Below, in pieces: positions 1-64,000 of a DNA stretch of 64,000 bases. Source of the stretch: an uncultured Methanosarcinales archaeon. Lineage in GTDB: Archaea > Halobacteriota > Methanosarcinia > Methanotrichales > Methanotrichaceae. The stretch is taken from NCBI GenBank assembly GCA_963843555.1, contig CAWJKV010000003.1, positions 96,001 to 160,000 of the forward strand. The letters are read 5' to 3'. How positions within the stretch are numbered: position 1 is the stretch's first letter; each line of letters starts with the position of its first letter. The notes beneath the pieces were generated by a model that had not been told where the DNA came from, did no database searches, and saw only the letters and a program-made list of their open reading frames with translations. The position numbers and the translations under genes are program-made.

Positions 1-298
1 GGAGATTGCTTTTGTGGGAGGCAGCGAGAGCGTCCTCGGGTTCAATCTGGCAGGAATAAAGAAATCTTATGCGGCCAACTCCGAAGAGGAGATGGTCTCA
101 AAGATTGGCGAAGTCATGGCTGATTCCAATGTGGGAATTCTGGTCTTGAGGCAATCGGATTATAATAAGCTGCCCAAGAGGCTTCAAGAGCAGCTCTCCG
201 AATCTATCAAGCCTACCATTATTTCCATCGGAACCGAGCAGAGCACAGAGATGAGAGAGAAGATTAAAAGGGCAATAGGTGTTGATTTATGGAAGTAG
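1..298 (+). CDS. atpF: A1A0 (V-type) ATP synthase subunit F, start codon clipped by window edge
   Basis: Frame reads (M)EIAFVGGSESVLGFNLAGI...MREKIKRAIGVDLWK, typical of subunit F; overlaps the atpA start. Confidence 0.93.
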   Translation, partial: EIAFVGGSESVLGFNLAGIKKSYAANSEEEMVSKIGEVMADSNVGILVLRQSDYNKLPKRLQEQLSESIKPTIISIGTEQSTEMREKIKRAIGVDLWK

Positions 299-2022
299 GT
301 AAAATAAAGCGAGTCGCCGGACCACTAGTTCAGGCTGTTGGCCTGAAGGCTTCCATGTACGACCTGGTTCTGGTCGGCGAGGAAGGCCTGATGAGCGAAG
401 TCATCGGCATTTCCGGCAATAAACATATCATTCAGGTATACGAGGATACGGGCGGCGTGAGGCCCGGCGAGCCCGTCAAGGAGACAGGAGCTCCGCTCGT
501 AGCACAACTGGGTCCAGGCATTCTGACCCAGATTTACGATGGTATTCAAAGGCCACTGCCAAAGCTGGCAGAGATGTCGGGAGACTTCATCAGCCGAGGC
601 CTATTCGTTGACGGCATTGATCACAAGAAGAAATGGGAGTTCAAGCCTGTAGTGAAGAAGGGCGATGTCCTCAAGCCAGGGCAATCCATTGGTGAGGTTC
701 AGGAGCAGCTGCTCATCAAGCACAAGATCATGGTCCCACCCAAGACACAAGGGCGGAACCATCAAGGAGATCTACTGCTGGAAACTTCAACGTCGATGAG
801 ACTGTCGCTCGTCTTAGAGGACGGTACAAAGCTCACCATGATGCACAAGTGGCCGGTAAGACAGGCTCGACCTGTGACCGCAAAACTGGCACCCACCATT
901 CCCCTGAGAACAGGACAGAGGGTAGTGGACGGATTCTTCTCCCTGGCCAAGGGCGGAACTGCAGCCATCCCCGGCGGATTCGGTACCGGAAAGACGGTTA
1001 TGCAGCAGACCCTGTCCAAGTGGGCAGATGTTGATATTGTGGTTTATGTGGGATGCGGCGAGCGCGGCAATGAGATGGCCGATCTGCTGCATGAGTTCCC
1101 CGAGCTGCAGGATCCAAGGACCGGCAGGCCCCTCATGGAGAGGTCCATCGTTTACGCCAATACCTCCAACATGCCTGTGGCTGCTCGTGAGGCTTCCGTT
1201 TACACCGGAATGACCACGTCAGAGTACTACAGAGATATGGGCTACGACGTCCTGATGACTGCTGACTCCACATCTCGCTGGGCAGAGGCCATGAGAGAGA
1301 TGGGCTCGCGTCTGGAAGAGATGCCTGGTGAAGAAGGCTATCCCGCATACCTGGGTGCCAGACTCGCCGACTTCTACGAGCGTGCCGGACGTGCCGAGGT
1401 TTTGAACGGCGGCCAGGGTTCAGTCAGCATTGTAGGTGCAGTTTCCCCGGCTGGCGGAGACTTCACCGAGCCCGTCACTCAGAACACACTGAGAATGGTC
1501 AAGGTATTCTGGGCACTGGACTCCAAGCTGACACAGCGCAGGCACTTCCCGTCCATCAACTGGCTGGATTCCTATTCTCTATACGACCAGATTCTGGAAC
1601 CCTGGTTCGTGGAGAATGTAAGCCCGAACTGGAACAAGAACAAGAGACGCGCCATGGCCATATTGCAGGAGAATGCCGAACTGGAAGAGATCGTGATGCT
1701 CGTCGGTTCCGATGCCCTGCCTGAGGACCAGCAGGTCACACTGGAAGTCGCCAGGATGATCATCAACTTCTGGCTGGCACAGAGCGCATTCCACCCCGTA
1801 GACACATTCTGTCCCTACAAGAAGCAGTACGACCTATTGGATGCGATCCTGAAGTACAGAGACTATGCCTTCGATGCAGTCCAGAAGGGCATACCTGTGT
1901 CGCAGATTACATCTGTTCCATCCAAGGATGCTCTGGCCAAGGTGAGGCTGGAAGCCGAGTATGAGCCCATCCTGGCAAAGGTTTTGGCTCAGATGGACGC
2001 CGAGTTCAAGGCGCTGAAGTGA
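289..2022 (+). CDS. atpA: A1A0 ATP synthase subunit A
   Basis: Walker A GGFGTGKT, GCGERGNEM, EMPGEEGYPAYL; a short off-frame patch at about 745-810 arises from compensating indels. Confidence 0.97.
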   Translation: MEVGKIKRVAGPLVQAVGLKASMYDLVLVGEEGLMSEVIGISGNKHIIQVYEDTGGVRPGEPVKETGAPLVAQLGPGILTQIYDGIQRPLPKLAEMSGDFISRGLFVDGIDHKKKWEFKPVVKKGDVLKPGQSIGEVQEQLLIKHKIMVPPKTQGRNHQGDLLLETSTSMRLSLVLEDGTKLTMMHKWPVRQARPVTAKLAPTIPLRTGQRVVDGFFSLAKGGTAAIPGGFGTGKTVMQQTLSKWADVDIVVYVGCGERGNEMADLLHEFPELQDPRTGRPLMERSIVYANTSNMPVAAREASVYTGMTTSEYYRDMGYDVLMTADSTSRWAEAMREMGSRLEEMPGEEGYPAYLGARLADFYERAGRAEVLNGGQGSVSIVGAVSPAGGDFTEPVTQNTLRMVKVFWALDSKLTQRRHFPSINWLDSYSLYDQILEPWFVENVSPNWNKNKRRAMAILQENAELEEIVMLVGSDALPEDQQVTLEVARMIINFWLAQSAFHPVDTFCPYKKQYDLLDAILKYRDYAFDAVQKGIPVSQITSVPSKDALAKVRLEAEYEPILAKVLAQMDAEFKALK

Positions 2023-2034
2023 GGTGGGTTCAAA

Positions 2035-3438
2035 ATGACAAAGGAATACAAGACTATTACTGAGATCTCCGGACCACTCCTCTTCGTAGAGAAGACTGAG
2101 CCTGTGGGCTACATGGAGCTCGTCGAGATCAGAACGGGCGGAGAGCTGAAGAGGGGACAGGTGCTGGATTCCTCCGATGAGATCGTGGTTATCCAGGTAT
2201 TCGAGGGAACCGGCGGTCTGTCCAAGGATTCTGCCGTCAGTTTCACCGGAGACGTCATCAAGATGCCACTGTCTCCCGCCATCGTGGGACGTGTTCTGTC
2301 CGGATCTGGAAAGCCCAGAGACGGCGGCCCGGAAATTGTTCCCGAGGTATTGAGAGATATTGCAGGAGCTGCCATCAATCCGGCTTCCCGTGAGAAGCCG
2401 CGCGCTTTCATCCAGACCGGCATCTCCACCATCGACGGCACCAACACACTGGTGCGCGGCCAGAAGCTGCCTATCTTCTCCGGTGCAGGTCTGCCTCACA
2501 ACGACCTTGCTCTGCAGATTGCCAGGCAAGCCAAGGCGCTCGGTGAAGCAGAGTCGTTCGCAGTTATCTTCTGCGCCATGGGCATCACCAACGAAGAGGC
2601 TCAGCACTTCCTGGCTGACTTCGAGAGAACAGGTGCTCTGGAGAGGGCAGTCGTGTTCCTCAACCTGGCCGACGATCCGGCTGTAGAGAGGATTCTGACA
2701 CCCAGGCTGGGCTTGACCACCGCTGAGTATCTTGCCTTCGATCTGGACATGCACGTGCTCATCATCTACACGGACATGACCAACTATTGCGAGTCGCTCA
2801 GGCAGATGGGCGCTGCTCGTGAAGAGGTGCCCGGACGACGCGGCTATCCAGGATACATGTATACCGACCTGGCCATTCAGTATGAGAGGGCAGGAATCAT
2901 CAAGGGCAGAAAGGGTTCCATCACCCAGTTCCCCATCCTGACCATGCCCGGCGACGACATCACTCACCCCATCCCGGATCTGTCCGGGTACATCACCGAG
3001 GGTCAGATCCTGATTTCCAGAGAGCTGCACAGAAAGGGCATCTATCCGCCTGTCGACATCCGCCCCTCGCTGTCCCGACTCATGAACTCTGGAATCGGCA
3101 AGGGCCATACTCGCGAGGATCACAGGGCAGTATCGGATCAGCTCTATGCTTACTATGCAGAGGGCAATGATCTGCGCGGTCTCGCGGCCATCGTCGGCAA
3201 AGAGGCTCTCTCTGAGCGCGATAAATTGGTGCTGGAGTTCGCTGATAAGTTCGAGAAGAGATTCGTCAATCAGGGCAGAGACGAGGATAGGTCTATCTTC
3301 GATACCCTCCAGATCGGATGGGATCTCCTGGCAGACCTGCCTGAAGCAATGCTCACCAGGATTGACGACAAATACATCAAGCAGTACCATCCCAAATACG
3401 CAGGCACAGCCAAGGCTGCACAAGCAACGACGAAGTGA
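2035..3438 (+). CDS. atpB: A1A0 ATP synthase subunit B
   Basis: [49 protein letters not shown]. Confidence 0.98.
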
Positions 3439-3442
3439 GATC

Positions 3443-4144
3443 ATGGCCGTAATTCGAGGAACAAAACCGACCAGGGCAGTGCTGATCGCTCTCAAGAAAA
3501 GGATGAAGATCGCAAAAACTGGTCACTCGCTCCTCAAAATGAAGCGTGACGGCCTCATGATTGAGTTCTTCGAGGTGCTAAACAGGGCCAAGACGGTCAG
3601 GAAAGAGCTGGTTGAAGCTCTGCTCATAGCTGAGCAGAGGCTTCAAATGGCTATGGCCATCGAGGGAACAGTTACCATCAGCAGTGTGGCTTATTCCCTG
3701 CAAAAAGAGCCTATCATCCAGCTCGAGTCCAGAAACATCATGGGTGTAGTGGTTCCCAAGATCGCGGCAGAGGCCGTGCAAAAGAAGATGTACGAGCGAG
3801 GCTACGGCATCATCGGAACCAGTGCAGCCATTGATGAGGCAGCTGATGCCTATGAGAAGTTGCTGGATAAGATCATCTTAGCTGCAGAGGTAGAGACCGC
3901 CATGATAAGGCTTGTCGAGGATATCGACAGCACTAAGAGGCGTGTCAATGCTCTGGAGTTCAAGGTGGTTCCTGAACTCAAGGACACCATCAAGTTCATC
4001 GGCATGGCCTTGGAGGAGATGGAGAGGGACAACCTGGTCAAGATGAAGATGCTCAAGGGCAAGTCCGAGAGGAAAGCCGCAGCAGAAGAAGTCAAGAAGG
4101 AAGCTGCCAAGGCCGCAGAAGCAGCCGGCAAGGCAACGGCTTAA
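3443..4144 (+). CDS. atpD: A1A0 ATP synthase subunit D
   Basis: ATG at 3443 just after atpB; KPTR..L..LK, GHSLLKMKRDGL, TKRRVNALEF. Confidence 0.96.
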   Translation: MAVIRGTKPTRAVLIALKKRMKIAKTGHSLLKMKRDGLMIEFFEVLNRAKTVRKELVEALLIAEQRLQMAMAIEGTVTISSVAYSLQKEPIIQLESRNIMGVVVPKIAAEAVQKKMYERGYGIIGTSAAIDEAADAYEKLLDKIILAAEVETAMIRLVEDIDSTKRRVNALEFKVVPELKDTIKFIGMALEEMERDNLVKMKMLKGKSERKAAAEEVKKEAAKAAEAAGKATA

Positions 4145-4385
4145 TTCCTGGCGATGTCGAGCTGGTTTGAGCGAAAAGTTCGAAGACTGGTTCGGGACGC
4201 CTGAGAAGAAGATGCGTCTTCTGCAGTGGTTGGTGTATATCACCAACCTCTACATTATTTTTGGGATATTTGTTCTGATATGGCTTCTGTACGGCAAATA
4301 TATTATACAGGCGTGGAACCATTTCACAAATGGCAGTTGATTGGAACAACCTATCCATCCAACTTTTATCTCATCCAGATGTCTC

Positions 4386-5909
4386 TTACCGAACCCTATC
4401 CCAGTTGCGGAGAAATGCTGCTACTGTCCCCACTATGCATAAAGCAGCTGCAATGATCATTACATTGCTTATGGTCATGCTGAGCAGTGCTGGGTTTGCG
4501 TCCAAGACAGCTCCGTGATAGCCTGCCAGGTTAAGCTGCTGGTAGAGCAGAAGAGTGGAGACGGAAACCCCCAGGGCCATGCCCATATTCCTCACCGCCG
4601 AGGAGAGGCTGGAAGACGTGCCGAGCATCTCCCGGGGCAGTGCGGTCATGATCTCTGCATTGATGGGACTTTGATAGAGTATGCTTCCTATTCCAAGGAT
4701 TATGAAGGAAATGTAAATCGATGTCATATCATCTCGGCGAATAGCACTGCTCATTATCACCAGAGATAGAGCTACAATTATCATCCCCAGGGCGGAGCTA
4801 TAGCGGTAATGATATCGGTCGTAAAGCCAGCCTCCCAGAGGTGAGCCGAAAACCAATATGGCAGGCACGATGAGAAATACAGTGCCGACTCTTGCAGGCG
4901 AGTAGCCCATGACTCCCTGCAAATAGAAGGGCCCCAGGATGAAGACGGCAAAGCTCGAAATGATGAACAAAATTATGCTGATCACGGGAAGAGTGAACTT
5001 CTTCTCCCTGAAGATTGATAGCTCCAGGAGAGGCGACCTCTTATGTGACTCGATCCAGACAAAGGCCAAAAGGGATGCAAGTGTTAGCAGGGCCAGGAAG
5101 GCTACTGGAGACGTAAATGTGGCGCTGGATCCCAGATCTCCCAGGAATAGCATTAAGGATACTATGAAGACAATGAGCAGGGCTCCACCCTGCCAGTCCA
5201 TGTCCAACTTTTGCGGTTTCACCTCTCTTATTCTCATATACCTGGCAGCAAGGGCCAAGAGCACAATGCCGATGGGAAGGTTGATGAGGAAGATGTATTG
5301 CCAGCCCATGAAGCCCACCAGGTAGCCGCCGAGCATCGGTCCGGCGATGCTGGCCAGGGAGACGGTTGTGCCTATGTAGCCCATGGCTCTGCCCTGCTCT
5401 CCACTATGGTAGAGCTCAAAGATTATGGCGGTGCTGATGGAGAAGGCCATAGCCGCCCCCACTGCTTGAAGAGCACGAAAGAAAATTAGCATGCCAAGGC
5501 TTGAGGAGAGTCCGCAGGCAATGGACGACAGAGTGAAGAGGACGAATCCCCCCAAAAAGAGCCTGACCTTGCCGGTCCGATCTGCTATTCTTCCGAAGAT
5601 CAAGAGAAGGCTTGTCACCGTAACCAGGTATGATGTTATCACCCACTGGGACTGGGCCACATCGGCTCGAAAATAGCCGGTTATGGTAGGAAGGGCAATG
5701 GATACCACTGAGCCATCTATGACGAACATGAAAATGCCCAGCAATATGATGAAGGCGACGATATTTCTGCTTGCGACAGGGGTCTCGCTCGGAATTGACA
5801 CTGCCTGGCCTTCTTGGTATTCGTTTTGCCCTTCTATCATGCCTCGTCCAGAGCCATCAGCGTCGGCATTATTGCCTGCATCTCTCTTTTGGATGAATCT
5901 AGATCTCAC
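4386..5909 (-). CDS. MFS transporter, DHA2 (EmrB/QacA) drug-efflux type; true start may be ATG at 5840
   Basis: About 14 hydrophobic segments, D.SVVSIALPTI, WVITSYL, GRIADRTG motif A, W.YIFLINLPIG. Confidence 0.9.
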   Translation of the reverse strand: MRSRFIQKRDAGNNADADGSGRGMIEGQNEYQEGQAVSIPSETPVASRNIVAFIILLGIFMFVIDGSVVSIALPTITGYFRADVAQSQWVITSYLVTVTSLLLIFGRIADRTGKVRLFLGGFVLFTLSSIACGLSSSLGMLIFFRALQAVGAAMAFSISTAIIFELYHSGEQGRAMGYIGTTVSLASIAGPMLGGYLVGFMGWQYIFLINLPIGIVLLALAARYMRIREVKPQKLDMDWQGGALLIVFIVSLMLFLGDLGSSATFTSPVAFLALLTLASLLAFVWIESHKRSPLLELSIFREKKFTLPVISIILFIISSFAVFILGPFYLQGVMGYSPARVGTVFLIVPAILVFGSPLGGWLYDRYHYRYSSALGMIIVALSLVIMSSAIRRDDMTSIYISFIILGIGSILYQSPINAEIMTALPREMLGTSSSLSSAVRNMGMALGVSVSTLLLYQQLNLAGYHGAVLDANPALLSMTISNVMIIAAALCIVGTVAAFLRNWDRVR

Positions 5910-6019
5910 CTGGTAAGAATGAAGTATGCTGGCATATATATATGCGTCACCGAAAGTTGCAGCATAGTCTTCGCTGCGAATTTTCGCCAGGGGCTTCCCT
6001 TGAGAAAAAATCCTTGGTT

Positions 6020-7168
6020 CTAGGGTTTTGGCTTCAAAAGCCCGGGCAGCATTGACGCTGCGATGGTATCCTTTCTCTGCGCCATTCTGTAGCCCGTCAC
6101 TACCAGCCTATTTCCGCTGAGGTCTCTGTCCAGATCCGGGTCTCCCGTGTCCACCAGGAGGCAAGATAGCTCCGCCAGCTTATGGGGCGTGGATACTATT
6201 ATTAAGTTCTCTGCTCCAGCCCGTCGCAGTACGGCGGAACTTATCTGCTGGCTGCCTCTGCCCAGGATGAAGCCCTGGGCTCCGATGGGGCTGACAATGA
6301 TTTTGACGCTCTTTTCCCTTTCCAGCAACGCCAGGAGATCTCTCTCCGAGGCATCCTTGAGGAGGAGCTTTCCTTCCTGAACTACGTCTACGCCAAGCAG
6401 GGTCTTCTCCACGCCCAGCAGCTTGGCGATGCTGCTGGTGGTAGTCCCTGCTCCCAAGATGTAGGCAGAGCCGTCCCTCATGAATTCGGAGGCAAAGAGT
6501 GCGATCTGGTCCTTGAACTCTTCCTCACTTGAGGAGCTATAGATCCTCTTTCTCTCCTGCACCAGCACAGGTTGGTAGGGCGTTTTGGCTATTGCATAGA
6601 GCCTGGTCTGCATCTCTCCTGCTCGGTAGAGCTCCTCGTCTACATCCACGATCTCCGTCTCTCGTGCCCGAAGTTCGCTTCTTATAAAGCCCTGCGCCAG
6701 CTCTGATGCCGCTTCAGGACTGATGGCAAAGACCCCGGAATGCATTTTCACGCCTGCCGGAATGCCAAGGATAGGCACCTGGCCCGATTGTGACGCCACA
6801 TCCCGTGCTGTCCCGTCGCCTCCGCAAAATAGTATCAAGTCAACCCCTTCTTCCAGGAAAACCTTGCAGGCGGCTTTTGTATCCTGGGAGCTGGACTCGT
6901 CAGTGGATATATGAACTATCTCGCAACTCAGGCCGCACTCTCTTAGAGCTCTCTCACCCATTTCGCCGCTGGCAGTAAAAAAGAGAATGTTTTTCGCTTC
7001 CCGGGAAAGCCTTTGCAGGCATGCTCGGGCCCGCTCAGCCGCCTTAGGATGAGCGCCTCTGGCTCTCGCTTCATCTGCCAGGCCGTCTGTTCCCTTCAGG
7101 CCAACGGCTCCGCCCATACCTGCAATAGGATTGATCAGGAAGCCGATTCTACCAGCTTTCTCTGCCAT
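6020..7168 (-). CDS. ATP-NAD kinase family protein
   Basis: INPIAGMGGAVGLKGTDG, GGDGTARDV, GIPAGVKMHSGVFA, GFILGRG.QQIS. Confidence 0.88.
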   Translation of the reverse strand: MAEKAGRIGFLINPIAGMGGAVGLKGTDGLADEARARGAHPKAAERARACLQRLSREAKNILFFTASGEMGERALRECGLSCEIVHISTDESSSQDTKAACKVFLEEGVDLILFCGGDGTARDVASQSGQVPILGIPAGVKMHSGVFAISPEAASELAQGFIRSELRARETEIVDVDEELYRAGEMQTRLYAIAKTPYQPVLVQERKRIYSSSSEEEFKDQIALFASEFMRDGSAYILGAGTTTSSIAKLLGVEKTLLGVDVVQEGKLLLKDASERDLLALLEREKSVKIIVSPIGAQGFILGRGSQQISSAVLRRAGAENLIIVSTPHKLAELSCLLVDTGDPDLDRDLSGNRLVVTGYRMAQRKDTIAASMLPGLLKPKP

Positions 7169-8522
7169 CAGACCTTAGGTAGCTTGGCGAGGGACTGCTT
7201 CACCAGATCTGCAGGATACTCATAGTCTACCAGCTTGCCGTCGTTATAGGCATCGTAGGCAGCCAGATCGAAGTGGCCGTGTCCTGTCAGGGAGATGAAG
7301 ATGATCTTGTCCTCGCCCGTCTTTTTGCATCTCAATGCTTCATCAATGGCGGGCTTGATGGCGTGAGCGGCCTCTGGTGCTGGAATTATTCCTTCGGTGC
7401 GGGCGAAGAGGGTGGCCGCTTCGAAGACCTCTGTCTGCTGCAATGCGACAGCCTCAATCAGTCTGTCATGGACCAAATTGCAGAGCAGTGGCGCATCTCC
7501 ATGATAGCGCAGGCCGCCGGCGTGAATGCCGGGCGGTATGAAGTCATGGCCCAGGGTGTACATCTTTATCACGGGTGCCATGCCTGCCGTGTCGCCAAAG
7601 TCGTAGGCATAAAGCCCTTTAGTCAGACTTGGGCAGGCGGAGGGCTCACAGGCCACCATACGCAGATCCTTCTTATCCTTCATCTTATCGGGGATGAAGG
7701 GGAAGACCATCCCAGGGAAGTTGCTTCCGCCGCCGCAGCAGCCGAACATGACATCAGGATAGTCTTCAGTCATCTCGAACTGCTTTCTTCAGTTCCAGTC
7801 CCTCAACGGTCTGATGGAGGAGGACATGATTGAGCACCGACCCCAGGGCATAATTAGTATCGTTATGGCTGGCAGCATCCTCTACCGCCTCAGAGATGGC
7901 CATACCGAGGCTTCCTGGTGTGTCTGGAGTCTCGGCCAGGACCTGTCTGCCGTAGTTAGTCCGATCAGACGGGCTGGCGAGGCACTCTGCTCCCCAGACG
8001 CGCATGGCACTCTTGCGGTAGGGTTTGCTGTCAAAGCTGGATCTCACCATGTAGACCGTACATTTCAGGCCGAAGAGACAGGTGGCCAGGCTGAGAGCCG
8101 AACCCCACTGGCCTGCGCCCGTCTCTGTGGCCAGCCGCTCCATGCCCTCTTTCATATTGTAATAGGCCTGGGGGACGGCAGTATTGGGCTTATGGCTTCC
8201 TGCCGGGCTGACGCCCTCATATTTGTAGTAGATTTTGGCTGGCGTCTTGAGCGCCTTCTCCAGGGCGGCGGCTCGATACAGAGGCGTTGGCCTCCAGAGC
8301 CTATAGATGTCGCGTACCTCTTCAGGGATGTCTATCCAACGGTCCGTGCTCATCTCTTGCTGGATGAGCGCTTTGGGAAAGATCATCTCCATATCCGCGG
8401 CCGCAGAGAGGCTTCAGGGTCCCGGGATGCAGAGGCGGGTCCAGGGGCGTGGGCATGTCGGCAGCAACGTTATACCACTTCTTGGGGATCTCTTCCTCGT
8501 CGAGCAGGTACTTGATCTTCAT
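7168..8522 (-). CDS. trpB2: TrpB-like PLP enzyme (TrpB2), split into three frames by two frameshifts (likely assembly errors)
   Basis: Consecutive ORFs 8322-8522, 7766-8392 and 7168-7773 give [44 protein letters not shown]. Confidence 0.9.
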
Positions 8523-8679
8523 CTGGACACTCCATTTTCCTACTTTGATGTAATCTCTTGTACATCGGTGAATTCATCTGTTTTATTTAAAGGCTTTGAA
8601 ATGGTCTGAAGACTTTTCGATTGATTTTCTGGCTCCGCAAGGTTAAGATTTATTTATCATGGATGAGATGGCAATCCTC

Positions 8680-9948
8680 ATGAGTGGCCAAACCCTGTCG
8701 GAGAAGATATTTTCCAGAGCGGCAAATAGAGAGGTGCGAGCTGGTGAGTTCGTTATGGCAAAGATAGACGGAGCCATGATTCACGATATCACCGGTCCTC
8801 TGGCGGTCAAGGGATTCTATGAGATCGCAGGTAAGGACGCAAAAGTCTGGGATCCCTCCAAGATCGTTCTGCTGTTTGATCATCAGGTCCCTGCGGATAG
8901 CCTGAAGGCGGCGGAAAATCATATCATGCTGCGCAAGTTCGCCGCAGAGCAGTCCATCCTCAACTACGATATTTTCTGCGGCGTATGCCACCAGGTCATG
9001 CCTGAGAAGGGCCATGTGCTTCCCGGGAGCATTATCGTGGGCACCGACTCGCATACCTGCACTTACGGGGCTTTGGGGGCTTTTGCCACGGGGGTCGGAT
9101 CAACGGATATGTCGTCCGTCTTTGCTACGGGTAAGCTCTGGTTCATGGTGCCCAAGACCCTGCAGCTCATGATCGAGGGGCGTATGCCCAGGCACGTCAC
9201 CTCGAAGGATGCCGTGCTGCGCATCATAGGCGATATAGGGGCGGATGGCGCCAACTACCTGGCCTGCGAGTTCAAGGGCGAAGCTGCGTCCAGGATGAGC
9301 ATTCCCGAGAGGATGACGGTATCCAATATGGCCATTGAGATGGGGGCCAAGGCCGGCATCTTTGAGCCGGATGAGACCACCATAAATTACCTGGAAGGCC
9401 GGGTGAAGGACAAGGCGGCCATAAGAGCAGGAATTGTGCGGGGAGACGAAGATGCCGAGGTCTCCAGGAAGCACTGGAATGTGGACGACCTCGAACCCCA
9501 GATCGCTATGCCACATAATGTCGATAATGTCCTGCCCATCAGCCAGGTTCCCCCGACCAAGATCGATCAGGTGTTCCTGGGCTCCTGCACCAATGGCCGG
9601 TTCGAGGACCTGAGCCAGGCCTCGGAGCTGATGAAGGGCGAGCCCGTGGCTAAAGGGGTGCGCATGATTGTGGTTCCCGCCAGCCGGGAGGAGTACATGA
9701 AATGCCTGCACGCGGGTCTCGTGGAGAAGTTCATGGAGGCGGGGGCGATGTTCGAGTCGGCCTGCTGCGGTCCCTGCATGGGCGGGAGCTTCGGCCTCCT
9801 GGGCGCAGGAGAGCACGGCCTCTCCACCTCGAACAGGAACTTCGTGGGACGGCAGGGCAGCCCCCAGGCTTTCGTCTACCTCTGCTCGCCAGCCACGGCC
9901 GGTGCCAGTGCCATCACCGGGTACATCACCGATCCCAGGGAGATTTGA
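8680..9948 (+). CDS. 3-isopropylmalate dehydratase/homoaconitase family large subunit (LeuC/HacA)
   Basis: [44 protein letters not shown]; paralog identity cannot be resolved by eye. Confidence 0.92.
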
Positions 9949-9984
9949 AACCGGGCTGAATGCCCGGGACCCTGAAGAGAAGCG

Positions 9985-10107
9985 CTTTGTGCGTTCTTTG
10001 TGAGCTTTTGTGCTCTTTGTGGTAGGAACGATTGGCTGCCCGGGATTCAAAAAGGGTGCCACGAGATCAACCACAAAGCTCACGAAGAGCACAAAGGACG
10101 CACAAAG
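9985..10107. repeat. REP-like inverted repeat built from ~9-10 bp CTTTGTG-type units
   Basis: Left arm ctttgtgcgttctttgtgagcttttgtgctctttgtggt (9985-10023) is near-complementary to right arm accacaaagctcacgaagagcacaaaggacgcacaaag (10070-10107). Confidence 0.8.
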
Positions 10108-10142
10108 ATTGCTGACCAGAGCGTTTTTGGATTTCGATAAGG

Positions 10143-10952
10143 ATGAAAGTTGCACTCAAGCTCGCCTATCTGGGCGATAACTACTACGGCTTCCAGCGCC
10201 AGCCGGATCTGGTTACTGTGGATAGTGAAGTCAGAAAAGCGTTGACAAAGATCGGCGTCATCCACGGCGACTTCTGCTATGCGGGCAGGACGGACAGGGG
10301 CGTCTCGGCTCTGGGCCAGGTCATCGACTTTTGGATCGATGAGGAAAAAGAGAAATTGACCCGGCCCAGGTGCGTCAACGGCCGGCTGCCCCGCGATATC
10401 TGGACCTGGGCCTGGGCACGGGCGCCTATAGGTTTCAGCGCCCGCTGGAATGCTCAGTGGCGGGAGTACCGCTACCTCCTCTGGCATCCGGGCCTTGACA
10501 CGGAGTCGATGCGCGGCGCTGCTGCGCTCCTATTGGGCGAGCACGATTTCCGGAACTTCTCCTCTGCCAAGGTAGGTACTGTAAAGTCGGTGCAAAAGTT
10601 GGAGATCTCTGAGCAGAATGGCCTGTTCACCTTCGACATTCGGGCGGATGGCTTTCTCTGGAATATGGTGCGCAAGATCGTGGGCGCCCTGGAGAAGGTG
10701 GGCTCGGACCAGAAGGATATGAGATGGTTCAAAGATCTTCTCCGGCCGGAGCTCAACTATGGCGCGCCCACCGCCCCAGCCGAAGGCCTCATCCTCATGG
10801 AGGTTGGCTATAAGGGGCTGGAGTGGCAGGTGGACGGGTACTCCCGGGCACGGGCGGCCAAGGGACTGGCAGCGACGGTGCAGAGCAGGATGGCGGGGGC
10901 GAATGTGGCGAGAGTGATGGAGAGGGCGATGGAATTGGATGCGGGGGATTAG
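10143..10952 (+). CDS. truA: tRNA pseudouridine(38-40) synthase TruA
   Basis: AYLG..YYGFQRQP, AGRTDRGVSALGQV, GEHDFRNFS, FLWNMVRKIVG, APAEGLIL. Confidence 0.96.
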   Translation: MKVALKLAYLGDNYYGFQRQPDLVTVDSEVRKALTKIGVIHGDFCYAGRTDRGVSALGQVIDFWIDEEKEKLTRPRCVNGRLPRDIWTWAWARAPIGFSARWNAQWREYRYLLWHPGLDTESMRGAAALLLGEHDFRNFSSAKVGTVKSVQKLEISEQNGLFTFDIRADGFLWNMVRKIVGALEKVGSDQKDMRWFKDLLRPELNYGAPTAPAEGLILMEVGYKGLEWQVDGYSRARAAKGLAATVQSRMAGANVARVMERAMELDAGD

Positions 10953-11280
10953 GAACCTGGGTATGAGGTTCAATTAGGATCAGCTTTTTCTGCAGGGATC
11001 TCCTGGGGCGGATAGCAGTTCTCAACCATGCGGGCTTCAATCTCGCGAAGCATTTCAGGACTATTTTCAGATGATGCATCTTACACGTACTAAATTATAT
11101 ATTTAGGAAATAGGCCACAGAACTTCTTTGAGGGCTCAGGCCAAAACCTGCAAGTTATGCATAGCGCCTTATGCAACCATCCAAGTGGCCTAAAACTGGC
11201 CTTCAAGCCGATGGTGTGGGTGCCCCTGAGCCGCCCTCTTTAGCTTTTCTGGCCCGCTCCTGGGCCTCCTCATCCATGAA

Positions 11281-11955
11281 CTATGTTATGTGGTTATTGA
11301 GATAATCCAGCAAATTATCAAAACTCTTCGCTAGTTCCCCTCCTTTTTTTGTCTCTTCATTGTAAGCAAGGAAGTTGTATAGTTTTGTTTGCTCATCATA
11401 CCATCTTTGTTCAAGTCTATGCTCATCACAATTTTTGATATTGTTTTTAATCTTTTTTGTTGTAGCTTCAATTTCCATTTGAAACTTATCTGCTTCCTTT
11501 TGTTGTTTGCTAATATCGTCAGTTTTGGTTTTTAAATCATCGGAGTAAGGAAATGCCAAGCTAATTGAGCCAATAATAACCCATAAATCTCGATTGGCTT
11601 TAGCTAATTCCAATTCGTATTCATCACTTTTTTTGATTGAATCCCAATACTTTTCAAGAGATTGCGTATACTTTTTTTTGCTATCTGCGTCCGTTGATTT
11701 CTCTAATAATTCGCACCTACAATCCAAAAAACCACTTCTCATATTAAAAGCAAATAAAGAGCCGTATAAGCCTAACATAAGTGATTTTTGGCCTTTTAAT
11801 TGGCTAAAGAGTTGTTGCCGGTTCTTTCGAAAATCGGTTTCGATTTTTTGTCCCTCTATTTTGTATGTAACGATACCTGTAACCAAGCCGCCAACTAAGG
11901 CACCAAGGATGCCAGCAGCTCCAGAGATAACTTCAGGTTGTACCATATATAACAT
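11281..11955 (-). CDS. Hypothetical AT-rich protein with N-terminal membrane anchor and charged helical body
   Basis: 224-aa ORF, TM segment AAGILGALVGGLVTGIVTY, Lys/Glu-rich remainder, visibly AT-rich relative to flanks. Confidence 0.7.
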   Translation of the reverse strand: MLYMVQPEVISGAAGILGALVGGLVTGIVTYKIEGQKIETDFRKNRQQLFSQLKGQKSLMLGLYGSLFAFNMRSGFLDCRCELLEKSTDADSKKKYTQSLEKYWDSIKKSDEYELELAKANRDLWVIIGSISLAFPYSDDLKTKTDDISKQQKEADKFQMEIEATTKKIKNNIKNCDEHRLEQRWYDEQTKLYNFLAYNEETKKGGELAKSFDNLLDYLNNHIT

Positions 11956-12339
11956 CTTAGTCTATATGTACTAAAATATTTCTACATATCCTGGCTCGCA
12001 GGTGCAATAGACATGAGCAGCATCCTTTAGCTAGTCAAATTTTCCTTTTTTTGATTATCAAATTTAACGTATTAATCCTGAAAGCATGAACCCTAAGCTG
12101 GTCACCTCTTTAGTTACACCTTCTCCGAGATATTCATTGAGCCCTGAAATGTGCCGCAAGATTACGTTTTTATGTGAGAATTAGTTCTGGTACATTTTGC
12201 ATAAAATTTTTCACAATGACGTAGAACTATTTCCAGTTTTTACGCTCCCCGGCTGTAAGTTACTATACTGTCTTTTTTGTCTGGAGGCGGTTCTGCGAAG
12301 GTCTGGAAATGGAAAAGAAAGCCCTAACATATTTATATA

Positions 12340-12530
12340 AACATCCTTCTAGTCTCAAATCCTTTGAGGTAATTCTCCCAATTGAGTCTCATTGAGAACT
12401 GACCGGACCTCATCGGCATGCTGCTATCTTCAAAGCTCGTCCCGCGTTTGAGTCGATGAGGTTAGTCAATCGCCCCACCAATCCAGAGACTTCTTTTTCA
12501 ATTCCAGTGAAGCATCATTTTCTATGAACT
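12340..12530 (-). pseudogene. Decayed copy of the antitoxin-3'/PIN-toxin-5' junction of the 12720-13342 TA module
   Basis: ggacctcatcggcatgctgct...cgtttgagtcgatgaggt..tcaatcgc.ccaccaatccag.gac matches 13070-13200 with substitutions and deletions. Confidence 0.8.
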
Positions 12531-12531
12531 A

Positions 12532-12682
12532 GCCTGCCGAGGGCTTCATGGATATAGGCTGCAGGGTGCCGGACTCGCATGTGGGCAAGCGCTCGCGGGC
12601 GCGAGCGGCCAAGGGACTGGCAGCGACGGTGCAGAGCAGGATGGCGGGGGCGAATGTGGCCAGGGAGATAGAGAGGGCAATG
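12532..12682 (+). repeat. Direct repeat R2 of the truA 3' end
   Basis: 56-bp stretch 12605-12660 identical to truA 10854-10909; still encodes RARAAKGLAATVQSRMAGANVAR. Confidence 0.95.
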
Positions 12683-12719
12683 AGGCAGTGTGACGAAACC
12701 GCGAGAACAGAGTGTCGCT

Positions 12720-13139
12720 TCAATTATAATCTGCTTTTTCGGCCATGATCATTGCCGGCGTTTTTCTTTGAATATTGGTTGAGTCGAAGTCCTTGTCGAA
12801 GCTCACAAGTATTAGATCATTATTTCGTGCTGCAACATATTGATACGCATCGTCGAAATCCAGATCCTGCTCTCTCATTGCAGATAATAAATCCCGCAGA
12901 TCTGCAAGGCTCAATGCGATTCTCTTGACTCCAGTCTCCTCTAAAAGATCCGATAGAAAAGCTGCAAATACATCTTCCTTTTTCAGGCGAGAAGTTATTA
13001 TTCCAATTGAATAGAGCGTGAATTCCGTTAGAGATATTTCGTCCAACTGAACCATCTGCAAGAACTTGCGGACCTCATCGGCATGCTGCTGCCTTAAGAG
13101 TAATTCTAGCCATACGTTTGAGTCGATGAGGTAGCTCAA
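12720..13139 (-). CDS. PIN-domain (VapC-like) toxin
   Basis: YLIDSNVWLE, LDFDDAYQY, LVSFDKDFD acidic PIN motifs; TTG start overlaps the antitoxin TGA. Confidence 0.9.
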   Translation of the reverse strand: MSYLIDSNVWLELLLRQQHADEVRKFLQMVQLDEISLTEFTLYSIGIITSRLKKEDVFAAFLSDLLEETGVKRIALSLADLRDLLSAMREQDLDFDDAYQYVAARNNDLILVSFDKDFDSTNIQRKTPAMIMAEKADYN

Positions 13140-13342
13140 TCGCTCCACCAATCCAGGGACTTTTTCTGCAATTCAAGAGAAGTATAATTTTCTTTGAACT
13201 CGGCCAATCCGCCCGCCCAGTCAAACCGTAGCTTTTTGCGCTTGGGTTTGCTCTTTTTTTCAGCGAGGTATTGGGCGAAATCCAGAACCTCTTGCTGGTG
13301 TTGGGAGGAAAGTTTGGCCATAAGTTCGCGGATCTGCTCCAT
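13136..13342 (-). CDS. Putative antitoxin, DUF2281-like
   Basis: 68 aa, QQEVLDFAQYL..K, FDWAGGL, ELQKK..DW; coupled upstream of the PIN gene. Confidence 0.85.
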   Translation of the reverse strand: MEQIRELMAKLSSQHQQEVLDFAQYLAEKKSKPKRKKLRFDWAGGLAEFKENYTSLELQKKSLDWWSD

Positions 13343-13446
13343 AGATGTATTTTGGAGGCTTATGGATGATATAATTTCCTATTTGCATCACACAACGCGG
13401 ACCTGAGCACCAGAAGTCTTGCCTAGCTGAACGGGGGATTCAGGCA

Positions 13447-13627
13447 GCCTGCCGAGGCCCCCATCCTCATGGATGCAGGCCACCAGGGGCTGGACTCGCA
13501 TGTGCACGAGCCCTCCCGGGCGCGGGCGGCCAGGGGGCTGGCCAGCGACGGTGCAGAGCAGGATGGCGGGGGCGAACGTGGCCCGGGAGATCGGGCGGGC
13601 GATGGGATTGGATGCGGGGGATTAGGA
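13447..13627 (+). repeat. Direct repeat R3 of the truA 3' end (includes stop-codon context)
   Basis: gcctgccgagg..atcctcatgga...gcgacggtgcagagcaggatggcgggggcgaa...ttggatgcgggggattagga aligns to 10773-10954. Confidence 0.95.
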
Positions 13628-13696
13628 CGATCTGGTCTAGCAAGGCGAGAGCATAGATGCAAAGATATACTAAACATCAGCATAACATTAGAACAT

Positions 13697-13948
13697 ATGA
13701 GCGAGATAGTTTTGCAGGTGCCGGATGATGCATTACTGGCCCTGAAGATGTCCCCGGATGAATTAGGAAAGGAGCTAAGGTTGGCAGCTGCCGTGAAGCT
13801 CTTTGAATTGGGAAAACTATCATCAGGGGCGGCAGCCAGATTGGCAGGAATACCAAGAACGCTCTTCCTTGCTAAACTTGCGAACTACGGTGTTGATACC
13901 TTTCGCCTGACAGAAGAAGACCTCACGGCGGAGGCACCTCTTGTCTGA
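13697..13948 (+). CDS. UPF0175-family putative antitoxin
   Basis: ATG 13697; ELRLAAAVKLFELGKLSSGAAARLAGIPR..FL..L..YGV HTH-like signature. Confidence 0.88.
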   Translation: MSEIVLQVPDDALLALKMSPDELGKELRLAAAVKLFELGKLSSGAAARLAGIPRTLFLAKLANYGVDTFRLTEEDLTAEAPLV

Positions 13949-14426
13949 AGTCATATGCAATACATCGCCTTTGCAGTATTTGCATCAGATAGGTCAACTA
14001 AGTATCCTCCAGGCTCTTGTCGGATCTATTATCGTTCCTCCTGCCGTCCTAATTGAACTGGATGCTGGTATGGCAAAAGGACTGGACCTACCACAACCTG
14101 AGAACCTCAAATGGGTCAGAATACAAGCACCTGTCAGCGCCCGGGCCGCATCTCTAATAACAGATCTCGGACCTGGAGAATCCCAGGTACTAATGCTGGC
14201 CCTTGAAATGCCCGGAAGCATTGCACTTCTGGATGATGCACTGGCACGCCGCGTGGCCATAGCAAATGGAATACCGATTAAGGGCACTTTAGGATTGCTT
14301 CTGGACGCAAAACGTGTGGGCCACCTAAATGCGGTGGAGCCTTCTCTTGATAAGCTCCAGGAGCTGGGCTTCCGCCTCTCTCAACAGACACGGGAAGCTG
14401 TATTGAAGCTGGCTGGAGAGTCATAG
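13941..14426 (+). CDS. DUF3368 PIN-like toxin
   Basis: VICNTSPL, LGPGESQVL.LA, LLDDALARRVA, GTLGLLL.AK; overlaps the UPF0175 gene. Confidence 0.88.
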   Translation: MSEVICNTSPLQYLHQIGQLSILQALVGSIIVPPAVLIELDAGMAKGLDLPQPENLKWVRIQAPVSARAASLITDLGPGESQVLMLALEMPGSIALLDDALARRVAIANGIPIKGTLGLLLDAKRVGHLNAVEPSLDKLQELGFRLSQQTREAVLKLAGES

Positions 14427-14479
14427 GGACTCTCACGATCTTTGGTGATGGCGATTTAATCTATAGGATATGGTCTTAT

Positions 14480-14629
14480 GGGCTGCCCGAGTCTGGACTC
14501 ACATGTGCACGAGCCCTCACGGGCGCGGGCGCCGGGGGGTCTGGCGGCAACGGTGCAGAGCAGGATGGCCGGGGCGAATGTGGCCGGGAGATGGAGAAGG
14601 CGATGGGATTGGATGCGGGGGATTAGGAA
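14480..14629 (+). repeat. Direct repeat R4 of the truA 3' end
   Basis: ctggcggcaacggtgcagagcaggatggccggggcgaatgtggcc...ttggatgcgggggattaggaa; translates GLAATVQSRMAGANVA. Confidence 0.93.
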
Positions 14630-14942
14630 AGCCGCGTTATCGGCACATTTTCTTTCTGATAAGTCATAAGAATACAAATATCACACTTTATCGCGGTTGG
14701 ATATGATAACGGTTCTCAATTATACCTTTGTTTACAATAATTTAAACGCCTATACCGCATACAAAATACATACAATACAACTTTTTTTTGATAGCTACCA
14801 GTTATTATTATCCGTTATTATTAGTGCAACTCGAGTTTTAACTTCTGCATTTTTGATTCATAAATGTAATAAGATATCAGTAGAACTATCCTTAATTCTT
14901 AGGAACAGTTAAATACTATTATGAAAGATCCTTGATTGTAAA

Positions 14943-15018
14943 ATTGGATGAAATTTGCCTAAGTGATTTGCATATTGGATGAAACTCTCTAATATAGTCA
15001 CTATTGGATTATCCAATA
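14943..15018. promoter_or_regulatory. Putative transcription-factor operator array upstream of the pilin-like gene
   Basis: ATTGGAT at 14943, 14974 and 15003; perfect palindrome TATTGGAT-T-ATCCAATA at 15002-15018. Confidence 0.55.
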
Positions 15019-15065
15019 TGGCATATACTTAAGACAAAATTCGGCCACATCAAGGAGGGAGAATA

Positions 15066-15569
15066 ACGAACAAATTAATAAAATTATATTTGACCATCGC
15101 TTTGGTCGCGATGGTATCGCTGGTAGCATCAGCATCTGCATCGTCTTTGACTCTGTCCGCGACTATGCCTCAAATTCTCTCGGTTCAATTTCCTGCATCT
15201 AATAACTTCGGGGATTTGATTCCGGGTAATACAGTCACGGCGGGTAACCAGGTTCATATCGAAGGCAACTGCTATTGGGCTTTATCTGTCTATGCCCAGG
15301 ATGACGGATACGGACACCACGGATATCTGACGCAGCAACACCCATCATCTATGCATGACTGGATACGTAATCCTGTATCTATGTACATCCCTACGTATGG
15401 GATAGGTCCAACGTCTCTTGAGTATTATTATAATTATAGCCCAATATCGGTTACGAGTGGCTTTGGTCCCATGGATATATACTATCAGCTTTCAACGATG
15501 TCTTCAGGAAGCGAAGATTCCAGATATCCATACACCATTACACTGGATTTCGTCCTAACTGCACAATAA
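15066..15569 (+). CDS. Secreted pilin-like/WxL-like beta-sandwich subunit; start probably ACG 15066 (TTG 15090 is the alternative)
   Basis: SD aggaggga at 15053; signal peptide NKLIKLYLTIALVAMVSLVASASA; WALSV motif; C-terminal strand YTITLDFVL. Confidence 0.7.
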   Translation, partial: TNKLIKLYLTIALVAMVSLVASASASSLTLSATMPQILSVQFPASNNFGDLIPGNTVTAGNQVHIEGNCYWALSVYAQDDGYGHHGYLTQQHPSSMHDWIRNPVSMYIPTYGIGPTSLEYYYNYSPISVTSGFGPMDIYYQLSTMSSGSEDSRYPYTITLDFVLTAQ

Positions 15570-15601
15570 GGCCAGCTGATGATTAAGTGATATGGACAAT
15601 C

Positions 15602-15646
15602 GAGCTGAGCCATTCCTGTATAAGGAAGCTCGGCTCAATTTTTTTA
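15602..15646 (+). terminator. Hairpin plus T-tract after the pilin-like gene
   Basis: gagctgagc-ca-ttcct gtata aggaa-gctcggctc followed by aattttttt. Confidence 0.6.
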
Positions 15647-15959
15647 AACACGATAATACTTGAAACCCTCAATAATCTATGCTATTTCACTTAAGATTTT
15701 GCAACTCAGAAAATTCTTGCACTATCAAGAGCGATGGTGGTTCAATTGAGAATTAGGAGAGATTTGAACTTCTCTTTACCATAAACTTATTAAAGTAGAA
15801 AGCAATATCTAATATAGCCTTCAAGGGTTAAATAAATGGTGAAAAGACGATATGGCATTAATCGATCGTGTTAAGCTGAATATATTACTACTAAAATGGC
15901 TGTAATTCAGATCGATTTAGCATATAAATTAGAAATTTATTTGAGAGGTGTATTAGAAG

Positions 15960-16778
15960 ATGATATTCAAAAGCGTGGTAGTAGCGCCTGCATTGAGTCT
16001 AGCTCTGATTTTGTTGGCTGTTATGCCTGCTTGTGCAAACCTTACACTGGTTGGAGCGAAATATGAGGCTAATGTTATTCCAGGACAGCATATTGAAGAT
16101 GAAATAGAATTAAACCTCGGGGCTGAAGATCTCCCTGTGGATATAATGACGGAAATTCTTGGTTTAGGCCAGAGTCCTAATGGAGTATATACCATGATCG
16201 AATCTGATCAGGACGATGGACTCTATTCAGCCAAGCCTTTCTTAAATATATCACCCTCTAATTTCCATCTCAATCCTGGTGAATCAAAAAAGATGCTGAT
16301 CAGCGGTGACGTGCCCTTGGACATTGGAGATGGGTCAAGATACGCTCTGGCTAGCATTCGAGGGATATCTAAAGGAAGCGGACCCGTAGGGGTATCACTG
16401 GTGCTTAATGTTCCTATCCTGCTCAATATCACTGGTTCTAAACTCTCCAAAACAGCCGATATTGTGGGCCTGGACACGAGCAAGCCGGTCAATAATAATT
16501 GGAAGAACGCAACGCTTACGCTAAAGAACACCGGAAATACCAATTATGCGACCATAGTTAAGGCTGTCATGAAAGATGGTGAAGGAAATGTCATTGCCAA
16601 TTCTACAACCATCAATCAAGTTCTCCCGCCAATATTACCTGGAAAGTTGAGGGAATATGCGCTTCAGCTCAAATCCAACCGGACAATTGAGCCTGGAAAT
16701 TATGCTCTGAATGCAACAGCCTACTTGGAAGACGGGACTGTTCTAGCCAGCAAAGAAACGGCATTTGATGTTGTTTAA
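15960..16778 (+). CDS. Secreted two-domain Ig-like protein, chaperone (PapD)/DUF916-like
   Basis: Signal peptide; IPGQHIEDEIELN, ISPSNFHLNPGESK, VSLVLNVPILLNITG, LKNTGNT, ILPGKLRE, PGNYAL. Confidence 0.7.
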   Translation: MIFKSVVVAPALSLALILLAVMPACANLTLVGAKYEANVIPGQHIEDEIELNLGAEDLPVDIMTEILGLGQSPNGVYTMIESDQDDGLYSAKPFLNISPSNFHLNPGESKKMLISGDVPLDIGDGSRYALASIRGISKGSGPVGVSLVLNVPILLNITGSKLSKTADIVGLDTSKPVNNNWKNATLTLKNTGNTNYATIVKAVMKDGEGNVIANSTTINQVLPPILPGKLREYALQLKSNRTIEPGNYALNATAYLEDGTVLASKETAFDVV

Positions 16779-16789
16779 TTTATACCATC

Positions 16790-17046
16790 GGGAGCGCTGA
16801 GGGTCACGAATACTCCGATCTTTAGGTGGGGATGAAGTGAACCCTCGCACAATTTTTCAGGCTCCATCAATCAATGAACCGTTAATCGTGGAATAAAGGG
16901 GATCCGAGCAATAGGACTCGATGATTTCTGGATTCCGGAAAACGGCGGCGTGCGGCCCGAAGCATACCCTGTCTTTCAATGCATTAGTTATATATATGAT
17001 AAGTAACTTACTCATATTATTATGTGTGTTTCAGTCTTGCCAGTTA
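16790..17046. mobile_element. Orphan IS200/IS605-type end / structured leader remnant (no tnpA or tnpB)
   Basis: Hairpin gagggtcac-gaatactccgatctttaggtggggatgaa-gtgaaccctc (16799-16846) with a CTTTAG loop typical of IS200/605 subterminal palindromes; no coding sequence follows. Confidence 0.55.
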
Positions 17047-17138
17047 TTAAAACCAACTCAATTAAATTTTGCTGTACTTCTTTAATTTATTATATAGCGG
17101 AATGGAGAAAGATCAGAATATAATCACCGAAAAACATT

Positions 17139-17747
17139 TTGATAGTATTGCATGGCAAAGGAAAAGGGGAAAAAATGGAGTACATGAAGGATCCAATAGA
17201 CTGGAAGGCTTCACATGGACTCAAATCATTTTTTTTCCTTATTATTATAATAATTCTCTTAACTGAAATCTGCTTTGCAGAACAAACACCAATCATTGAG
17301 GCCGCACCTGGGCAGCCTATCGGAAATGTATTGACTTTAGGCGGGGATTCTGGCGGGATTACGATTGGTGTATCTCCCATTATCTCAGATTGGATCCTGG
17401 ATCCAACTAAACCAATTTGCACCAGGGAAACCACCCTTGAGATAGATTGCAGAGGACCCTGGAGGATCACTGTCTCAGCAGATGTACCAGCTCAAGGTCA
17501 TCTGGCTGAATATGATACATCCAGCTCTGCCTATGTCCCTGACGGAATAAGGCTGAAAGACTCTATGATCGTCATTGCCAAAGGAGGAAACAGCGTCGAC
17601 CTCTCTCATGGGGGAGTGCTTCTGGACGGTGATGGAAGAGCTACTGTTCTATTGACTTTCATCCAGAAGGCATCCTTGGATGATAAATCTCTGCCCTCTG
17701 GCAATATTTATCAAATTAATATAATCTTTAAAGGATTAAAACTCTGA
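17139..17747 (+). CDS. Second secreted pilin-like/WxL-like subunit (start uncertain, ATG 17175 possible)
   Basis: Hydrophobic signal FFFLIIIIILLTEICFA; PWRITVS and GHLAEY parallel YWALSV and GYLTQ of the 15066 protein; ends GNIYQINIIF. Confidence 0.7.
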   Translation: MIVLHGKGKGEKMEYMKDPIDWKASHGLKSFFFLIIIIILLTEICFAEQTPIIEAAPGQPIGNVLTLGGDSGGITIGVSPIISDWILDPTKPICTRETTLEIDCRGPWRITVSADVPAQGHLAEYDTSSSAYVPDGIRLKDSMIVIAKGGNSVDLSHGGVLLDGDGRATVLLTFIQKASLDDKSLPSGNIYQINIIFKGLKL

Positions 17748-17751
17748 GGGC

Positions 17752-20700
17752 ATGATGATCCTTCTATCTAAAACGTTGGCCGGAATCTATCGCTCGCGGT
17801 ACTACTACAAATCGGCCCCGAAATGGATCTCTGCAAAGGGACAGGGAGGACTCAGCAAATGGGGAAAGCATGTATCCTCCTGGATTCAAGCCTTCATGGT
17901 CCTATCCGTATTATTTGCTCTCGCTGAAGCATCAGGTCATGATACTGACCTTTATACTATCCAAATTGACCTTCCCGCAGAGATCATCCATGATGTGATG
18001 ATCATTGATACTCTTCCAAGTGGGCTGGTATATAGTGCAGGCAGCTTGAAGGTGACAGGCGCTGCTACCAATATGTCGGAGACTATAGCCTATCCAAATG
18101 ATGGCAGTCAGCCTGTGACCATAACCTGGAGCTTTGGCGATCTGGACAATTCTGCAGACGAAGACATTTTGATTCAATTTCAGGTTTTGGTAGCTGATAC
18201 GGATCAGAACAGGGATGGAATGATTTTAGCGCCAAGCGTAGCGCTTCTCCAATGGAGGGATCAAGAGGGGTTTGCTCAATCCAGCAGCACCAAATCAACT
18301 GCCGTTAGGATCATTGAGCCCGACCTCCAGATAAAGCAGCGATTCATGCCTCCATCTGCAAAGATCGGGGAGACTGTGACCTGCACCATTTCTCTTTGCC
18401 ACATACCCAGCAGCCACTCAGATGCCTTCGATGCGGAGGTTGTAGAAAACCTTCCTCAAGGATTGATTTACACACCCGGTTCAATGGAGATAGTCGCCGG
18501 GCCCAAAGGGAGGTGTGATGATTCTAATAGCCAAGAGCTACGATGGCACTTTGATAAGATAGATATGTCTTGGGCAAAGACTACCGAGATCCAGCTTAGA
18601 TATAAAGCAACTGTTGATAAAGGAGCTAAGCAGGGTTCAACGCTAAACGGCACTGCTGATCTATCCTGGGCTAGCAGCGTGGGAATCTATCCCGAAAAGA
18701 GAACCTATTTCGAGACGGCTAGTGGAAGCATAACTATCGCTTCCACGCCACCGGCATTCGTCATAACCGTAGCGGATTATCCCAATCCCATTCGCCCCGG
18801 CGATGAACTAACTTATGCAATTAATTACAAAAATATAGGAGGCTATGCTCAAGGCGCCGCAATTCAGGCCACCTACGATCCCAAAGTCGCCTTCGTCTCC
18901 GCCGTCCCCGCGCCCGACCAGGGCTCGGACAGCCAGTGGACGCTGGGCGACCTCATGAACGGGGCTTCGGGCACAATCGAGGTTAAGTTGGGCACCGGAT
19001 CATCTTTAGCGGACGGAACCTTGCTCACCAGTTCGGCCAGGATCGCCGACCAGGACGGCGTTTCTGCCCAGGATACTGCCATCACCAGGGTCATGACCAC
19101 CGCTCCAAACCTCCAGATCGAGAAGGCGGCCTCCGATCGGTTCATCCGGCCGGGAGGCGCTCTCAACTACACCATAACCTACGGCAACTCCGGAAATACG
19201 GAGGCTGAAAATGTCACCATAACCGATCTCGTTGACGGCAACCTTGACTTTGATCCTGCCGACGCCACCCCAAGAGCTAGCAAGATCTGGAGGGATGCAG
19301 AGGGGACGCATCTGTGGTGGAACGCGAGCATCCTAAAATCCGAGAGGCTCTCGCCGGGCGGTTCAGGCAAAATAGATATTCGCGTAGGCCTGCCCCCAGT
19401 TCCCGAACATCCCCGGTTCGACTGGGTTTACAACAACTACAAGATCGATTCAGACCTGAGTGAGGGCAAGTTCAAGATGCTGGAGACTGCAGTTATCCAC
19501 TCCCTCTATGTGAGGAAGATGGCGGAGGCGCAGGCCTATTTTGCGAATGAGATGGTTAACTACACCATTATTTACGGAAACGACCTGGCACTTGATGCCG
19601 ATAGAGCGGTGGTGATGGATGTTCTCCCTGATCCGGAATTTATGGAGTTCATCGAGGCAAATCCGCAGCCAACCGCCATAAAGAATAACGTTTTGGTTTG
19701 GGCACTGGGCACAATTCCTCCCAAAAGCAGTGGAACCATCAAGGTCTATCTGAGAATCAAAGAGAACCATTCTGATATCCGATTCAGATCCACCCAATCC
19801 GTCTCCGGCCAGGGCTACGTCCATTTTGACCAGAGGCTGGACACTGCCCAAAAGCCCAACAGCCTGACCAATTTCGCCAACATTACCGCCAGCTACATGG
19901 GTATGCCCGAATCCGATGAAAGCTCTGCAACTATAATGCTTGCTGATGCCCTGGGAACGGCAGTAAGCATCGTAGGCCACGGCAGCGGAACATATTCCAG
20001 GGATGAGGAGTCCCAGCTCTACTCCAAGGACAAGACAATTCAGATGAAGACCAGCCTCAAAGAGAGATACCGGGCATCCACTTTCTCTCTGCCCCGGGGC
20101 AGGTCCATAAACTACGACTCCAAATGGTCTGAGGTCCAGAGCGCCGAGAACCGGGTGACCGGGGCCTCTATGATTGAGCGTTATACGTATGCCAGCAGAA
20201 TCGACCGAAATAGTACCTTGAGCCTGGACAAGAACGGCTCTATCCTTGCCTCAGATACATCCTTCGAGGGAGCGGGCCATGTAGGACTGACGAAGCGCTC
20301 CAACGCAAACCTTCCATATTCATTTCAGGGAGCTTTTACCTACGAGTCGCAGGAGGACTACCTGGGCAGCTTCAAGGTCTCCACCAAATTTGATGAGTAC
20401 GGCAAGAATGCCAAATCCAGCCGCTCTGCCTCAGGAGTGGGTTATGCTGCTTCCGACAAACGCATCGGCACGAGCCAGAGAAGCTACGAATCTGGAACAG
20501 GCAACTATCAGGTAGAGGATCGCATTGAAACTCAAACCAACTACCTGGCCAAATACATAAACGCCTCATATGGATCCCTGAAATACAACTACACTCAGGA
20601 TTTTAGAGTACCTCTTTCCCAGAAATGGAGCGAAGGCATGTGGTCCAGATCGGGCACTCTGCCCGTCAAGGATTCGAATAGCTCTGAGCCAGCCAGTTTC

Positions 20701-21852
20701 ATTGGCGAGAAGTTCTCTCAGGCAGATTATCTCAAGAAGAACACTACAGCTAAAGGCCTTGACGAGATGGATACCGAGGCAGAGTTCTCAGGACGTGCTC
20801 AGTTCAAATCGCAATATGTCAAGTCAAAGGATCAGACCAGAGATGAGCTCAGCCTCTATGATGAATATGTTGGAAAATACAAAATAAACCGCAAGTTAAC
20901 GCTCAATGGGGCTGCAACATTCAATGAACCGCACCTTAGCATAAGTAAAGTTGGCAGCATGGATCCTGCGGGAGGCAGCTTCATCAACTACGTCCTGACT
21001 GTGGTAAATGATGGCAACCGCGCTCTAGGGCCGGTCTATGTCCTGGATCTCTTCCCACCTGGCACAGAGTATGTCTATTCCTCTTTGAGACCCTCAGAGC
21101 TCGCCTCCAACTCCGCCCAATGGACGTTGGTCAACCTGGGCATCGGATCAAGTTCTACCATCGAGCTGAAGCTCAATGCCACGGAGGATCAGGATAATCT
21201 AGTAAATCGAGTGCAAGCCCGCGGTGGCTATAACGATGAGTGGGTAAGCGCTCAGAATTATTCCGCCCTGCAGCTCAATTGGCTCTCCTGTTGTCCCCGG
21301 CAGTTGCGAGCTATCAAGACTGGCTACGTAGATGCCAATGACAGCACGCTGGTGCATTATAGAATTGCACTCAAGAACCGGGAGAGTTACATCATGGCGG
21401 CCACCATCAACGATGACTTGCCAGGTGGAATGAAGTTCATCAACTCCACAATGCAGCCGTCGGACTGCAGCTCCGGCCATGTGAGATGGAATGCCATAGA
21501 CCTGAAACCTAATGAGGTCAAAGTCATCGATTACTTGGCCAGAGCTCTTCAAAACGGTGTGTTCGTGAACCAGGCCCAGATAGAGACCACATCGTTCAAT
21601 GGATCTGATAGTGCATTTGCGGATGTCTCCTGTCAGGTGCAGATCAGGAGCAGCTCCAACTCTGGATCGGATTCGAACTGGAAGCCTCCTGCATGCTTTG
21701 GCCTCAACTGCACCCAGCAGGAATTTGAGAAGGACTGGAACGCTTGCGTAAGCTGCGCCGCTCAGGAACCAGAGACAGTACCCCAGGCGGGTCAGACCTG
21801 TCCAGCCTGCTCAGGAGGGAGCGGAGACGACGAAGGATATGATATTCCTTGA
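17752..21852 (+). CDS. Large secreted surface protein with multiple DUF11/fimbrial isopeptide-like Ig domains and a Cys-rich C-terminus
   Basis: Repeated D.LP.G..Y..GS, PG..L.Y.I.Y.N.G and W.LG motifs; probable real start is ATG 17859 after SD ggagga, offset by one extra G. Confidence 0.85.
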   Translation: MMILLSKTLAGIYRSRYYYKSAPKWISAKGQGGLSKWGKHVSSWIQAFMVLSVLFALAEASGHDTDLYTIQIDLPAEIIHDVMIIDTLPSGLVYSAGSLKVTGAATNMSETIAYPNDGSQPVTITWSFGDLDNSADEDILIQFQVLVADTDQNRDGMILAPSVALLQWRDQEGFAQSSSTKSTAVRIIEPDLQIKQRFMPPSAKIGETVTCTISLCHIPSSHSDAFDAEVVENLPQGLIYTPGSMEIVAGPKGRCDDSNSQELRWHFDKIDMSWAKTTEIQLRYKATVDKGAKQGSTLNGTADLSWASSVGIYPEKRTYFETASGSITIASTPPAFVITVADYPNPIRPGDELTYAINYKNIGGYAQGAAIQATYDPKVAFVSAVPAPDQGSDSQWTLGDLMNGASGTIEVKLGTGSSLADGTLLTSSARIADQDGVSAQDTAITRVMTTAPNLQIEKAASDRFIRPGGALNYTITYGNSGNTEAENVTITDLVDGNLDFDPADATPRASKIWRDAEGTHLWWNASILKSERLSPGGSGKIDIRVGLPPVPEHPRFDWVYNNYKIDSDLSEGKFKMLETAVIHSLYVRKMAEAQAYFANEMVNYTIIYGNDLALDADRAVVMDVLPDPEFMEFIEANPQPTAIKNNVLVWALGTIPPKSSGTIKVYLRIKENHSDIRFRSTQSVSGQGYVHFDQRLDTAQKPNSLTNFANITASYMGMPESDESSATIMLADALGTAVSIVGHGSGTYSRDEESQLYSKDKTIQMKTSLKERYRASTFSLPRGRSINYDSKWSEVQSAENRVTGASMIERYTYASRIDRNSTLSLDKNGSILASDTSFEGAGHVGLTKRSNANLPYSFQGAFTYESQEDYLGSFKVSTKFDEYGKNAKSSRSASGVGYAASDKRIGTSQRSYESGTGNYQVEDRIETQTNYLAKYINASYGSLKYNYTQDFRVPLSQKWSEGMWSRSGTLPVKDSNSSEPASFIGEKFSQADYLKKNTTAKGLDEMDTEAEFSGRAQFKSQYVKSKDQTRDELSLYDEYVGKYKINRKLTLNGAATFNEPHLSISKVGSMDPAGGSFINYVLTVVNDGNRALGPVYVLDLFPPGTEYVYSSLRPSELASNSAQWTLVNLGIGSSSTIELKLNATEDQDNLVNRVQARGGYNDEWVSAQNYSALQLNWLSCCPRQLRAIKTGYVDANDSTLVHYRIALKNRESYIMAATINDDLPGGMKFINSTMQPSDCSSGHVRWNAIDLKPNEVKVIDYLARALQNGVFVNQAQIETTSFNGSDSAFADVSCQVQIRSSSNSGSDSNWKPPACFGLNCTQQEFEKDWNACVSCAAQEPETVPQAGQTCPACSGGSGDDEGYDIP

Positions 21853-21872
21853 ATTGAATAGAACGGAAGTCA

Positions 21873-21903
21873 CTGGCGGCAACGGCCCCGGGAGATGGAG
21901 AGG
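21873..21903 (+). repeat. Internally deleted remnant R5 of the truA 3'-end repeat
   Basis: ctggcggcaacgg plus ccgggagatggaga match two separate blocks of R4. Confidence 0.6.
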
Positions 21904-22070
21904 AGGACGCTTGTATTAGATAGACTGCAGAACCCGGGGATTTTTTGACTGGCTGCGACTCTGGAGGCTCTTCTTGCTTACTCCCTATATTCAATAAAGA
22001 CTTATATCTACGAGAATCCAAAAGTACAAGGGTCTATTGCCTGTAAGCTCTCTAATAACGGGACGATCTC

Positions 22071-22805
22071 ATGAAAAACGAATCCATCCGACTCATATGC
22101 CTCCTCTGTTTATTCCTGGTGATACTGGCCTCTCTGGGATGCATCCAGCCTGTAGAGCAGCCCGGGCCTATGCAGAATGAATCTCGTTACGTACCTTTGG
22201 GGGATGCCAAATCAGCGAATGCCAGAGTGGCTATGGGAGTGGGAATGCTCACCCTGGAAGGCGGGGCCAAGAACTTGATGGATGCAAACTTCATCTACAA
22301 CATAGCTTCCTGGAAGCCTGATGTCAGCTATTTTGTCTCCAATGGGGTGGGAGATCTGCAGGTTCATCAGCCATCTGGCACAGGAGCATATCTAAATGGT
22401 GTTGTTCGCAATGATTGGAATCTCCGGCTCAACGATGAAGTTCCCACAAACCTCATCCTGGAACTAGGGGCAGGAGACGGCGCCCTGCGTTTTGGAGGAC
22501 TCTCTTTGACAGGACTCGACGTGAAGTCGGGAGCTGGCACGCTAGCAATGGACTTCGACGGAATCTGGAAGAATGATCTCAACATAAGTATAGAGTCTGG
22601 AGTTGGCGAACTGACCATCGTGCTGCCCCAGAATACCGGAGCCATAGTTGAAGTCAGCCAGGGAATAGGCACTACTGAGGTGGGCAGCGGCCTGAAGGCC
22701 AATGGCGACTATTATAGCAATGACGCCTATGGAAAAACCGGCACGACACTGAGGATCAAAGTTACGTCTGGAGTGGGCAACACCAAACTCAGCCTTGCGT
22801 CTTGA
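22071..22805 (+). CDS. Lipoprotein, toast-rack/DUF2154-like adhesin family
   Basis: Lipobox LASLGC; repeated GxG beta units (GVGMLTL, GAGDGAL, GAGTLAM, GVGELTI, GIGT, GVGN). Confidence 0.75.
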   Translation: MKNESIRLICLLCLFLVILASLGCIQPVEQPGPMQNESRYVPLGDAKSANARVAMGVGMLTLEGGAKNLMDANFIYNIASWKPDVSYFVSNGVGDLQVHQPSGTGAYLNGVVRNDWNLRLNDEVPTNLILELGAGDGALRFGGLSLTGLDVKSGAGTLAMDFDGIWKNDLNISIESGVGELTIVLPQNTGAIVEVSQGIGTTEVGSGLKANGDYYSNDAYGKTGTTLRIKVTSGVGNTKLSLAS

Positions 22806-22962
22806 AAGGTGTGGCCGCCCCACTCTGCCAGGCAGCTCAAGGCTGGCAGGGCTATGAATAAGTGGACCGGTGTTCAGGATCGACCATCCGTTCTTATTCG
22901 CAGAGATGGAACATGCAAATGCCGCTTTCTGCTATCTTTCCAAATCCGACTCAGGCTTTATG

Positions 22963-23880
22963 TTATCGCTCCCTTGCGTCCTCATCAATCCTGAACGCAG
23001 GCGGCTGCTTTCCGTCGATATCGGTAAAGCCGTACTCCCGCGCCAGATCGCCCACTGCCATCACCTCGCCGGATTTCTGCATCACCTGCGGGTCCCCAGC
23101 CAGATGGGCCACTGCTCGGCCTACATACTCAGGTGACTCAGTGCGGTCCAGCGGGAAAGGCTGCAGGGCATGCGCTGCCATCACGCGCTCTGTACGCACG
23201 AATCCCGGTGCCAGCGAAAGAGCTGCCACGCCATGCGGCCGCAGCTCCTCTGCCATGCCATAGGACATGCGAATGATGGCCGCTTTGGCCACGTCATAAA
23301 AGAGGTTGCCCAGGTACTTGCCCCTGTCCCAGGCCACGGTGTTGATGATCAGACCCCGGCGCTGCTGCAGCATGAGCGGCGCAGCGTAGCGGCTGGCCAC
23401 CAGGTGCGCCCGCAGGCCCGCCTCGAACATGCCTTGCCAGTGCCGGAGCGGCTGATCCCAAAAAGGCGCCGTGAAGCCCTCAAACTCGTATTGCTCATAT
23501 CCGCCCCAGACGTTGTTGACCAGCAGATCAAGCCGGCACTGTTCCTCTTGCACGCGCTGAAAAAGAGCCTGGACATCATTGTCCACTGTATGGTCGCAGC
23601 GAACAGCGATGCCTACCCCGCCCCGCATTGTCACTGCCTCTGCCGTCTCGTCGATGCTGCCCGGCAGGTTTTCGGTCCTGCTGCTCCTCTGGCTCCGACC
23701 AGTTACGTAAACCGTGCTCCCTGCTTCCCCCAAAACGATGGCGATGCCCCGTCCTATGCCGCGGCTGGCGCCGGTGACAACGGCAACCTTGCCTTCCAAA
23801 TTGGGTGCTCTAAAACGTCTGATGTCATCACCAGTGATGCTGTTTTCAGAATAATTATAATTAACGCACAAATGACTCAA
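22963..23880 (-). CDS. SDR family oxidoreductase (DHRS1-like); real start probably downstream of 23880
   Basis: GKVAVVTGASRGIGRGIA, LDLLVNN, YDVAK catalytic YxxxK, PGFVRTE. Confidence 0.9.
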   Translation of the reverse strand: MSHLCVNYNYSENSITGDDIRRFRAPNLEGKVAVVTGASRGIGRGIAIVLGEAGSTVYVTGRSQRSSRTENLPGSIDETAEAVTMRGGVGIAVRCDHTVDNDVQALFQRVQEEQCRLDLLVNNVWGGYEQYEFEGFTAPFWDQPLRHWQGMFEAGLRAHLVASRYAAPLMLQQRRGLIINTVAWDRGKYLGNLFYDVAKAAIIRMSYGMAEELRPHGVAALSLAPGFVRTERVMAAHALQPFPLDRTESPEYVGRAVAHLAGDPQVMQKSGEVMAVGDLAREYGFTDIDGKQPPAFRIDEDARER

Positions 23881-24856
23881 TGAGATCCAGTGATGTCGTC
23901 TCCATGCCGCACTGCTGCAGGTGATGTGCCAGCAGGCTCGACCTCTCTCCCTCCGGATGGTAGACCAGAATCTCCTGGGGCGATATATGCTCGATCATCT
24001 TCATCAGGCCGCGAAAGTCCAGGTGGTCGCTGAGCTGAATGGTTGGGTATGACGTGTCCCTCCGCCCGGTCAGGAAATACTTGTTTCTTCCCGGCACCTG
24101 TGATAGGTTCCAGGGCGTGACCACATTGTATCCGTCTCCATTGACCTCCGTCAGCGGCCCGGCCAATTCCTTCATCAGTTCACGGGTCAGGATCAGGCTC
24201 TTCTCGTCCATGCCTATCTCACCTTTGTAGCCCATAGCCCTCATCAGAGCCACAGCCCTCTGGGCTTTGCCAAAGGCATAGGCACCGAAGCTTGCCCCTG
24301 ACTCCAGTGCCTCGTAGAAGCCCGCCAGGTCATCCTCGAAGATGCAGGATGGATCATAAGGGTCTCCGTAGTTGGCTTCCGAAACCAGGTAATCGCAGCG
24401 GGGAAGTTGATGATAGTCTTTTACATCCCCGGTTACAAGCACACGCTGTCCAGTCTCCGTCTGCCAGGAGAAAGCAGACGATCCGATGGTGTGGCCCGTG
24501 GGGTGGGTGTCGACTTTGACATCGCCTACCATAAAGCTCTCTCCCACGGAAAAGGTGCGGCCTTTGTACTCCCGATCGTAGCGAATCTCCAGAGCGCGAG
24601 CGGTCTCAATGGAGGCCACAGCTTTGGCCGAATTCATGGCCGACTTGCCGTAATGATCGCTATGGGCATGGGTGATGAGGTAGGCATCGGGTTGAATGCT
24701 GGCCTTGGGAGCGCGGCTGGTGTCGATGGAAAAGAGATACGAATCGAAGCGGATGCAGAGATGAGGAGCGCAGCCTCCACGGCCATTGATCCTTCTCACC
24801 GCCTCCAGATCACAATCCATCCCCATCCTGATCCGACCCCCCCTGATGATCCTCAC
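23861..24856 (-). CDS. MBL-fold metallo-hydrolase (beta-CASP/RNA-processing-like)
   Basis: ITHAHSDH, GHTIGS, VTGD, LSDHLDF, VYH. Confidence 0.82.
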   Translation of the reverse strand: MRIIRGGRIRMGMDCDLEAVRRINGRGGCAPHLCIRFDSYLFSIDTSRAPKASIQPDAYLITHAHSDHYGKSAMNSAKAVASIETARALEIRYDREYKGRTFSVGESFMVGDVKVDTHPTGHTIGSSAFSWQTETGQRVLVTGDVKDYHQLPRCDYLVSEANYGDPYDPSCIFEDDLAGFYEALESGASFGAYAFGKAQRAVALMRAMGYKGEIGMDEKSLILTRELMKELAGPLTEVNGDGYNVVTPWNLSQVPGRNKYFLTGRRDTSYPTIQLSDHLDFRGLMKMIEHISPQEILVYHPEGERSSLLAHHLQQCGMETTSLDLIESFVR

Positions 24857-25125
24857 TTTAGAGCTTCATTGATGGCAAGAGTCAGCTCTTCCTTGCTGGT
24901 GACGCCCGCCCACTTCTTCACTTCCACGCCATCCTTTTCCAGAATGATGGTGGGAACGACGAAAATACCCTTCTCTATGGCCAGATCGCCTTCTTTGTCG
25001 ACGTTGATCTTCTTGAACTCCACCTTATCCTTAAACTCGTTCGCCAGATCCTCAAAGACGGGTCCCTGCATCTTGCAAGGTCCGCACCAGTCCGCATAAA
25101 AGTCCATCAGAATGGGTTTTGCCAT
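24853..25125 (-). CDS. Thioredoxin
   Basis: DFYADWCGPCK. Confidence 0.93.
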   Translation of the reverse strand: MAKPILMDFYADWCGPCKMQGPVFEDLANEFKDKVEFKKINVDKEGDLAIEKGIFVVPTIILEKDGVEVKKWAGVTSKEELTLAINEALK

Positions 25126-25189
25126 AATTCTCTCTCCTCACAAACTATTCGGGCAAGAGCCCGGTTTAAAGAACGCCCTTCCTAGTATA

Positions 25190-25639
25190 TCAAATTATAT
25201 CGAATTTGACACCGATCTTGAATATCCTGCCTGTAGGCAGAACCAGCATCTCTCGTCCCGTTCGTATTTTGATCTCCTGCAGTATTTCCTGGATCCTCTC
25301 TTCACTTGCTGAGACTGTAAACCACAGATTGTAGCCGCTCGCATTCGGTCGCAGATAATCATGCGATACTTCCTTATACTCGTTAACTACCCTGGCCGCG
25401 CCATCGGCTTCTTCCGGGGAGATTCGCAGAGCCGCAAGAATTCCGCTCCTTCCTAATTTGCGCAGATCGAGAATGGGCCCAATCCTTCTCACCAGGCCCT
25501 CCTTCTGCAGCCCTGCCAGTCGCTCAATGACTTCTTTTTCGTCCAGGCAGAGGGCCTTTCCCAGATCCTGGAATGGTCTGGAGGTCAGCGGAAAGCTGTC
25601 TTGAACCAGCGCCAGCAGCTTGAGATCTATCTCGTCCAT
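25190..25639 (-). CDS. ahbA: Siroheme decarboxylase alpha subunit (Lrp/AsnC-like)
   Basis: MDEIDLKLL..QDSFPLTSRPF, GLVRRIGP, VSHDYLR, YNLWFT, FKIGVKF; directly follows ahbD. Confidence 0.8.
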   Translation of the reverse strand: MDEIDLKLLALVQDSFPLTSRPFQDLGKALCLDEKEVIERLAGLQKEGLVRRIGPILDLRKLGRSGILAALRISPEEADGAARVVNEYKEVSHDYLRPNASGYNLWFTVSASEERIQEILQEIKIRTGREMLVLPTGRIFKIGVKFDII

Positions 25640-25641
25640 GG

Positions 25642-26604
25642 TTATGCCTCCAGGAGGCAAGACGGGTCGGGTCCCAGATAATCCCCCGTCTTTGCATAGG
25701 CTCGGGCCCGGCAACCTCCGCAGCTCTTGGAAAAACTGCATCTTCCGCACTTTCCTTTGAGGTTTCGCTCTCGAAGCGCCTGAAGCTCTGCAGAATTCTC
25801 CCATATGTCGATAAAATTATTCTCCCTGATGTTCCCTACTCGGAGTGGAAAATAGCCGCATGGATAGACATCTCCTTTCCGTGAGACGAAGACGAAGCTC
25901 TTGCCCGCCAGACAGCCTCCCTTGCGTCTATCCTTTCCCTGTCGGGCCAGGCGGGCGTACTGGGGTGCGCAGGTGACCTGTACCTCCATCCCTCGCAATC
26001 GCTCCTGGTCGATCTGTATGAGAATTTCCTCCTGTCTCTCGGGAGTGATCAGATCCACCTCCTGGCCACGGCCAGTCGGGACCAGGAAGAAGAAATGAAG
26101 TGCCTTGGCGCCTACCTTTTCGGCGAGGTCGAAGATATTCGAGACCTCTGACTCATTCTTCTTGGTGATGGTGAAATTGATCTGAAAATCAACTTTGCCG
26201 CGCAGATTTTCCACTCCATTCAAGGCCGCCCGGAAGCTTCCGGGACCGCGGCTCAGGTCATGCTTTTCGGCTGAGGCGCCATCCAGGCTGATGCTGACCC
26301 GGGTGACGCCGGAGGCGGCTATCTCATCTGCAACCTCCGGTGTTATCCGGGTGCCATTGCTGGCCAGGGAGACGCGCATGCCCGATGATACAGCATGCCG
26401 GATAATTTGAAAAATATCCGGCCGCAGCAGGGGCTCACCACCGCTGAGGATGAGCATGGGCTGCAGGGGCGCAATGCTGTCGAGGAATGCCAGCGCTTCC
26501 TCTGTGTTCAATTCGTCCGGCTCTGGCGCAGGCGTTGCACAGGCACGGCAGTATCGGCATGATAGATTGCAGGCAGCCGTCGTCTCCCAGGCGACAATGA
26601 GCAT
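25642..26604 (-). CDS. ahbD: Radical SAM/SPASM heme biosynthesis protein (AhbD-like)
   Basis: AWETT..CNLSCRYCRA, SGGEPLLRPD, FFLVPTGRG, TCAPQY.R, SPASM GKCGRC...CGGCRARA. Confidence 0.78.
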   Translation of the reverse strand: MLIVAWETTAACNLSCRYCRACATPAPEPDELNTEEALAFLDSIAPLQPMLILSGGEPLLRPDIFQIIRHAVSSGMRVSLASNGTRITPEVADEIAASGVTRVSISLDGASAEKHDLSRGPGSFRAALNGVENLRGKVDFQINFTITKKNESEVSNIFDLAEKVGAKALHFFFLVPTGRGQEVDLITPERQEEILIQIDQERLRGMEVQVTCAPQYARLARQGKDRRKGGCLAGKSFVFVSRKGDVYPCGYFPLRVGNIRENNFIDIWENSAELQALRERNLKGKCGRCSFSKSCGGCRARAYAKTGDYLGPDPSCLLEA

Positions 26605-27632
26605 TAAAGCAGGCCTTTCTTCACCAGCAGCTCGGCATTGAGAATGCTCGCTCCTGCTGCGCCGCGCACGGTGTTATGGCCCATGCAGATGAACCTTATT
26701 CCGGACCTGATTCTTCCTACAGATACGGACATGCCATTGCCACGGCCGCGGTCCAACCTGGGTTGGGGTCGATCTGGCTCATCCTTGACGATGAGTGCCT
26801 TCTTGGGCGAGGTGGGCAGATCGCCGAGGCCCGGGTCGAAGTTCAGCATGGCCTTCCTGACCTCTTCTGGGGTGGGGTTGTCCCTCATGGTCACCCATAC
26901 GGCCTCAGTGTGGCCGTCCATGACCGGCACCCTGTGGCAGCTCGCGCTCACGGCAAAATCTGCGTTCACTATTCTTTCGCCGTCGAAGTGGCCGAGGATC
27001 TTCTGGGGCTCGGTCTCCACCTTCTCTTCTTCGCCACCTATGTAGGGAATAACATTTCCCAAGATCGCCATGGAAGGCACTCCTTCGTATCCGGCTCCGC
27101 TCACTGCCTGCATAGATGCCACATGTACGCTCTCTATTCCGAACTTCATGAGCGGCTTCAGGGGCAGGGTGAACATTACAGTTGTGCAGTTGGGATTGGT
27201 GGTGAGATATCCTTCCCAGCCCCTCTTCTCTCGCTGCACCTTTATGAGATCCAGGTGCTCGTAGTTGCATTCCGGTATGAGGAGGGGCACGTCTTCAACC
27301 ATACGGTAAGAGCTGGTATTGCTGGCTACGGCAAATCCCGCTGCCGCGAAGGCAGGCTCGACGGTCATGGCATCTGACGCCGGAAGTGCCGAGAAGACGA
27401 TATCAGCGTCGACCTCCCTTGGATCGACATTGACCACAGTCATCTCTCCGATATCCTCCGGAAGCTCGCTCTCCAGGCGCCACTTGGCAGCTACACTGTA
27501 CTTCTTGCCTGCGCTCCTCTCCGATGCAGCCAGGCTGGTGAGCTCAAACCAGGGATGATCCTTCAGTCCTTCAATGAAACGCTGTCCTACGGCACCGGTG
27601 GCACCTAAGACGCCTGCTTTGATCTTGGCCAT
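26604..27632 (-). CDS. asd: Aspartate-semialdehyde dehydrogenase
   Basis: [42 protein letters not shown]. Confidence 0.96.
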
Positions 27633-27754
27633 TAACAATCTCCTTGCTAGTTTGGGGCATAACGGCCCGGATGTATATATTTCTTGTCCGAACGAATGGA
27701 AGAATGAACTCTTAATATTTGCCTGGAAAAAAGAGATTCTGTTTAGATAATGAA

Positions 27755-28324
27755 TTAGTCTCCCGCACAGGATCTTTTCAGGATAGCGTAGCTCTTAGCA
27801 AACTCCTTATTCACGTGGACCACTTCTTCATTGAAGTGCTCGAGGCTCTCCGGAACAGGTCCCAGCGCATCGGCCTTCTCTTGCGTATCTACTAATGCGC
27901 CGTGAGGCACGAATTTGCCGTCAGCGAGCCGGACGCCTATGACCAGAGCCGCGTGGCCGACAAAGCACTTCTTGCCCAGAGTAGAGGCGTGAACCACGGA
28001 GTTGAAGCCTACAAAGCTCTCGTCTCCGATCTTCATGGGTCCGTGAATTACAGCACCGTGGGCGATGGAGATCTGCTTTCCCAGTTCAATTGCGCTGCCC
28101 ATCAAGCCGTGAAAGACGACGCCGTCCTGTATGTTGCATTCATCGCCGATGATAATGGGATGCGCCTCGTCCGCTCGCAGGGAGACGCCGGGTGCCACGT
28201 AAACCTGCTCGCCGATGCGCACGTCACCTATGAGCGAGGCTCCGTCATCCACGTAAGCCGAAGCAGGAACTATCGGTATGCATTCTGTGCTATTCCATGA
28301 GGTCTTGGGATTGGCCTTAAGCAT
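27755..28324 (-). CDS. Gamma-class carbonic anhydrase (Cam/CamH-like), no signal peptide
   Basis: Hexapeptide repeats, [26 protein letters not shown] (three His ligands), FNEEVVHVN. Confidence 0.88.
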
Positions 28325-28670
28325 TTTAGCATCACCTTCTCAGGTATTCATCATTCACCTTAAAGAGCTTGCCATTAATGGTGTTTCTAGCGATTGGCAG
28401 AATCCATCGTGAAATGCATCCTGAAAATAGGGGCTCTGATTCTTGCGATATGCTTAATATTATAATCTATAATCGCGATAATTGCCGCCAAATTTAAATA
28501 TATGAGGGACGAAATTAGGCCAAAGCCATTGAATAATCTTCAAGGGTGATGGAGGGATGAGGAGTATTAATAGAGTTATCTTTATAGTTTGGGTTGGACT
28601 TATATATTATTTATATTTACCTTATGTATCGAATAAGAATGGGCAGTATCAATCTTTAAGGTGTTGACTT

Positions 28671-29987
28671 ATGGAAGATAATGTGAAGTTATTTGGCATG
28701 CCTGCTGAATCAGGACGCTGGGTCCTGGTTGTTGTTGGTATGATGATTCAGCTTTGTCTTGGTGCCATCTATGCATACGGTGCACTGAGGGGCAGTATTG
28801 AGGCTTACTTTAAAACGCTTGGTCTGACTCCAACTCCAATGGATATGACCTGGCCTTTTATCGTATTTCTGGCAGTGTTTGCAATAACCATGCCAATAGC
28901 CGGCCCGTACATCCAGAAAATGGGGCCTAAAAAGGTATGTATGGTAGGAGGAGCACTTTGCGGCCTGGGTTGGATCGCAGCCTCTTTTGCACAATCGCCT
29001 GCGGCGCTTATCCCCCTATATGGCATAATTGGGGGCCTTGGTGTCGGCATTGCATACGGTTGCCCTATTGCCGTTTCTGCGCAATGGTTCCCGGATAAGC
29101 GAGGGCTTGCCGTTGGAACAACAGTTCTGGGATTCGGTCTCTCATCAGCTGTTGTAGCATATTCTAGTAAATATATGCTGGGGAACAATACGGGTATAAT
29201 GGATATCCTGAAGATCTTTGGCATCGCATTCCTCATCATCACAGTTGTATTATCCATATTTCTGGTCTTTCCGAAAGCTGGCTGGAAGCCGGCCGGTTGG
29301 GTTCCCCCCGCGCCTAAGCCTGGGGCCGCTGCTAAAATGGATTTCATGCGCAATGAGATGACAAAGACAGGGACCTTCAAAGGCCTCTGGCTATGCTACA
29401 CCATTGGAGCTCTAGCTGGGCTTACGGCTATTGGAATTGCTGGGGCAGTGGGAACGGAGGTATTCACGCCAATCAAGGCTGCGGAACTTGGCCTGCCCGT
29501 AACCGATCCTGCAGTTGCACTTGCAGTGAAAAATTTGATCTTCCTTCTGATAGTCCCATTTGCCCTGGTTAATGGCTTAGCCAGGCCTGTCTTTGGATCG
29601 CTGACGGATAAGCTGGGCACAAAAAATACAGCAATTCTATCGTTCGGGCTCATCTTCGTGGCATGCATGCTGATGTATATGTTTTATACCTCTGGGAACG
29701 CATACATATTAGCATTTGCCATTCTCTGGGCATGCCTGGGTGGCTGGCTGGCCATTGCGCCCACAGCTACGGCAAGCTACTTCGGTCTGAAGGACAATGC
29801 TAAAAACTACGGCCTCGTCTTCACAGCCTACGGCGCAGGTGCCGTTATCGGAGGAATAGTCTCGGCTCAGGCCAAGATGCTCTTGGGCGGCTACCAGCCA
29901 TTCTTCCTGATTGTGGCCGTGCTGGCACTGATTGGCGTAGCTGTTGCCTTTATGCTGATGAAGCCGCCTGTCAAGAAGACAGCATAG
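28671..29987 (+). CDS. MFS transporter, oxalate/formate antiporter (OFA)-like
   Basis: LCLGAIYA, GIAYGCPI....QWFPDKRGLAVG, NGLARPVFG..TDKLG, FGLK..AKNYG. Confidence 0.88.
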   Translation: MEDNVKLFGMPAESGRWVLVVVGMMIQLCLGAIYAYGALRGSIEAYFKTLGLTPTPMDMTWPFIVFLAVFAITMPIAGPYIQKMGPKKVCMVGGALCGLGWIAASFAQSPAALIPLYGIIGGLGVGIAYGCPIAVSAQWFPDKRGLAVGTTVLGFGLSSAVVAYSSKYMLGNNTGIMDILKIFGIAFLIITVVLSIFLVFPKAGWKPAGWVPPAPKPGAAAKMDFMRNEMTKTGTFKGLWLCYTIGALAGLTAIGIAGAVGTEVFTPIKAAELGLPVTDPAVALAVKNLIFLLIVPFALVNGLARPVFGSLTDKLGTKNTAILSFGLIFVACMLMYMFYTSGNAYILAFAILWACLGGWLAIAPTATASYFGLKDNAKNYGLVFTAYGAGAVIGGIVSAQAKMLLGGYQPFFLIVAVLALIGVAVAFMLMKPPVKKTA

Positions 29988-30014
29988 CTTAAAAAATCTT
30001 TTTCTATTTTTTCT

Positions 30015-31445
30015 TCAAGCGTTCTCTTTTGTTGCTTCTAGAATGTATTCAGAGAGCTTGGTCTGGGCCGCCATGCACTTCTCGCCCGGAATCTCCACCG
30101 GATATAATCCAGTCAGACATCCCATGCAGAGGTTCTCTTTGGGTATGCCTACCGCATCCACCAATCCCTTGTGGCTTACATAGCCCAGGGAGTCGGCATT
30201 GATGACCGCCTCGACACCAGCAACCGTCTTGTAGGCAGCAATCAGCTCCTCGCGGCTGGCCATGTCGATGCCAAGGTAGCAGGGAGCAAGGATGGGCGGG
30301 CTGCCTATGCGGACGTGCACTTCCTCGGCGCCTGCTTTTCGGACCATATTCACGATCCTCCGGCTGGTGGTGCCCCGCACAATTGAATCATCTACCATGA
30401 CCAATTTGTGGCCCTCGATGTTGGGCCGGATGGTATTCATCTTCAGGCGAACGGCCGCCTCCCGCATGCTCTGATCGGGCATGATGAAGGTTCTGCCTAT
30501 GTAGCGATTCTTCATCAGACACTCCCGGTATCTGATCCCGGATCGCTGGTGGTATCCCACGGCCAGAGTTATGCCCGAATCTGGAATGGGCGTGACGGTG
30601 TCCGCACAGGCCGGATGCTCTTTGGCCAGGTTGGAGCCGATGTTCACTCTCACATCGTAGATCAGCCGCCCATCCATGATGCTGTCCGGCCGGGCGAAGT
30701 AGATGTACTCGAATATGCAGTGAGCCGGATGGGGAAGTCGCGCCAGTTGGTAGGACTTCATCTCACCATGCCTGATAACCACGAGCTCGCCGGGCATAAC
30801 ATCGCGGATGAGGCGGCCGTTCAGCGTATCTATGGCCACGCTCTCTGAGGCCACCATGAAGCCGGAGTCGATCTCGCCAATGCAAAGAGGCTTGATCCCC
30901 AGCGGGTCGCGCACGGCCAGGACCGTATCTCCCCACAAAAAGACGAGCGAATAGGAGCCCACGATCTTGCGCATCAAAGCGCGAACTGCTTCTTGAAGGT
31001 CATAACGCAAGAGCTCTTTTACAAAAAGGTGTGCGATAACTTCGGTGTCAGAGGTAGAATAGAATATGTCCCCTGCCTGCTCCAGTTGCTCTCGAAGCTG
31101 ACAGGAGTTGACCAGATTTCCGTTGTGCGCTATGGCAATAGCCCCGTCTTTGTATTTTACCAACAAAGGCTGGCTATTTTCGATGCACGATCTGCCTGAG
31201 GTCGGATACCTGACGTGGCCGATGCCCACCTGACCGCGCAGCATGGCAATCTGAGCATCGTCGAATACTTCCGATACAAGACCCATACCCCGGTGGGTGC
31301 GGATGGATTTGCCATCGTGCACCGATATGCCTGCCGCCTCTTGTCCCCGATGTTGCAGGGCATAGAGGGCGTAATAAATGGACTTGGCTACGTTATTGCC
31401 CGTCTCATTGAAGGAAATCCCGACAACGCCGCAGGCATCGTGCAA
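30015..31445 (-). CDS. purF: Amidophosphoribosyltransferase
   Basis: CGVVG, LQHRGQE, GHVRY, HNGNLVN, CIFEYIYFARPDS, VDDSIVRGTT. Confidence 0.97.
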   Translation of the reverse strand: MHDACGVVGISFNETGNNVAKSIYYALYALQHRGQEAAGISVHDGKSIRTHRGMGLVSEVFDDAQIAMLRGQVGIGHVRYPTSGRSCIENSQPLLVKYKDGAIAIAHNGNLVNSCQLREQLEQAGDIFYSTSDTEVIAHLFVKELLRYDLQEAVRALMRKIVGSYSLVFLWGDTVLAVRDPLGIKPLCIGEIDSGFMVASESVAIDTLNGRLIRDVMPGELVVIRHGEMKSYQLARLPHPAHCIFEYIYFARPDSIMDGRLIYDVRVNIGSNLAKEHPACADTVTPIPDSGITLAVGYHQRSGIRYRECLMKNRYIGRTFIMPDQSMREAAVRLKMNTIRPNIEGHKLVMVDDSIVRGTTSRRIVNMVRKAGAEEVHVRIGSPPILAPCYLGIDMASREELIAAYKTVAGVEAVINADSLGYVSHKGLVDAVGIPKENLCMGCLTGLYPVEIPGEKCMAAQTKLSEYILEATKENA

Positions 31446-31455
31446 CTTTTTTCCT

Positions 31456-31626
31456 CTAGTAATCCGCCTTTCTCATCCACTTGTAACTTCTGAGCTTTGT
31501 AGAATTGCCAAAGCCGCACTTAACGCATACTTTTCTCTTGAAATTGAACGAGATACTGCCACAGCGTCTGCATCTGATATGAGAACTCTTGTGGCGCCTG
31601 CCCATTGAAGGAGTACCCTTGGTCAT
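31456..31626 (-). CDS. rpl37e: 50S ribosomal protein L37e (not in the ORF track)
   Basis: Manual translation [50 protein letters not shown]...; lies downstream of Sm as usual. Confidence 0.95.
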
Positions 31627-31636
31627 CTAAAACACC

Positions 31637-32429
<793 letters not shown>

Positions 32430-32430
32430 G

Positions 32431-33336
32431 ATGGAGGAGATAGGTGAAATGATTGGCAAGGGATTTGGGATCTGGAGACAAAACCTCAACCTCTGTATTC
32501 CATTCCTGCTCAACTTCTTTGTGTCTATACTGGTCGCCATTCCCTTCCTCGTTGCCATCTTCATGGCAGCTATGCCCCTGGCAAGCATAGATTCAACTTC
32601 GATTCAGAATGTGCAGGATCCGCAGGATATGCAGATTCTGTTTTCTCAGATGGAAGAGGCTCTAGGCAGCCTGGGATGGCAAGAGATCCTACCGATAGGG
32701 TTTCTTCTCCTGGGCATGATCGTTATACTTTCAATAGTCGGAGCATTTTTCGCAGCAGGAGCCATCGGCATGGCCAGGCAGGCTCTGCTGGAGGGCAGAG
32801 CGGACACAGGTGCCATGTGGTCCGCGGGAAGGAAGCACTTTTTGAATATGTTCCTCTCCAACCTCTTGGTGGGGTTGATGACGATGGCAGGTCTTGTCTT
32901 CCTCCTGCCAGGCATTTTGAGTCTACCCTGGCCAGTGCAGGCGGAGCCGGCTGCTATGGGCATGCTCATACTTGGATTCGTCATATTCGTCCTCTATGCC
33001 CTGATCCTGTCCCTGGTGCTGGCCGCGGCACCCTATGCCCTGGTGTTGGAAGGGCTGGGCCCAGTCCGGGCCATCCGGGCCGGAATAGAATTCTTCAGAA
33101 ACAATAAGTTTGATGTCCTGATCCTCTGGTTGGTGGTGGCAGCTCTATCCATTGCTCTGCAGATGATCGGCGGCTCCTTATCAACGGGAGATACCTTCAA
33201 TAACCCGGCCCTGCCATTGGTCACTGGGTTGGTTAACCTCTTGATCCTGGTTCCCCTCTCCAATCTGTGGTGGACAAGGCTTTATATGAATCGAAAGGGC
33301 ATGCTTAAGAACGATGAGGTGAAGGATCCTTGGTAA
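32431..33336 (+). CDS. Multi-pass membrane protein
   Basis: 301 aa with several hydrophobic helices, in operon context. Confidence 0.75.
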   Translation: MEEIGEMIGKGFGIWRQNLNLCIPFLLNFFVSILVAIPFLVAIFMAAMPLASIDSTSIQNVQDPQDMQILFSQMEEALGSLGWQEILPIGFLLLGMIVILSIVGAFFAAGAIGMARQALLEGRADTGAMWSAGRKHFLNMFLSNLLVGLMTMAGLVFLLPGILSLPWPVQAEPAAMGMLILGFVIFVLYALILSLVLAAAPYALVLEGLGPVRAIRAGIEFFRNNKFDVLILWLVVAALSIALQMIGGSLSTGDTFNNPALPLVTGLVNLLILVPLSNLWWTRLYMNRKGMLKNDEVKDPW

Positions 33337-33614
33337 ACTTTGAAAAATTGAATTATGCAGATCTATTGATTCGCTTCCGGCAGATGAAGCCTTTGCATCA
33401 GGCAGCGGTCGCAGGTCTGTTCTTTCTTGTGGTATACGTACCCTATGCATACTTTTTGCTGCAATTAAACCTGGTGGAATCGATCAGCATGGCTGTCATC
33501 TCCGCGATCTTATTCATGGTGGTGTACTATTTCACGTCGCACATTATCATGAGAAAGAATAAGCAGTTGGCAAATCAATCACAGGGGCCTAAGAAGGGAT
33601 TGAGGAACAAGTGA
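33330..33614 (+). CDS. Small membrane protein
   Basis: Two TM helices and a basic C-tail; overlaps the upstream stop. Confidence 0.65.
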   Translation: MVNFEKLNYADLLIRFRQMKPLHQAAVAGLFFLVVYVPYAYFLLQLNLVESISMAVISAILFMVVYYFTSHIIMRKNKQLANQSQGPKKGLRNK

Positions 33615-33635
33615 ATCATCTTCGAAGGGTTAGAG

Positions 33636-34118
33636 ATGGAACTGAAAGTTATAAAAATGAATATTCCCGAAGGATCAAATCTGATTTTAGGGCAGAGCCA
33701 CTTCATCAAGACCGTTGAAGATCTCTATGAAGTCATGGCGGGCACAGCATTGGCGGCAAAATTTGGCATCGCATTCTCTGAGGCCAGCGGTGACTGCCTG
33801 GTGCGCGCCGAGGGGAACGACGGGGAGCTCATCGAAACCGCCAAGAACAACTCGCTCGCCCTCTCCTGCGGCCATACCTTCGTGGTGCTGATGAAAGGTG
33901 CTTTTCCCATTAATGTTCTAAACGCTATCAAAGGAATCCAGGAGGTCTGCAGCATATTCTGTGCCACTGCCAATCCTTGCCAGGTAATAGTGGCCGAGAC
34001 GGAGTTGGGCAGGGGCATTATGGGCGTCATCGACGGCTCTGTGCCCAGGGGCGTCGAGGGCGCAGGTGATGTGGAGGAGAGGCATCTTCTCTTGAGGAGG
34101 TTTGGATATAAACTTTGA
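33636..34118 (+). CDS. Adenosine-specific kinase / DUF355 family
   Basis: NLILGQSHFIKTVEDLYE, FSEASG, CSIFCATANP, GRGIMGVIDG, FGYKL. Confidence 0.88.
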   Translation: MELKVIKMNIPEGSNLILGQSHFIKTVEDLYEVMAGTALAAKFGIAFSEASGDCLVRAEGNDGELIETAKNNSLALSCGHTFVVLMKGAFPINVLNAIKGIQEVCSIFCATANPCQVIVAETELGRGIMGVIDGSVPRGVEGAGDVEERHLLLRRFGYKL

Positions 34119-35403
34119 TCTGGCGATAACAAACGGCCGGGTTTATACGGCAAAAGGCCAGCAAAGCATCGACATCTGGATCAAAGACGGAAGGGTGGCT
34201 GCCCTGGGAGGACCGCACCGGGCGGCAGAAGAAATGAATGTGCACGGGATGCTGGTGCTGCCGGGATTCATCGATTCTCATGTGCATTTCCGTGATCCCG
34301 GACTGAATTATAAAGAGGACTGGGCGAGCGGCTCTATTGCTGCTGCCGCAGGCGGCATCACCACAGTGGTGGACCAGCCCAACACCGATCCACGAACACT
34401 GGATGCCCGATCCTTTGAGCTGAAGCTGGACCTGGCAAAAAATCGCTCTGTGGTGGACTTTTGCATCAATGGGGCGCCGGGCCGAATTGAAGAGCTGAAG
34501 AGGGCCGGGGCCCTGGCATTGGGTGAGATCTTCAGCTATGAGCACAGCGACCAGGAGCTGCAGCAAATCCTTTCTGAGGCAGAGCGATTGGGGATGCTGG
34601 CCACGGTCCATGCCGAGGACGGATTGATCGTAAGAGAGAGGACCGAGCCTCTTTTGGGCCGGCACGATTCCCTGGTCTACTCACAGGCGCGGCCCGCGGA
34701 GGCGGAGCTGGCGGCCATAGAAAAGGTCCTGGCCTGGTCGAAACGTTTGCATATCTGCCATCTCAGCACATCCGTGGGACTGAACCGGATAGTGCAGGCG
34801 AAAGAGAACGGAAAAGGTACAGATAGAAAGGTGAGCTGTGAGGTCACACCACATCATCTCTTCTTCAATATCAAGGACTACCGGGAACAGGGCTCCTATC
34901 TCAAGATGAACCCACCGCTGCGCGGCCAATTGGATAACGATGCCCTCTGGGAGGGCCTGCGGAACGGTTCCATCGATATTCTGGCCTCGGATCACGCGCC
35001 TCACCTCCCTGAAGAGAAGAGGGAGGACATCTGGGAGGCGCCCGCGGGCGTTCCCGGTGTGGAGACCATGCTGCCTTTGATGCTTTTTGCCGTGAAGAGA
35101 AATCTGCTGCGCCTGGAGAGGCTGGTGGACGCCCTGGCGGCAGGGCCGGCCCGGGTCTTTGGCCTCTCCCGCAAGGGTGCTATAGAGATCGGAAAGGACG
35201 CCGATCTGGTGATTGTGGATCCCAGGGCGATCACCAGAATAAATGCCGACCGGCTGCACAGCCGTGCAGACTGGACTCCTTATGAGGGTAAAGATGCCAT
35301 CTTTCCCAGGATGACACTGGTCAGAGGCCATGTCGTCTATGATGGTGATCTGGAAGTTAGACCAGGCTTCGGACGCTTCCAGGGAATGCAAAAGGTTTTA
35401 TGA
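34102..35403 (+). CDS. pyrC: Dihydroorotase
   Basis: PGFIDSHVHFRDPG, VHAED, CEVTPHHL, KMNPPLR, ASDHAPH. Confidence 0.93.
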   Translation: MDINFDLAITNGRVYTAKGQQSIDIWIKDGRVAALGGPHRAAEEMNVHGMLVLPGFIDSHVHFRDPGLNYKEDWASGSIAAAAGGITTVVDQPNTDPRTLDARSFELKLDLAKNRSVVDFCINGAPGRIEELKRAGALALGEIFSYEHSDQELQQILSEAERLGMLATVHAEDGLIVRERTEPLLGRHDSLVYSQARPAEAELAAIEKVLAWSKRLHICHLSTSVGLNRIVQAKENGKGTDRKVSCEVTPHHLFFNIKDYREQGSYLKMNPPLRGQLDNDALWEGLRNGSIDILASDHAPHLPEEKREDIWEAPAGVPGVETMLPLMLFAVKRNLLRLERLVDALAAGPARVFGLSRKGAIEIGKDADLVIVDPRAITRINADRLHSRADWTPYEGKDAIFPRMTLVRGHVVYDGDLEVRPGFGRFQGMQKVL

Positions 35404-35424
35404 GAACAGGGCCCTATTTCCAGT

Positions 35425-35883
35425 ATGAAATCCGATTCTTCAGGTAGCAGTGATCTGGAACGCGTCATCGGCAGGGCGGCCGTTGAGGCAGCCAGAATGT
35501 CCAGCCAGGCCAGCCAGGCAGCGAAGAAGATCCTGGGAGATGTAACGAGCGAATTTGGCGAGACCAAAGGCGTTGACCTTGCCGCCATTGACCTCTTGGA
35601 GACCGATGATGAGTTGATCGCCCTGGTGGCCTTGCCGGGTGCCAGCAAAGAGATAATCGACCTGAGAGTGACAGAGGACAGCCTTTACGTCGATGCCAAG
35701 GCCAACCCACGAGAAGGAAGATACCTGCGCCGGGAAATCAATACTATGGGGATGAAACGGGAGCTCAAGCTACCTGTTGAGGTCAAGCCGGAGCAGGTGC
35801 GAGCCAGCTTCAAAGACGGCATTCTTGAGGTGGTCCTTCCCAAATTGGTAATAGTAAATGCCAAGAGAGTGCAGGTGGATTAG
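35425..35883 (+). CDS. Hsp20/alpha-crystallin small heat shock protein
   Basis: DLLETDDELI..LPG, RELKLP.EV.PEQVRASFKDGILEVVLPK. Confidence 0.9.
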   Translation: MKSDSSGSSDLERVIGRAAVEAARMSSQASQAAKKILGDVTSEFGETKGVDLAAIDLLETDDELIALVALPGASKEIIDLRVTEDSLYVDAKANPREGRYLRREINTMGMKRELKLPVEVKPEQVRASFKDGILEVVLPKLVIVNAKRVQVD

Positions 35884-36022
35884 AGGCCAAGCCTCTAACT
35901 CCAATCTTACCATTTTTCCGCCCGAGCTAAGTTCAGCGTAAAAGCCTAAAAAGAAGCAGTCGACTGCGATTCACAATCCGCGGACCATCCAACGGACAGA
36001 GAAAAAAAGAAAAATTTCTTAA

Positions 36023-37255
36023 TCAATATGCACTATCCAGGCTCTCCGTCGTAATCACCCGGGTGGTGTAGTTTATCGCTGTCTCCTGTCGCGGCAAGAG
36101 TTGCATCTTCCACTTCAGGCTGGTGGCCGTGCTCTCGGCAGGCTCTGGCGAGATAGAGATCAGTACAGCCTCTTGAGGAATGGTATCCGTTACCTCTAAA
36201 GCTGCCTCTCGGTCCAGGTTGCTCTTGATCTCCAAGCTGTAGGTCCAGTCCTCGATGGTCTCTTTTACGGTGCGATTTCCTTCCGTCGAGCCTATCACCT
36301 TGATGTTCTCGGTTATGTTGTAGTCGAAGAGCTTGCTTTCCACCTTCAGATCGGCAGAGGGGCCCACCACTATAGAGGCATTGGTACCGGCTGGCGTGTA
36401 GGGCATCTCTATGGTGGAGACATACTCATCATCTCTGTAAAGCAGGGCATTTCCCGCCGGCCAGGGACCGATCAGAGTGTTGTTGACCCGGATCTCCTCT
36501 TCAGCCGGACCTTCCTGCTGATTGTAGGCATCCCAGGTGTAGACTCTCACCAGGGGCGCAATCTCCTGGAAGAGCGGCAGGCCGATTTGCTTGTCCATCA
36601 AAAGGTCTTTTCGTCCCTCCAGTTCGAAGATATAGAGAGTCTCCAGCTCTCCTGTGGAAGATGCAGGCTCAGCTGCCAAATCCATGGCTTCTGCCGCAGG
36701 GGCTGCCGCAAGGGCATATCTTTCCGACATCTGCGGCGCTGCGCTGGCAAGATAGGGCAGCACAATTGGAGTGAGGCCAGCTACCAGCTTGAGCCGCACA
36801 TCCTTCAAATCCTCCCCGCCGCGATTGCTGACCTTGGCCTCGGCCTTCACCAGCACGCGATCGTCAGTGAGGTGCAGGTCGTACCTGGGCTCCCAGGTGG
36901 CGGCATTGTACATGAGGTAGCTCAAGGAAAAGTCTTGAGATCCCGCGGAGGAGACGTTCAGGTTATAGACGGGATTCGCGTCGTAGACCACCCCTTCCAC
37001 AGTTGCGTTGCTCACATTCAAGAGCAATGAGCCTGTGTCGGCACCTTCCGGAACATTGACCACGAACTTGTGGCTTCCTTCAGTCACGTCAAGGCTTCCC
37101 ATTCGTTTCACTGCCATCAGGCCCTCCGGATAGATGGTGACAGAGTCCACGGGCAGGGTGATGGCTGTTGTGGCCTCGACCCCGCTCTCCTCAAGGGAGA
37201 GGGCAAGGGATGGGGCGCATAACAACAGCACCAGAAAAGCTGCTAAGTATTTCAT
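36023..37255 (-). CDS. Secreted DUF4139-like protein
   Basis: Signal peptide; SVTIYP, LSYL...TWEPRYDL, V.NRGGED..V.LKLVAG, DTIP...LKW. Confidence 0.75.
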   Translation of the reverse strand: MKYLAAFLVLLLCAPSLALSLEESGVEATTAITLPVDSVTIYPEGLMAVKRMGSLDVTEGSHKFVVNVPEGADTGSLLLNVSNATVEGVVYDANPVYNLNVSSAGSQDFSLSYLMYNAATWEPRYDLHLTDDRVLVKAEAKVSNRGGEDLKDVRLKLVAGLTPIVLPYLASAAPQMSERYALAAAPAAEAMDLAAEPASSTGELETLYIFELEGRKDLLMDKQIGLPLFQEIAPLVRVYTWDAYNQQEGPAEEEIRVNNTLIGPWPAGNALLYRDDEYVSTIEMPYTPAGTNASIVVGPSADLKVESKLFDYNITENIKVIGSTEGNRTVKETIEDWTYSLEIKSNLDREAALEVTDTIPQEAVLISISPEPAESTATSLKWKMQLLPRQETAINYTTRVITTESLDSAY

Positions 37256-37430
37256 GTCGATTCCTTCTTCAAAGAGTAATTGGCAAAGATATTATACTTT
37301 GCTGAAAGGATGGACGAGTCTCTCTGGAGTGCATTGGCATGCCTAATGAAATTTCAGAGATGCAATCTCGCAATGCTTATATCGCCCCATCTGATTGATG
37401 GATAAGGATGTTATTCATACTGGTGTTCCC

Positions 37431-39113
37431 ATGTTTCTCGATTTTATGAGCGAGGTTGAGTCGCGGCTTTACGCTGCCCTCGATCGCTGCGGTTTCAAGG
37501 TAGAGGAAGGAGTAAACAACCTGGGGCTGGATCTGTGCCCCCATGCCGACCTGGCCTCGTCTGTCGCCTTCCGGCTGGCCCCGGTCCTGAAGAAGAGCCC
37601 TGCGAATATAGCCAAAGAGATTCACCAGGCCATCTCCCCTGAGTACAAGTATGTGGAGCGGGTGGAGCTTGCCGGCCCTTATCTCAACTTCTTCATGAAT
37701 CAAAAGTTCCTGAACTACGTCCTGGACCAGGCACTGGCAGATAACGCCTGGACGGGGAGGATGACTGAAAAAGTAATTGTGGAGCACACCTCCGCCAACC
37801 CCGACGGGCCGCTGCATGTGGGCCACATCAGAAACTCTGTTATAGGCGACACTCTGGTCAGAATACTGCGCCGGGCAGGCTGCACTGTGGATGCACAGTA
37901 CTACGTTAACGATATGGGCCGCCAGGAGGCCATGGTGGTTGTAGGCTGCGATCACTTCCAGCTCGATGGCAGCAAGGCCGACCACGCCATCGCTAAGGTC
38001 TATATCGCCGCCAACAAAGAGATGGAGACGAACCCCGAGATCCGAACCGAGGCTGATCAGGTCATCCAGAGCTACGAGGCGGGCGACCCGGAGATAACGG
38101 CCAAGATCCAGAGCGCTGTCCGGTATGCAATAGGCGGCATAGAAGAGACCTTACACCGCATGAACATCCGCCATGACAGCTACCACTGGGAGTCGGAGTT
38201 CGTGCGCAATGGAAGTGTGGCTGAGATCGTAGGGCTCCTGGAGAAGACGGGCCTCACAGAGTGGGAGGACGGAGCTTACCAGCTCGACCTGAACCAATAT
38301 GGCTTTGAGAAGAAGATGGTTCTCAAGAGGGCCAACGGAACATCACTCTACATAACGCGCGACCTGGCCTACCACCGCTGGAAGTCGGCCAACTCCGACC
38401 GTTCTGTGGACATCCTGGGAGCGGACCACAAGCTCGTCTCTGGACAGCTGCGTACAGCTTTGCGCCTTTTAAGTGTTCGCGAGCCGGAGGTGGTCATCTT
38501 CGAGTTCGTCTCTCTTCCCACAGGTTCCATGAGCACGCGCAAGGGCAAGTTCATCTCTGCGGACGAGCTCATCGATGAGGTGGAGAAGCAGGCCTTCGAG
38601 GAGGTAAAAGCGCGCCGGCCTCTGGAGAATGAGGACTTTCTTCGAGAGGTGGCTCGCCAGGTGGCCCAGGGAGCGGTGCGTTACGATGTGGTCAAGGTCT
38701 CTGCAGACAAGGCTACCACCTTCGACTGGAAGCAGGCGCTGGACTTCGAAAAACTCTCGGCACCCTTCATTCAGTACTCACATGCCCGCGCCTGCAGCAT
38801 CCTTCGCAAAGGGGATCAAGAGCATCAGTTCCAGGCCGATCTGCTCACCGGCGAGAATGAGGTCGCTCTTATCAAGAAGATCGCCGAGTTCGATCTGATC
38901 ATCGATAGAGCCGCCCGGGAGCTGAAGCCCCATCATCTGGCAACCTACGCCCGCGAGCTCGCGGAGAGCTTCAACCTCTTCTACCGCTACAGCCCGGTGC
39001 TGGATGCGGCTCCAAATCTCCGGGAGGCAAGAATGGCGCTGGCAAGAGCGGCCAGAAATGCACTGCGCACGACTCTGGAGACCCTGGGCATATCTGCTCT
39101 GGAGACGATGTGA
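37431..39113 (+). CDS. argS: Arginine--tRNA ligase
   Basis: EHTSANPDGPLHVGHIRN, YYVNDMGRQ, SMSTRKG, PFIQYSHARACSI. Confidence 0.97.
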   Translation: MFLDFMSEVESRLYAALDRCGFKVEEGVNNLGLDLCPHADLASSVAFRLAPVLKKSPANIAKEIHQAISPEYKYVERVELAGPYLNFFMNQKFLNYVLDQALADNAWTGRMTEKVIVEHTSANPDGPLHVGHIRNSVIGDTLVRILRRAGCTVDAQYYVNDMGRQEAMVVVGCDHFQLDGSKADHAIAKVYIAANKEMETNPEIRTEADQVIQSYEAGDPEITAKIQSAVRYAIGGIEETLHRMNIRHDSYHWESEFVRNGSVAEIVGLLEKTGLTEWEDGAYQLDLNQYGFEKKMVLKRANGTSLYITRDLAYHRWKSANSDRSVDILGADHKLVSGQLRTALRLLSVREPEVVIFEFVSLPTGSMSTRKGKFISADELIDEVEKQAFEEVKARRPLENEDFLREVARQVAQGAVRYDVVKVSADKATTFDWKQALDFEKLSAPFIQYSHARACSILRKGDQEHQFQADLLTGENEVALIKKIAEFDLIIDRAARELKPHHLATYARELAESFNLFYRYSPVLDAAPNLREARMALARAARNALRTTLETLGISALETM

Positions 39114-39160
39114 GGAATTCCAGTAGCGTATCGGATTGCCAGAAAAGGAGCGGCCTTCTC

Positions 39161-40006
39161 ATGAAAGTTTTCCGCTGCAACATCCTGGCTTTGATGGCGG
39201 CTTTGATCATGCTGCAGGCATTATTTCTGCCGGCAATATCGGCTCAGGCCTCTATGGCAGCAAATCAGAGCTGGTCTGAGGAGCCCTGGAAGAGCACCGC
39301 AGAAGAGGGCGACGGCCAGAATGTGACAACAATCTCTCCGCCTCTCTCCTTCAACCTGAGTGGCAATGAGCCCTCGACTTTGCGTCTCGGATCTATGCAG
39401 ATAAATTTCTCCGACTATGTCGCCAGCCCATTATTCAGCGAGCTGTGGGTCCGAACAGACAGGCAATGGAGCCAGTATGAGCAAATCCATAAGGGTAACG
39501 ATGTGGATCTCATCCTTTACACTCCCCGAGATGGAAATGCGGATATCTATCTCGTATCCTATGCCAAGAGCGCCATAAACCACTGGAGCTTCAAACTTCT
39601 GGCTGGCCACTATCTGCTCAGGCTTACGCCGGAGGATTCGGGCAGGCTCTTCCTGATAATGGCCCTTGACAACCAGCCAAGCAACGCCCTGATACTGGAT
39701 GCAGTGGAACCACCCCAAGAGACTTCGACCTCGCCTTTGGATGTGGCGAGTATACCGGTCGGAAGAGCCAAAGTTACCATAAGATCGGAGAGAATCAAAG
39801 GCTACGATGTCTACTTGGACGGTGTATTTTACAGCAGCGATATCAGTGACGGGGCCCTGGACGGCATAACCGGCTTCACCATAGTAGCAGATACGACTCA
39901 CACCATTACGGTATCTCAGAGGGACAAACTGGGAAACGTCTTCAATAAGAATGAGCACACGAAGAGCTTCAAAAGAGATACCGCCTATACCCTGTCGATA
40001 GATTGA
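39161..40006 (+). CDS. Secreted hypothetical protein
   Basis: Signal peptide MKVFRCNILALMAALIMLQALFLPAISA; PEGA-like C-terminal GYDVYLDG. Confidence 0.7.
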   Translation: MKVFRCNILALMAALIMLQALFLPAISAQASMAANQSWSEEPWKSTAEEGDGQNVTTISPPLSFNLSGNEPSTLRLGSMQINFSDYVASPLFSELWVRTDRQWSQYEQIHKGNDVDLILYTPRDGNADIYLVSYAKSAINHWSFKLLAGHYLLRLTPEDSGRLFLIMALDNQPSNALILDAVEPPQETSTSPLDVASIPVGRAKVTIRSERIKGYDVYLDGVFYSSDISDGALDGITGFTIVADTTHTITVSQRDKLGNVFNKNEHTKSFKRDTAYTLSID

Positions 40007-40155
40007 TGAGCCTCTTTATCGAGCAAACAAATCCGTCTACTTTTTTATTGCGGCAAGGGTTTTTTTGTGCATGGTTTTTTGCGCATGAACAATCTTATAA
40101 TGGAAATTTTTGGCTGCTGTCATAACAAAAAAAAATCAGGTGTTGTAGCCTGTAT

Positions 40156-40644
40156 TCAGACCTGCACTCCTTTGCCATTGGACCTACCCTTGCTCTCCAT
40201 CATGAAGGCAAAGTCGGCCTTGGTATTGGTCTTCTTGCCATCAGGGAGACGGCCATAAGTAAAATCGGTGTGCGAGTCGTCGCTCTGCTGGGATGTCTTG
40301 TCAACCTCATTTCCGGAGCTGTCATAGAGATAGACGGTTCCGTTGCCTGTCGTGACCCAGGCGGGCTGGCCGTCAGCGGCTATGAATCCCTTGGGATCGA
40401 TGATGCCTTGCAGTGGAATGGAACCCACCCAGGCTTCATCTAGGATCTTAATCGTCCAGCCGGTCAGATCCACTCCAAGGTCTCCGCTATTGTAAAGTTC
40501 TACCCAGACAGTGCCATCGTCGGGCGCACTGAGTTCCACCTCATTAATTACCACATCACAAAGGCCCAGACCAGTGGTGGCCACGAGGCAGCAAAGAGCT
40601 ATGAACGCTTTGAAACCATTTCCCAATTTCGAAATCATTTCCAT
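40156..40644 (-). CDS. Lamin tail domain (LTD) secreted protein
   Basis: VVINEVE, WVELYN.G...VDLTGWTI, TYGRLPDG. Confidence 0.85.
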   Translation of the reverse strand: MEMISKLGNGFKAFIALCCLVATTGLGLCDVVINEVELSAPDDGTVWVELYNSGDLGVDLTGWTIKILDEAWVGSIPLQGIIDPKGFIAADGQPAWVTTGNGTVYLYDSSGNEVDKTSQQSDDSHTDFTYGRLPDGKKTNTKADFAFMMESKGRSNGKGVQV

Positions 40645-40721
40645 GCACTTCTCCTCTTATATTTCTATAATTATCATTCCATCAAATTTAATACCGCCAA
40701 TCTCAACCCTTTTCTCAACTC

Positions 40722-41183
40722 TTAGCGTACATTGGAGGTTCCTTTGGTGCCAGAGCTGAGACCCCAGTCGCCATCTGTGTTTGTATCGTGACCATCGGGG
40801 TGCCTGCCATAGGTAAAGTCATTGTTTATGCTGTCCTGTCGGTTGGCCGTCTCGTCCATTTCCTCTCCGGATGCGCTGTAGAGAGTGGCATATCCGCCGT
40901 CATTATGATTCCAGGAAGACTGGCCATCGAAGACATAAAACCCCCTGGCCGGCAGGATCGTTCCCGCGGGAACGGCGGGGAGCTTGCCCACCCAGCTTCC
41001 GTCAGTGATTTCTGCCGTCCATCCACTGATATCCACACTCCCGTTCCCCGGATTGAAAATCTCAATCCAGTCAGCCCCGTTTTCGGGGGGATTCAGTTCC
41101 ATCTCGTTTATGACAACCGATGCCGCAGAGCTTACGGATAAAACCAGCAAAGCTGCTGCAAGATAAACCGCCTTTGATTTCAC
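40722..41183 (-). CDS. Lamin tail domain (LTD) secreted protein, paralog of 40156-40644
   Basis: VVINEME, DWIEIFNPG..SVDISGW, TYGRHPDG, TKGTSN. Confidence 0.85.
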   Translation of the reverse strand: MKSKAVYLAAALLVLSVSSAASVVINEMELNPPENGADWIEIFNPGNGSVDISGWTAEITDGSWVGKLPAVPAGTILPARGFYVFDGQSSWNHNDGGYATLYSASGEEMDETANRQDSINNDFTYGRHPDGHDTNTDGDWGLSSGTKGTSNVR

Positions 41184-41422
41184 TGCTGTTTTCCTCCAAT
41201 CATGCCCTTATCCTTATTGCACAATATCAAGAATTCGGATTTCAGGTATATTATCATATCGCAGGTTATCGATCGCAACCCTTGCCGCCTGAAGAAAATG
41301 GCTAAATACGGTAGTTGAGCTGCAAATCGAATCCGGAAAACGCTATATAGTTAGAGAGTCATAAAGGCGATCAAATGATCTGAAAAGATCGAAAGGAGAT
41401 ATAAACCAAAACTAGCAATGAG

Positions 41423-42253
41423 GTGGATTGGATGAAATTTGCGATTCTACCATGCAGGGCGCCCTTTGGCTTGATGCTGTTTTTCTGCTGCATCGCGCTT
41501 GGTCTTCTGACCGGGAATCCGGCTGCAGCCCAAGATAATTACACCAGCATAAAAGCGCCCCTTGACGACGGAATGAATAATTATGCAGAGCTCGCTACTA
41601 TCTTGTCTTCGAAGGTTAATGCGGAAGCGTACGGTTTGGATGTCTTGAACTATACTGGGGGAAGGGATGTAAAGGCATCTATTCTCTTGAATGGGAGTAT
41701 GGTCAGCATCTATGTATTCTATCCTTGCCAACCTCCCCAAAGGCTGCTCGAGCCAGAGGAACTGAAATCCCTGCTCGCCACTGCTGATCCGACTATAATG
41801 CAGGCGAACTATAGCGACACATTGCTTGGCATCGGCGGTAGACCTGCCGTCTGGGGTGAGATGGGTACACAGATATTTGCCGCATATCAGCCCACCAACC
41901 AGACTGCTGCGTTGGTAGTGATGGACAGGAGCTTGCCTGAAGAGACTATGGCGGATTTCCTGGCAAATATGAGTGTAACTCTGAATGAAGGGGTCACACC
42001 CCTCACGCCAGGCTATTGCCCTGATACCACAGTCGTCTCTGATGAGGCTTCTGCCATTTCCACTGAAGCAACTGAGGCTCCTGTGGAGGAGACTGCCGTG
42101 GAAAATCCTGCCCTAAGCGAACCGCCGGCAGAGAAGCCTACTTTGGAGGAGACCGTAAAAGACAATGCTGCGGCCCGCAACGAGAAGATGGCAGCAGATA
42201 GGGCGGCAGCTATGGCAAAGCTCGAAGAAGCAAGAGCGAGGATGAAGAGCTGA
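41423..42253 (+). CDS. Secreted hypothetical protein
   Basis: Signal peptide, acidic Glu/Ala/Pro linker, helical C-terminus. Confidence 0.7.
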   Translation: MDWMKFAILPCRAPFGLMLFFCCIALGLLTGNPAAAQDNYTSIKAPLDDGMNNYAELATILSSKVNAEAYGLDVLNYTGGRDVKASILLNGSMVSIYVFYPCQPPQRLLEPEELKSLLATADPTIMQANYSDTLLGIGGRPAVWGEMGTQIFAAYQPTNQTAALVVMDRSLPEETMADFLANMSVTLNEGVTPLTPGYCPDTTVVSDEASAISTEATEAPVEETAVENPALSEPPAEKPTLEETVKDNAAARNEKMAADRAAAMAKLEEARARMKS

Positions 42254-42519
42254 AAAGGGTCCCCAAGAGTTCATGTGCGTGTCTCTTAATCTGGCCGGTG
42301 GCCTGCAGTGTATTAAAGCCACTGGCTCATGATTTTTTTTTGCCCTGATGTATCGAAAATTGAGGTGCATTTTTTCATGATTGGCTAACAGCATTCGATC
42401 GGATTGAGAACCTGCACTAGAACTCGGGACTACAGGGACTAGGGACACCAAAACCTTTTAACCAGGATCTTCATAGTAGATAGGATATCTGTGCTCAAAC
42501 ATTAACAGGAGGTGTATTG

Positions 42520-42813
42520 ATGCCATACGAGAGCATAAGCGAGCTGCCCAAGAGCGTCCGAAATCTGCCCAGCCGCGCCAAGGCCCTTTACATGAAGGCT
42601 TTTAATAGCTGCTGGGAGGACCAAGAGAATATTGATGAAGCAGCGCGCGAGAAGGCATCTCACGAATCTGCCTGGTCGGCCGTGAAAGAGCAATATGAGA
42701 AAGACGACGAGACGGGTGAGTGGGTAAAGAGCGAAGAGATCGTGGGAAAACGCTCGCGCCACCGCAAGAGCAGGTCCAGTGGGGCCTCCTCGCAGGCTAA
42801 GGCACACGCATGA
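42520..42813 (+). CDS. ChaB family protein
   Basis: MPYESISELPKSVRNLP..AKALYMKAFNS, AWSAVK.QYEK..GEWV. Confidence 0.85.
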   Translation: MPYESISELPKSVRNLPSRAKALYMKAFNSCWEDQENIDEAAREKASHESAWSAVKEQYEKDDETGEWVKSEEIVGKRSRHRKSRSSGASSQAKAHA

Positions 42814-43049
42814 TCTCCAGAGAGTGATGCTGTCGAGGAACTGAGCCGGAAATGACTCAATGGGCTCCTCTTCAGCTATCTCGTGACTTTTCTAATCCAA
42901 GACGTTCTGGCTTCGATTCATTGCAGTGGTTTTCATCCTGATTCTGTCCTTTGCTCCATAAGCAATCGATTTCATTTGCGATTTCGATATGAGTATTCTC
43001 ACCATAAATTAGTTATAAAATGCGGCCAAGATTGCTGCGGGGAATTCAT

Positions 43050-43484
43050 ATGCCAAAGTTGGCGATAATCTATGCGAGCGGTCTGGGAAGGACCAAAACG
43101 ATGGCCGAAGCCATTTCGAATGGAGCCATGACCATTCCGGGCGTTGAGGTGGTCTTGAAAGACGCCTATGATGCCTCTCCTGAAGACGTTAAGAATGCAG
43201 AAGCTCTAGCTCTGGGGGGTTCGACCTATAACTATAAGCTGATCAAGGCCATGGATCCATTCCTAAATGAGCTGTCAAAGCTTGATCTGAAGGGACGAAT
43301 AGGAGTTGCCTTCGGATCTTACGGGTGGAGCGGAGAGGGCGTTCCAACTCTGATTATCCGCATGAAGTCCTTTGGCATGAAGGTGATTGAGCCTGGAACT
43401 ACAGCCGTACAGGTTCCTTCCAAGGAAGATATAGAAAAATGCTTCTTATTAGGAAGAAGTATCGCCATGGGCCTGGTAAATTAG
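43050..43484 (+). CDS. Flavodoxin-domain protein
   Basis: IIYASGLGRTKTMAEAI, GGSTY, AFGSYGWSGEG. Confidence 0.9.
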   Translation: MPKLAIIYASGLGRTKTMAEAISNGAMTIPGVEVVLKDAYDASPEDVKNAEALALGGSTYNYKLIKAMDPFLNELSKLDLKGRIGVAFGSYGWSGEGVPTLIIRMKSFGMKVIEPGTTAVQVPSKEDIEKCFLLGRSIAMGLVN

Positions 43485-43506
43485 TCTCGAACAGGAGTCG
43501 CAGAAC

Positions 43507-44166
43507 ATGTCAAAAGACATTCTGGAAAAGGGGGCCATTGTGCAGAGGGACAGAGAGACCTTTGCCATAGCCCCGCACATCGCAGGTGGCATAATCGATC
43601 CTGCCGGCCTTAGAAAGATCGCTGATGTGGCTGAGAAGTATCATGCCAAGGCTCTCAAGATCACTTCGGCACAGAGGATCGCCATTGTGGGGATCGATCC
43701 GAAGGACATCGATGACGCCTGGACGGATCTGGGCATGAAGGCTGGAGCTGCCATAGGTCTATGTGTTCGCAGCATCAAGATCTGTCCAGGAACCACATTC
43801 TGCAAGCGCGGCCAGCAGGATTCCGTCGGGGTAGGCTTAAAGCTGGACGAACTATATCATGGGATGCAGCTCCCCTGGAAGTTCAAAATGGGAGTTTCAG
43901 GATGCGCCAACTCCTGCGCTGAGCCGGCTGTAAAGGATATCGGCTTGATTGGAACCTCTAAGGGTTGGAGGGTTCTTGTGGGTGGAAGCAGCGGCGTCAA
44001 GCCAAGGCTGGGCCAGATGCTGGCAGAGAATCTGTCCGATGAAGAGGTTTTATTGCTCGTCGACAGAATAGTCGACTACTACAAGGATCATGCCAAGAAG
44101 CAGCGTCTGGGCGAGTTCATCGATGAGATAAGCTTCGAGAAGTTCAAGGCGGAAATCCTGGCTTAG
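43507..44166 (+). CDS. Nitrite/sulfite reductase 4Fe-4S (siroheme) domain protein, Dsr-LP/NirB-C-like
   Basis: KITSAQRI, SIKICPGTTFCKRGQQDS, KFKMGVSGCANSCAE...DIG. Confidence 0.88.
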   Translation: MSKDILEKGAIVQRDRETFAIAPHIAGGIIDPAGLRKIADVAEKYHAKALKITSAQRIAIVGIDPKDIDDAWTDLGMKAGAAIGLCVRSIKICPGTTFCKRGQQDSVGVGLKLDELYHGMQLPWKFKMGVSGCANSCAEPAVKDIGLIGTSKGWRVLVGGSSGVKPRLGQMLAENLSDEEVLLLVDRIVDYYKDHAKKQRLGEFIDEISFEKFKAEILA

Positions 44167-44234
44167 CAGACGGACCGGGGCCAGGCGTCGCGCCATTTTA
44201 AATTGAATCAGAATTTTTTCCGAGAAATTGGCTG

Positions 44235-44270
44235 GAGAGGCGAATACTCGCGCCTCTTCGTTTTTTTGTT
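44235..44270 (+). terminator. Hairpin plus T-tract
   Basis: agaggcg-aatactc-gcgcctct followed by tcgtttttttgtt. Confidence 0.5.
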
Positions 44271-44277
44271 GATGGGA

Positions 44278-44715
44278 TCAGGGCGGCAGAGTACCGTATC
44301 CGGGTGCATAGGTAGGCCAGTAATAATAAGCCATGTTGTTCTGATACAAATAGGGATTACTGTTCTGATATGTCTGATATGCATTCGGGTAAGCATAATA
44401 GGGCATGTAATCTGGTATGTAGGGAGAACTATATCCTCCGTTCAGGAAGTTGTAAGCCTCTGCCATCCATACGGCTTGCTCATAGTATTCTCGTCCGGGG
44501 CAGGTTCCGTTGTAGAAGCTTTCCAGTTCACAATAGCCACCGTCCGGGAAATAACAGTTTCCGTCTTTGGGACATCCGCCCTGATTCACACAGTACGCCT
44601 CTAACGAATTTCTCGCCAGGCAGGGGCCAGTCCCGCCCAATCCTATGGCAGAGACCGGCTCTGTCGGCAGCATCAAAAACAAGGCAATCAATATCAATAT
44701 TGTAAGTAATCTCAT
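44278..44715 (-). CDS. Secreted Cys-containing protein (DUF333-like) with Tyr/Pro-rich tail
   Basis: Signal peptide; AYCVNQGG...C.FPDG..CE...F..G.C. Confidence 0.7.
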   Translation of the reverse strand: MRLLTILILIALFLMLPTEPVSAIGLGGTGPCLARNSLEAYCVNQGGCPKDGNCYFPDGGYCELESFYNGTCPGREYYEQAVWMAEAYNFLNGGYSSPYIPDYMPYYAYPNAYQTYQNSNPYLYQNNMAYYYWPTYAPGYGTLPP

Positions 44716-44776
44716 AATGTCCCCTCTCTTTTATGACCTATGCTCTTCTAATCTATGAAAGATTTTTGGTTGAATA

Positions 44777-44816
44777 GAAAAAAGAAGAATGATGCCCTGG
44801 GAAATCCCAGGGCGTT
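44777..44816 (-). terminator. Hairpin with T-tract on the minus strand
   Basis: gccctggg-aaat-cccagggc preceded on + by aaaaaaagaag. Confidence 0.55.
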
Positions 44817-44847
44817 GATCCATTCAATTGCAATTCGCCTACGTTAC

Positions 44848-45759
44848 CTAGGCTACTGTGGCATCGATCAGAGCGGTATCGTTGCCTGGCATGGTTACAT
44901 TTTCAGTTTCAATGGGTACTACGATCGCATTTTCAGCTTCAATGGGTACCACGGTCGCATTCTCCGCTTCAACGGGCATCATGGTCTCATTTCCTGCTTC
45001 AATGGGCATAACCTGATTGGCGAATACCAGTCCTGTTACACTCATATCCGTGATGTTCACTGAGAACTTGCCATCGCTGGGTGATACGATTCTCCAGCCC
45101 ATCTTAAGAACTTCTGAGACGACATACTCTCCTGCGGCCAGATCAGAGAATGCGAACTTGCCTTCCATGGAAGTGTTAGCGCTCATGATGACATTTCCGG
45201 CAGGCTGCTCCAGGTTAACTGTCCAATCGGCCAGAACAGTTTCGTTGCTATCCATGGTGCTGTTTCCATTCGTATCATTGAAGGCCATGCCTTCGATAGT
45301 GAATCTTGGAACAACTACTTCGGGTGCGGCTGTCACATTGGCCTCAGGAGCCACGGTCTCTTGTGTAACATTGGCGGCAGGGGCCACAGTCTCTGGTGCC
45401 GGTATGGAAGCCTCTGTCGCGTTTGCAGCACTACCTAAGACTAAAGGCTCCACGGCCTGTTCGCCCGTGGCATTGGCGCCTGCGAGACTAATTGAGTAAG
45501 GCATGACGGTCCCTTGCTTGATCGAGTAGGCAACCCTGGTGCTCTGAACTGCCGGAGTACTGACCGGAGATCCGCTCGTCGCCATATCCTGTGTCATATT
45601 ATGGCCGGGAGCTCCTAATGAGATGCTGTAACCGACTCTTGGTCCAGATGTTGCAGTATATGACTGATTCCCTGCAATCTGATTAGTGAACCCCAAAGCA
45701 GGCATTGAAACGATGGCTGCTATAATGAGGGCCACGGTGATAGCCAGAACTTTCCTCAT
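44848..45759 (-). CDS. Secreted SdrD B-like domain protein with C-terminal 10-aa repeats
   Basis: IEGMAFNDTNGNS..D..E..L..WTV.L, GKFAFSDL..GEY.V.EV. Confidence 0.82.
   Translation of the reverse strand: MRKVLAITVALIIAAIVSMPALGFTNQIAGNQSYTATSGPRVGYSISLGAPGHNMTQDMATSGSPVSTPAVQSTRVAYSIKQGTVMPYSISLAGANATGEQAVEPLVLGSAANATEASIPAPETVAPAANVTQETVAPEANVTAAPEVVVPRFTIEGMAFNDTNGNSTMDSNETVLADWTVNLEQPAGNVIMSANTSMEGKFAFSDLAAGEYVVSEVLKMGWRIVSPSDGKFSVNITDMSVTGLVFANQVMPIEAGNETMMPVEAENATVVPIEAENAIVVPIETENVTMPGNDTALIDATVA
44880..45010 (-). repeat. About four 30-bp tandem repeats encoding P[IV]EA[GE]N[EAV]x..
   Basis: PIEAGNETMM / PVEAENATVV / PIEAENAIVV / PIETENVTMP. Confidence 0.8.
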
Positions 45760-46071
45760 ATTTAATACCTCTTATTACTCTTGCGCATAGCACTTATGAC
45801 TATAGATTAACATCCTCCCTATTGAGAAGAATTGTCGTGAAGTCTAGTTATTCTTCGTATAAATAGACTTTCATGGCCCAAGAGCATCATAGGGGGACCG
45901 CATCACATTATGCTTTTGCCTTTCTCTGGCTGGGGTGGAGGCCTGCTGAAAATTCCCTGTCCTGATTCGTTGGCGGTCTGTTTTATTTATATTTTTTTCA
46001 GTTCATACTATAATATGTTATAGCATATATTACCTTCATTATACTCAATGCAAAGTTGGCTAATGCTGGCA

Positions 46072-46935
46072 TCAATTATCTCGTGGAGGCAATAGATGCG
46101 ATCCATCACAGTTTATGCCCGGGACTGATGCAAAGCCTTCCCGGCAGGTGGAGAATGTTATCCCCACCTTATCCGCACTATCCTTCACCTTCTGCATCAG
46201 AGAGCATCTCAACTCTCGGGGGAGATAGAGGCTTCCCTGCGTGCGGCAGCCTTTCTGGAGCAGTATTCTCAGGGCAATTCCCGCTTCCGGGAAGGCTGAT
46301 GAGATTCTTTTCGTATTGCCAGGTCGGGCTTTGTAGGTGGATGAGACTATGTGCCTGGCCCCGGCATGAGTCGCAGCGTAGACCAGATCCTCAATTTCAG
46401 AATCGTTTATGCCCGGGATGATGGGATCGATGCGGGCCGAGACAGGGACTCCCCGATCCGCCAGTATTGTCATGGCATCAAGGCGTCTTCGGGGCAATGC
46501 AGCTCCTGGTTCCAGCTTCCGGCAGATTGAGTCCTTCAGTGTGGTTACTGTAATTGCAACCGTGGCCTTCATGCTGGCCAGCAGATCTGCATCTTCTGCC
46601 ACCAAATCGGATTTCGTCACCACCTGGACTCGACAACCTTTCTTTTTCAATATCTGCAAGCATCCTCGACTCAGCCTCAGCTCTTTTTCCATTGATGGAT
46701 AAGGGTCAGAGCTGTTGGACATCGCCACGAGGGTGTGGGGCTTGATCTCTGCCAAATCTTTTTCCAGGCGTTTTAAGAGATCGACTTTGGGACGACAATC
46801 CTGAAAGTGGGGGATATAAGATGAGGCGTAGCAGTAAATGCAGCCGTGCGGGCAACCTGTGTAGGGATTCAGGCTCATCTTGGCGGGGCAGGTGCAAAAA
46901 GGGCTCTTCCAGGGGTCAAAAGGTCTGAGAATCAT
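46072..46935 (-). CDS. Radical SAM protein (SplB/photolyase-like family)
   Basis: LNPYTGCPHGCIYCYA, SSDPY..E, VTKSDLV, LEPGA, ARIDPIIPGIND. Confidence 0.88.
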   Translation of the reverse strand: MILRPFDPWKSPFCTCPAKMSLNPYTGCPHGCIYCYASSYIPHFQDCRPKVDLLKRLEKDLAEIKPHTLVAMSNSSDPYPSMEKELRLSRGCLQILKKKGCRVQVVTKSDLVAEDADLLASMKATVAITVTTLKDSICRKLEPGAALPRRRLDAMTILADRGVPVSARIDPIIPGINDSEIEDLVYAATHAGARHIVSSTYKARPGNTKRISSAFPEAGIALRILLQKGCRTQGSLYLPRELRCSLMQKVKDSADKVGITFSTCREGFASVPGINCDGSHLLPPRDN

Positions 46936-48188
46936 TGGCCGCAGATCTCTATGAAATCCCGGCTGGAGCCAAAGCCCGGGCAGTAAGCTGCCTGGAGATC
47001 TCTTGCCATCAATGCTTCGCCTCCGCCTTTCCCCACTCGAGCGTGATAGTCTCTGACTGCCTCACTATCTCCAAGAATCTTCTCCTCGGCAGGAGAAATT
47101 CCCGCGAAAGGCAAGGCTCCGGGCTCCCCAAGTATAGCCACCAGCCTCTTTCTCCTCTCCTGATAGGGTCTGCTGCATGTGTCCTCTCCTGATTGGTAGA
47201 TCAGGTCATAGGCCAGGAGGGCAGGCGATAGGCGGCTCTTGCGAGAGAGGCGACGGCGGTTGATGTACTTCAGCATCTCTGACTGGCGGCATATCTTCCC
47301 CTCCTCGAAGCCGATGAGATCAGCATCTACGATAAAATCCTCTTCAATGGCGCCGAGCTGCCGGGATAGGCCGTTCAAGGCCGTAGTAATGTTACGAAGC
47401 CTGGAAGTGAATATGAGTGTCTCTCCTTTTATTTTATGGACCTGGACCCTCAGGCCGGGATACTTGGGAAGAAAGGCAAACTGCCGGCTCTCGCCTTCGG
47501 ATTCTGGATTCATTGCTCTGCCTTTGCGAATTATCATGAGATTGATGGGGATCCTGGGCTGGATGGTTGATCGCTCCAGCTCTGAGGTGAGGGCCATGCC
47601 CGCGATTCTTCCTGGGTCTGGCATGAGATTGTATGACCTTAAGATCCGGGTTTGGTCGCAGTGGAATGCCTGAAAAAAAGCGGCAAGCATCGTCTTATGT
47701 CCGATGCCGGCCAGCATATTTCTCAGAGCGGTGCGGGCGATGTACTTTCCCTCCAGAGGGGTTGCCTGCAAGAACAGGCCCCGTAGAATGGCGTTCTTCC
47801 GTTGTTCTGATTCTTTGCCCTTCATGCGAGAGACGCGTCTCAGCTTTTCATAGACGGAAAGGGCCTGCAAGGGCTCGCTGCAGAGCGAGTGCTGTCCCTT
47901 CTGGCGCAGAGCCGCCTCGGCTACCAACCCCATCTCGCCCATTCTCTCTCTGAGCCGGGAGACGTCTTCCTCAGATACCTCCGCCAATGCCGCCATCAGG
48001 GCTTCCGGGCCTATTCCCATCTCTCTCTCTTCCCAGGGCAGCCAGAGCTCGCCCAAGAGGAGCCGCACCGCAGGGCAGAGCATCTCTGGTTCTTGATATG
48101 CCAGAAGGCGTGCCGTTAGGTCGACTTTCTGGCGGCGCGGAGCCTGGGATATGTCTTGCAGGGCCTGGGCAATTTGGCAATAGAGCAT
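46932..48188 (-). CDS. ATP-dependent DNA ligase-like protein, degenerate and lacking the OB domain
   Basis: Ligase N-terminal DBD (PLEGKYIARTAL..M..GIG), motif I variant KYPGLRVQVHK, FTSRLRNIT, YDLIY, YQERRKRL. Confidence 0.8.
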   Translation of the reverse strand: MLYCQIAQALQDISQAPRRQKVDLTARLLAYQEPEMLCPAVRLLLGELWLPWEEREMGIGPEALMAALAEVSEEDVSRLRERMGEMGLVAEAALRQKGQHSLCSEPLQALSVYEKLRRVSRMKGKESEQRKNAILRGLFLQATPLEGKYIARTALRNMLAGIGHKTMLAAFFQAFHCDQTRILRSYNLMPDPGRIAGMALTSELERSTIQPRIPINLMIIRKGRAMNPESEGESRQFAFLPKYPGLRVQVHKIKGETLIFTSRLRNITTALNGLSRQLGAIEEDFIVDADLIGFEEGKICRQSEMLKYINRRRLSRKSRLSPALLAYDLIYQSGEDTCSRPYQERRKRLVAILGEPGALPFAGISPAEEKILGDSEAVRDYHARVGKGGGEALMARDLQAAYCPGFGSSRDFIEICGQ

Positions 48189-48488
48189 TTACCTCGCTAT
48201 CTTGATCTTCTTCAGATCCTCTGCCCTCTTGGACAGGTCTCCAATCATGGAGTCCAGCTCTTTCAGAAATGATCTGGTTTCATTGGTGGTCACGGCGCCC
48301 GGTGCTGACGCTTTGATCAGTCCCTCCTGCTCCAATACTCGCAATGAATAGCGCACCTTGTGGCTGGGTATATTTGTCTCCTCAGCCAGCTTGAGAATGC
48401 CGATGGGCTCGTTCTCCACTACTTGCTTGAGTATGACCAGGTGCCGTTGCAGCATCTCAAGCTCACCGCTCACCTTCTCGGTAAGAAT
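48189..48488 (-). CDS. Winged-helix protein (conserved archaeal); start GTG 48473 or ATT 48488
   Basis: MLQRHLVILKQVVENEPIGILKLAEET..P.HKVRYSLRVLEQEGLI. Confidence 0.82.
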   Translation of the reverse strand: MLTEKVSGELEMLQRHLVILKQVVENEPIGILKLAEETNIPSHKVRYSLRVLEQEGLIKASAPGAVTTNETRSFLKELDSMIGDLSKRAEDLKKIKIAR

Positions 48489-48698
48489 TTATATCACATC
48501 CAGTCACGGATAAAACAATATTAATTCGAGTGATGAACTTATAATTCCATCGATTGACACGGCACATGCTAACACAGATAATCAAAATCCGGAGAAGGCA
48601 GGAAATTCCGGATCCCCGGCGGCCGGAGGTTCCTGGCAATGTATTGAGGCTGATCTTTGGACCAGCCCAGGGGCACAGAGATTGATGACTTATGTTAG

Positions 48699-49817
48699 CT
48701 ATAAGCGCGACCGGCGGGAGAGGAAGTCTATGCCGTGCCTGGATGTCAGGCGTTTGCTCTGGTCCTTTCCCAGTATCTGCGGGGACGATACACCCGTCAC
48801 CACAAGCATGGTTCTCAGAGTGTGCTCGAGGTTCTGGTCTATCTGTGCGCCCCAGATTATGCGAGCCTCTGGGTTGATCTTCTGATAAACCTCATCCACG
48901 ACGGTTTCGGCATCGGTGATGGTCATATCCGGTCCCCCCACCACGTTCACCAGAGCTGAGGTTGCCCCTGATACGTCCACGTCGAGAAGGGGGCTACGGA
49001 GAGCCTTCACAACGGAGTCGCGTGCCTTCTCCTCGCCTTCTGCCTCGCCCATGCCGATCATTGCCACGCCGCCGTTGGTCATGACAGTTCTTACATCGGC
49101 AAAGTCCAGATTGATGAGGCCGGGCCGGGTGATGAGCTCGGTGATGCCTTTGACGGATCGCATCAGAACTTCATCGGCTACCTTGAAGGCCGCTTGCAGA
49201 GGAAGGTTGGGCACCACATCGAGAAGCCGGTCGTTTGGTACTACTATTACTGTGTCCGAAACCTCTCGCAGCCTCTTCAGGCCGGCTTCAGCATTCTGCA
49301 TTCTTATGGACCCTTCGGCACTGAATGGAATGGTGACGATAGCAATGGTGAGAGCTCCTGCTTCACGCGCGGCTTCTGCCACAACGGGCGAAGCGCCTGT
49401 GCCTGTGCCGCCTCCCAGCCCGCAGGTTACGAAGACCATATCAGCTCCGTCTACTGCCGCTTTGATCTCGTCAATGTTCTCCTGGGCTGCCTCCTCGCCT
49501 ATGGCCGGCAGGCTCCCTGCCCCCAGGCCTCGAGTTGTCCGTCTGCCTATCAGGAAACGCCTGTCAGCATTGATATGCAGAAGATGCTGGGCATCAGTAT
49601 TGACGGCAAAGAGCTCAGCTCCCTGGATGCCGCATTCTGCCAGGCGGTCGATGGTGTTCGAGCCCCCTCCGCCGCACCCGATGACTCGGATGACAGTGGT
49701 CAGTTCTTCCAGAACCGACACTAGCTCTTCATCGCTCTGGATCATGCTGGAAGGCTTGATCCTGCTATCGGCCTCGGATCTCTCCAGGGCGTCGTCGATG
49801 ATGTACTTAATCTCCAT
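48699..49817 (-). CDS. ftsZ: Cell division protein FtsZ
   Basis: [33 protein letters not shown]. Confidence 0.97.
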
Positions 49818-50035
49818 CCCCCCTTACTTTTTTTCTGCCTGATTCTAGTAATCTATTAGTATATAGATTTTTGCATAGAGAGGACGGATGTCTTAGGAAA
49901 ATATTTATAAATCGTTTGAGAATGGTGGATGAAATTTGTTTCAGAGAATCAAATTACGAAATCCCAATGTGGTCATCGTTCCATCTCAAAATGGTCGCCA
50001 TCAAATTATAATTATCTTTGCTCTAAAACATAAAA

Positions 50036-50431
50036 TCAATTTGACTTCAAGGATTTGAGCTTCTCAATCTGCTTCATTATCCTCTCAGCTTCCTTTGCAT
50101 TCTCTGACTCCAGATATTCGACAATTTCCTGAAGGCTCCTGTTCAATTTGTAGATACGATATGGTCGACCCTTTCCAGGGTTCTTCTCGTCTCTCTCTAC
50201 AATCCAGTCCAATTTACGAATCTCCCGCATGGCTATGCTCACTTCAGGCTGCCGAAGATCCGATCCAATCTCTATCTCGCGAGATGTTGCCTCTGACACC
50301 CCTGCAAGGTAGGTTAAAACCTTGGCCACGTTCCTTTTGAGGCCAATTTTCATCATTATGGATGCAAATTCATCCCGTTCATCTATTGAACCTGAGGCAG
50401 CTGATGTATTCAAAGCGTTCACCAAGCGCAT
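50036..50431 (-). CDS. HTH transcriptional regulator (archaeal ArsR/TrmB-like)
   Basis: GLKRNVAKVLTYL, SREIEIGSDLRQPEVSIAMR, GKGRPYRIY; start uncertain. Confidence 0.82.
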   Translation of the reverse strand: MRLVNALNTSAASGSIDERDEFASIMMKIGLKRNVAKVLTYLAGVSEATSREIEIGSDLRQPEVSIAMREIRKLDWIVERDEKNPGKGRPYRIYKLNRSLQEIVEYLESENAKEAERIMKQIEKLKSLKSN

Positions 50432-50650
50432 AACTAATGGTAACATATATATAAGTTTCGTTGAAAACAATTCCCTTGAAATAGATATGGTATCTGTCTT
50501 AAAAATTATTTTTTATTTTCAAATTTTAAAAAGGTGATCCCTGATGAATTTTGGTCGTCGATAGTTGTGGGAAGATTAAGATAGATCATAGGTGAAAGTA
50601 GATTGGACAAGCCAAATAGCAGGATTTACACTCTTTCATAGGAGGACCAA

Positions 50651-51496
50651 ATGCATATAATGGAGTTGCTGGGCAAATCACGTGTCAAGGTAGATGAGGA
50701 AAAAGTGCTGGAAGCGAGCGAGCCCATGATCGAGTGGTGTCCCCTCTTCGACAAGGTCAGAGGCATAAAACGGGTAACAATCGAGTCGGCGGCTGCCAAT
50801 ATGGATTTTCGCATCCAGAAGCATGGGATGTTCTCGCCCCGGCGAAAGCTGGAAATGGATGCCTTTGTGGGCTTCGGTGCCTCTGAGTCGATGATGACGG
50901 GCCTGGAGAGGGGAATAATTGATGCAGCCGTAACTGTATGCGATGGCGCAGGAACGGTCATAACGCCCAACGGAAAACTTGTCCAGGGAATGGGCGGCTA
51001 CATCTCCGGACTGCAAGAGACCGACCCCATCCCGGAGGTGATTGAGGGCATTCGGGCCAGGGGTGGGCATGTGCTGTCGCCAGAGACTGGCAAGATAGAT
51101 CAACTGGAAGGAGCTGCCTATGCGGCGGCGGCCGGCTATGCCAATTTTGCAGTAACAGTTGCCGATGCGGCATCGGCAGAAAAGCTCCGGGAGCTCGAGA
51201 AGGTGGCCGGGGTCAGGGTAATGATAATTGGAGTTCACCTCACAGGCATAAGCCAGGAAGATGCGTCGCGGCTCGTGGCTGTAGCCGATATTGTGACAGG
51301 CTGCGCCTCAAAGCATATCCGAGAGCAGGTCAAGCCTCTGGTGCAGGTGGGAACGGCCGTGCCACTATTCGGCCTGACCCACTGGGGCAAAGAACTCTTG
51401 GTGGAGAGGGCCAAGGATGTCGAGCAGCCCTTATTGATCAACACCATGCCTCTGCCCGTCCTGCCGGAAAAGAAGCAACCCAGGCCACTGGTGTGA
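50651..51496 (+). CDS. Methanogenesis marker protein 8 (DUF2099)
   Basis: HIMELLGKSRV, CPLF, FVGFGASE, VCDGAGTV, LVQGMGG.ISGL, GVHLTG, CASK. Confidence 0.88.
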   Translation: MHIMELLGKSRVKVDEEKVLEASEPMIEWCPLFDKVRGIKRVTIESAAANMDFRIQKHGMFSPRRKLEMDAFVGFGASESMMTGLERGIIDAAVTVCDGAGTVITPNGKLVQGMGGYISGLQETDPIPEVIEGIRARGGHVLSPETGKIDQLEGAAYAAAAGYANFAVTVADAASAEKLRELEKVAGVRVMIIGVHLTGISQEDASRLVAVADIVTGCASKHIREQVKPLVQVGTAVPLFGLTHWGKELLVERAKDVEQPLLINTMPLPVLPEKKQPRPLV

Positions 51497-51535
51497 GATT
51501 AGATTTTCGGAGTTGCAGATGGATTGAAGCGTCTC

Positions 51536-52168
51536 TCAGGGGCAAGGAAGGGTCATGATGGATGCATTGCCGCTCTCCAGTTGCATCCTCATATTCGTAT
51601 AGCCCTCGTAAGTGCCGCTCATGGTGTAGATGGGTACATTGCTCGCGCTCTTTTGAACCCGGGCTCCAACTCTTGCCGTTCCCTCTACCTCAGAATGGAC
51701 GCTATAGACTGAGTTCTGATTGGTCTGGCTGACGGATGTATCCTTGATGAGGTCTCTCAGATTGGAGTAGCTCTCTGAATAGACGGAACCGACTTCATAA
51801 TTCTTGGCACAAAGAGCGTTGCGAAGGTCGCTAGGTGTGATCGGCGCAGTGTATTGGGCGGGTTTATTCTGGTACACGCCCCATTCCATCACCTCGAGTC
51901 TCGTTGTAGCCGTCTGGAAATCCGCCGTAAACCTGGGCGTAAATGGATCGGGATACGGTGCCGGTGCCTCTAGTTCCTGTGACCAGTTTCTGTCCGTGGA
52001 AACCCGCCTCCGTCTGGTAAATGCGCGTGTCGTCGATGTACCCCTGGCTGTAGATCCAGGAATGCTCGGTGAGGTTTTGGGGAACTCCTCCCGCCATGGG
52101 AATGAGCATACTGCCCAGGTAATAATACAAAATGCCGACATCACCAAGAAACCGAGCCACCACTTCAT
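51536..52168 (-). CDS. Secreted hypothetical protein with an internal pair of compensating frameshifts
   Basis: Signal peptide and C-terminus lie in frame 51536-52168; the plausible middle (GGVPQNLTEHSWIYSQGY...) lies in frame 51864-52181. Confidence 0.7.
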   Translation of the reverse strand: MKWWLGFLVMSAFCIITWAVCSFPWREEFPKTSPSIPGSTARGTSTTRAFTRRRRVSTDRNWSQELEAPAPYPDPFTPRFTADFQTATTRLEVMEWGVYQNKPAQYTAPITPSDLRNALCAKNYEVGSVYSESYSNLRDLIKDTSVSQTNQNSVYSVHSEVEGTARVGARVQKSASNVPIYTMSGTYEGYTNMRMQLESGNASIMTLPCP

Positions 52169-52224
52169 CTGGACACCTCAACTCCGAAACATTCTGGCGG
52201 ATGCATTGAATATAAATCTGATCC

Positions 52225-53084
52225 CTATCTGCCTGGTGGCTTATTCCGTCCTCTGCGTCTGATATCTTCCAGGCGAGCCTCCAGAGACGACTTCAGATCC
52301 ATAGACCGTCCCGCTCCATAGTAGTCCAGCCGGGCGGCTATTGCCAGCTTTCCTGCCAGAGCGCGCGACACCTTTCCTCTGAGCCTTTTGGGGGATCCTA
52401 TCACGGCAGGATGGCGGTAGATAATCCCGTGCTTGGGCGAAGGTGCATTGCCTTTCAGGTGCTTGAAGAGGGACTTTTCCGCCCCCATTACCTGTACTCT
52501 GCTGGAGGGCATTCCTGCCAGGCGGCGCAGACTCCCGGCTTTGGAGATGAGCCTCGCTGCCAGGACCGGTCCTGCCAGGGTGGATAGGTTCGGGGCCAGC
52601 TCCTCTGCAGAGGTGACAACTTCCATTTCCAGGTTCTTCCTGGACTCTCTCAGGCCTTGAATCGCTCTCGCGAGTATGCCCATGTTTTCGTCTTCACAGA
52701 GCCCATCAGCCAGATCCTTGCCGTGAACGATCTCCTGGCGGTGCAGACGGGACCATTCATAGAGCCTCTCATCCAGGAGATTCACCGCCTGGGAGATATC
52801 GTCCAGGGCTTCCATGGCCTGGAGCAGGTCCTTCTCGGCTGTGGTAAGTTCCAGGAGCTGCCGGCGCACAAGTCTCAGGGCCACCTCTCGAAGACGAGAG
52901 TTGTATTCGCTATCATTCGCCGCGTAGCCGCAATCCAGGGCAATGCTGCGCAGATCGGGTTGCAGGGCAGGGCCGGTCGGCGGCTGCACCCTGAGGCGAC
53001 TCGATCATGCTGTCTATCTCTTCTGCGGCAATGAAGGATCCTGTCTCTCGGTCAATTCTTCCAAACCAGGTTACAGATCTCCAT
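52225..53084 (-). CDS. nop5: C/D box sRNP protein Nop5, 5' end frameshifted
   Basis: NLLDERLYEW, APNLS.LAG..LAARLI, VQVMGAEKSLFKHL, PKHGIIY, LAGKLAIAARLD; N-terminal TWFG in another frame. Confidence 0.88.
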
Positions 53085-53201
53085 CTGCTCACAGTCTCGG
53101 GCGATCTGGAATAGATTACTTTCGGGCCGCACAGATTCCTTTTAAATACTTTCATGCCCTACTTACATTACCTCTCAACAAAAATTAGGGGGCAGATTGT
53201 T

Positions 53202-54436
53202 ATGAAAGAACTGGTTGATCAGATATCAGCTCGTCTCAGGGATCAGAAGATCGAAGTCCCTGAGGAGGAGATCGCGTCTCGCCTGAAGATGCTCATCGAT
53301 GATTTTCGTGTGCCTGAAGGCGAGGCCAGAAGATCGGTTTTGAATTATTTCCTGAAAGAGCACGGCATAATGCCCCAGGTCAGGGCCAGCTCTGAGAAGG
53401 TCAAGATCTCAGAGATCAAGGAGGCCGGCAAGTGGGTGGATCTGGAGGTCAAGGTCCTGGATCTCTGGGAGCCGGCAACCGAGGCCATCTCCCAGACAGG
53501 GCTCATCGGCGACGGCTCAGGATCGATGAAGTTCGTCAAGTGGGCCAAGTCCGAGCTGCCCAGATCTGGAGCTGGGGCAGAGCTATCTCTTGAAGAGAGT
53601 GGTCACGGACGAGTTCCAGGGCCGGTTCAGCGTGAAATTGAACCGCACCAGCCAGATCGAGCCGCTGGAGAAAGAGGTGGAGGCGAGGCCTGCCAGCACG
53701 AGCTCGCTCAAGCCGGCAAGGTGGTTGAGATCACTGAACCCGGCCTCTGGGTCGATCTGAAGGTCAAGGTGGCGCAGCTCTGGGAGACAAACAGCGATGC
53801 CATCTCCCAGTCCGGCCTGGTGGGAGACGAGACCGGTTCCATAAAGTTTGTGAAATGGGCCAAGGCCGATCTGCCCAACATGGAGGAAGGCAAGAGCTAC
53901 CTCCTTGCGCAACCTTGTCACAGACGAGTTCCAGGGCCGGTTCAGCGTGAAATTGAACCGTACCAGCCAGATCGAGCCTCTGGATGTCGATGTGGAGATT
54001 GGATCTCAGGCGGCGGAGTTCTCGGGCGCACTGGTGGATGTGCAGAAAGGCTCGGGCCTCATCAAGCGCTGTCCCGTCTGCAAACGCTCTCTAGCCAAAG
54101 GTGTCTGCAGCGAGCATGGAAAGGTGGATGGCACCTACGATCTGCGCATCAAGGCGGTCACTGGACGATGGCCGTCGGGTGCAGGATGTGCTCATCAACA
54201 GGGAGACGACGGAGCGTCTGGTGGGCCTGACTCTGGATGATGCCAAGCAGATGGCTATGGAGGCTCTGGATCACGAAGTAGTGCGCGGCCTTATCGAGAG
54301 CAAATTGATGGGTAGATATTTCAGCATCACTGGACCGCGAGTCGATCGCTATATCCTGGTGGAGACCATAAATGAGGTCCCGCCAGTGACGGAATTCAAA
54401 GTGGACGAGCTGATGGGCGAAGTGGAGGCGGTCTAA
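53202..54436 (+). CDS. rpa: Replication protein A (two OB folds plus zinc finger), frameshifted
   Basis: FRVPEGEARRSV, two WVDL.VKV..LWE..I.Q.GL.GD..G..KFVKW repeats, GSGLIKRCPVC...CSEHG, DLRIK. Confidence 0.88.
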
Positions 54437-54437
54437 G

Positions 54438-55256
54438 ATGGCAGGATTTTCAAGAGAAGTGGCGCGCAGGGTCTTTGCCGAAGAGCTGAAGAGCTCGAAC
54501 TACTCCTTCCGGGATGGTGAGGAACAGAACCAGTATGCTCCTCAATATCTTCTCACGCCGACCGGGCGCAAAATGCAATCGCGTCTTCACTGTTGGCACT
54601 CTGACGGAGAAGGATGATATCGGCGGTGACACCGAGTACTGGCGGGGGAGGCTGGTGGATCCAACGGGCAGCATACTGATCTACGCCGGTCAGTACCAGC
54701 CGGAAGCGGCTCAGATTCTGGCCAATATGGAGGCTCCCGCTTTTGTGGCCGTGGTGGGCAAGCCCAACCTCTACCAGACCGAAGACGGAAATATCATCAT
54801 CTCTCTGCGTGCCGAGTCCATCCAGCGGGTCGACGAGGCCACGAGAAATCAGTGGATAATGGACACTGCCCGCAGAACATCGGAGCGACTGGCGGCACTG
54901 AAGAACGCGAAGCCAGTGCCCTGTCTCCAGCGACTTCTGCCACGGCAGATCAGGTGCCATCTTCCACGCCCCTTCCGGATGCAGAAAGAGCCAGGAGCAT
55001 TACCATACCGATATCGGAGCATTACCGGCAGATGATACTTCGCGCGCTCTCCTCTCTGAAGGCCGAGCTGGCCGGAGAAAGGCGGAGCGCCGGCAGACTG
55101 AAAATCGAAGGCCGGCCAGTTCCCGAGAGCGAATCGCAGCCAGCTGCGCCCAGAAGAAGCCTGAATCCTGGAAGCGATGCCAGCCCCGAGCAAAAGAGGA
55201 AAGGGAAGAGAAGAGTGAATCTCTCGAACGCCTGGCCGGAGACGGAGAACGGATGA
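54438..55256 (+). CDS. RPA-associated OB-fold protein, frameshifted; 3' end uncertain
   Basis: MAGFSREVARRVFAEEL..., GAKCNRVF.VGTLTE, RGRLVDPTG....YAGQYQPEAA. Confidence 0.8.
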
Positions 55257-55342
55257 CAGAGGTGGAGACCTCAAACTTGCGGCAAGAAGAGCTGAAAAGT
55301 TTTATATAATGTGCTGAGGCTCTATAACATGGGTGAATCAAT

Positions 55343-55573
55343 ATGGTAATTGGAGTAACGATGGTGAAGGTGGTGCCGGGACAGGAGAAGGCCGTCTACA
55401 ATGCCTTGCAGGAGATCGAGGGCATCAAGGATGTCTACCATGTCTTCGGCGAGTTCGACTTCGTGGTCATCATTGAGGTCGAAGGCCTGAGCATGCTCAA
55501 CAAGCTTGTCGACGTCATCCGCGAGATAGACAACGTTACAGCCACCCAGACCGTAGTCGGGGCTGAGCTTTAG
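55343..55573 (+). CDS. Lrp/AsnC ligand-binding-domain protein
   Basis: VVPGQEKAVY..L..IEG..DVYHVFGEFD.V; commonly found upstream of top6B. Confidence 0.88.
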   Translation: MVIGVTMVKVVPGQEKAVYNALQEIEGIKDVYHVFGEFDFVVIIEVEGLSMLNKLVDVIREIDNVTATQTVVGAEL

Positions 55574-55591
55574 CCCCTCTTTTTCCTATTT

Positions 55592-57427
55592 ATGGAGATC
55601 GCTGAGGAGCTGGCCAAGCAGCAGAAGGCCATCTCTGTAGCTGAATTTTTTGAGAAAAACCGTCAGATTCTGGGATTCGACTCAGCACCTCGCGCCCTGA
55701 TCACCTGCGTGAAGGAGGCGGTGGACAATTCTCTGGACGCCTGTGAGGATGCAGGGATACTGCCGGATATCTTTGTGCAGATAAAACGCAGCGGCGATTA
55801 TTATCAGGTCATCGTGGAGGATAACGGGCCGGGCATTGTGCCGGACGAGATTCCGCGCGTCTTTGCCAAGTTGCTTTATGGATCGCGTTTTCATACTCTG
55901 CGCCAGAGCCGGGGCCAGCAGGGCATCGGCATCTCTGCGGCGGTACTTTATTCTCAGCTCACGAGCGGCAAGCCCACTAAAGTCATCTCCAAGATCGCTC
56001 CGGATAGACCAGCCTGCTACTGTGAGCTGCTTGATAAACACGGCCAAGAATGAGCCCGAGATCCTCAAGTCGGAGGAGGTGGATTGGGAGAGGCCCCGGG
56101 GCACGCGCGTGGAGCTGGAGATGGAGGGCTCCTATGTGCGCAGCCGGCGGCAGTCCGTCTTCGGTTCCCTGAAGAGCGCGGCCATCGTCAACCCCCATGC
56201 CCGTCTTACTCTGGTGGAGCCGGAAGGCAATGTGGAGGTCTTCGAGAGGGTGACGGAGAGCCTGCCCAAGAAAGCCTATGCCATCCAGCCTCACCCGGAC
56301 GGAATCGAGCTTGGCGAGCTGATCAAGCTCCTGCGTTATACGGACAAGAAGAAACTGCGCGTCTTTCTGAAGGAGACCTTCTCCTCCATCGGCACCATAT
56401 CGGCACAGGAGCTATGCCTCCGGTCAGGCCTGGACCAGAAGAGCCGCCATCAAGCCTGGACCATGAGGAGGCCAAGCGACTGCTGGCCGCCTTCAAGCAG
56501 ATCAAGGTCAAATCGCCTCCGGTGGACTGCCTGTCACCCATAGGCGAAGAGCTGATCAAGGCCGGCCTGGAGAAGGAGTACCGGCTGGACTTCATCGCCA
56601 CAACGGTTCGGCCCGTCTCCGTTTACTCCGGCAATCCTTTTCCCGTCGAGGTGGGCCTGGGGTACGGAGGTGAACTGGAGAAGGAGAGCCGAGTGGAGAT
56701 TCTGCGTTTCGCCAATCGCGTTCCTCTGGTCTACCAGCAGGGCGCCTGCGCCATAACGCATGCCGTGGAGAGCGTCTCCTGGAAGAACTATTCCCTGAGC
56801 CAGCCCACAGGAAGCGGGGTCCCGGTTGGGCCGGCGGTGCTGCTGGTGCACATAGCTTCCACCAATATCCCCTTCACCTCGGAGAGCAAAGATGCCGTGG
56901 CCGATATGCCCGAGATCCTGACTGAGATCGATCTGGGGCTGAAAGAGGTATCGCGAAAGCTGCGCCGTTACCTGAGCCGGCAGAGCGTGCTATCCGAGAG
57001 CCGGGAGAAAGAGGAGATCATAAGAAAGATCCTGCCCCGCATTGCGAAGAAGCTCTCCGATGTCCTGGAAAAGCCCGAGCCGGATATCGGACCGGTGGTG
57101 GCCAAGATCATGGGCAACCTTCTCGTCTTCAGACGCTTGGAGCAGCAGAACGGACATGTGGCCGTCAGGATGATGTAGAAAATCATAGCGACCTGGTCAG
57201 ATCCTTCAAGCTGCATGAGGTCCTGGCAGAGGAGGCAGTCGCCGTCTCTGCCTGCTGCCAAAGTCATTCCGCTGGGGGACGGTTACGACCACCACTGGAA
57301 GTTATCCCTCGGCCCGGGGGAGAGCACCATTCTCAGCTACAGCGTTCATGAGGATGGCAGCCCCAGGAAAGAGCCGGTGGTGGAGGGTTTGGATGCGGAG
57401 ATTGTCACAGGGGCCAGGGTGATCTGA
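55592..57427 (+). CDS. top6B: DNA topoisomerase VI subunit B, multiple frameshifts
   Basis: [60 protein letters not shown] spread over successive frames. Confidence 0.92.
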
Positions 57428-57430
57428 TAA

Positions 57431-58558
57431 ATGGATGGATCTGATGAGAGGAAAAATCAAGCAAAAGTAGAAAAAACAGCAAAATCGAAAATGGCTCAGG
57501 AGAAGATTATGGGCCTCGCTCTGGATCTCTACAACCAGTTCCAGCAGGGAATAGTGCCCCATATCACTCTGCCCTCCAGAACCAAAGGCAATATCGAGTT
57601 CTCCACCAAGGAGGATGTCTGGGTCTACGGAGACCAGGAGACGATGCGCAGCGTCAAGACCGTGCGCGGAGCCAAGACGCTTCTCAAGACCGTTCACCTC
57701 GCCGAGCTGCTCATCAAGGAGCACCTCAAGAACAATCGCGGCTCGACATTGAGAGAGATCTATTACATCTCTGAGAACTGGGATATAGCGAAGTTCCACG
57801 AGCAGGCGGAGAGCGACCGTCTGATTGAAGACCTGGAGATCGTCACCACTCTGCACCGGGAGGACTTCCATGTCCGGCCGGAGGAGGATGGAGCGGCAGT
57901 ATTCGGGCCTCTGCGCCTCCGAGAGCAGACACGGCGCGGCGAGCGCGAGATGCACTGCCAGGAGGATGTGGGCGAGGCCGGCTACCAGATACCGTTCAAT
58001 GTGGACAACATCGAGTTCCTGAGCCACGATGCTAAAATGGTCATGGCCATTGAGACGGGCGGAATGTATGCCCGGCTGATCGAGAACGGCTTCGATGAAG
58101 AGTACAATGCCATCCTGGTGCATATCAAGGGTCAGCCGGCCAGGTCCACGCGGCGCATCATAAAGAGGCTCAACGCGGAATTGAACATTCCCGTGGTCGT
58201 CTTCACGGATGGGGACCCCTGGTCCTATCGCATCTTTGCCAGCATCGCTTACGGGGCCATCAAGAGCGCTCACCTCTCCGAGCACCTGGTCACACCCAAG
58301 GCGCGTTTCCTGGGGGTGCAGCCCAGTGATATAGTGGACTATAATCTCTCCACTGACAAGCTCACCGATCAGGATATGCAGGCATTGCGCAGCGAGCTGA
58401 CCGATCCGCGCTTTAACACGCCTTACTGGGAGAAGCAGATCAAGCTGCAGATAGATCTGAAGAAGAAGGCAGAGCAGCAGGCCTTTGCCGGCAAGGGACT
58501 GGATTATGTGACCAAGACCTATCTGCCTGAGAGGCTCACCGAGATGGGGATAATATAA
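57431..58558 (+). CDS. top6A: DNA topoisomerase VI subunit A
   Basis: [39 protein letters not shown]. Confidence 0.97.
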
Positions 58559-59354
58559 ACGATCATCGACTTTCACACTCACATCTACCCGCAATGGGTA
58601 GCGGCTAAGATCCTGCCCGCCGCGAAGAAGAAGCTGAAGGTGGAGGTGCCGGGAACGGGCGCCCCCGATGACCTGCGCAGTCACATGAGTGATTCGGGAA
58701 TATCCAGGTCTGTTCTCCTGCCCCTGGCCAAAGGTCGGGAGGATGTGTCCAGCCTCAACGACTGGATCCTATCCGTCTCAGGAGATGATCTCCTTCCCTT
58801 TGGTGCCGTCCATCCCTTTATGGAAAATCTGGAGTCGGAGCTGGACCGATTGGCCGCCCGCGGCGTTCGGGGCGTCAAGATGATGCCACTGCTGCAGGAG
58901 GTCTATCCCGATGATCCCGGCTGCGAGAGGCTTTATGAAGCCTTGATAAAGAGAAAGATGATCCTGGTGACCCACGCGGGCCGGGATCCTCTGGAGAGAC
59001 GGGAGATCTTCGGGACGCCGGAGCGCTTTGCCAGAGTCGATCCAATGCTATCCCGACCTTCGAGTGGATCTGGCTCATCTGGGAGGCCTGCGAATGTGGG
59101 ATGAGGTGCAAAGATATCTCGTGCCTGCAGGCAGAAATGTTTACTTCGATACCGCTTACGTCTCCTTTTATCTATCCCTGGAAGAGATCGAGGAGCTGAT
59201 AAGGGATCTCGGTCCGGATAGGGTCATATTCGGCAGCGATTATCCATGGGAAGAGCCGGGAAGGGCAGCGGCCATAATAGGGCGCCTGGGCCTATGTGAA
59301 GCGGAAAGGGAAGCCGTGCTCTGGAAAAATGCGGCCAAGCTATTGAATTTATGA
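58559..59354 (+). CDS. Amidohydrolase_2 family protein, apparent ACG start, one frameshift near 59040
   Basis: IIDFHTHIYP, PFGAVHP, GVRGVK, THAG, AHLGG, YFDTA, VIFGSDYPW. Confidence 0.85.
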
Positions 59355-59370
59355 TCCAGAGGTTGTTTGG

Positions 59371-59668
59371 CTACCCAAACATCGCTCCTATTCCCGCTTC
59401 TGCCGCCTCCGCCTCATCCCGGAAGGCCTTCAGCAGCGCTTCCCCTTTCTCGCCCTTCAGCTCTTTGGCAGCCGTCTCGGCTAAGCAGCTTCCGTGCCTC
59501 CTCCGCCAGCTCATCTTTGGCTTTGATGTAAAGGCACATGCCATCCAAGTCCTGACCCATGGCCCTGCACTCTCGCATGGTAGGGCCCAGTCGCTTCCAG
59601 AACTCTTCATCCAGCATCTTCAACATGTCTTTGCTGTTTTCCATTGGGTAAGTGTAAACCAGCTCCAT
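59371..59668 (-). CDS. Conserved small hypothetical protein, frameshifted
   Basis: MELVYTYP...LYIKA joined to ...EAEAAEAGIGAMFG in the adjacent frame. Confidence 0.7.
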
Positions 59669-59687
59669 CAGTATAGTCTCCTCAAGT

Positions 59688-59891
59688 TCATAGTTCCTGC
59701 ATGGCCTTCTTAAGCATCTCTGTGCACTGGTCCATGAGCTCCGCTGCTCCGCGGATATCCTGGGCCGCCTTCTCGCTCACACTGGCAACCTGGGCCGCCC
59801 TCTCTCGAAAAGAGGTGCTGTGGCTCTCGTTGTGCTCTATCCAGTGTTCCAGCAGGTGTCTTACTGACTCTTTGCTGAGGTCTTTTTCCAT
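59688..59891 (-). CDS. Small His-containing helical protein (HWIEHN..H motif)
   Basis: MEKDL...LLEHWIEHNESHSTSFRERA. Confidence 0.7.
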   Translation of the reverse strand: MEKDLSKESVRHLLEHWIEHNESHSTSFRERAAQVASVSEKAAQDIRGAAELMDQCTEMLKKAMQEL

Positions 59892-60036
59892 TTCTTCATC
59901 GCCTTCCGTCGTCGTAGGAGGTGCTGCGCAAAATAGTTTTTCATCGAAGACTACATAATTTGATTCTTTGCATTCCAACAAACCCATCCAGCCGCCAGGT
60001 TGATGAAATATAAGGCAAACACGAATGGGAAGGTCG

Positions 60037-60732
60037 ATGAAATTAATTTACCTTGAGGATAGCTGTATAAAATCTTTTGATGCACTGGTCAGCTCTGCTG
60101 ATGGCGAGAAAGTGGTCTTGGATAGAACAGCCTTCTATCCGCAGTCAGGTGGACAGCCCTCTGATCTGGGATCGATCTTTCGAGGAGAAGAGGAGTTCAG
60201 GGTTTTGAGTGTCGATCCCCCTGATCCGTTTCACGTCCTGGATAAACCAGGTCTCGCTCCAGGTGATAAGGTCTCTGGGAGAATCGATTGGGAAAGACGC
60301 TACAGGTTCATGCGCAGCCACACAGCCTGCCATATTTTGAGTGCGGTCATATTCAATGAAACCGGTGCCAGAATAACCGGGAACCAGATAGATCTTGCCA
60401 GATCCAGGGTTGATTTCAGCCTGGAGAAGTTCGATAAATCGGAGATGGCTGCATATGTTGACAGTGCTAACCGGATAATTACCGAGAATCATACAGTTAA
60501 GACCAGCATGCTATCGAAAACTGAGGCCATGGCTATACCTGATCTGGTGCGCCTGGCCATGGCGGTTCCGGACAGAGAAGAGATCAGAGTTGTGGTGATA
60601 GAGGGCATTGACCGGCAGGCATGTGGAGGAACCCATGTATGCAGCACCGGCGAGGTGAAGGGAATAAAATTGGTCAAGGCCGAGAATAAAGGAAAGTCCA
60701 ATCGGAGGGTCTACTTCGAGTTGGTGGACTGA
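60037..60732 (+). CDS. alaX: Alanyl-tRNA editing protein AlaX-M
   Basis: LDRTAFYPQSGGQPSD, MRSHTACHIL, ACGGTHV, ENKGK.NRR.YF. Confidence 0.92.
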   Translation: MKLIYLEDSCIKSFDALVSSADGEKVVLDRTAFYPQSGGQPSDLGSIFRGEEEFRVLSVDPPDPFHVLDKPGLAPGDKVSGRIDWERRYRFMRSHTACHILSAVIFNETGARITGNQIDLARSRVDFSLEKFDKSEMAAYVDSANRIITENHTVKTSMLSKTEAMAIPDLVRLAMAVPDREEIRVVVIEGIDRQACGGTHVCSTGEVKGIKLVKAENKGKSNRRVYFELVD

Positions 60733-60895
60733 GATCATGTCGGGGGCCTTGCATGCGATCTGGCCCCTGCAGGAAGCTCTGACCTTGTAAGACTCTGCTT
60801 TAACCCCCGAGTCGTTCTTCATTGTGCGAAGGAATGAGGGCTATCATTTGTGCTTAAAATCTCTTTGAAATGGGCATTATTTATAGCTAAAAACA

Positions 60896-60967
60896 TGCGC
60901 CGATCGGGATTCGAACCCGAGTTTAGGCGTTGGCAACGCCTAGTGATAACCGCTACACTATCGGCGC
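60896..60967 (-). tRNA. tRNA-Gly (GCC), no encoded CCA
   Basis: GCGCCGATAGTGTAGCGGTTATCACTAGGCGTTGCCAACGCCTAAACTCGGGTTCGAATCCCGATCGGCGCA folds as a cloverleaf with anticodon GCC. Confidence 0.97.
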
Positions 60968-61106
60968 AATGCGATGTGGCGCGTTGCACCCCCTCTAATA
61001 ACCTTCTAGTCTAAAAACATTGCGGATAAATGGCCCTCCCTCGGCCAGGAGAAGGCTGCACACCCTTTATCTACCTGGAAGAAGAATTTATTTATGGTGA
61101 ATTCGC

Positions 61107-62006
61107 TTGCATGATGTCGTCATAGTAGGAGCAGGCCCGGCAGGGCTGACCGCCGCCATGTACTGTGCGAGGGGCGGGAAGAAGACGCTGGTTTTGGGCA
61201 ACATATACAGCTCTCAGGCGTCCATGGGTGGCCTCTATGAAAATTATCCCGGCTTTCCGGAGGGTATTCAGGGCATAGAGCTCTCTGAGAAGATGCTGGC
61301 TCAGGCCCAGAAGTTCGGCGCGGAGAACCAGACCGAGCAGGTGGAGAAGATTGTGAACCTGGGAGACTTCTTCCGCGTGAAGACGGAGAACTGGCAGTAT
61401 GAGGCCAAAGCCGTCATACTGGCCATGGGAGCCGGCCACCGCCAGATCGGCGTGCCTGGTGAGAAGGAGCTGACGACAAGGGGCGTATCCTACTGCGTGC
61501 ACTGCGATGGGGCGCTCTTCAGAGACAAGGCAGTGGCCGTGGTGGGCTATGGCAATGGCGCCGCCAGAGCCATACTGTATCTGGCCAACATCGTCAGCAA
61601 GGTCCATCTCCTCTCCGCGCGAGAGAAGCTGGTGGCAGAGCCGGTTTACCTGGAAAGAATCACGAAGCTCACCAACTATGCGGCAACCTTCGGAGCAGAG
61701 ATCACTGAGATTCGGGGCGACCAGTTCGTGGCAAGCGTGGAGTTCAAAGTCGGCAATACACCCCGCTCCCTGAAGGTGGACGGGGTCTTCGTGGAGATGG
61801 GCATGAAGCCCAATATTGAGGTGGCTGAGGGCCTGGGCCTGGAGATGACCTCCGGCGGTTATGTGAAGGTCAACCGGCTCAACCAGGAGACGAGCATGCC
61901 GGGAGTATTCGCTGCCGGGGACCTGACAGGTGGAAGAATGCAGGTCGCAACCGCAGTGGGTTCAGGCGCCTCCGCCGCCATCAGCGCCCTGCAGTATCTC
62001 GGATAA
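61107..62006 (+). CDS. trxB: Thioredoxin reductase-like flavoprotein
   Basis: IVGAGPAGLTAA, ENYPGF, GVSYCVHCDG, PGVFAAGD. Confidence 0.88.
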   Translation: MHDVVIVGAGPAGLTAAMYCARGGKKTLVLGNIYSSQASMGGLYENYPGFPEGIQGIELSEKMLAQAQKFGAENQTEQVEKIVNLGDFFRVKTENWQYEAKAVILAMGAGHRQIGVPGEKELTTRGVSYCVHCDGALFRDKAVAVVGYGNGAARAILYLANIVSKVHLLSAREKLVAEPVYLERITKLTNYAATFGAEITEIRGDQFVASVEFKVGNTPRSLKVDGVFVEMGMKPNIEVAEGLGLEMTSGGYVKVNRLNQETSMPGVFAAGDLTGGRMQVATAVGSGASAAISALQYLG

Positions 62007-62043
62007 AGATAAGAAAATTGGAAAGGAAAATTGGAAAAGAACA

Positions 62044-63000
62044 ATGGCGAAGCTTGATAGAAGGCTGGATCTGAAAAGACCCGTTACCGTCTGGCGCTCG
62101 CAGGACCTGGTTGAGGGCCGGGAGGCATCTTCCCTCACCATGATCCTGCGCACAGTGGGCTGCCGGTGGAACCGCTGCACCATGTGCGGCTATGCCAGCG
62201 AAGGGGCGCCGGCCTCGGCCGATGACCTGGTAGCTCAGTTTGAGAACGCCATGCAGAGGAGCTCCCCTGAGGTCACAGTTGTCAAGATCTACACCAGCGG
62301 CAGCTTTTTGGACCCGCAGGAGATGCCCGCGGCAGCCAGGGACGAAATCCTGCAGCGCCTGGAGGCCCTGGGCATAAAGAAGCTGGTTATTGAAACCCGG
62401 CCGCAGTATGTCACCCGGGAGAGCGCGGAAAAGTGCCTCTCTCATCTCCCCACCGAGTTTGCCATGGGTCTCGAGACCTCCAACGACCTCATTCGGGAGC
62501 ACGTCATCCGCAAGGGTTTCACCTTCCAGGACTTTGTGAACGCCGCAGAGGCCGTGCATAGTCTTGGAGGGCGGGTCAAAGCCTACCTGCTGCTGAAGCC
62601 GCCTCTGCTCTCCGAGGGCCAGGCCATGAGAGATGCCATATCCTCGGCCCGGGCGGCGCATAATCACGCGGACGTTCTCTCCCTCAATCTCTGCAATGTG
62701 CAACGCAATACCCAGGTCGAGCGCATGTGGGAGCGGGGCGAGTTTCGGCCCCCCTGGCTCTGGTCGGCCCTGGAGGTATTGAAGAGCATCCCGGGACCGA
62801 TAGTTTGCGACCCGGTGGGCGCAGGAACCAGGCGCGGCCCGCATAACTGCGGCCAGTGTGATGAAGCCGTGGCCGAAGCCATCCGGGTGCATGCTCTTGC
62901 CCAGGACGTCGGTCCTTTCGATAAGCTGGACTGCGAGTGCAGAGCAACCTGGCGGGAATTGATGGAGGTGGAGGAGCACTCCTTCGGCACTCCTTTTTAA
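62044..63000 (+). CDS. Archaeosine biosynthesis radical SAM protein RaSEA
   Basis: ILRTVGC.W..CTMCGY, KIYTSGSFLD, ETRPQY, YLLLKPP, RPPWLWS, RGPHNCG.CD. Confidence 0.88.
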   Translation: MAKLDRRLDLKRPVTVWRSQDLVEGREASSLTMILRTVGCRWNRCTMCGYASEGAPASADDLVAQFENAMQRSSPEVTVVKIYTSGSFLDPQEMPAAARDEILQRLEALGIKKLVIETRPQYVTRESAEKCLSHLPTEFAMGLETSNDLIREHVIRKGFTFQDFVNAAEAVHSLGGRVKAYLLLKPPLLSEGQAMRDAISSARAAHNHADVLSLNLCNVQRNTQVERMWERGEFRPPWLWSALEVLKSIPGPIVCDPVGAGTRRGPHNCGQCDEAVAEAIRVHALAQDVGPFDKLDCECRATWRELMEVEEHSFGTPF

Positions 63001-63203
63001 GACGAATCTATTACTATAATGCTTGTATCTATTATATCATTTGTATCTTTATATGCTTTTTTTCATTAAACTTAATGATCCAAATATTGCCATTTGGGTG
63101 ATTTAGGAATTTAACCATGAGCTATTTGGTCTAATCCAGGATTATTAGGCATTAATTGGAAACCAAAAGCATTTAATATTGGTAGAGCATCCGGATAGCA
63201 AAA

Positions 63204-63365
63204 CTCTCCCGAGACGAGAGAGCTTACAGATATAGGACAAAAGAAGGAGGTGGTCGTATGGTTTCGACATTCGGGGACGCCGTTCGGAATTGGGATATAC
63301 GGAAGCGTCCAGCCGTACGACCAATGCCATGAGCCCAGGAGTCGGCTTCTGGTCAGCAAAGACCA
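63204..63365 (+). promoter_or_regulatory. Structured 5' leader with uORF upstream of the DUF1646 gene
   Basis: 13-bp stem tggtcgtatggtt (63251-63263)/agccgtacgacca (63311-63323), inner ggacgc/gcgtcc stem, flanking small hairpins. Confidence 0.6.
63258..63332 (+). CDS. Putative 24-aa leader peptide MVSTFGDAVRNWDIRKRPAVRPMP
   Basis: Strong SD aaggaggt directly upstream of ATG 63258; TGA at 63330. Confidence 0.45.
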   Translation: MVSTFGDAVRNWDIRKRPAVRPMP

Positions 63366-63406
63366 TCAAAAAATTGAAGGTTTTGTAGATATTGGAGGGA
63401 ATATTC

Positions 63407-64000
63407 ATGCAAATTGACCCTGTAGACATTGGCTTATTTGCCATTGTGCTAATTGTACTTGTCGGACCATTCATGTCTAAGAAGATAGAACATAACCTTG
63501 AAGTTTTTCTGTTTATTATGGGTGTGCTAGCAGTAACCATATCAAGCTTCTACAGCGAAGAAGCTCTGGCGGCCCTGGGCTACACAGCAGAGCAGATGGA
63601 GCTCGTCGGCTGGAATAGGGAAATAGTGATGGAAGCCATTAAAGAGCCGATATACAAGGGAATCGTTCCCATGGTGCTGCTGGCCGGTGTATTATTCCAT
63701 TACGGGCGGTCCCGTGCCCAAATGGCCATGAATTCGATCATCAAAAAAGTCCCTCTCAAGATTGTAGTGTTCCTGTTGGTCTTCATCTTGGGATTGTCTT
63801 CAAGCTTAATAACTGCCATCATTGCCTCTCTCCTATTGGTTGAGCTCATGAACTGCATGCCCTTTGAGAGGAAGACTAAAATAAATTTGATCATAATCGC
63901 CTGTTTCTCCATAGGTCTGGGCGCAGTTCTGACTCCTGTGGGCGAGCCGCTTTCTACTATCGCTATCACCAAGCTGCAGGGAGAGCCTTACTATGCAACA
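63407..64000 (+). CDS. DUF1646 family putative cation transporter, truncated by window end
   Basis: SD ggaggga; MQIDPVDIGLFAIVLIVLVGPF.SKKIEHNLEVFLFIMG...SSLITAIIA...IGLGAVLTPVGEPLSTI. Confidence 0.88.
   Translation, partial: MQIDPVDIGLFAIVLIVLVGPFMSKKIEHNLEVFLFIMGVLAVTISSFYSEEALAALGYTAEQMELVGWNREIVMEAIKEPIYKGIVPMVLLAGVLFHYGRSRAQMAMNSIIKKVPLKIVVFLLVFILGLSSSLITAIIASLLLVELMNCMPFERKTKINLIIIACFSIGLGAVLTPVGEPLSTIAITKLQGEPYYAT

Follow-up and report, generated by a model that had tools for sequence, protein, structure and literature searches.

The array behind truA

In the window, i.e. the 64,000-nucleotide stretch of archaeal DNA analyzed here, truA, the gene for tRNA pseudouridine(38-40) synthase, is followed by four cargo units that are set apart by repeats of the truA 3' end (the tail), namely three copies and one remnant (Table 1). 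The copies R2, R3, and R4 are in direct orientation to truA and 82.5%, 83.3%, and 82.6% identical to it, respectively (BLASTN; E-values of 5e-34, 4e-48, and 2e-33), confirming the initial annotation, in which these recurrences were described from the sequence alone. The longest exact match between R1 and R2 is 56 bp (at 10854 and 12605), and the context of the truA stop codon is present in R3 and R4 and absent from R2, both also as annotated. The fifth repeat, R5, had been described as a deleted remnant. Its local score of 39.5 barely exceeds chance (300 background windows scored 38.5 at most), but in G065, the closest relative, a near-full tail copy lies at the homologous place 5' of the toast-rack gene. 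Three more tail copies lie outside the window in the same genome (two on contig C5 and one on C16), giving seven copies at three loci. With so few copies, no terminal inverted repeat, and variable edges, the tail is not a generic genome-wide MITE, and we rejected a transposon-derived repeat.

Table 1 Genes and repeats of the truA array, with positions in the window
Feature	Position	Strand	Evidence
truA, tRNA pseudouridine(38-40) synthase, anchor gene	10143..10952	+	PF01416, E 6e-29; TIGR00071 above cut-off
R1, functional truA 3' end, source of the copies	10776..10956	+	
Decayed PIN 3'-end remnant and leader, limits approximate	10966..11086	-	85% over 220 nt to L017
5' fragment of dispersed non-coding repeat M	11087..11197	+	No Rfam match
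AT-rich orphan ORF, 224 aa, cargo of unit 1	11281..11955	-	GC 0.35
Decayed PIN 5'/DUF2281 3' fragment, fused to R2	12404..12530	-	
R2, mosaic tail copy with foreign 3' end	12530..12697	+	56-bp exact truA match
PIN-domain toxin gene	12720..13151	-	PF01850, E 3e-13
DUF2281 putative antitoxin gene	13136..13342	-	PF10047, E 2e-14
R3, tail copy	13446..13627	+	Upstream junction common to the G009 tail copy
UPF0175 putative antitoxin gene	13697..13948	+	PF03683, E 8e-26
DUF3368 putative toxin gene	13941..14426	+	PF11848, E 1e-12
R4, tail copy, 5'-truncated	14474..14629	+	
Four-gene operon, 159/272/202/1366 aa	15090..21852	+	DUF11 repeats in the last
R5, deleted tail remnant, end of the array	21873..21903	+	Weak by itself
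Toast-rack domain gene, distal flank common to G065	22071..22805	+	PF17115

Unit 1 is a single broken toxin-antitoxin (TA) copy (85% identity) interrupted by an insert, with the PIN 3' remnant directly after truA followed by the M fragment, the orphan, and the PIN 5'/DUF2281 3' pieces. A homolog of the leader stands after R4 in G065, and the junction between the PIN 5'/DUF2281 3' pieces and R2 is found again at other loci in this genome (G000) as well as in G063, G068, and G069. The M repeat is about 350 bp long, has 13 hits in this genome, and has one weak homolog and no match in Rfam or Pfam that would make it a structured RNA or a protein gene; one motif in M had looked dif-like, but this reading was rejected since the other M copies do not conserve it. 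The orphan has no match in Pfam or NCBIfam and, among 2158 candidates, matched only itself. The annotated modules held for the orphan with its decayed TA copy and for the DUF2281/PIN and UPF0175/DUF3368 pairs. The four-gene operon had been labeled a surface-structure operon; because three of its four genes have no Pfam match (the DUF11 protein has one), this label is for them a reading of hydrophobic N-termini. Among 58 other genomes of the genus the operon was found in one (G006), at a different locus.

The array is real. The copies differ by 12-20% and have distinct flanks, and a homologous array between the same flanks is present in G065. No independent contig covers the whole array, and none of the contigs from four sequencing runs, which are contigs of relatives (best share 0.18), spans it, yet in light of this divergence and of G065 we regard an assembly artefact as practically out of the question. 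Contigs of two runs cover a tail-TA-tail segment and re-enter tail sequence, for which the repeats suffice as an explanation.

Variation among Methanothrix relatives and at other core genes

In G065, the flanks of the array are the same, and cargo and order are different: truA is followed by the UPF0175/DUF3368 pair (with the DUF3368 gene immediately 3' of truA), a tail, 5.4 kb of other cargo in the place of the four-gene operon, a second tail, and the toast-rack gene. At 11 of the 44 truA loci analyzed in the genus, another tail lies on the same strand at a distance of up to about 10 kb, which is a lower bound because many contigs end early; the genus has 54 genomes that match truA, nine of which do not contribute to these loci, and R_G021c61 was left out of the copy counts as a likely continuation of a truA gene split between contigs. 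A cassette encoding proteins of 84 and 358 aa is truA-proximal in G012, G013, and G049 and stands before differing older contents in G012 and G013; atlas searches with the 358-aa protein and the orphan of unit 1 returned unnamed clusters only. The number, content, and order of the cassettes bounded by the tail all differ across relatives, in agreement with the initial annotation, and content is not fixed.

The relatives also contain hybrid pairs of truA and tail copy that reveal reciprocal exchange within the tail. In G009, truA itself bears a foreign end, while the end of the distal copy resembles truA of the cargo-free sisters G005 and G022 and is followed by their neighbor gene for flavodoxin; in G012, it is G051 that the distal copy matches, together with its cargo; and in G008, the 5' part of the copy matches G052. 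In the hybrid pairs of all three genomes, the target gene end is restored and the displaced end lies at the far side. One metagenomic contig (L062) carries a collapsed single-tail allele, a crossover product, at a second, non-truA site. The switch points in G009, G012, and L062 are unlike one another (these painted crossovers use stand-in relatives, and in several assemblies indels are numerous and may reflect errors in sequencing), and G009 has host alleles on both copies across roughly 60 bp. The 5' edges of the copies vary between profile positions 79 and 254. Copy-specific bases are confined to 10810-10844 with none further 3', and five of them occur in 0% of truA alleles. Among 40 truA genes, no conserved core was evident as a dip in synonymous variation, and neither a fixed crossover core nor a sharp repeat edge was seen at truA, although later gene conversion could mask a core.

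Most tail copies precede a PIN or DUF2281 3' remnant, and in the phylogenetic tree 16 copies form one clade (99/91), 15 of which are from five close genomes. R2-R4 share derived bases that are missing from every sampled truA allele and cluster with copies at non-truA loci; for both reasons, a model in which the host truA end is simply displaced in series is incomplete.

The layout is not specific to truA, because alaS, an Fe-S gene, adk, and mutS also have duplicated ends with cargo in this genome: an alaS tail with DUF433/DUF5615, two Fe-S gene tails with TA pairs, an adk tail of 480 bp, and a mutS head of 336 bp. Counted by eye, tandem tails occur at alaS in 13 of the 53 matching genomes and at the Fe-S gene in 18 of 52, and the end copies range from about 90 to 685 bp. 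A genome-wide count of duplications (38 in the 3'-down and 27 in the middle-down class) does not discriminate terminal from middle copies because repeat proteins and spurious ORFs swamp it, and no source gene was identified for four other repeat families. Because other housekeeping genes share this layout, it is likely ordinary homologous recombination, and not an integron, that uses gene ends as landing pads.

Searches of plasmids and viruses, as suggested in the initial annotation, gave no match to 12500-13660 in phage and plasmid collections and no match to the tail pattern or the C-terminal part of TruA in viral contigs. A pattern scan of metagenomes returned 29 stretches, 13 with a tail according to the HMM and 16 without.

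Candidate routes of insertion

Because the copies are mosaic and their edges and crossover points vary, homology-driven single-crossover insertion is favored. Our working hypothesis, which we hold with moderate confidence, is that repeated Campbell-type homologous insertion built the array and that the TA pairs likely prevent its loss by loop-out. It is supported by the variable cargo and order, the hybrid pairs, the variable edges, the empty allele, and the similar layout at other core genes. Specifically, the incoming DNA would be small circles or donor fragments, circular or linear, that carry a tail and cargo and cross over with the tail of truA itself or with one of its earlier copies, probably depending on RadA. 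The junction between tail and cargo may first have been made by illegitimate joining, with Ku and the adjacent ATP-dependent ligase as candidates, or alternatively when an integrative element was excised aberrantly. TA addiction would retain the units against loop-out, and non-coding tail copies could serve as landing pads in their own right, including at loci other than truA. Ku is encoded in 39 of 59 genomes of the genus, this one included. Counting against the homologous-recombination model, G012 and G049 have arrays without a Ku match (75% and 93% complete, respectively). Tail copies and truA are also only about 80% identical, a low value for RadA to recombine efficiently. The integrase traces described below also count against it. 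More tentative, and in our estimate rather doubtful, is the extension to a genus-wide, recombinase-free capture system in which Ku-based end joining closes foreign fragments with a conserved gene end into circles, RadA crossover lets them enter while the gene stays intact, TA pairs lock the units in, and gene-end copies are the landing pads; if true, integron-like TA arrays and genome rearrangement would arise without any mobile-element enzyme.

The initial annotation had left the choice between an integrase in trans and homologous recombination. The latter is the better supported branch. Still, the array could have arisen by site-specific accretion, i.e. by tandem insertion of tyrosine-integrase elements at the truA 3' end followed by their decay, or by such an integrase acting in trans on small cassettes, with the target end restored as for e14 at icd and the edges blurred by later homologous exchange. 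In the genus, members of one integrase family are found at tRNA-like ends, at an SRP-RNA-like sequence, and at the 3' ends of scpA and of the Fe-S gene. The Fe-S gene is a sister site with a true site-specific system: a dedicated tyrosine integrase of 295 aa is encoded about 100 bp downstream in four genomes (G023, G074, G041, and G011), and G041 carries a perfect, sharp-edged, att-like repeat of 109 bp. Moreover, the truA array of G065 contains an integrase remnant of 37 aa, an integrase gene with a frameshift is located 2.2 kb away from the tail copy on C16, and a three-step model of ICE/CIME accretion is described in the accessible part of PMC5704250. At truA itself, no such dedicated integrase was found: none of 76 loci has an intact one behind truA; in Pfam, the 84 ORFs in the first and second slots at 46 truA loci, many of them without any family, did not match an integrase, a transposase, or a homing endonuclease; and none was found beside the 13 metagenomic tails (tblastn with the broken G000 integrase; part of the ORFs by Pfam). 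In addition, edges and switch points vary, upstream of the switch the copies retain homologous stretches of 100-300 bp, which an attP would not need, units of 0.7-1 kb lack replication and transfer genes, and the viral contigs, phages, and plasmids searched gave no tail match. We therefore regard site-specific accretion as improbable at truA, while giving it more weight than the remaining alternatives.

A purely local origin would dispense with incoming DNA: an ancestral truA-PIN-DUF2281 junction would have been duplicated locally and then reshaped by unequal crossover, deletion, and rearrangement among its copies and the M repeat, which would yield the variety within lineages. The PIN or DUF2281 remnants after most tails and the 16-copy clade are consistent with this scenario, as are the tail copies found 5' of unrelated core genes, e.g. 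a CbiT-like methyltransferase gene; duplication and differential loss could also give the difference in order between G000 and G065. We nevertheless find it unlikely, because distant hosts (G000 and G009) share a cassette junction with host-specific tails, the four-gene operon is patchy, the cargo is low in GC, and in the outgroup Methanotrichaceae L198, L208, L210, and L211 a methyltransferase gene is directly 3' of truA. It is very unlikely that the copies were seeded by a free-standing homing endonuclease that brought along a replacement for the truA end: displaced host ends are the scar expected from such an enzyme, and in G059, G042, and G019 the first slot after alaS holds a gene for a NucS-like or HsdR-N-like nuclease, but none of the first-slot ORFs behind truA matches HNH, LAGLIDADG, or GIY-YIG, and the 358-aa cargo protein, which has only unnamed look-alikes, is a putative nuclease at most.

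The annotation had also called the array integron-like. The attC sites of integrons have the box consensus RYYYAAC ... GTTRRRY, and ORFs in integron cassettes generally share one orientation. R1-R4 contain none of these boxes on either strand, there is no signal of hairpin folding (mean z of +0.29 for the top and +0.48 for the bottom strand; 25 copies, 60 shuffles each), and the four local integrases score 42.5-93 bits against a TIGR02249 cut-off of 265 and are not IntI (the test covered these four in a genome that is 82% complete). Also, the repeats derive from a gene and the cargo orientation is mixed, with units 1 and 2 on the minus and units 3 and 4 on the plus strand. On these grounds, we conclude that the array is not an integron and the likeness does not go beyond appearance; an integron or CALIN with the repeats as attC sites is extremely unlikely, even if the array is TA-rich and has no integrase and archaeal CALINs are common (PMC9668308).

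Implications and comparison with known systems

Archaeal TA pairs are abundant and patchy, and many have no mobility gene. The arrays suggest a testable route by which TA pairs could travel, with the end of a core gene as a homology handle, and, in dozens of genomes of this major acetate-using methanogen, they preserve the order of arrival and the crossover positions. They also indicate that integrase-less, TA-rich repeat arrays need not be integrons. Because the ingredients, i.e. 3'-end replacement, tandem accretion, and repeat-bounded circles, are already known, the surprise is limited. We found no description of truA-tail or other gene-tail TA arrays in Methanothrix in the literature covered, mostly open-access main texts; the main text of PMC9668308 does not mention Methanothrix, and the matches to "truA" in PMC12540744 are a surname.

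In the accessible parts of the sources, four systems come close. Prophage e14 at E. coli icd leaves the intact gene at one end and the C-terminal pseudogene icdC at the other, and its loop-out yields a chimeric gene (PMC13626634); as at truA, insertion into the 3' part of a protein gene leaves an intact gene and a tail copy. However, e14 is a single 15-kb prophage with SOS-induced, site-specific excision, whereas the truA units are 0.7-7 kb, serial, without recombinase genes, variable in their edges, and mirrored at several core genes. In streptococcal UCS, cargo without a recombinase lies between long direct repeats, as in the truA array, and is able to leave as a circle and to target a conserved site (PMC8401462). 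UCS carry resistance genes and ride on ICEs, while in the truA array the repeat is formed by the end of a chromosomal core gene, the cargo is mostly TA, and any circles are putative. Integrons and CALINs, including archaeal ones, share with the array short TA-rich cassettes, a repeat after each, and often no integrase nearby (PMC9668308), and differ from it in that the truA repeat derives from coding DNA and has neither attC features nor IntI. Finally, ICE/IME/CIME stack serially at one gene 3' end, with decayed, integrase-less members between repeats of the target end (PMC5704250), which is also the arrangement at truA. Site-specific integrases and conserved attL/attR are the defining features of these elements, as opposed to the truA array, for which neither an integrase nor a fixed crossover was seen; in four genomes, it is the Fe-S gene site that fits the ICE/IME/CIME model.

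Tail copies and cargo in the window

As the initial annotation had claimed, the 3′ end of truA (R1) is repeated as three direct copies (R2–R4), and R1 and R2 agree exactly over 56 bp; the copies in the window are 82–83% identical to R1 (E-values of 5e-34 or better). The proposed remnant (R5) is weak alone (score 39.5 versus a best background of 38.5 in 300 windows) but is located where G065, the closest relative (88%) of the host genome G000 (2.68 Mb, 82% complete), holds a nearly full copy. The closest TruA relatives of the host are recorded under Methanothrix sp., Methanotrichaceae or uncultured Methanosarcinales. Pfam supported the DUF2281/PIN, UPF0175/DUF3368 and DUF11 cargo families and returned no family for the orphan or the three smaller genes of the four-gene operon. 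The first unit is a broken DUF2281/PIN copy carrying an insert, in the order truA, PIN 3′ remnant, part of the repeat M, orphan, and PIN 5′/DUF2281 3′ pieces fused to R2. Three additional tail copies lie on host contigs C5 and C16, two of them adjoining toxin-antitoxin (TA) remnants.

Other repeats were also observed. M is a dispersed, non-coding repeat of ~350 bp with 13 hits in the host and no match in Rfam or Pfam, and convergent cargo genes repeatedly end right against its far end. A short intergenic segment within the operon is likely a small dispersed element: it matches multi-copy repeats of other genus genomes (five hits in G058 and five in G020), and contigs of public runs cover it at very high depth. 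Four more TA arrays, with MNT/HepT, PIN/AF2212, HicAB, ParE, DUF4258 and UPF0175/DUF3368 pairs, each have their own GC-rich repeat (200–400 bp, 6–7 copies), which could be traced neither to a source gene nor to a credible Rfam family; these repeat families also occur in relatives, with ~13 matches in one G065 array.

Features in the window, on host contigs (C) and at individual loci (L) of other genomes of the genus (G)
Feature	Location
The window	C3:96001-160000
truA 3′ end (R1)	window 10776-10956
Tail copy R2	window 12530-12697
Tail copy R3	window 13446-13627
Tail copy R4	window 14474-14629
Remnant R5	window 21873-21903
M copies	window 11087-11197; C10:19480, C16:88041, C3:177790, C5:24778, C7:111795
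Likely small dispersed element	window ~16776-16970
TA arrays with own repeats	C11:20700-28400, C11:46800-52200, C16:47400-53500, C9:77900-85100
alaS end duplication and cargo	C5:58583-59602
Fe-S gene end duplication and cargo	C2:162857-166943
adk end duplication and cargo	C8:1924-4954
mutS 5′ head duplication and cargo	C10:25508-28060
Ku gene, then ATP-dependent DNA ligase gene	C10:134026-135844
Integrases behind Fe-S gene	L090:368-1252, L091:3928-4812, L092:2884-3759, L128
Integrase relative at scpA 3′ end	L124
109-bp repeat (G041)	L094:2850-2951
argH 3′ duplication (G006)	L262:8226-9514
Longer truA fragment (G005)	L009:9960-10262
NTPase and CHAT-TPR genes (G012, G019)	L006:8592-13577, L010:3701-12641

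Turnover at truA and the same layout at other genes

The truA tail was matched in 54 of 59 genus genomes, 45 of which were fetched, and the truA end was present in 44 loci; a second same-strand tail lies within ~10 kb at 11 of these 44, a minimum, given that many contigs break off early. Comparison of the locus across the genus bore out the suggested turnover: cargo differs between relatives. In G065, truA is followed by UPF0175/DUF3368, a tail, other cargo of 5.4 kb that includes an IS1634 gene and a remnant of an integrase, a second tail and a toast-rack gene, and the leader directly behind truA in the window stands behind R4 in G065. G008 and G009 read truA, PIN, DUF2281, tail, and a pair of 84 + 358 aa adjoins truA in G012, G013 and G049, with older contents beyond it that differ between G012 and G013. 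In a second set, of named records, 7 of 76 truA loci have a self-copy within 8 kb, all from close relatives with TruA at least 82% identical; four more distant Methanotrichaceae have a methyltransferase gene directly behind truA, likely the empty state. Tails also bound a second site, between a 186-aa gene without a name and a CbiT-like methyltransferase gene, where cargo differs among G000, G063, G065, G068 and locus L063, and where metagenomic contig L062 has a single hybrid tail made of the left copy's 5′ half and the right copy's 3′ end.

What follows truA differs widely among genus loci (TBP, OTCase, QueC, shikimate dehydrogenase, flavodoxin or methyltransferase), with a constant leuC-like gene upstream; the truA end is therefore also a rearrangement breakpoint. 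G005 carries a longer truA fragment (residues 119–252, 48% identity) far from truA, amid glycosyltransferase and secreted-protein genes. Downstream of truA, G012 and G019 have a candidate defence module comprising a CHAT-TPR protein and a 1660-aa NTPase weakly similar to the Avs4/HyoA anti-phage proteins.

Thus described, the truA-tail system is real and dynamic, but it is not confined to truA as first thought. In the host, a DUF433/DUF5615 pair lies behind alaS together with a duplicate of the alaS tail (144 bp, 94%, with an additional upstream piece). Two TA pairs and two duplicated tails stand behind an Fe-S gene, itself located behind a cobW-type GTPase gene. A 480-bp duplicate of the adk tail is found 2 kb past that gene, and a 336-bp head copy lies upstream of mutS with small genes between, one encoding an RHH protein. 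Copies at genes other than truA span ~90 to 685 bp. By manual count, tails occur in tandem in 13 of 53 matching genus genomes for alaS and 18 of 52 for the Fe-S gene, where cargo is mostly TA pairs (DUF433/DUF5615, HicAB, ParE, MNT/HepT, DUF2281), with HEAT, S-layer and restriction-like genes as minor components. Among the 58 other genomes, only G006 was found to carry the window's four-gene operon, which is flanked there by an arginase-family gene on one side and a duplicated argH 3′ end (~380 bp, 84%) on the other; a truA tail is absent from that locus.

Mosaic tails and a proposed route of insertion

The tail copies are mosaics. Bases at 10812, 10825, 10839 and 10840 occur in 57–81% of 28 copies and in no truA allele, and no copy-specific bases were found 3′ of 10844. 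In a tree of 67 rows, each with at least 120 aligned bases, 16 copies, 15 of them contributed by five closely related genomes, cluster in a single clade separate from truA (support 99/91), and copies of G008, G009, G012 and G013 group among truA alleles. In G009 the distal copy has the same ending as truA of G005 and G022, and the flavodoxin gene that neighbours truA in those two genomes stands behind it; the end of truA itself is now foreign in G009, and host alleles are seen in both over a stretch of roughly 60 bp. With stand-in relatives used as parents for these presumed events, the switch point lies further 3′ in G012 than in G009 and further still in L062. The 5′ edges vary from profile position 79 to 254, and synonymous variation revealed no protected core in the tail. 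On these sequence patterns, reciprocal exchange between homologous tails, with crossovers at varying positions and conversion tracts, appears to fit better than a fixed att core.

The layout, turnover, hybrid ends, empty allele and generality are observed; for the origin of the truA array we lean slightly towards a homology-driven insertion route. A fragment with a gene end and neighbouring cargo would circularize, or cargo might arrive from a donor already tail-flanked; a single crossover within the tail would then restore the gene and shift its former end downstream. The insertion would be undone by looping out between tails unless a TA pair penalizes loss, and old copies may continue to recombine with truA and one another, refreshing 3′ halves and permuting units. 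Gene end and cargo could first have been linked through end joining by Ku and an ATP-dependent ligase, whose genes lie side by side in the host, or when an integrative element excised aberrantly. Of 59 genus genomes, 39 have Ku; no hit was obtained in G012 and G049, which both bear arrays.

Integrase-driven site-specific entry, which the initial annotation had offered as an integrase acting in trans, we regard as unlikely at truA, although it exists in the genus. In G023, G074, G041 and G011, a tyrosine integrase of a 295-aa subfamily (73–88% identity) is encoded ~100 bp past the Fe-S gene, and G041 has a perfect 109-bp repeat copy with a sharp edge, a classical att scar; site-specific entry at protein-gene ends therefore occurs in the genus. 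Members of the wider family, which has matches in 21 of 59 genomes, are located at tRNA-like ends, the scpA 3′ end and, in our reading, an SRP-RNA-like sequence, and the Fe-S and scpA integrases mark protein-gene attachment sites in a methanogen. At truA, however, the only trace among the matches listed is a 37-aa remnant in the G065 array, and none of 76 loci has an intact linked integrase. The 84 first- and second-slot ORFs behind truA include no integrase, transposase or homing endonuclease, the last of which speaks against copies seeded by homing, a very improbable origin in our estimate. Local duplication and decay alone seems a poor candidate, and mis-assembly we consider next to impossible.

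Relation to known systems

The literature listings searched gave no description of arrays of this kind in Methanothrix. The integron comparison did not hold: the array departs from integrons in boxes, fold, integrase and orientation, and we give that origin scarcely any credence. It resembles CALIN in appearance (PMC9668308) and differs, at truA, from a strict att-element in integrase and fixed edge. The systems e14 at icd (PMC13626634), CIME accretion (PMC5704250) and the streptococcal unconventional circularizable structures (PMC8401462) work in a similar way to the proposed route. The truA array is assembled from known parts, with a proposed intermediate.

Follow-up and report, generated by a model that had tools for sequence, protein, structure and literature searches.

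A leader that holds a strong Shine-Dalgarno (SD) sequence, a short open reading frame and several putative hairpins upstream of an archaeal DUF1646 gene raises the question of whether it senses ions, is operated by ribosomes or owes its appearance to the history of the gene. The locus lies at the end of the window, by which we mean the whole stretch of 64,000 nucleotides that was analysed, from an uncultured Methanosarcinales archaeon. In the accounts cited here, bacterial DUF1646 genes are a main target of the Na+-I riboswitch (PMC9337991, PMC5737381), and the original prediction for this locus was an ion-responsive riboswitch or a leader-peptide attenuator. What stands of it is a conserved, structured, RNA-like element and a preserved start of the upstream open reading frame (uORF); an Rfam match, a conserved peptide, a terminator and a predicted coupling to the SD of the main gene were all missing. 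We favour, with somewhat more confidence than doubt, a composite leader in which the uORF is a retired start site and not a sensor, and in which control is exerted mainly by the promoter and a 5'-terminal hairpin.

The DUF1646 gene and its leader

The genome contains mcrA, and the host is consequently a methanogenic archaeon. The features of the leader and of the gene that it precedes are collected in Table 1. PF07854 is the sole Pfam family matched by the gene, with an E-value of 9.8e-50 for the part within the window and of 2.9e-116 for the whole protein. Because neither an NCBIfam model nor a solved structural relative was matched by this protein, its role as a cation transporter is presumed from the bacterial literature. 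Genes of DUF1646 are present in 52 of the 59 genomes of the genus and were divided by their N-terminus into types A (32 of 87 near-full genes), B (37, including that of the window), C (12) and D (6).

Table 1. Coordinates of the leader elements and of the DUF1646 gene in the window.
Feature	Position	Strand	Remarks
20-nt promoter motif CCAAAAGCATTTAATATTGG, BRE/TATA-like, with TTTAATAT at 63172-63179	63163..63182	+	
5' hairpin of the module, CUCUC..GAGAG	63204..63222	+	predicted at the extreme 5' end of the mRNA
GAUAUAGGA, window copy of the conserved unpaired motif GAUGUAGGA	63229..63237	+	identity 0.91 in 26 A-type genes
Extended SD of the uORF, AAGGAGGUGGUC	63243..63255	+	read from the sequence
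13-bp stem, 5' arm	63251..63263	+	overlaps the SD end and the uORF AUG
24-codon uORF, MVSTFGDAVRNWDIRKRPAVRPMP	63258..63332	+	ATG 63258, TGA 63330-63332
uORF codons 1-9	to 63284	+	homologous to 5' coding sequence of A-type DUF1646 genes; remainder unconserved as peptide
13-bp stem, 3' arm	63311..63323	+	inside block GCCGUACGACC, aligned with GCAGUACGGUAA of other B-type leaders
Hairpin P4, GCCA/UGGU around GAGCC/GGCUU	63326..63353	+	weak to moderate support
SD of the DUF1646 gene, GGAGGG	63394..63399	+	predicted unpaired probability 0.92
B-type DUF1646 gene	63407..64000	+	396 aa as whole protein; extends beyond the window end; Pfam PF07854

The uORF, its stem and the B-type leader

The strong SD, the 24-codon uORF and the gap of 74 nt between its stop and the DUF1646 start codon at 63407 on the plus strand are all present as originally predicted. 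The core of the SD (AAGGAGG, 63243-63249) belongs to a longer sequence that presumably fits the 3' end of the 16S rRNA, and GAGGUGGUC is near-invariant upstream of A-type genes. A search with the leader DNA gave matches in 26 of 36 other sampled genomes of the genus and in none of 24 genomes from other families. At 14 of 20 related loci the same ATG (ATGGTT..., behind the same SD) opens a long DUF1646 reading frame (MVSILGEVVTPIDIGLF...), and a short one of 14-54 codons begins there at just six, the window included. Aligned without gaps from the ATG, the window and the A-type gene of genome G026 are identical at 20 of 27 bases; a metagenome variant (L109) matches G026 at 35 of 41 bases including the SD, and then at 2 of 21 after column 41. 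Since the gapless alignment diverges from this point, the homology of the uORF to A-type coding sequence ends, as judged by sequence comparison, at about 63284 in codon 9. The first nine codons are thus homologous to the true N-terminal coding sequence of sister genes, which explains the strong SD without a sensing role. As the first ~120 bases of the leader share ancestry with a module that serves as the direct start of DUF1646 genes at other loci, the uORF is most likely a retired start.

A second explanation makes the translation of the uORF itself the regulator: ribosomes at the strong SD would unfold the 13-bp stem together with the hairpins downstream of it, after which they would either move on to the main start (forms of 53-54 codons) or alter the folding or stability of the mRNA (the 24-codon form). 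We consider such a ribosome-operated leader rather unlikely. For the clade of the window, a metagenome scan added 21 loci, of which 20 have the same arrangement, and together with seven genomes these gave 17 distinct leaders. The SD and the start of the uORF are kept in all 17 (16 ATG and one GTG, in which both the start codon and its base pair are preserved), as expected if ribosomes act there; beyond the clade, this ATG is the start codon of the real gene. The uORF has 24 codons in ten leaders, 53-54 in six and 14 in one, and the six long forms stop 11 nt inside the main gene, which is a geometry of coupling. Further points in favour are that the stop codon of the window's uORF falls within hairpin P4 and that an SD-like AUGG block occurs at the corresponding position of other B-type leaders. 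Against these stands the coding content. The suggested conservation of the WDIRK peptide failed to appear in the 17 clade leaders, in which neither the peptide nor the uORF length is conserved, peptides beyond about codon 9 are unrelated, single-nucleotide indels switch the frames, and the regulatory codons of an attenuator were likewise not found. The window's own uORF, moreover, ends well short of the main start, and the frame overlapping the main start, with 35 stop codons, is no poorer in stops than another frame with 40, the expectation being 76 per frame.

Two further interpretations of the leader as coding sequence were tried and rejected. A long frame, which reaches 8 nt into the main gene, stays open over at least 43 codons in 26 of 36 B-type leaders and forms a reading frame of 116-125 codons in some genomes. 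It was rejected as a gene because 3-nt periodicity was not found in the leader substitutions, because it is broken in close relatives (23 codons or fewer in 10 of the 36 leaders) and because a second frame is equally depleted of stops. A spliced intervening sequence, the removal of which would join uORF codon 14 (..WDI) to ..DIGLF of the main gene and mimic an A-type N-terminus, was rejected because the junctions lack bulge-helix-bulge complementarity on inspection and the 'DI' is lost in relatives.

The uORF start was originally placed in a 13-bp stem enclosing a second stem, GGACGC/GCGTCC. Both are present in the window, and the 86 nt of 63245-63330 have a folding energy of -36.2 kcal/mol (z -3.84; none of 200 shuffles did as well), compared with z -1.36 for its opposite strand. 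The claim is restricted, however, by the relatives. The 13-bp stem is kept within one clade only, in the leaders of which 89.2% of its cells are paired; just one pair changes on both sides (two cells), and the same pair is unpaired in five cells. Covariation of this stem in the clade leaders was not significant, the score of the whole structure being reached by 37 of 500 shuffles, and ensemble folding from the predicted transcript start to the main gene gave the stem as the dominant pairing of the AUG in just 7 of 16 clade leaders, which also counts against operation by ribosomes. The inner stem, paired in 51% of cells in the clade, is specific to the window. Within the seven genomes of the clade, identity is 0.85 in the 5' arm, 0.78 in the 3' arm, 0.61 in the interior and 0.835 in AAAGCCAUGAG, at a neutral level of 0.55. 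Conserved arms around a near-neutral interior are the signature of a selected helix; they favour a ribosome-operated leader to this extent, and the uORF domain may be more than a by-product.

Ribosomes that opened the stem would be expected to change the access to the main gene, and the predictions speak against this. When the uORF region was held single-stranded, the predicted unpaired probability of the main SD was alike in 16 of 16 leaders (in the window 0.92 when free to fold and 0.89 when opened), and no ribosome-decided folds that hide the main ribosome binding site or form a terminator were predicted. By these predictions, neither the main SD nor the main start depends for its accessibility on the state of the uORF region.

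The remainder of the leader was compared among 36 B-type leaders, 30 of which are in the tool-made alignment. Their common blocks are GCAGUACGGUAAAGGACC (the window reads GCCGUACGACCAAUGCC), hairpin P4, an AGCAAAG... sequence and the SD region. P4 is paired in 75.8% of cells on the 30 leaders, compared with 70.7 +/- 1.1% in shuffles, with a covariation score of 0.149 against 0.115 (reached by 13 of 500); an alternative pairing in its region, CCAGGAG/CUUCUGG, is seen in the window only. The originally proposed hairpin at 63350-63365 gained no support, as the stretch 63335-63370 folds no better than chance (z -1.17, 24 of 200 shuffles), and the whole leader, 63190-63420, has a z of -1.88 (6 of 200). 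Against a neutral identity of 0.53 at 4-fold sites, the 30 genes have identities of 0.41 in the variable part of the leader and 0.56-0.61 in the shared blocks, and the 21 nt from the SD to the start, at 0.89, are the sole part clearly above neutral. By these identities, the B-type leader is near the neutral rate across the genus save for its SD-start region.

Several side observations concern this part of the leader. The positions 63373-63408 hold an imperfect 18-nt tandem repeat (ATTGAAGGTTTTGTAGAT and ATTGGAGGGAATATTCAT), the second copy of which contains the main SD and start, and one subgroup of leaders is longer than another by an 18-nt insertion at that site; the repeat suggests that the present SD/start region grew by local duplication. 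Only one RNA run, a soil metatranscriptome, contained related contigs, from ~90% relatives, and two different ones start exactly at 63344, inside P4. Such contigs are unable to show RNA ends or starts, and the shared position could be an RNA processing site or an assembly break at a variable loop. Another form of B-type leader has, just upstream of its promoter, a block of ~150-190 nt (GGTAGGCTGGCTATGGACAATGTACTGCC...) that is more conserved than the leader itself and occurs in 10 genomes (L065 at ~1380-1560 on the minus strand, with equivalents in L050, L053, L054, L069, L073, L030, L056, L061 and L064). None of its frames lacks stops throughout the 10 genomes, and third positions are not enriched among its changes. 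The Rfam scan included three of these loci and gave no match. The block is absent from the window.

In the protein tree rooted on the C-type, six genes with the window's leader group together, with another leader type as their sister (support 94/80). The seventh such gene branches within a set of genes that have a different leader (100/98), and from this separate position it follows, as far as the tree is right, that the arrangement arose twice or was moved by recombination, a requirement that counts against the retired start. None of the seven genomes with the arrangement holds a second copy of the module under the covariance model described below. The arrangement could have originated when a B-type gene captured the 5' end of a paralogue by recombination, or when an ancestral start was retired by the insertion of a new SD and start.

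The 5' module shared with other DUF1646 genes

The part of the leader that is shared with other paralogues spans 63163-63284 and consists of the promoter motif, the 5' hairpin, the long SD, the AUG and nine codons. The stretch from promoter to ATG recurs before 35 distinct genes, of which 26 A-type, seven B-type and one C-type are in the alignment; the remaining one, also C-type, lacks the ATG pattern. A covariance model of the module (R1) matched 40 of the 59 genomes of the genus at a DUF1646 locus, once each save for one genome with two matches on separate contigs. Of 69 genomes sampled from the family, 39 were matched, and these belong to several genera. Among 71 genomes outside the family it gave two weak matches (E 0.035 and 0.079). 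All of 11 tested matches from other genera directly precede a Pfam DUF1646 reading frame; the one tested match from another family precedes a DJ-1/PfpI gene. The promoter motif CCAAAAGCATTTAATATTGG has exactly one copy per genome in each of five genomes searched, every time at a DUF1646 locus; at three mismatches the same genomes gave only two further hits, and the reversed control gave none. A regulon search with the motif and R1 found no copies before other genes.

Identities within the module (26 A-type genes) are 0.95 for the promoter, 0.83 for the hairpin arms, 0.45 for the loop, 0.91 for GGATGTAGGA and 0.91 from the SD to the ATG, where the neutral level at 4-fold sites of the adjacent genes is 0.54. 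The hairpin at 63204-63222, which was part of the original prediction, folds at -6.8 kcal/mol (z -2.26, 5 of 200 shuffles), and it has gained in standing by belonging to a family-wide module with covariation that was seen only before DUF1646 genes. Its stem reads CUCUCC/GGAGAG, GCUUUCC/GGAAAGC, GCUUU/AAAGC or AGACU/AGUCU according to genus and keeps its position, the loop varies in length and sequence between genera, and the equivalents of GAUGUAGGA in other genera are UGUAGGA or UGUAGAA. On 57 distinct sequences, 86.4% of the cells of the module helices are paired, against 81.8 +/- 0.7% in shuffles and 35-54% in slid controls; changes on both sides of a pair occur in 30 cells (11.7 in shuffles), and covariation scores 0.204, where shuffles give 0.135 and none of 500 reaches the observed value. 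The alignment of the 57 sequences was fitted to the model and so favours the structure in this pair count, although a count based on MAFFT points the same way. RNAalifold yielded no consensus structure from MAFFT alignments, either of the module or of the full set of B-type leaders, since loops of unequal length shift the arms, and the structure analysis was done with subgroup folds, counts of named pairs and the covariance model. A K-turn was considered for the module and rejected on inspection, as the strand facing the internal loop has just one base and tandem G.A pairs are missing.

Side observations were made at the hairpin and downstream of other modules. On the minus strand, the hairpin is followed by TTTTGC and scored as terminator-like, and this site might stop antisense transcription into a radical SAM gene that ends at 63000. 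In one genome (G005:C1:1217229-1231117), six DUF1646 matches lie on one strand within 14 kb; the array is headed by a gene with the window's type of leader, and two of the matches sit in reading frames of ~579 aa with long N-terminal extensions. In another genome (G030:C31:78113-79142, locus L003), an A-type gene that follows an intact module has an in-frame TGA and TAG and resembles a pseudogene.

Archaeal promoters have a usual distance between TATA box and start, and by this distance transcription is predicted to begin at about 63200-63203, directly before the 5' hairpin. The pairing of an outer helix (CAUCC/GGAUG) is likewise supported, yet transcription from the predicted start would begin downstream of its 5' arm. 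This conflict counts against the preferred explanation, and one of the two, the predicted start or the helix, is wrong. The outer arm finds a place in a third explanation, in which a transcription factor binds the DNA at the 20-nt motif and at the inverted repeat CATCC...GGATG that surrounds the start, and selection on the hairpin acts on a palindrome or spacer in the DNA and not on an RNA. Such an operator would also suit the single copy of the motif per genome and its identity of 0.95, a combination uncommon for a plain promoter. We nevertheless regard it as distinctly unlikely: the loop is neutral, and the distance between the half-sites ranges from ~26 to more than 45 nt and the inner stem changes its sequence and keeps its complementarity, which fits pairing in RNA better.

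A fourth explanation is an RNA that binds Na+, Li+, K+ or Mg2+ and tunes expression as a non-homologous analogue of the Na+-I riboswitch, with the sensing part either in the 5' module (two helices, an internal loop and GAUGUAGGA) or in the domain of the 13-bp stem and P4. The bacterial precedent, the strict association of the module with DUF1646 genes, its covarying helices and its highly conserved unpaired nucleotides all speak for it. The constant genomic context and the pairs kept through sequence change are, more generally, those of a cis-regulatory RNA in a 5' UTR. According to the descriptions cited, the Na+-I riboswitch consists of two hairpins with conserved bases at the foot of P1 and in the loop of P2 (PMC9337991) and acts through a competing terminator as expression platform, and the examples given there are from bacterial phyla only (PMC9337991, PMC5737381). 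The leader shares with it the placement before Na+-related genes, namely DUF1646. Its Rfam comparison, proposed with the original prediction, was negative: the leader matched no family, the Na+ riboswitch included, when 62900-63600 was scanned with cmscan at E up to 10, where just two chance matches appeared on the minus strand (62931-63070), and 16 related loci (38,277 bases) gave no match at E up to 5. The loop conservation of Na+-I was sought in the module, but the hairpin loop is its least conserved part and varies freely. No expression platform was found either: the plus strand holds no terminator-like site in 62950-63500 and no T5 run between 63064 and 63503, and the predictions leave the main SD exposed however the upstream part folds. 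The near-neutral rate of the B-type leader and the predicted start, with which the outer helix would lose its 5' arm, add to these objections, and an ion-responsive riboswitch in the window appears very unlikely to us. We attach the least credence to a wider form of this idea, that the family-wide module (terminal hairpin and GAUGUAGGA, before every paralogue type of DUF1646) is an archaeal cation-responsive RNA, a non-homologous counterpart of Na+-I, whose output in the window's clade is relayed through the masked uORF.

The composite leader with a retired start thus remains our preferred explanation, and it would work as follows. Transcription would begin immediately before the 5' hairpin, from an unusual promoter that may be recognised by a dedicated regulator, and the hairpin with the adjacent GAUGUAGGA may affect the stability of the mRNA or bind a factor. 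In the window's clade, the 13-bp stem, made of the old SD/AUG and of B-type leader, would damp initiation at the retired start, and translation of the transporter-like gene would rely on the gene's own exposed SD and not on the uORF. The module is a new candidate element, specific to the family and absent from Rfam; it probably controls transcription, mRNA stability or the binding of a factor.

Comparison with known systems

If the preferred explanation is right, the window contains the promoter, leader and first codons of one paralogue, followed by the leader and start that belong to another, and it is a cautionary case of how the history of a gene can yield a convincing picture of a riboswitch with a uORF. 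What it would add is a compact, covarying 5' element with an unusually fixed promoter motif, specific to DUF1646 across a family of methanogens. A dedicated archaeal control element of this kind would be a handle on the signal, be it salt, pH or another cation, to which DUF1646 genes answer. Were the module a true cation-responsive RNA, it would have evolved for the same gene family as the bacterial Na+-I riboswitch.

The module and the Na+-I riboswitch are alike in being small two-helix elements in the 5' leader of DUF1646 genes and in their taxon-wide conservation. They differ in that the module is archaeal, matches no Rfam family, has its conserved nucleotides outside the loop and has no terminator platform, and that binding of a ligand is a candidate property in its case. 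Bacterial mRNAs are also known to be stabilised by 5'-terminal stem-loops of the ompA type. The module resembles these in having a hairpin within a few bases of the transcript start, which in the module is a predicted one, and in its conserved stem and free loop; it differs in that the conserved unpaired GAUGUAGGA follows the hairpin and that the decay machinery of archaea is another.

The uORF leaders of bacterial cation transporter genes of the mgtA/mgtL type conserve the codon content of their peptide and the alternative hairpins that feed a terminator or Rho. The window shares with them a short, SD-led uORF in the structured leader of a gene of the cation-transport type, whereas its peptide, length and frame vary and no coupled platform is predicted. 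Small ORFs in 5' UTRs are known from another methanogen, Methanosarcina mazei, where they make up ~10% of the 314 unannotated small ORFs in the Ribo-seq data as described (PMC11456600). Unlike these, for which that description gives no established function, the uORF of the window can be traced to the coding start of a paralogue.
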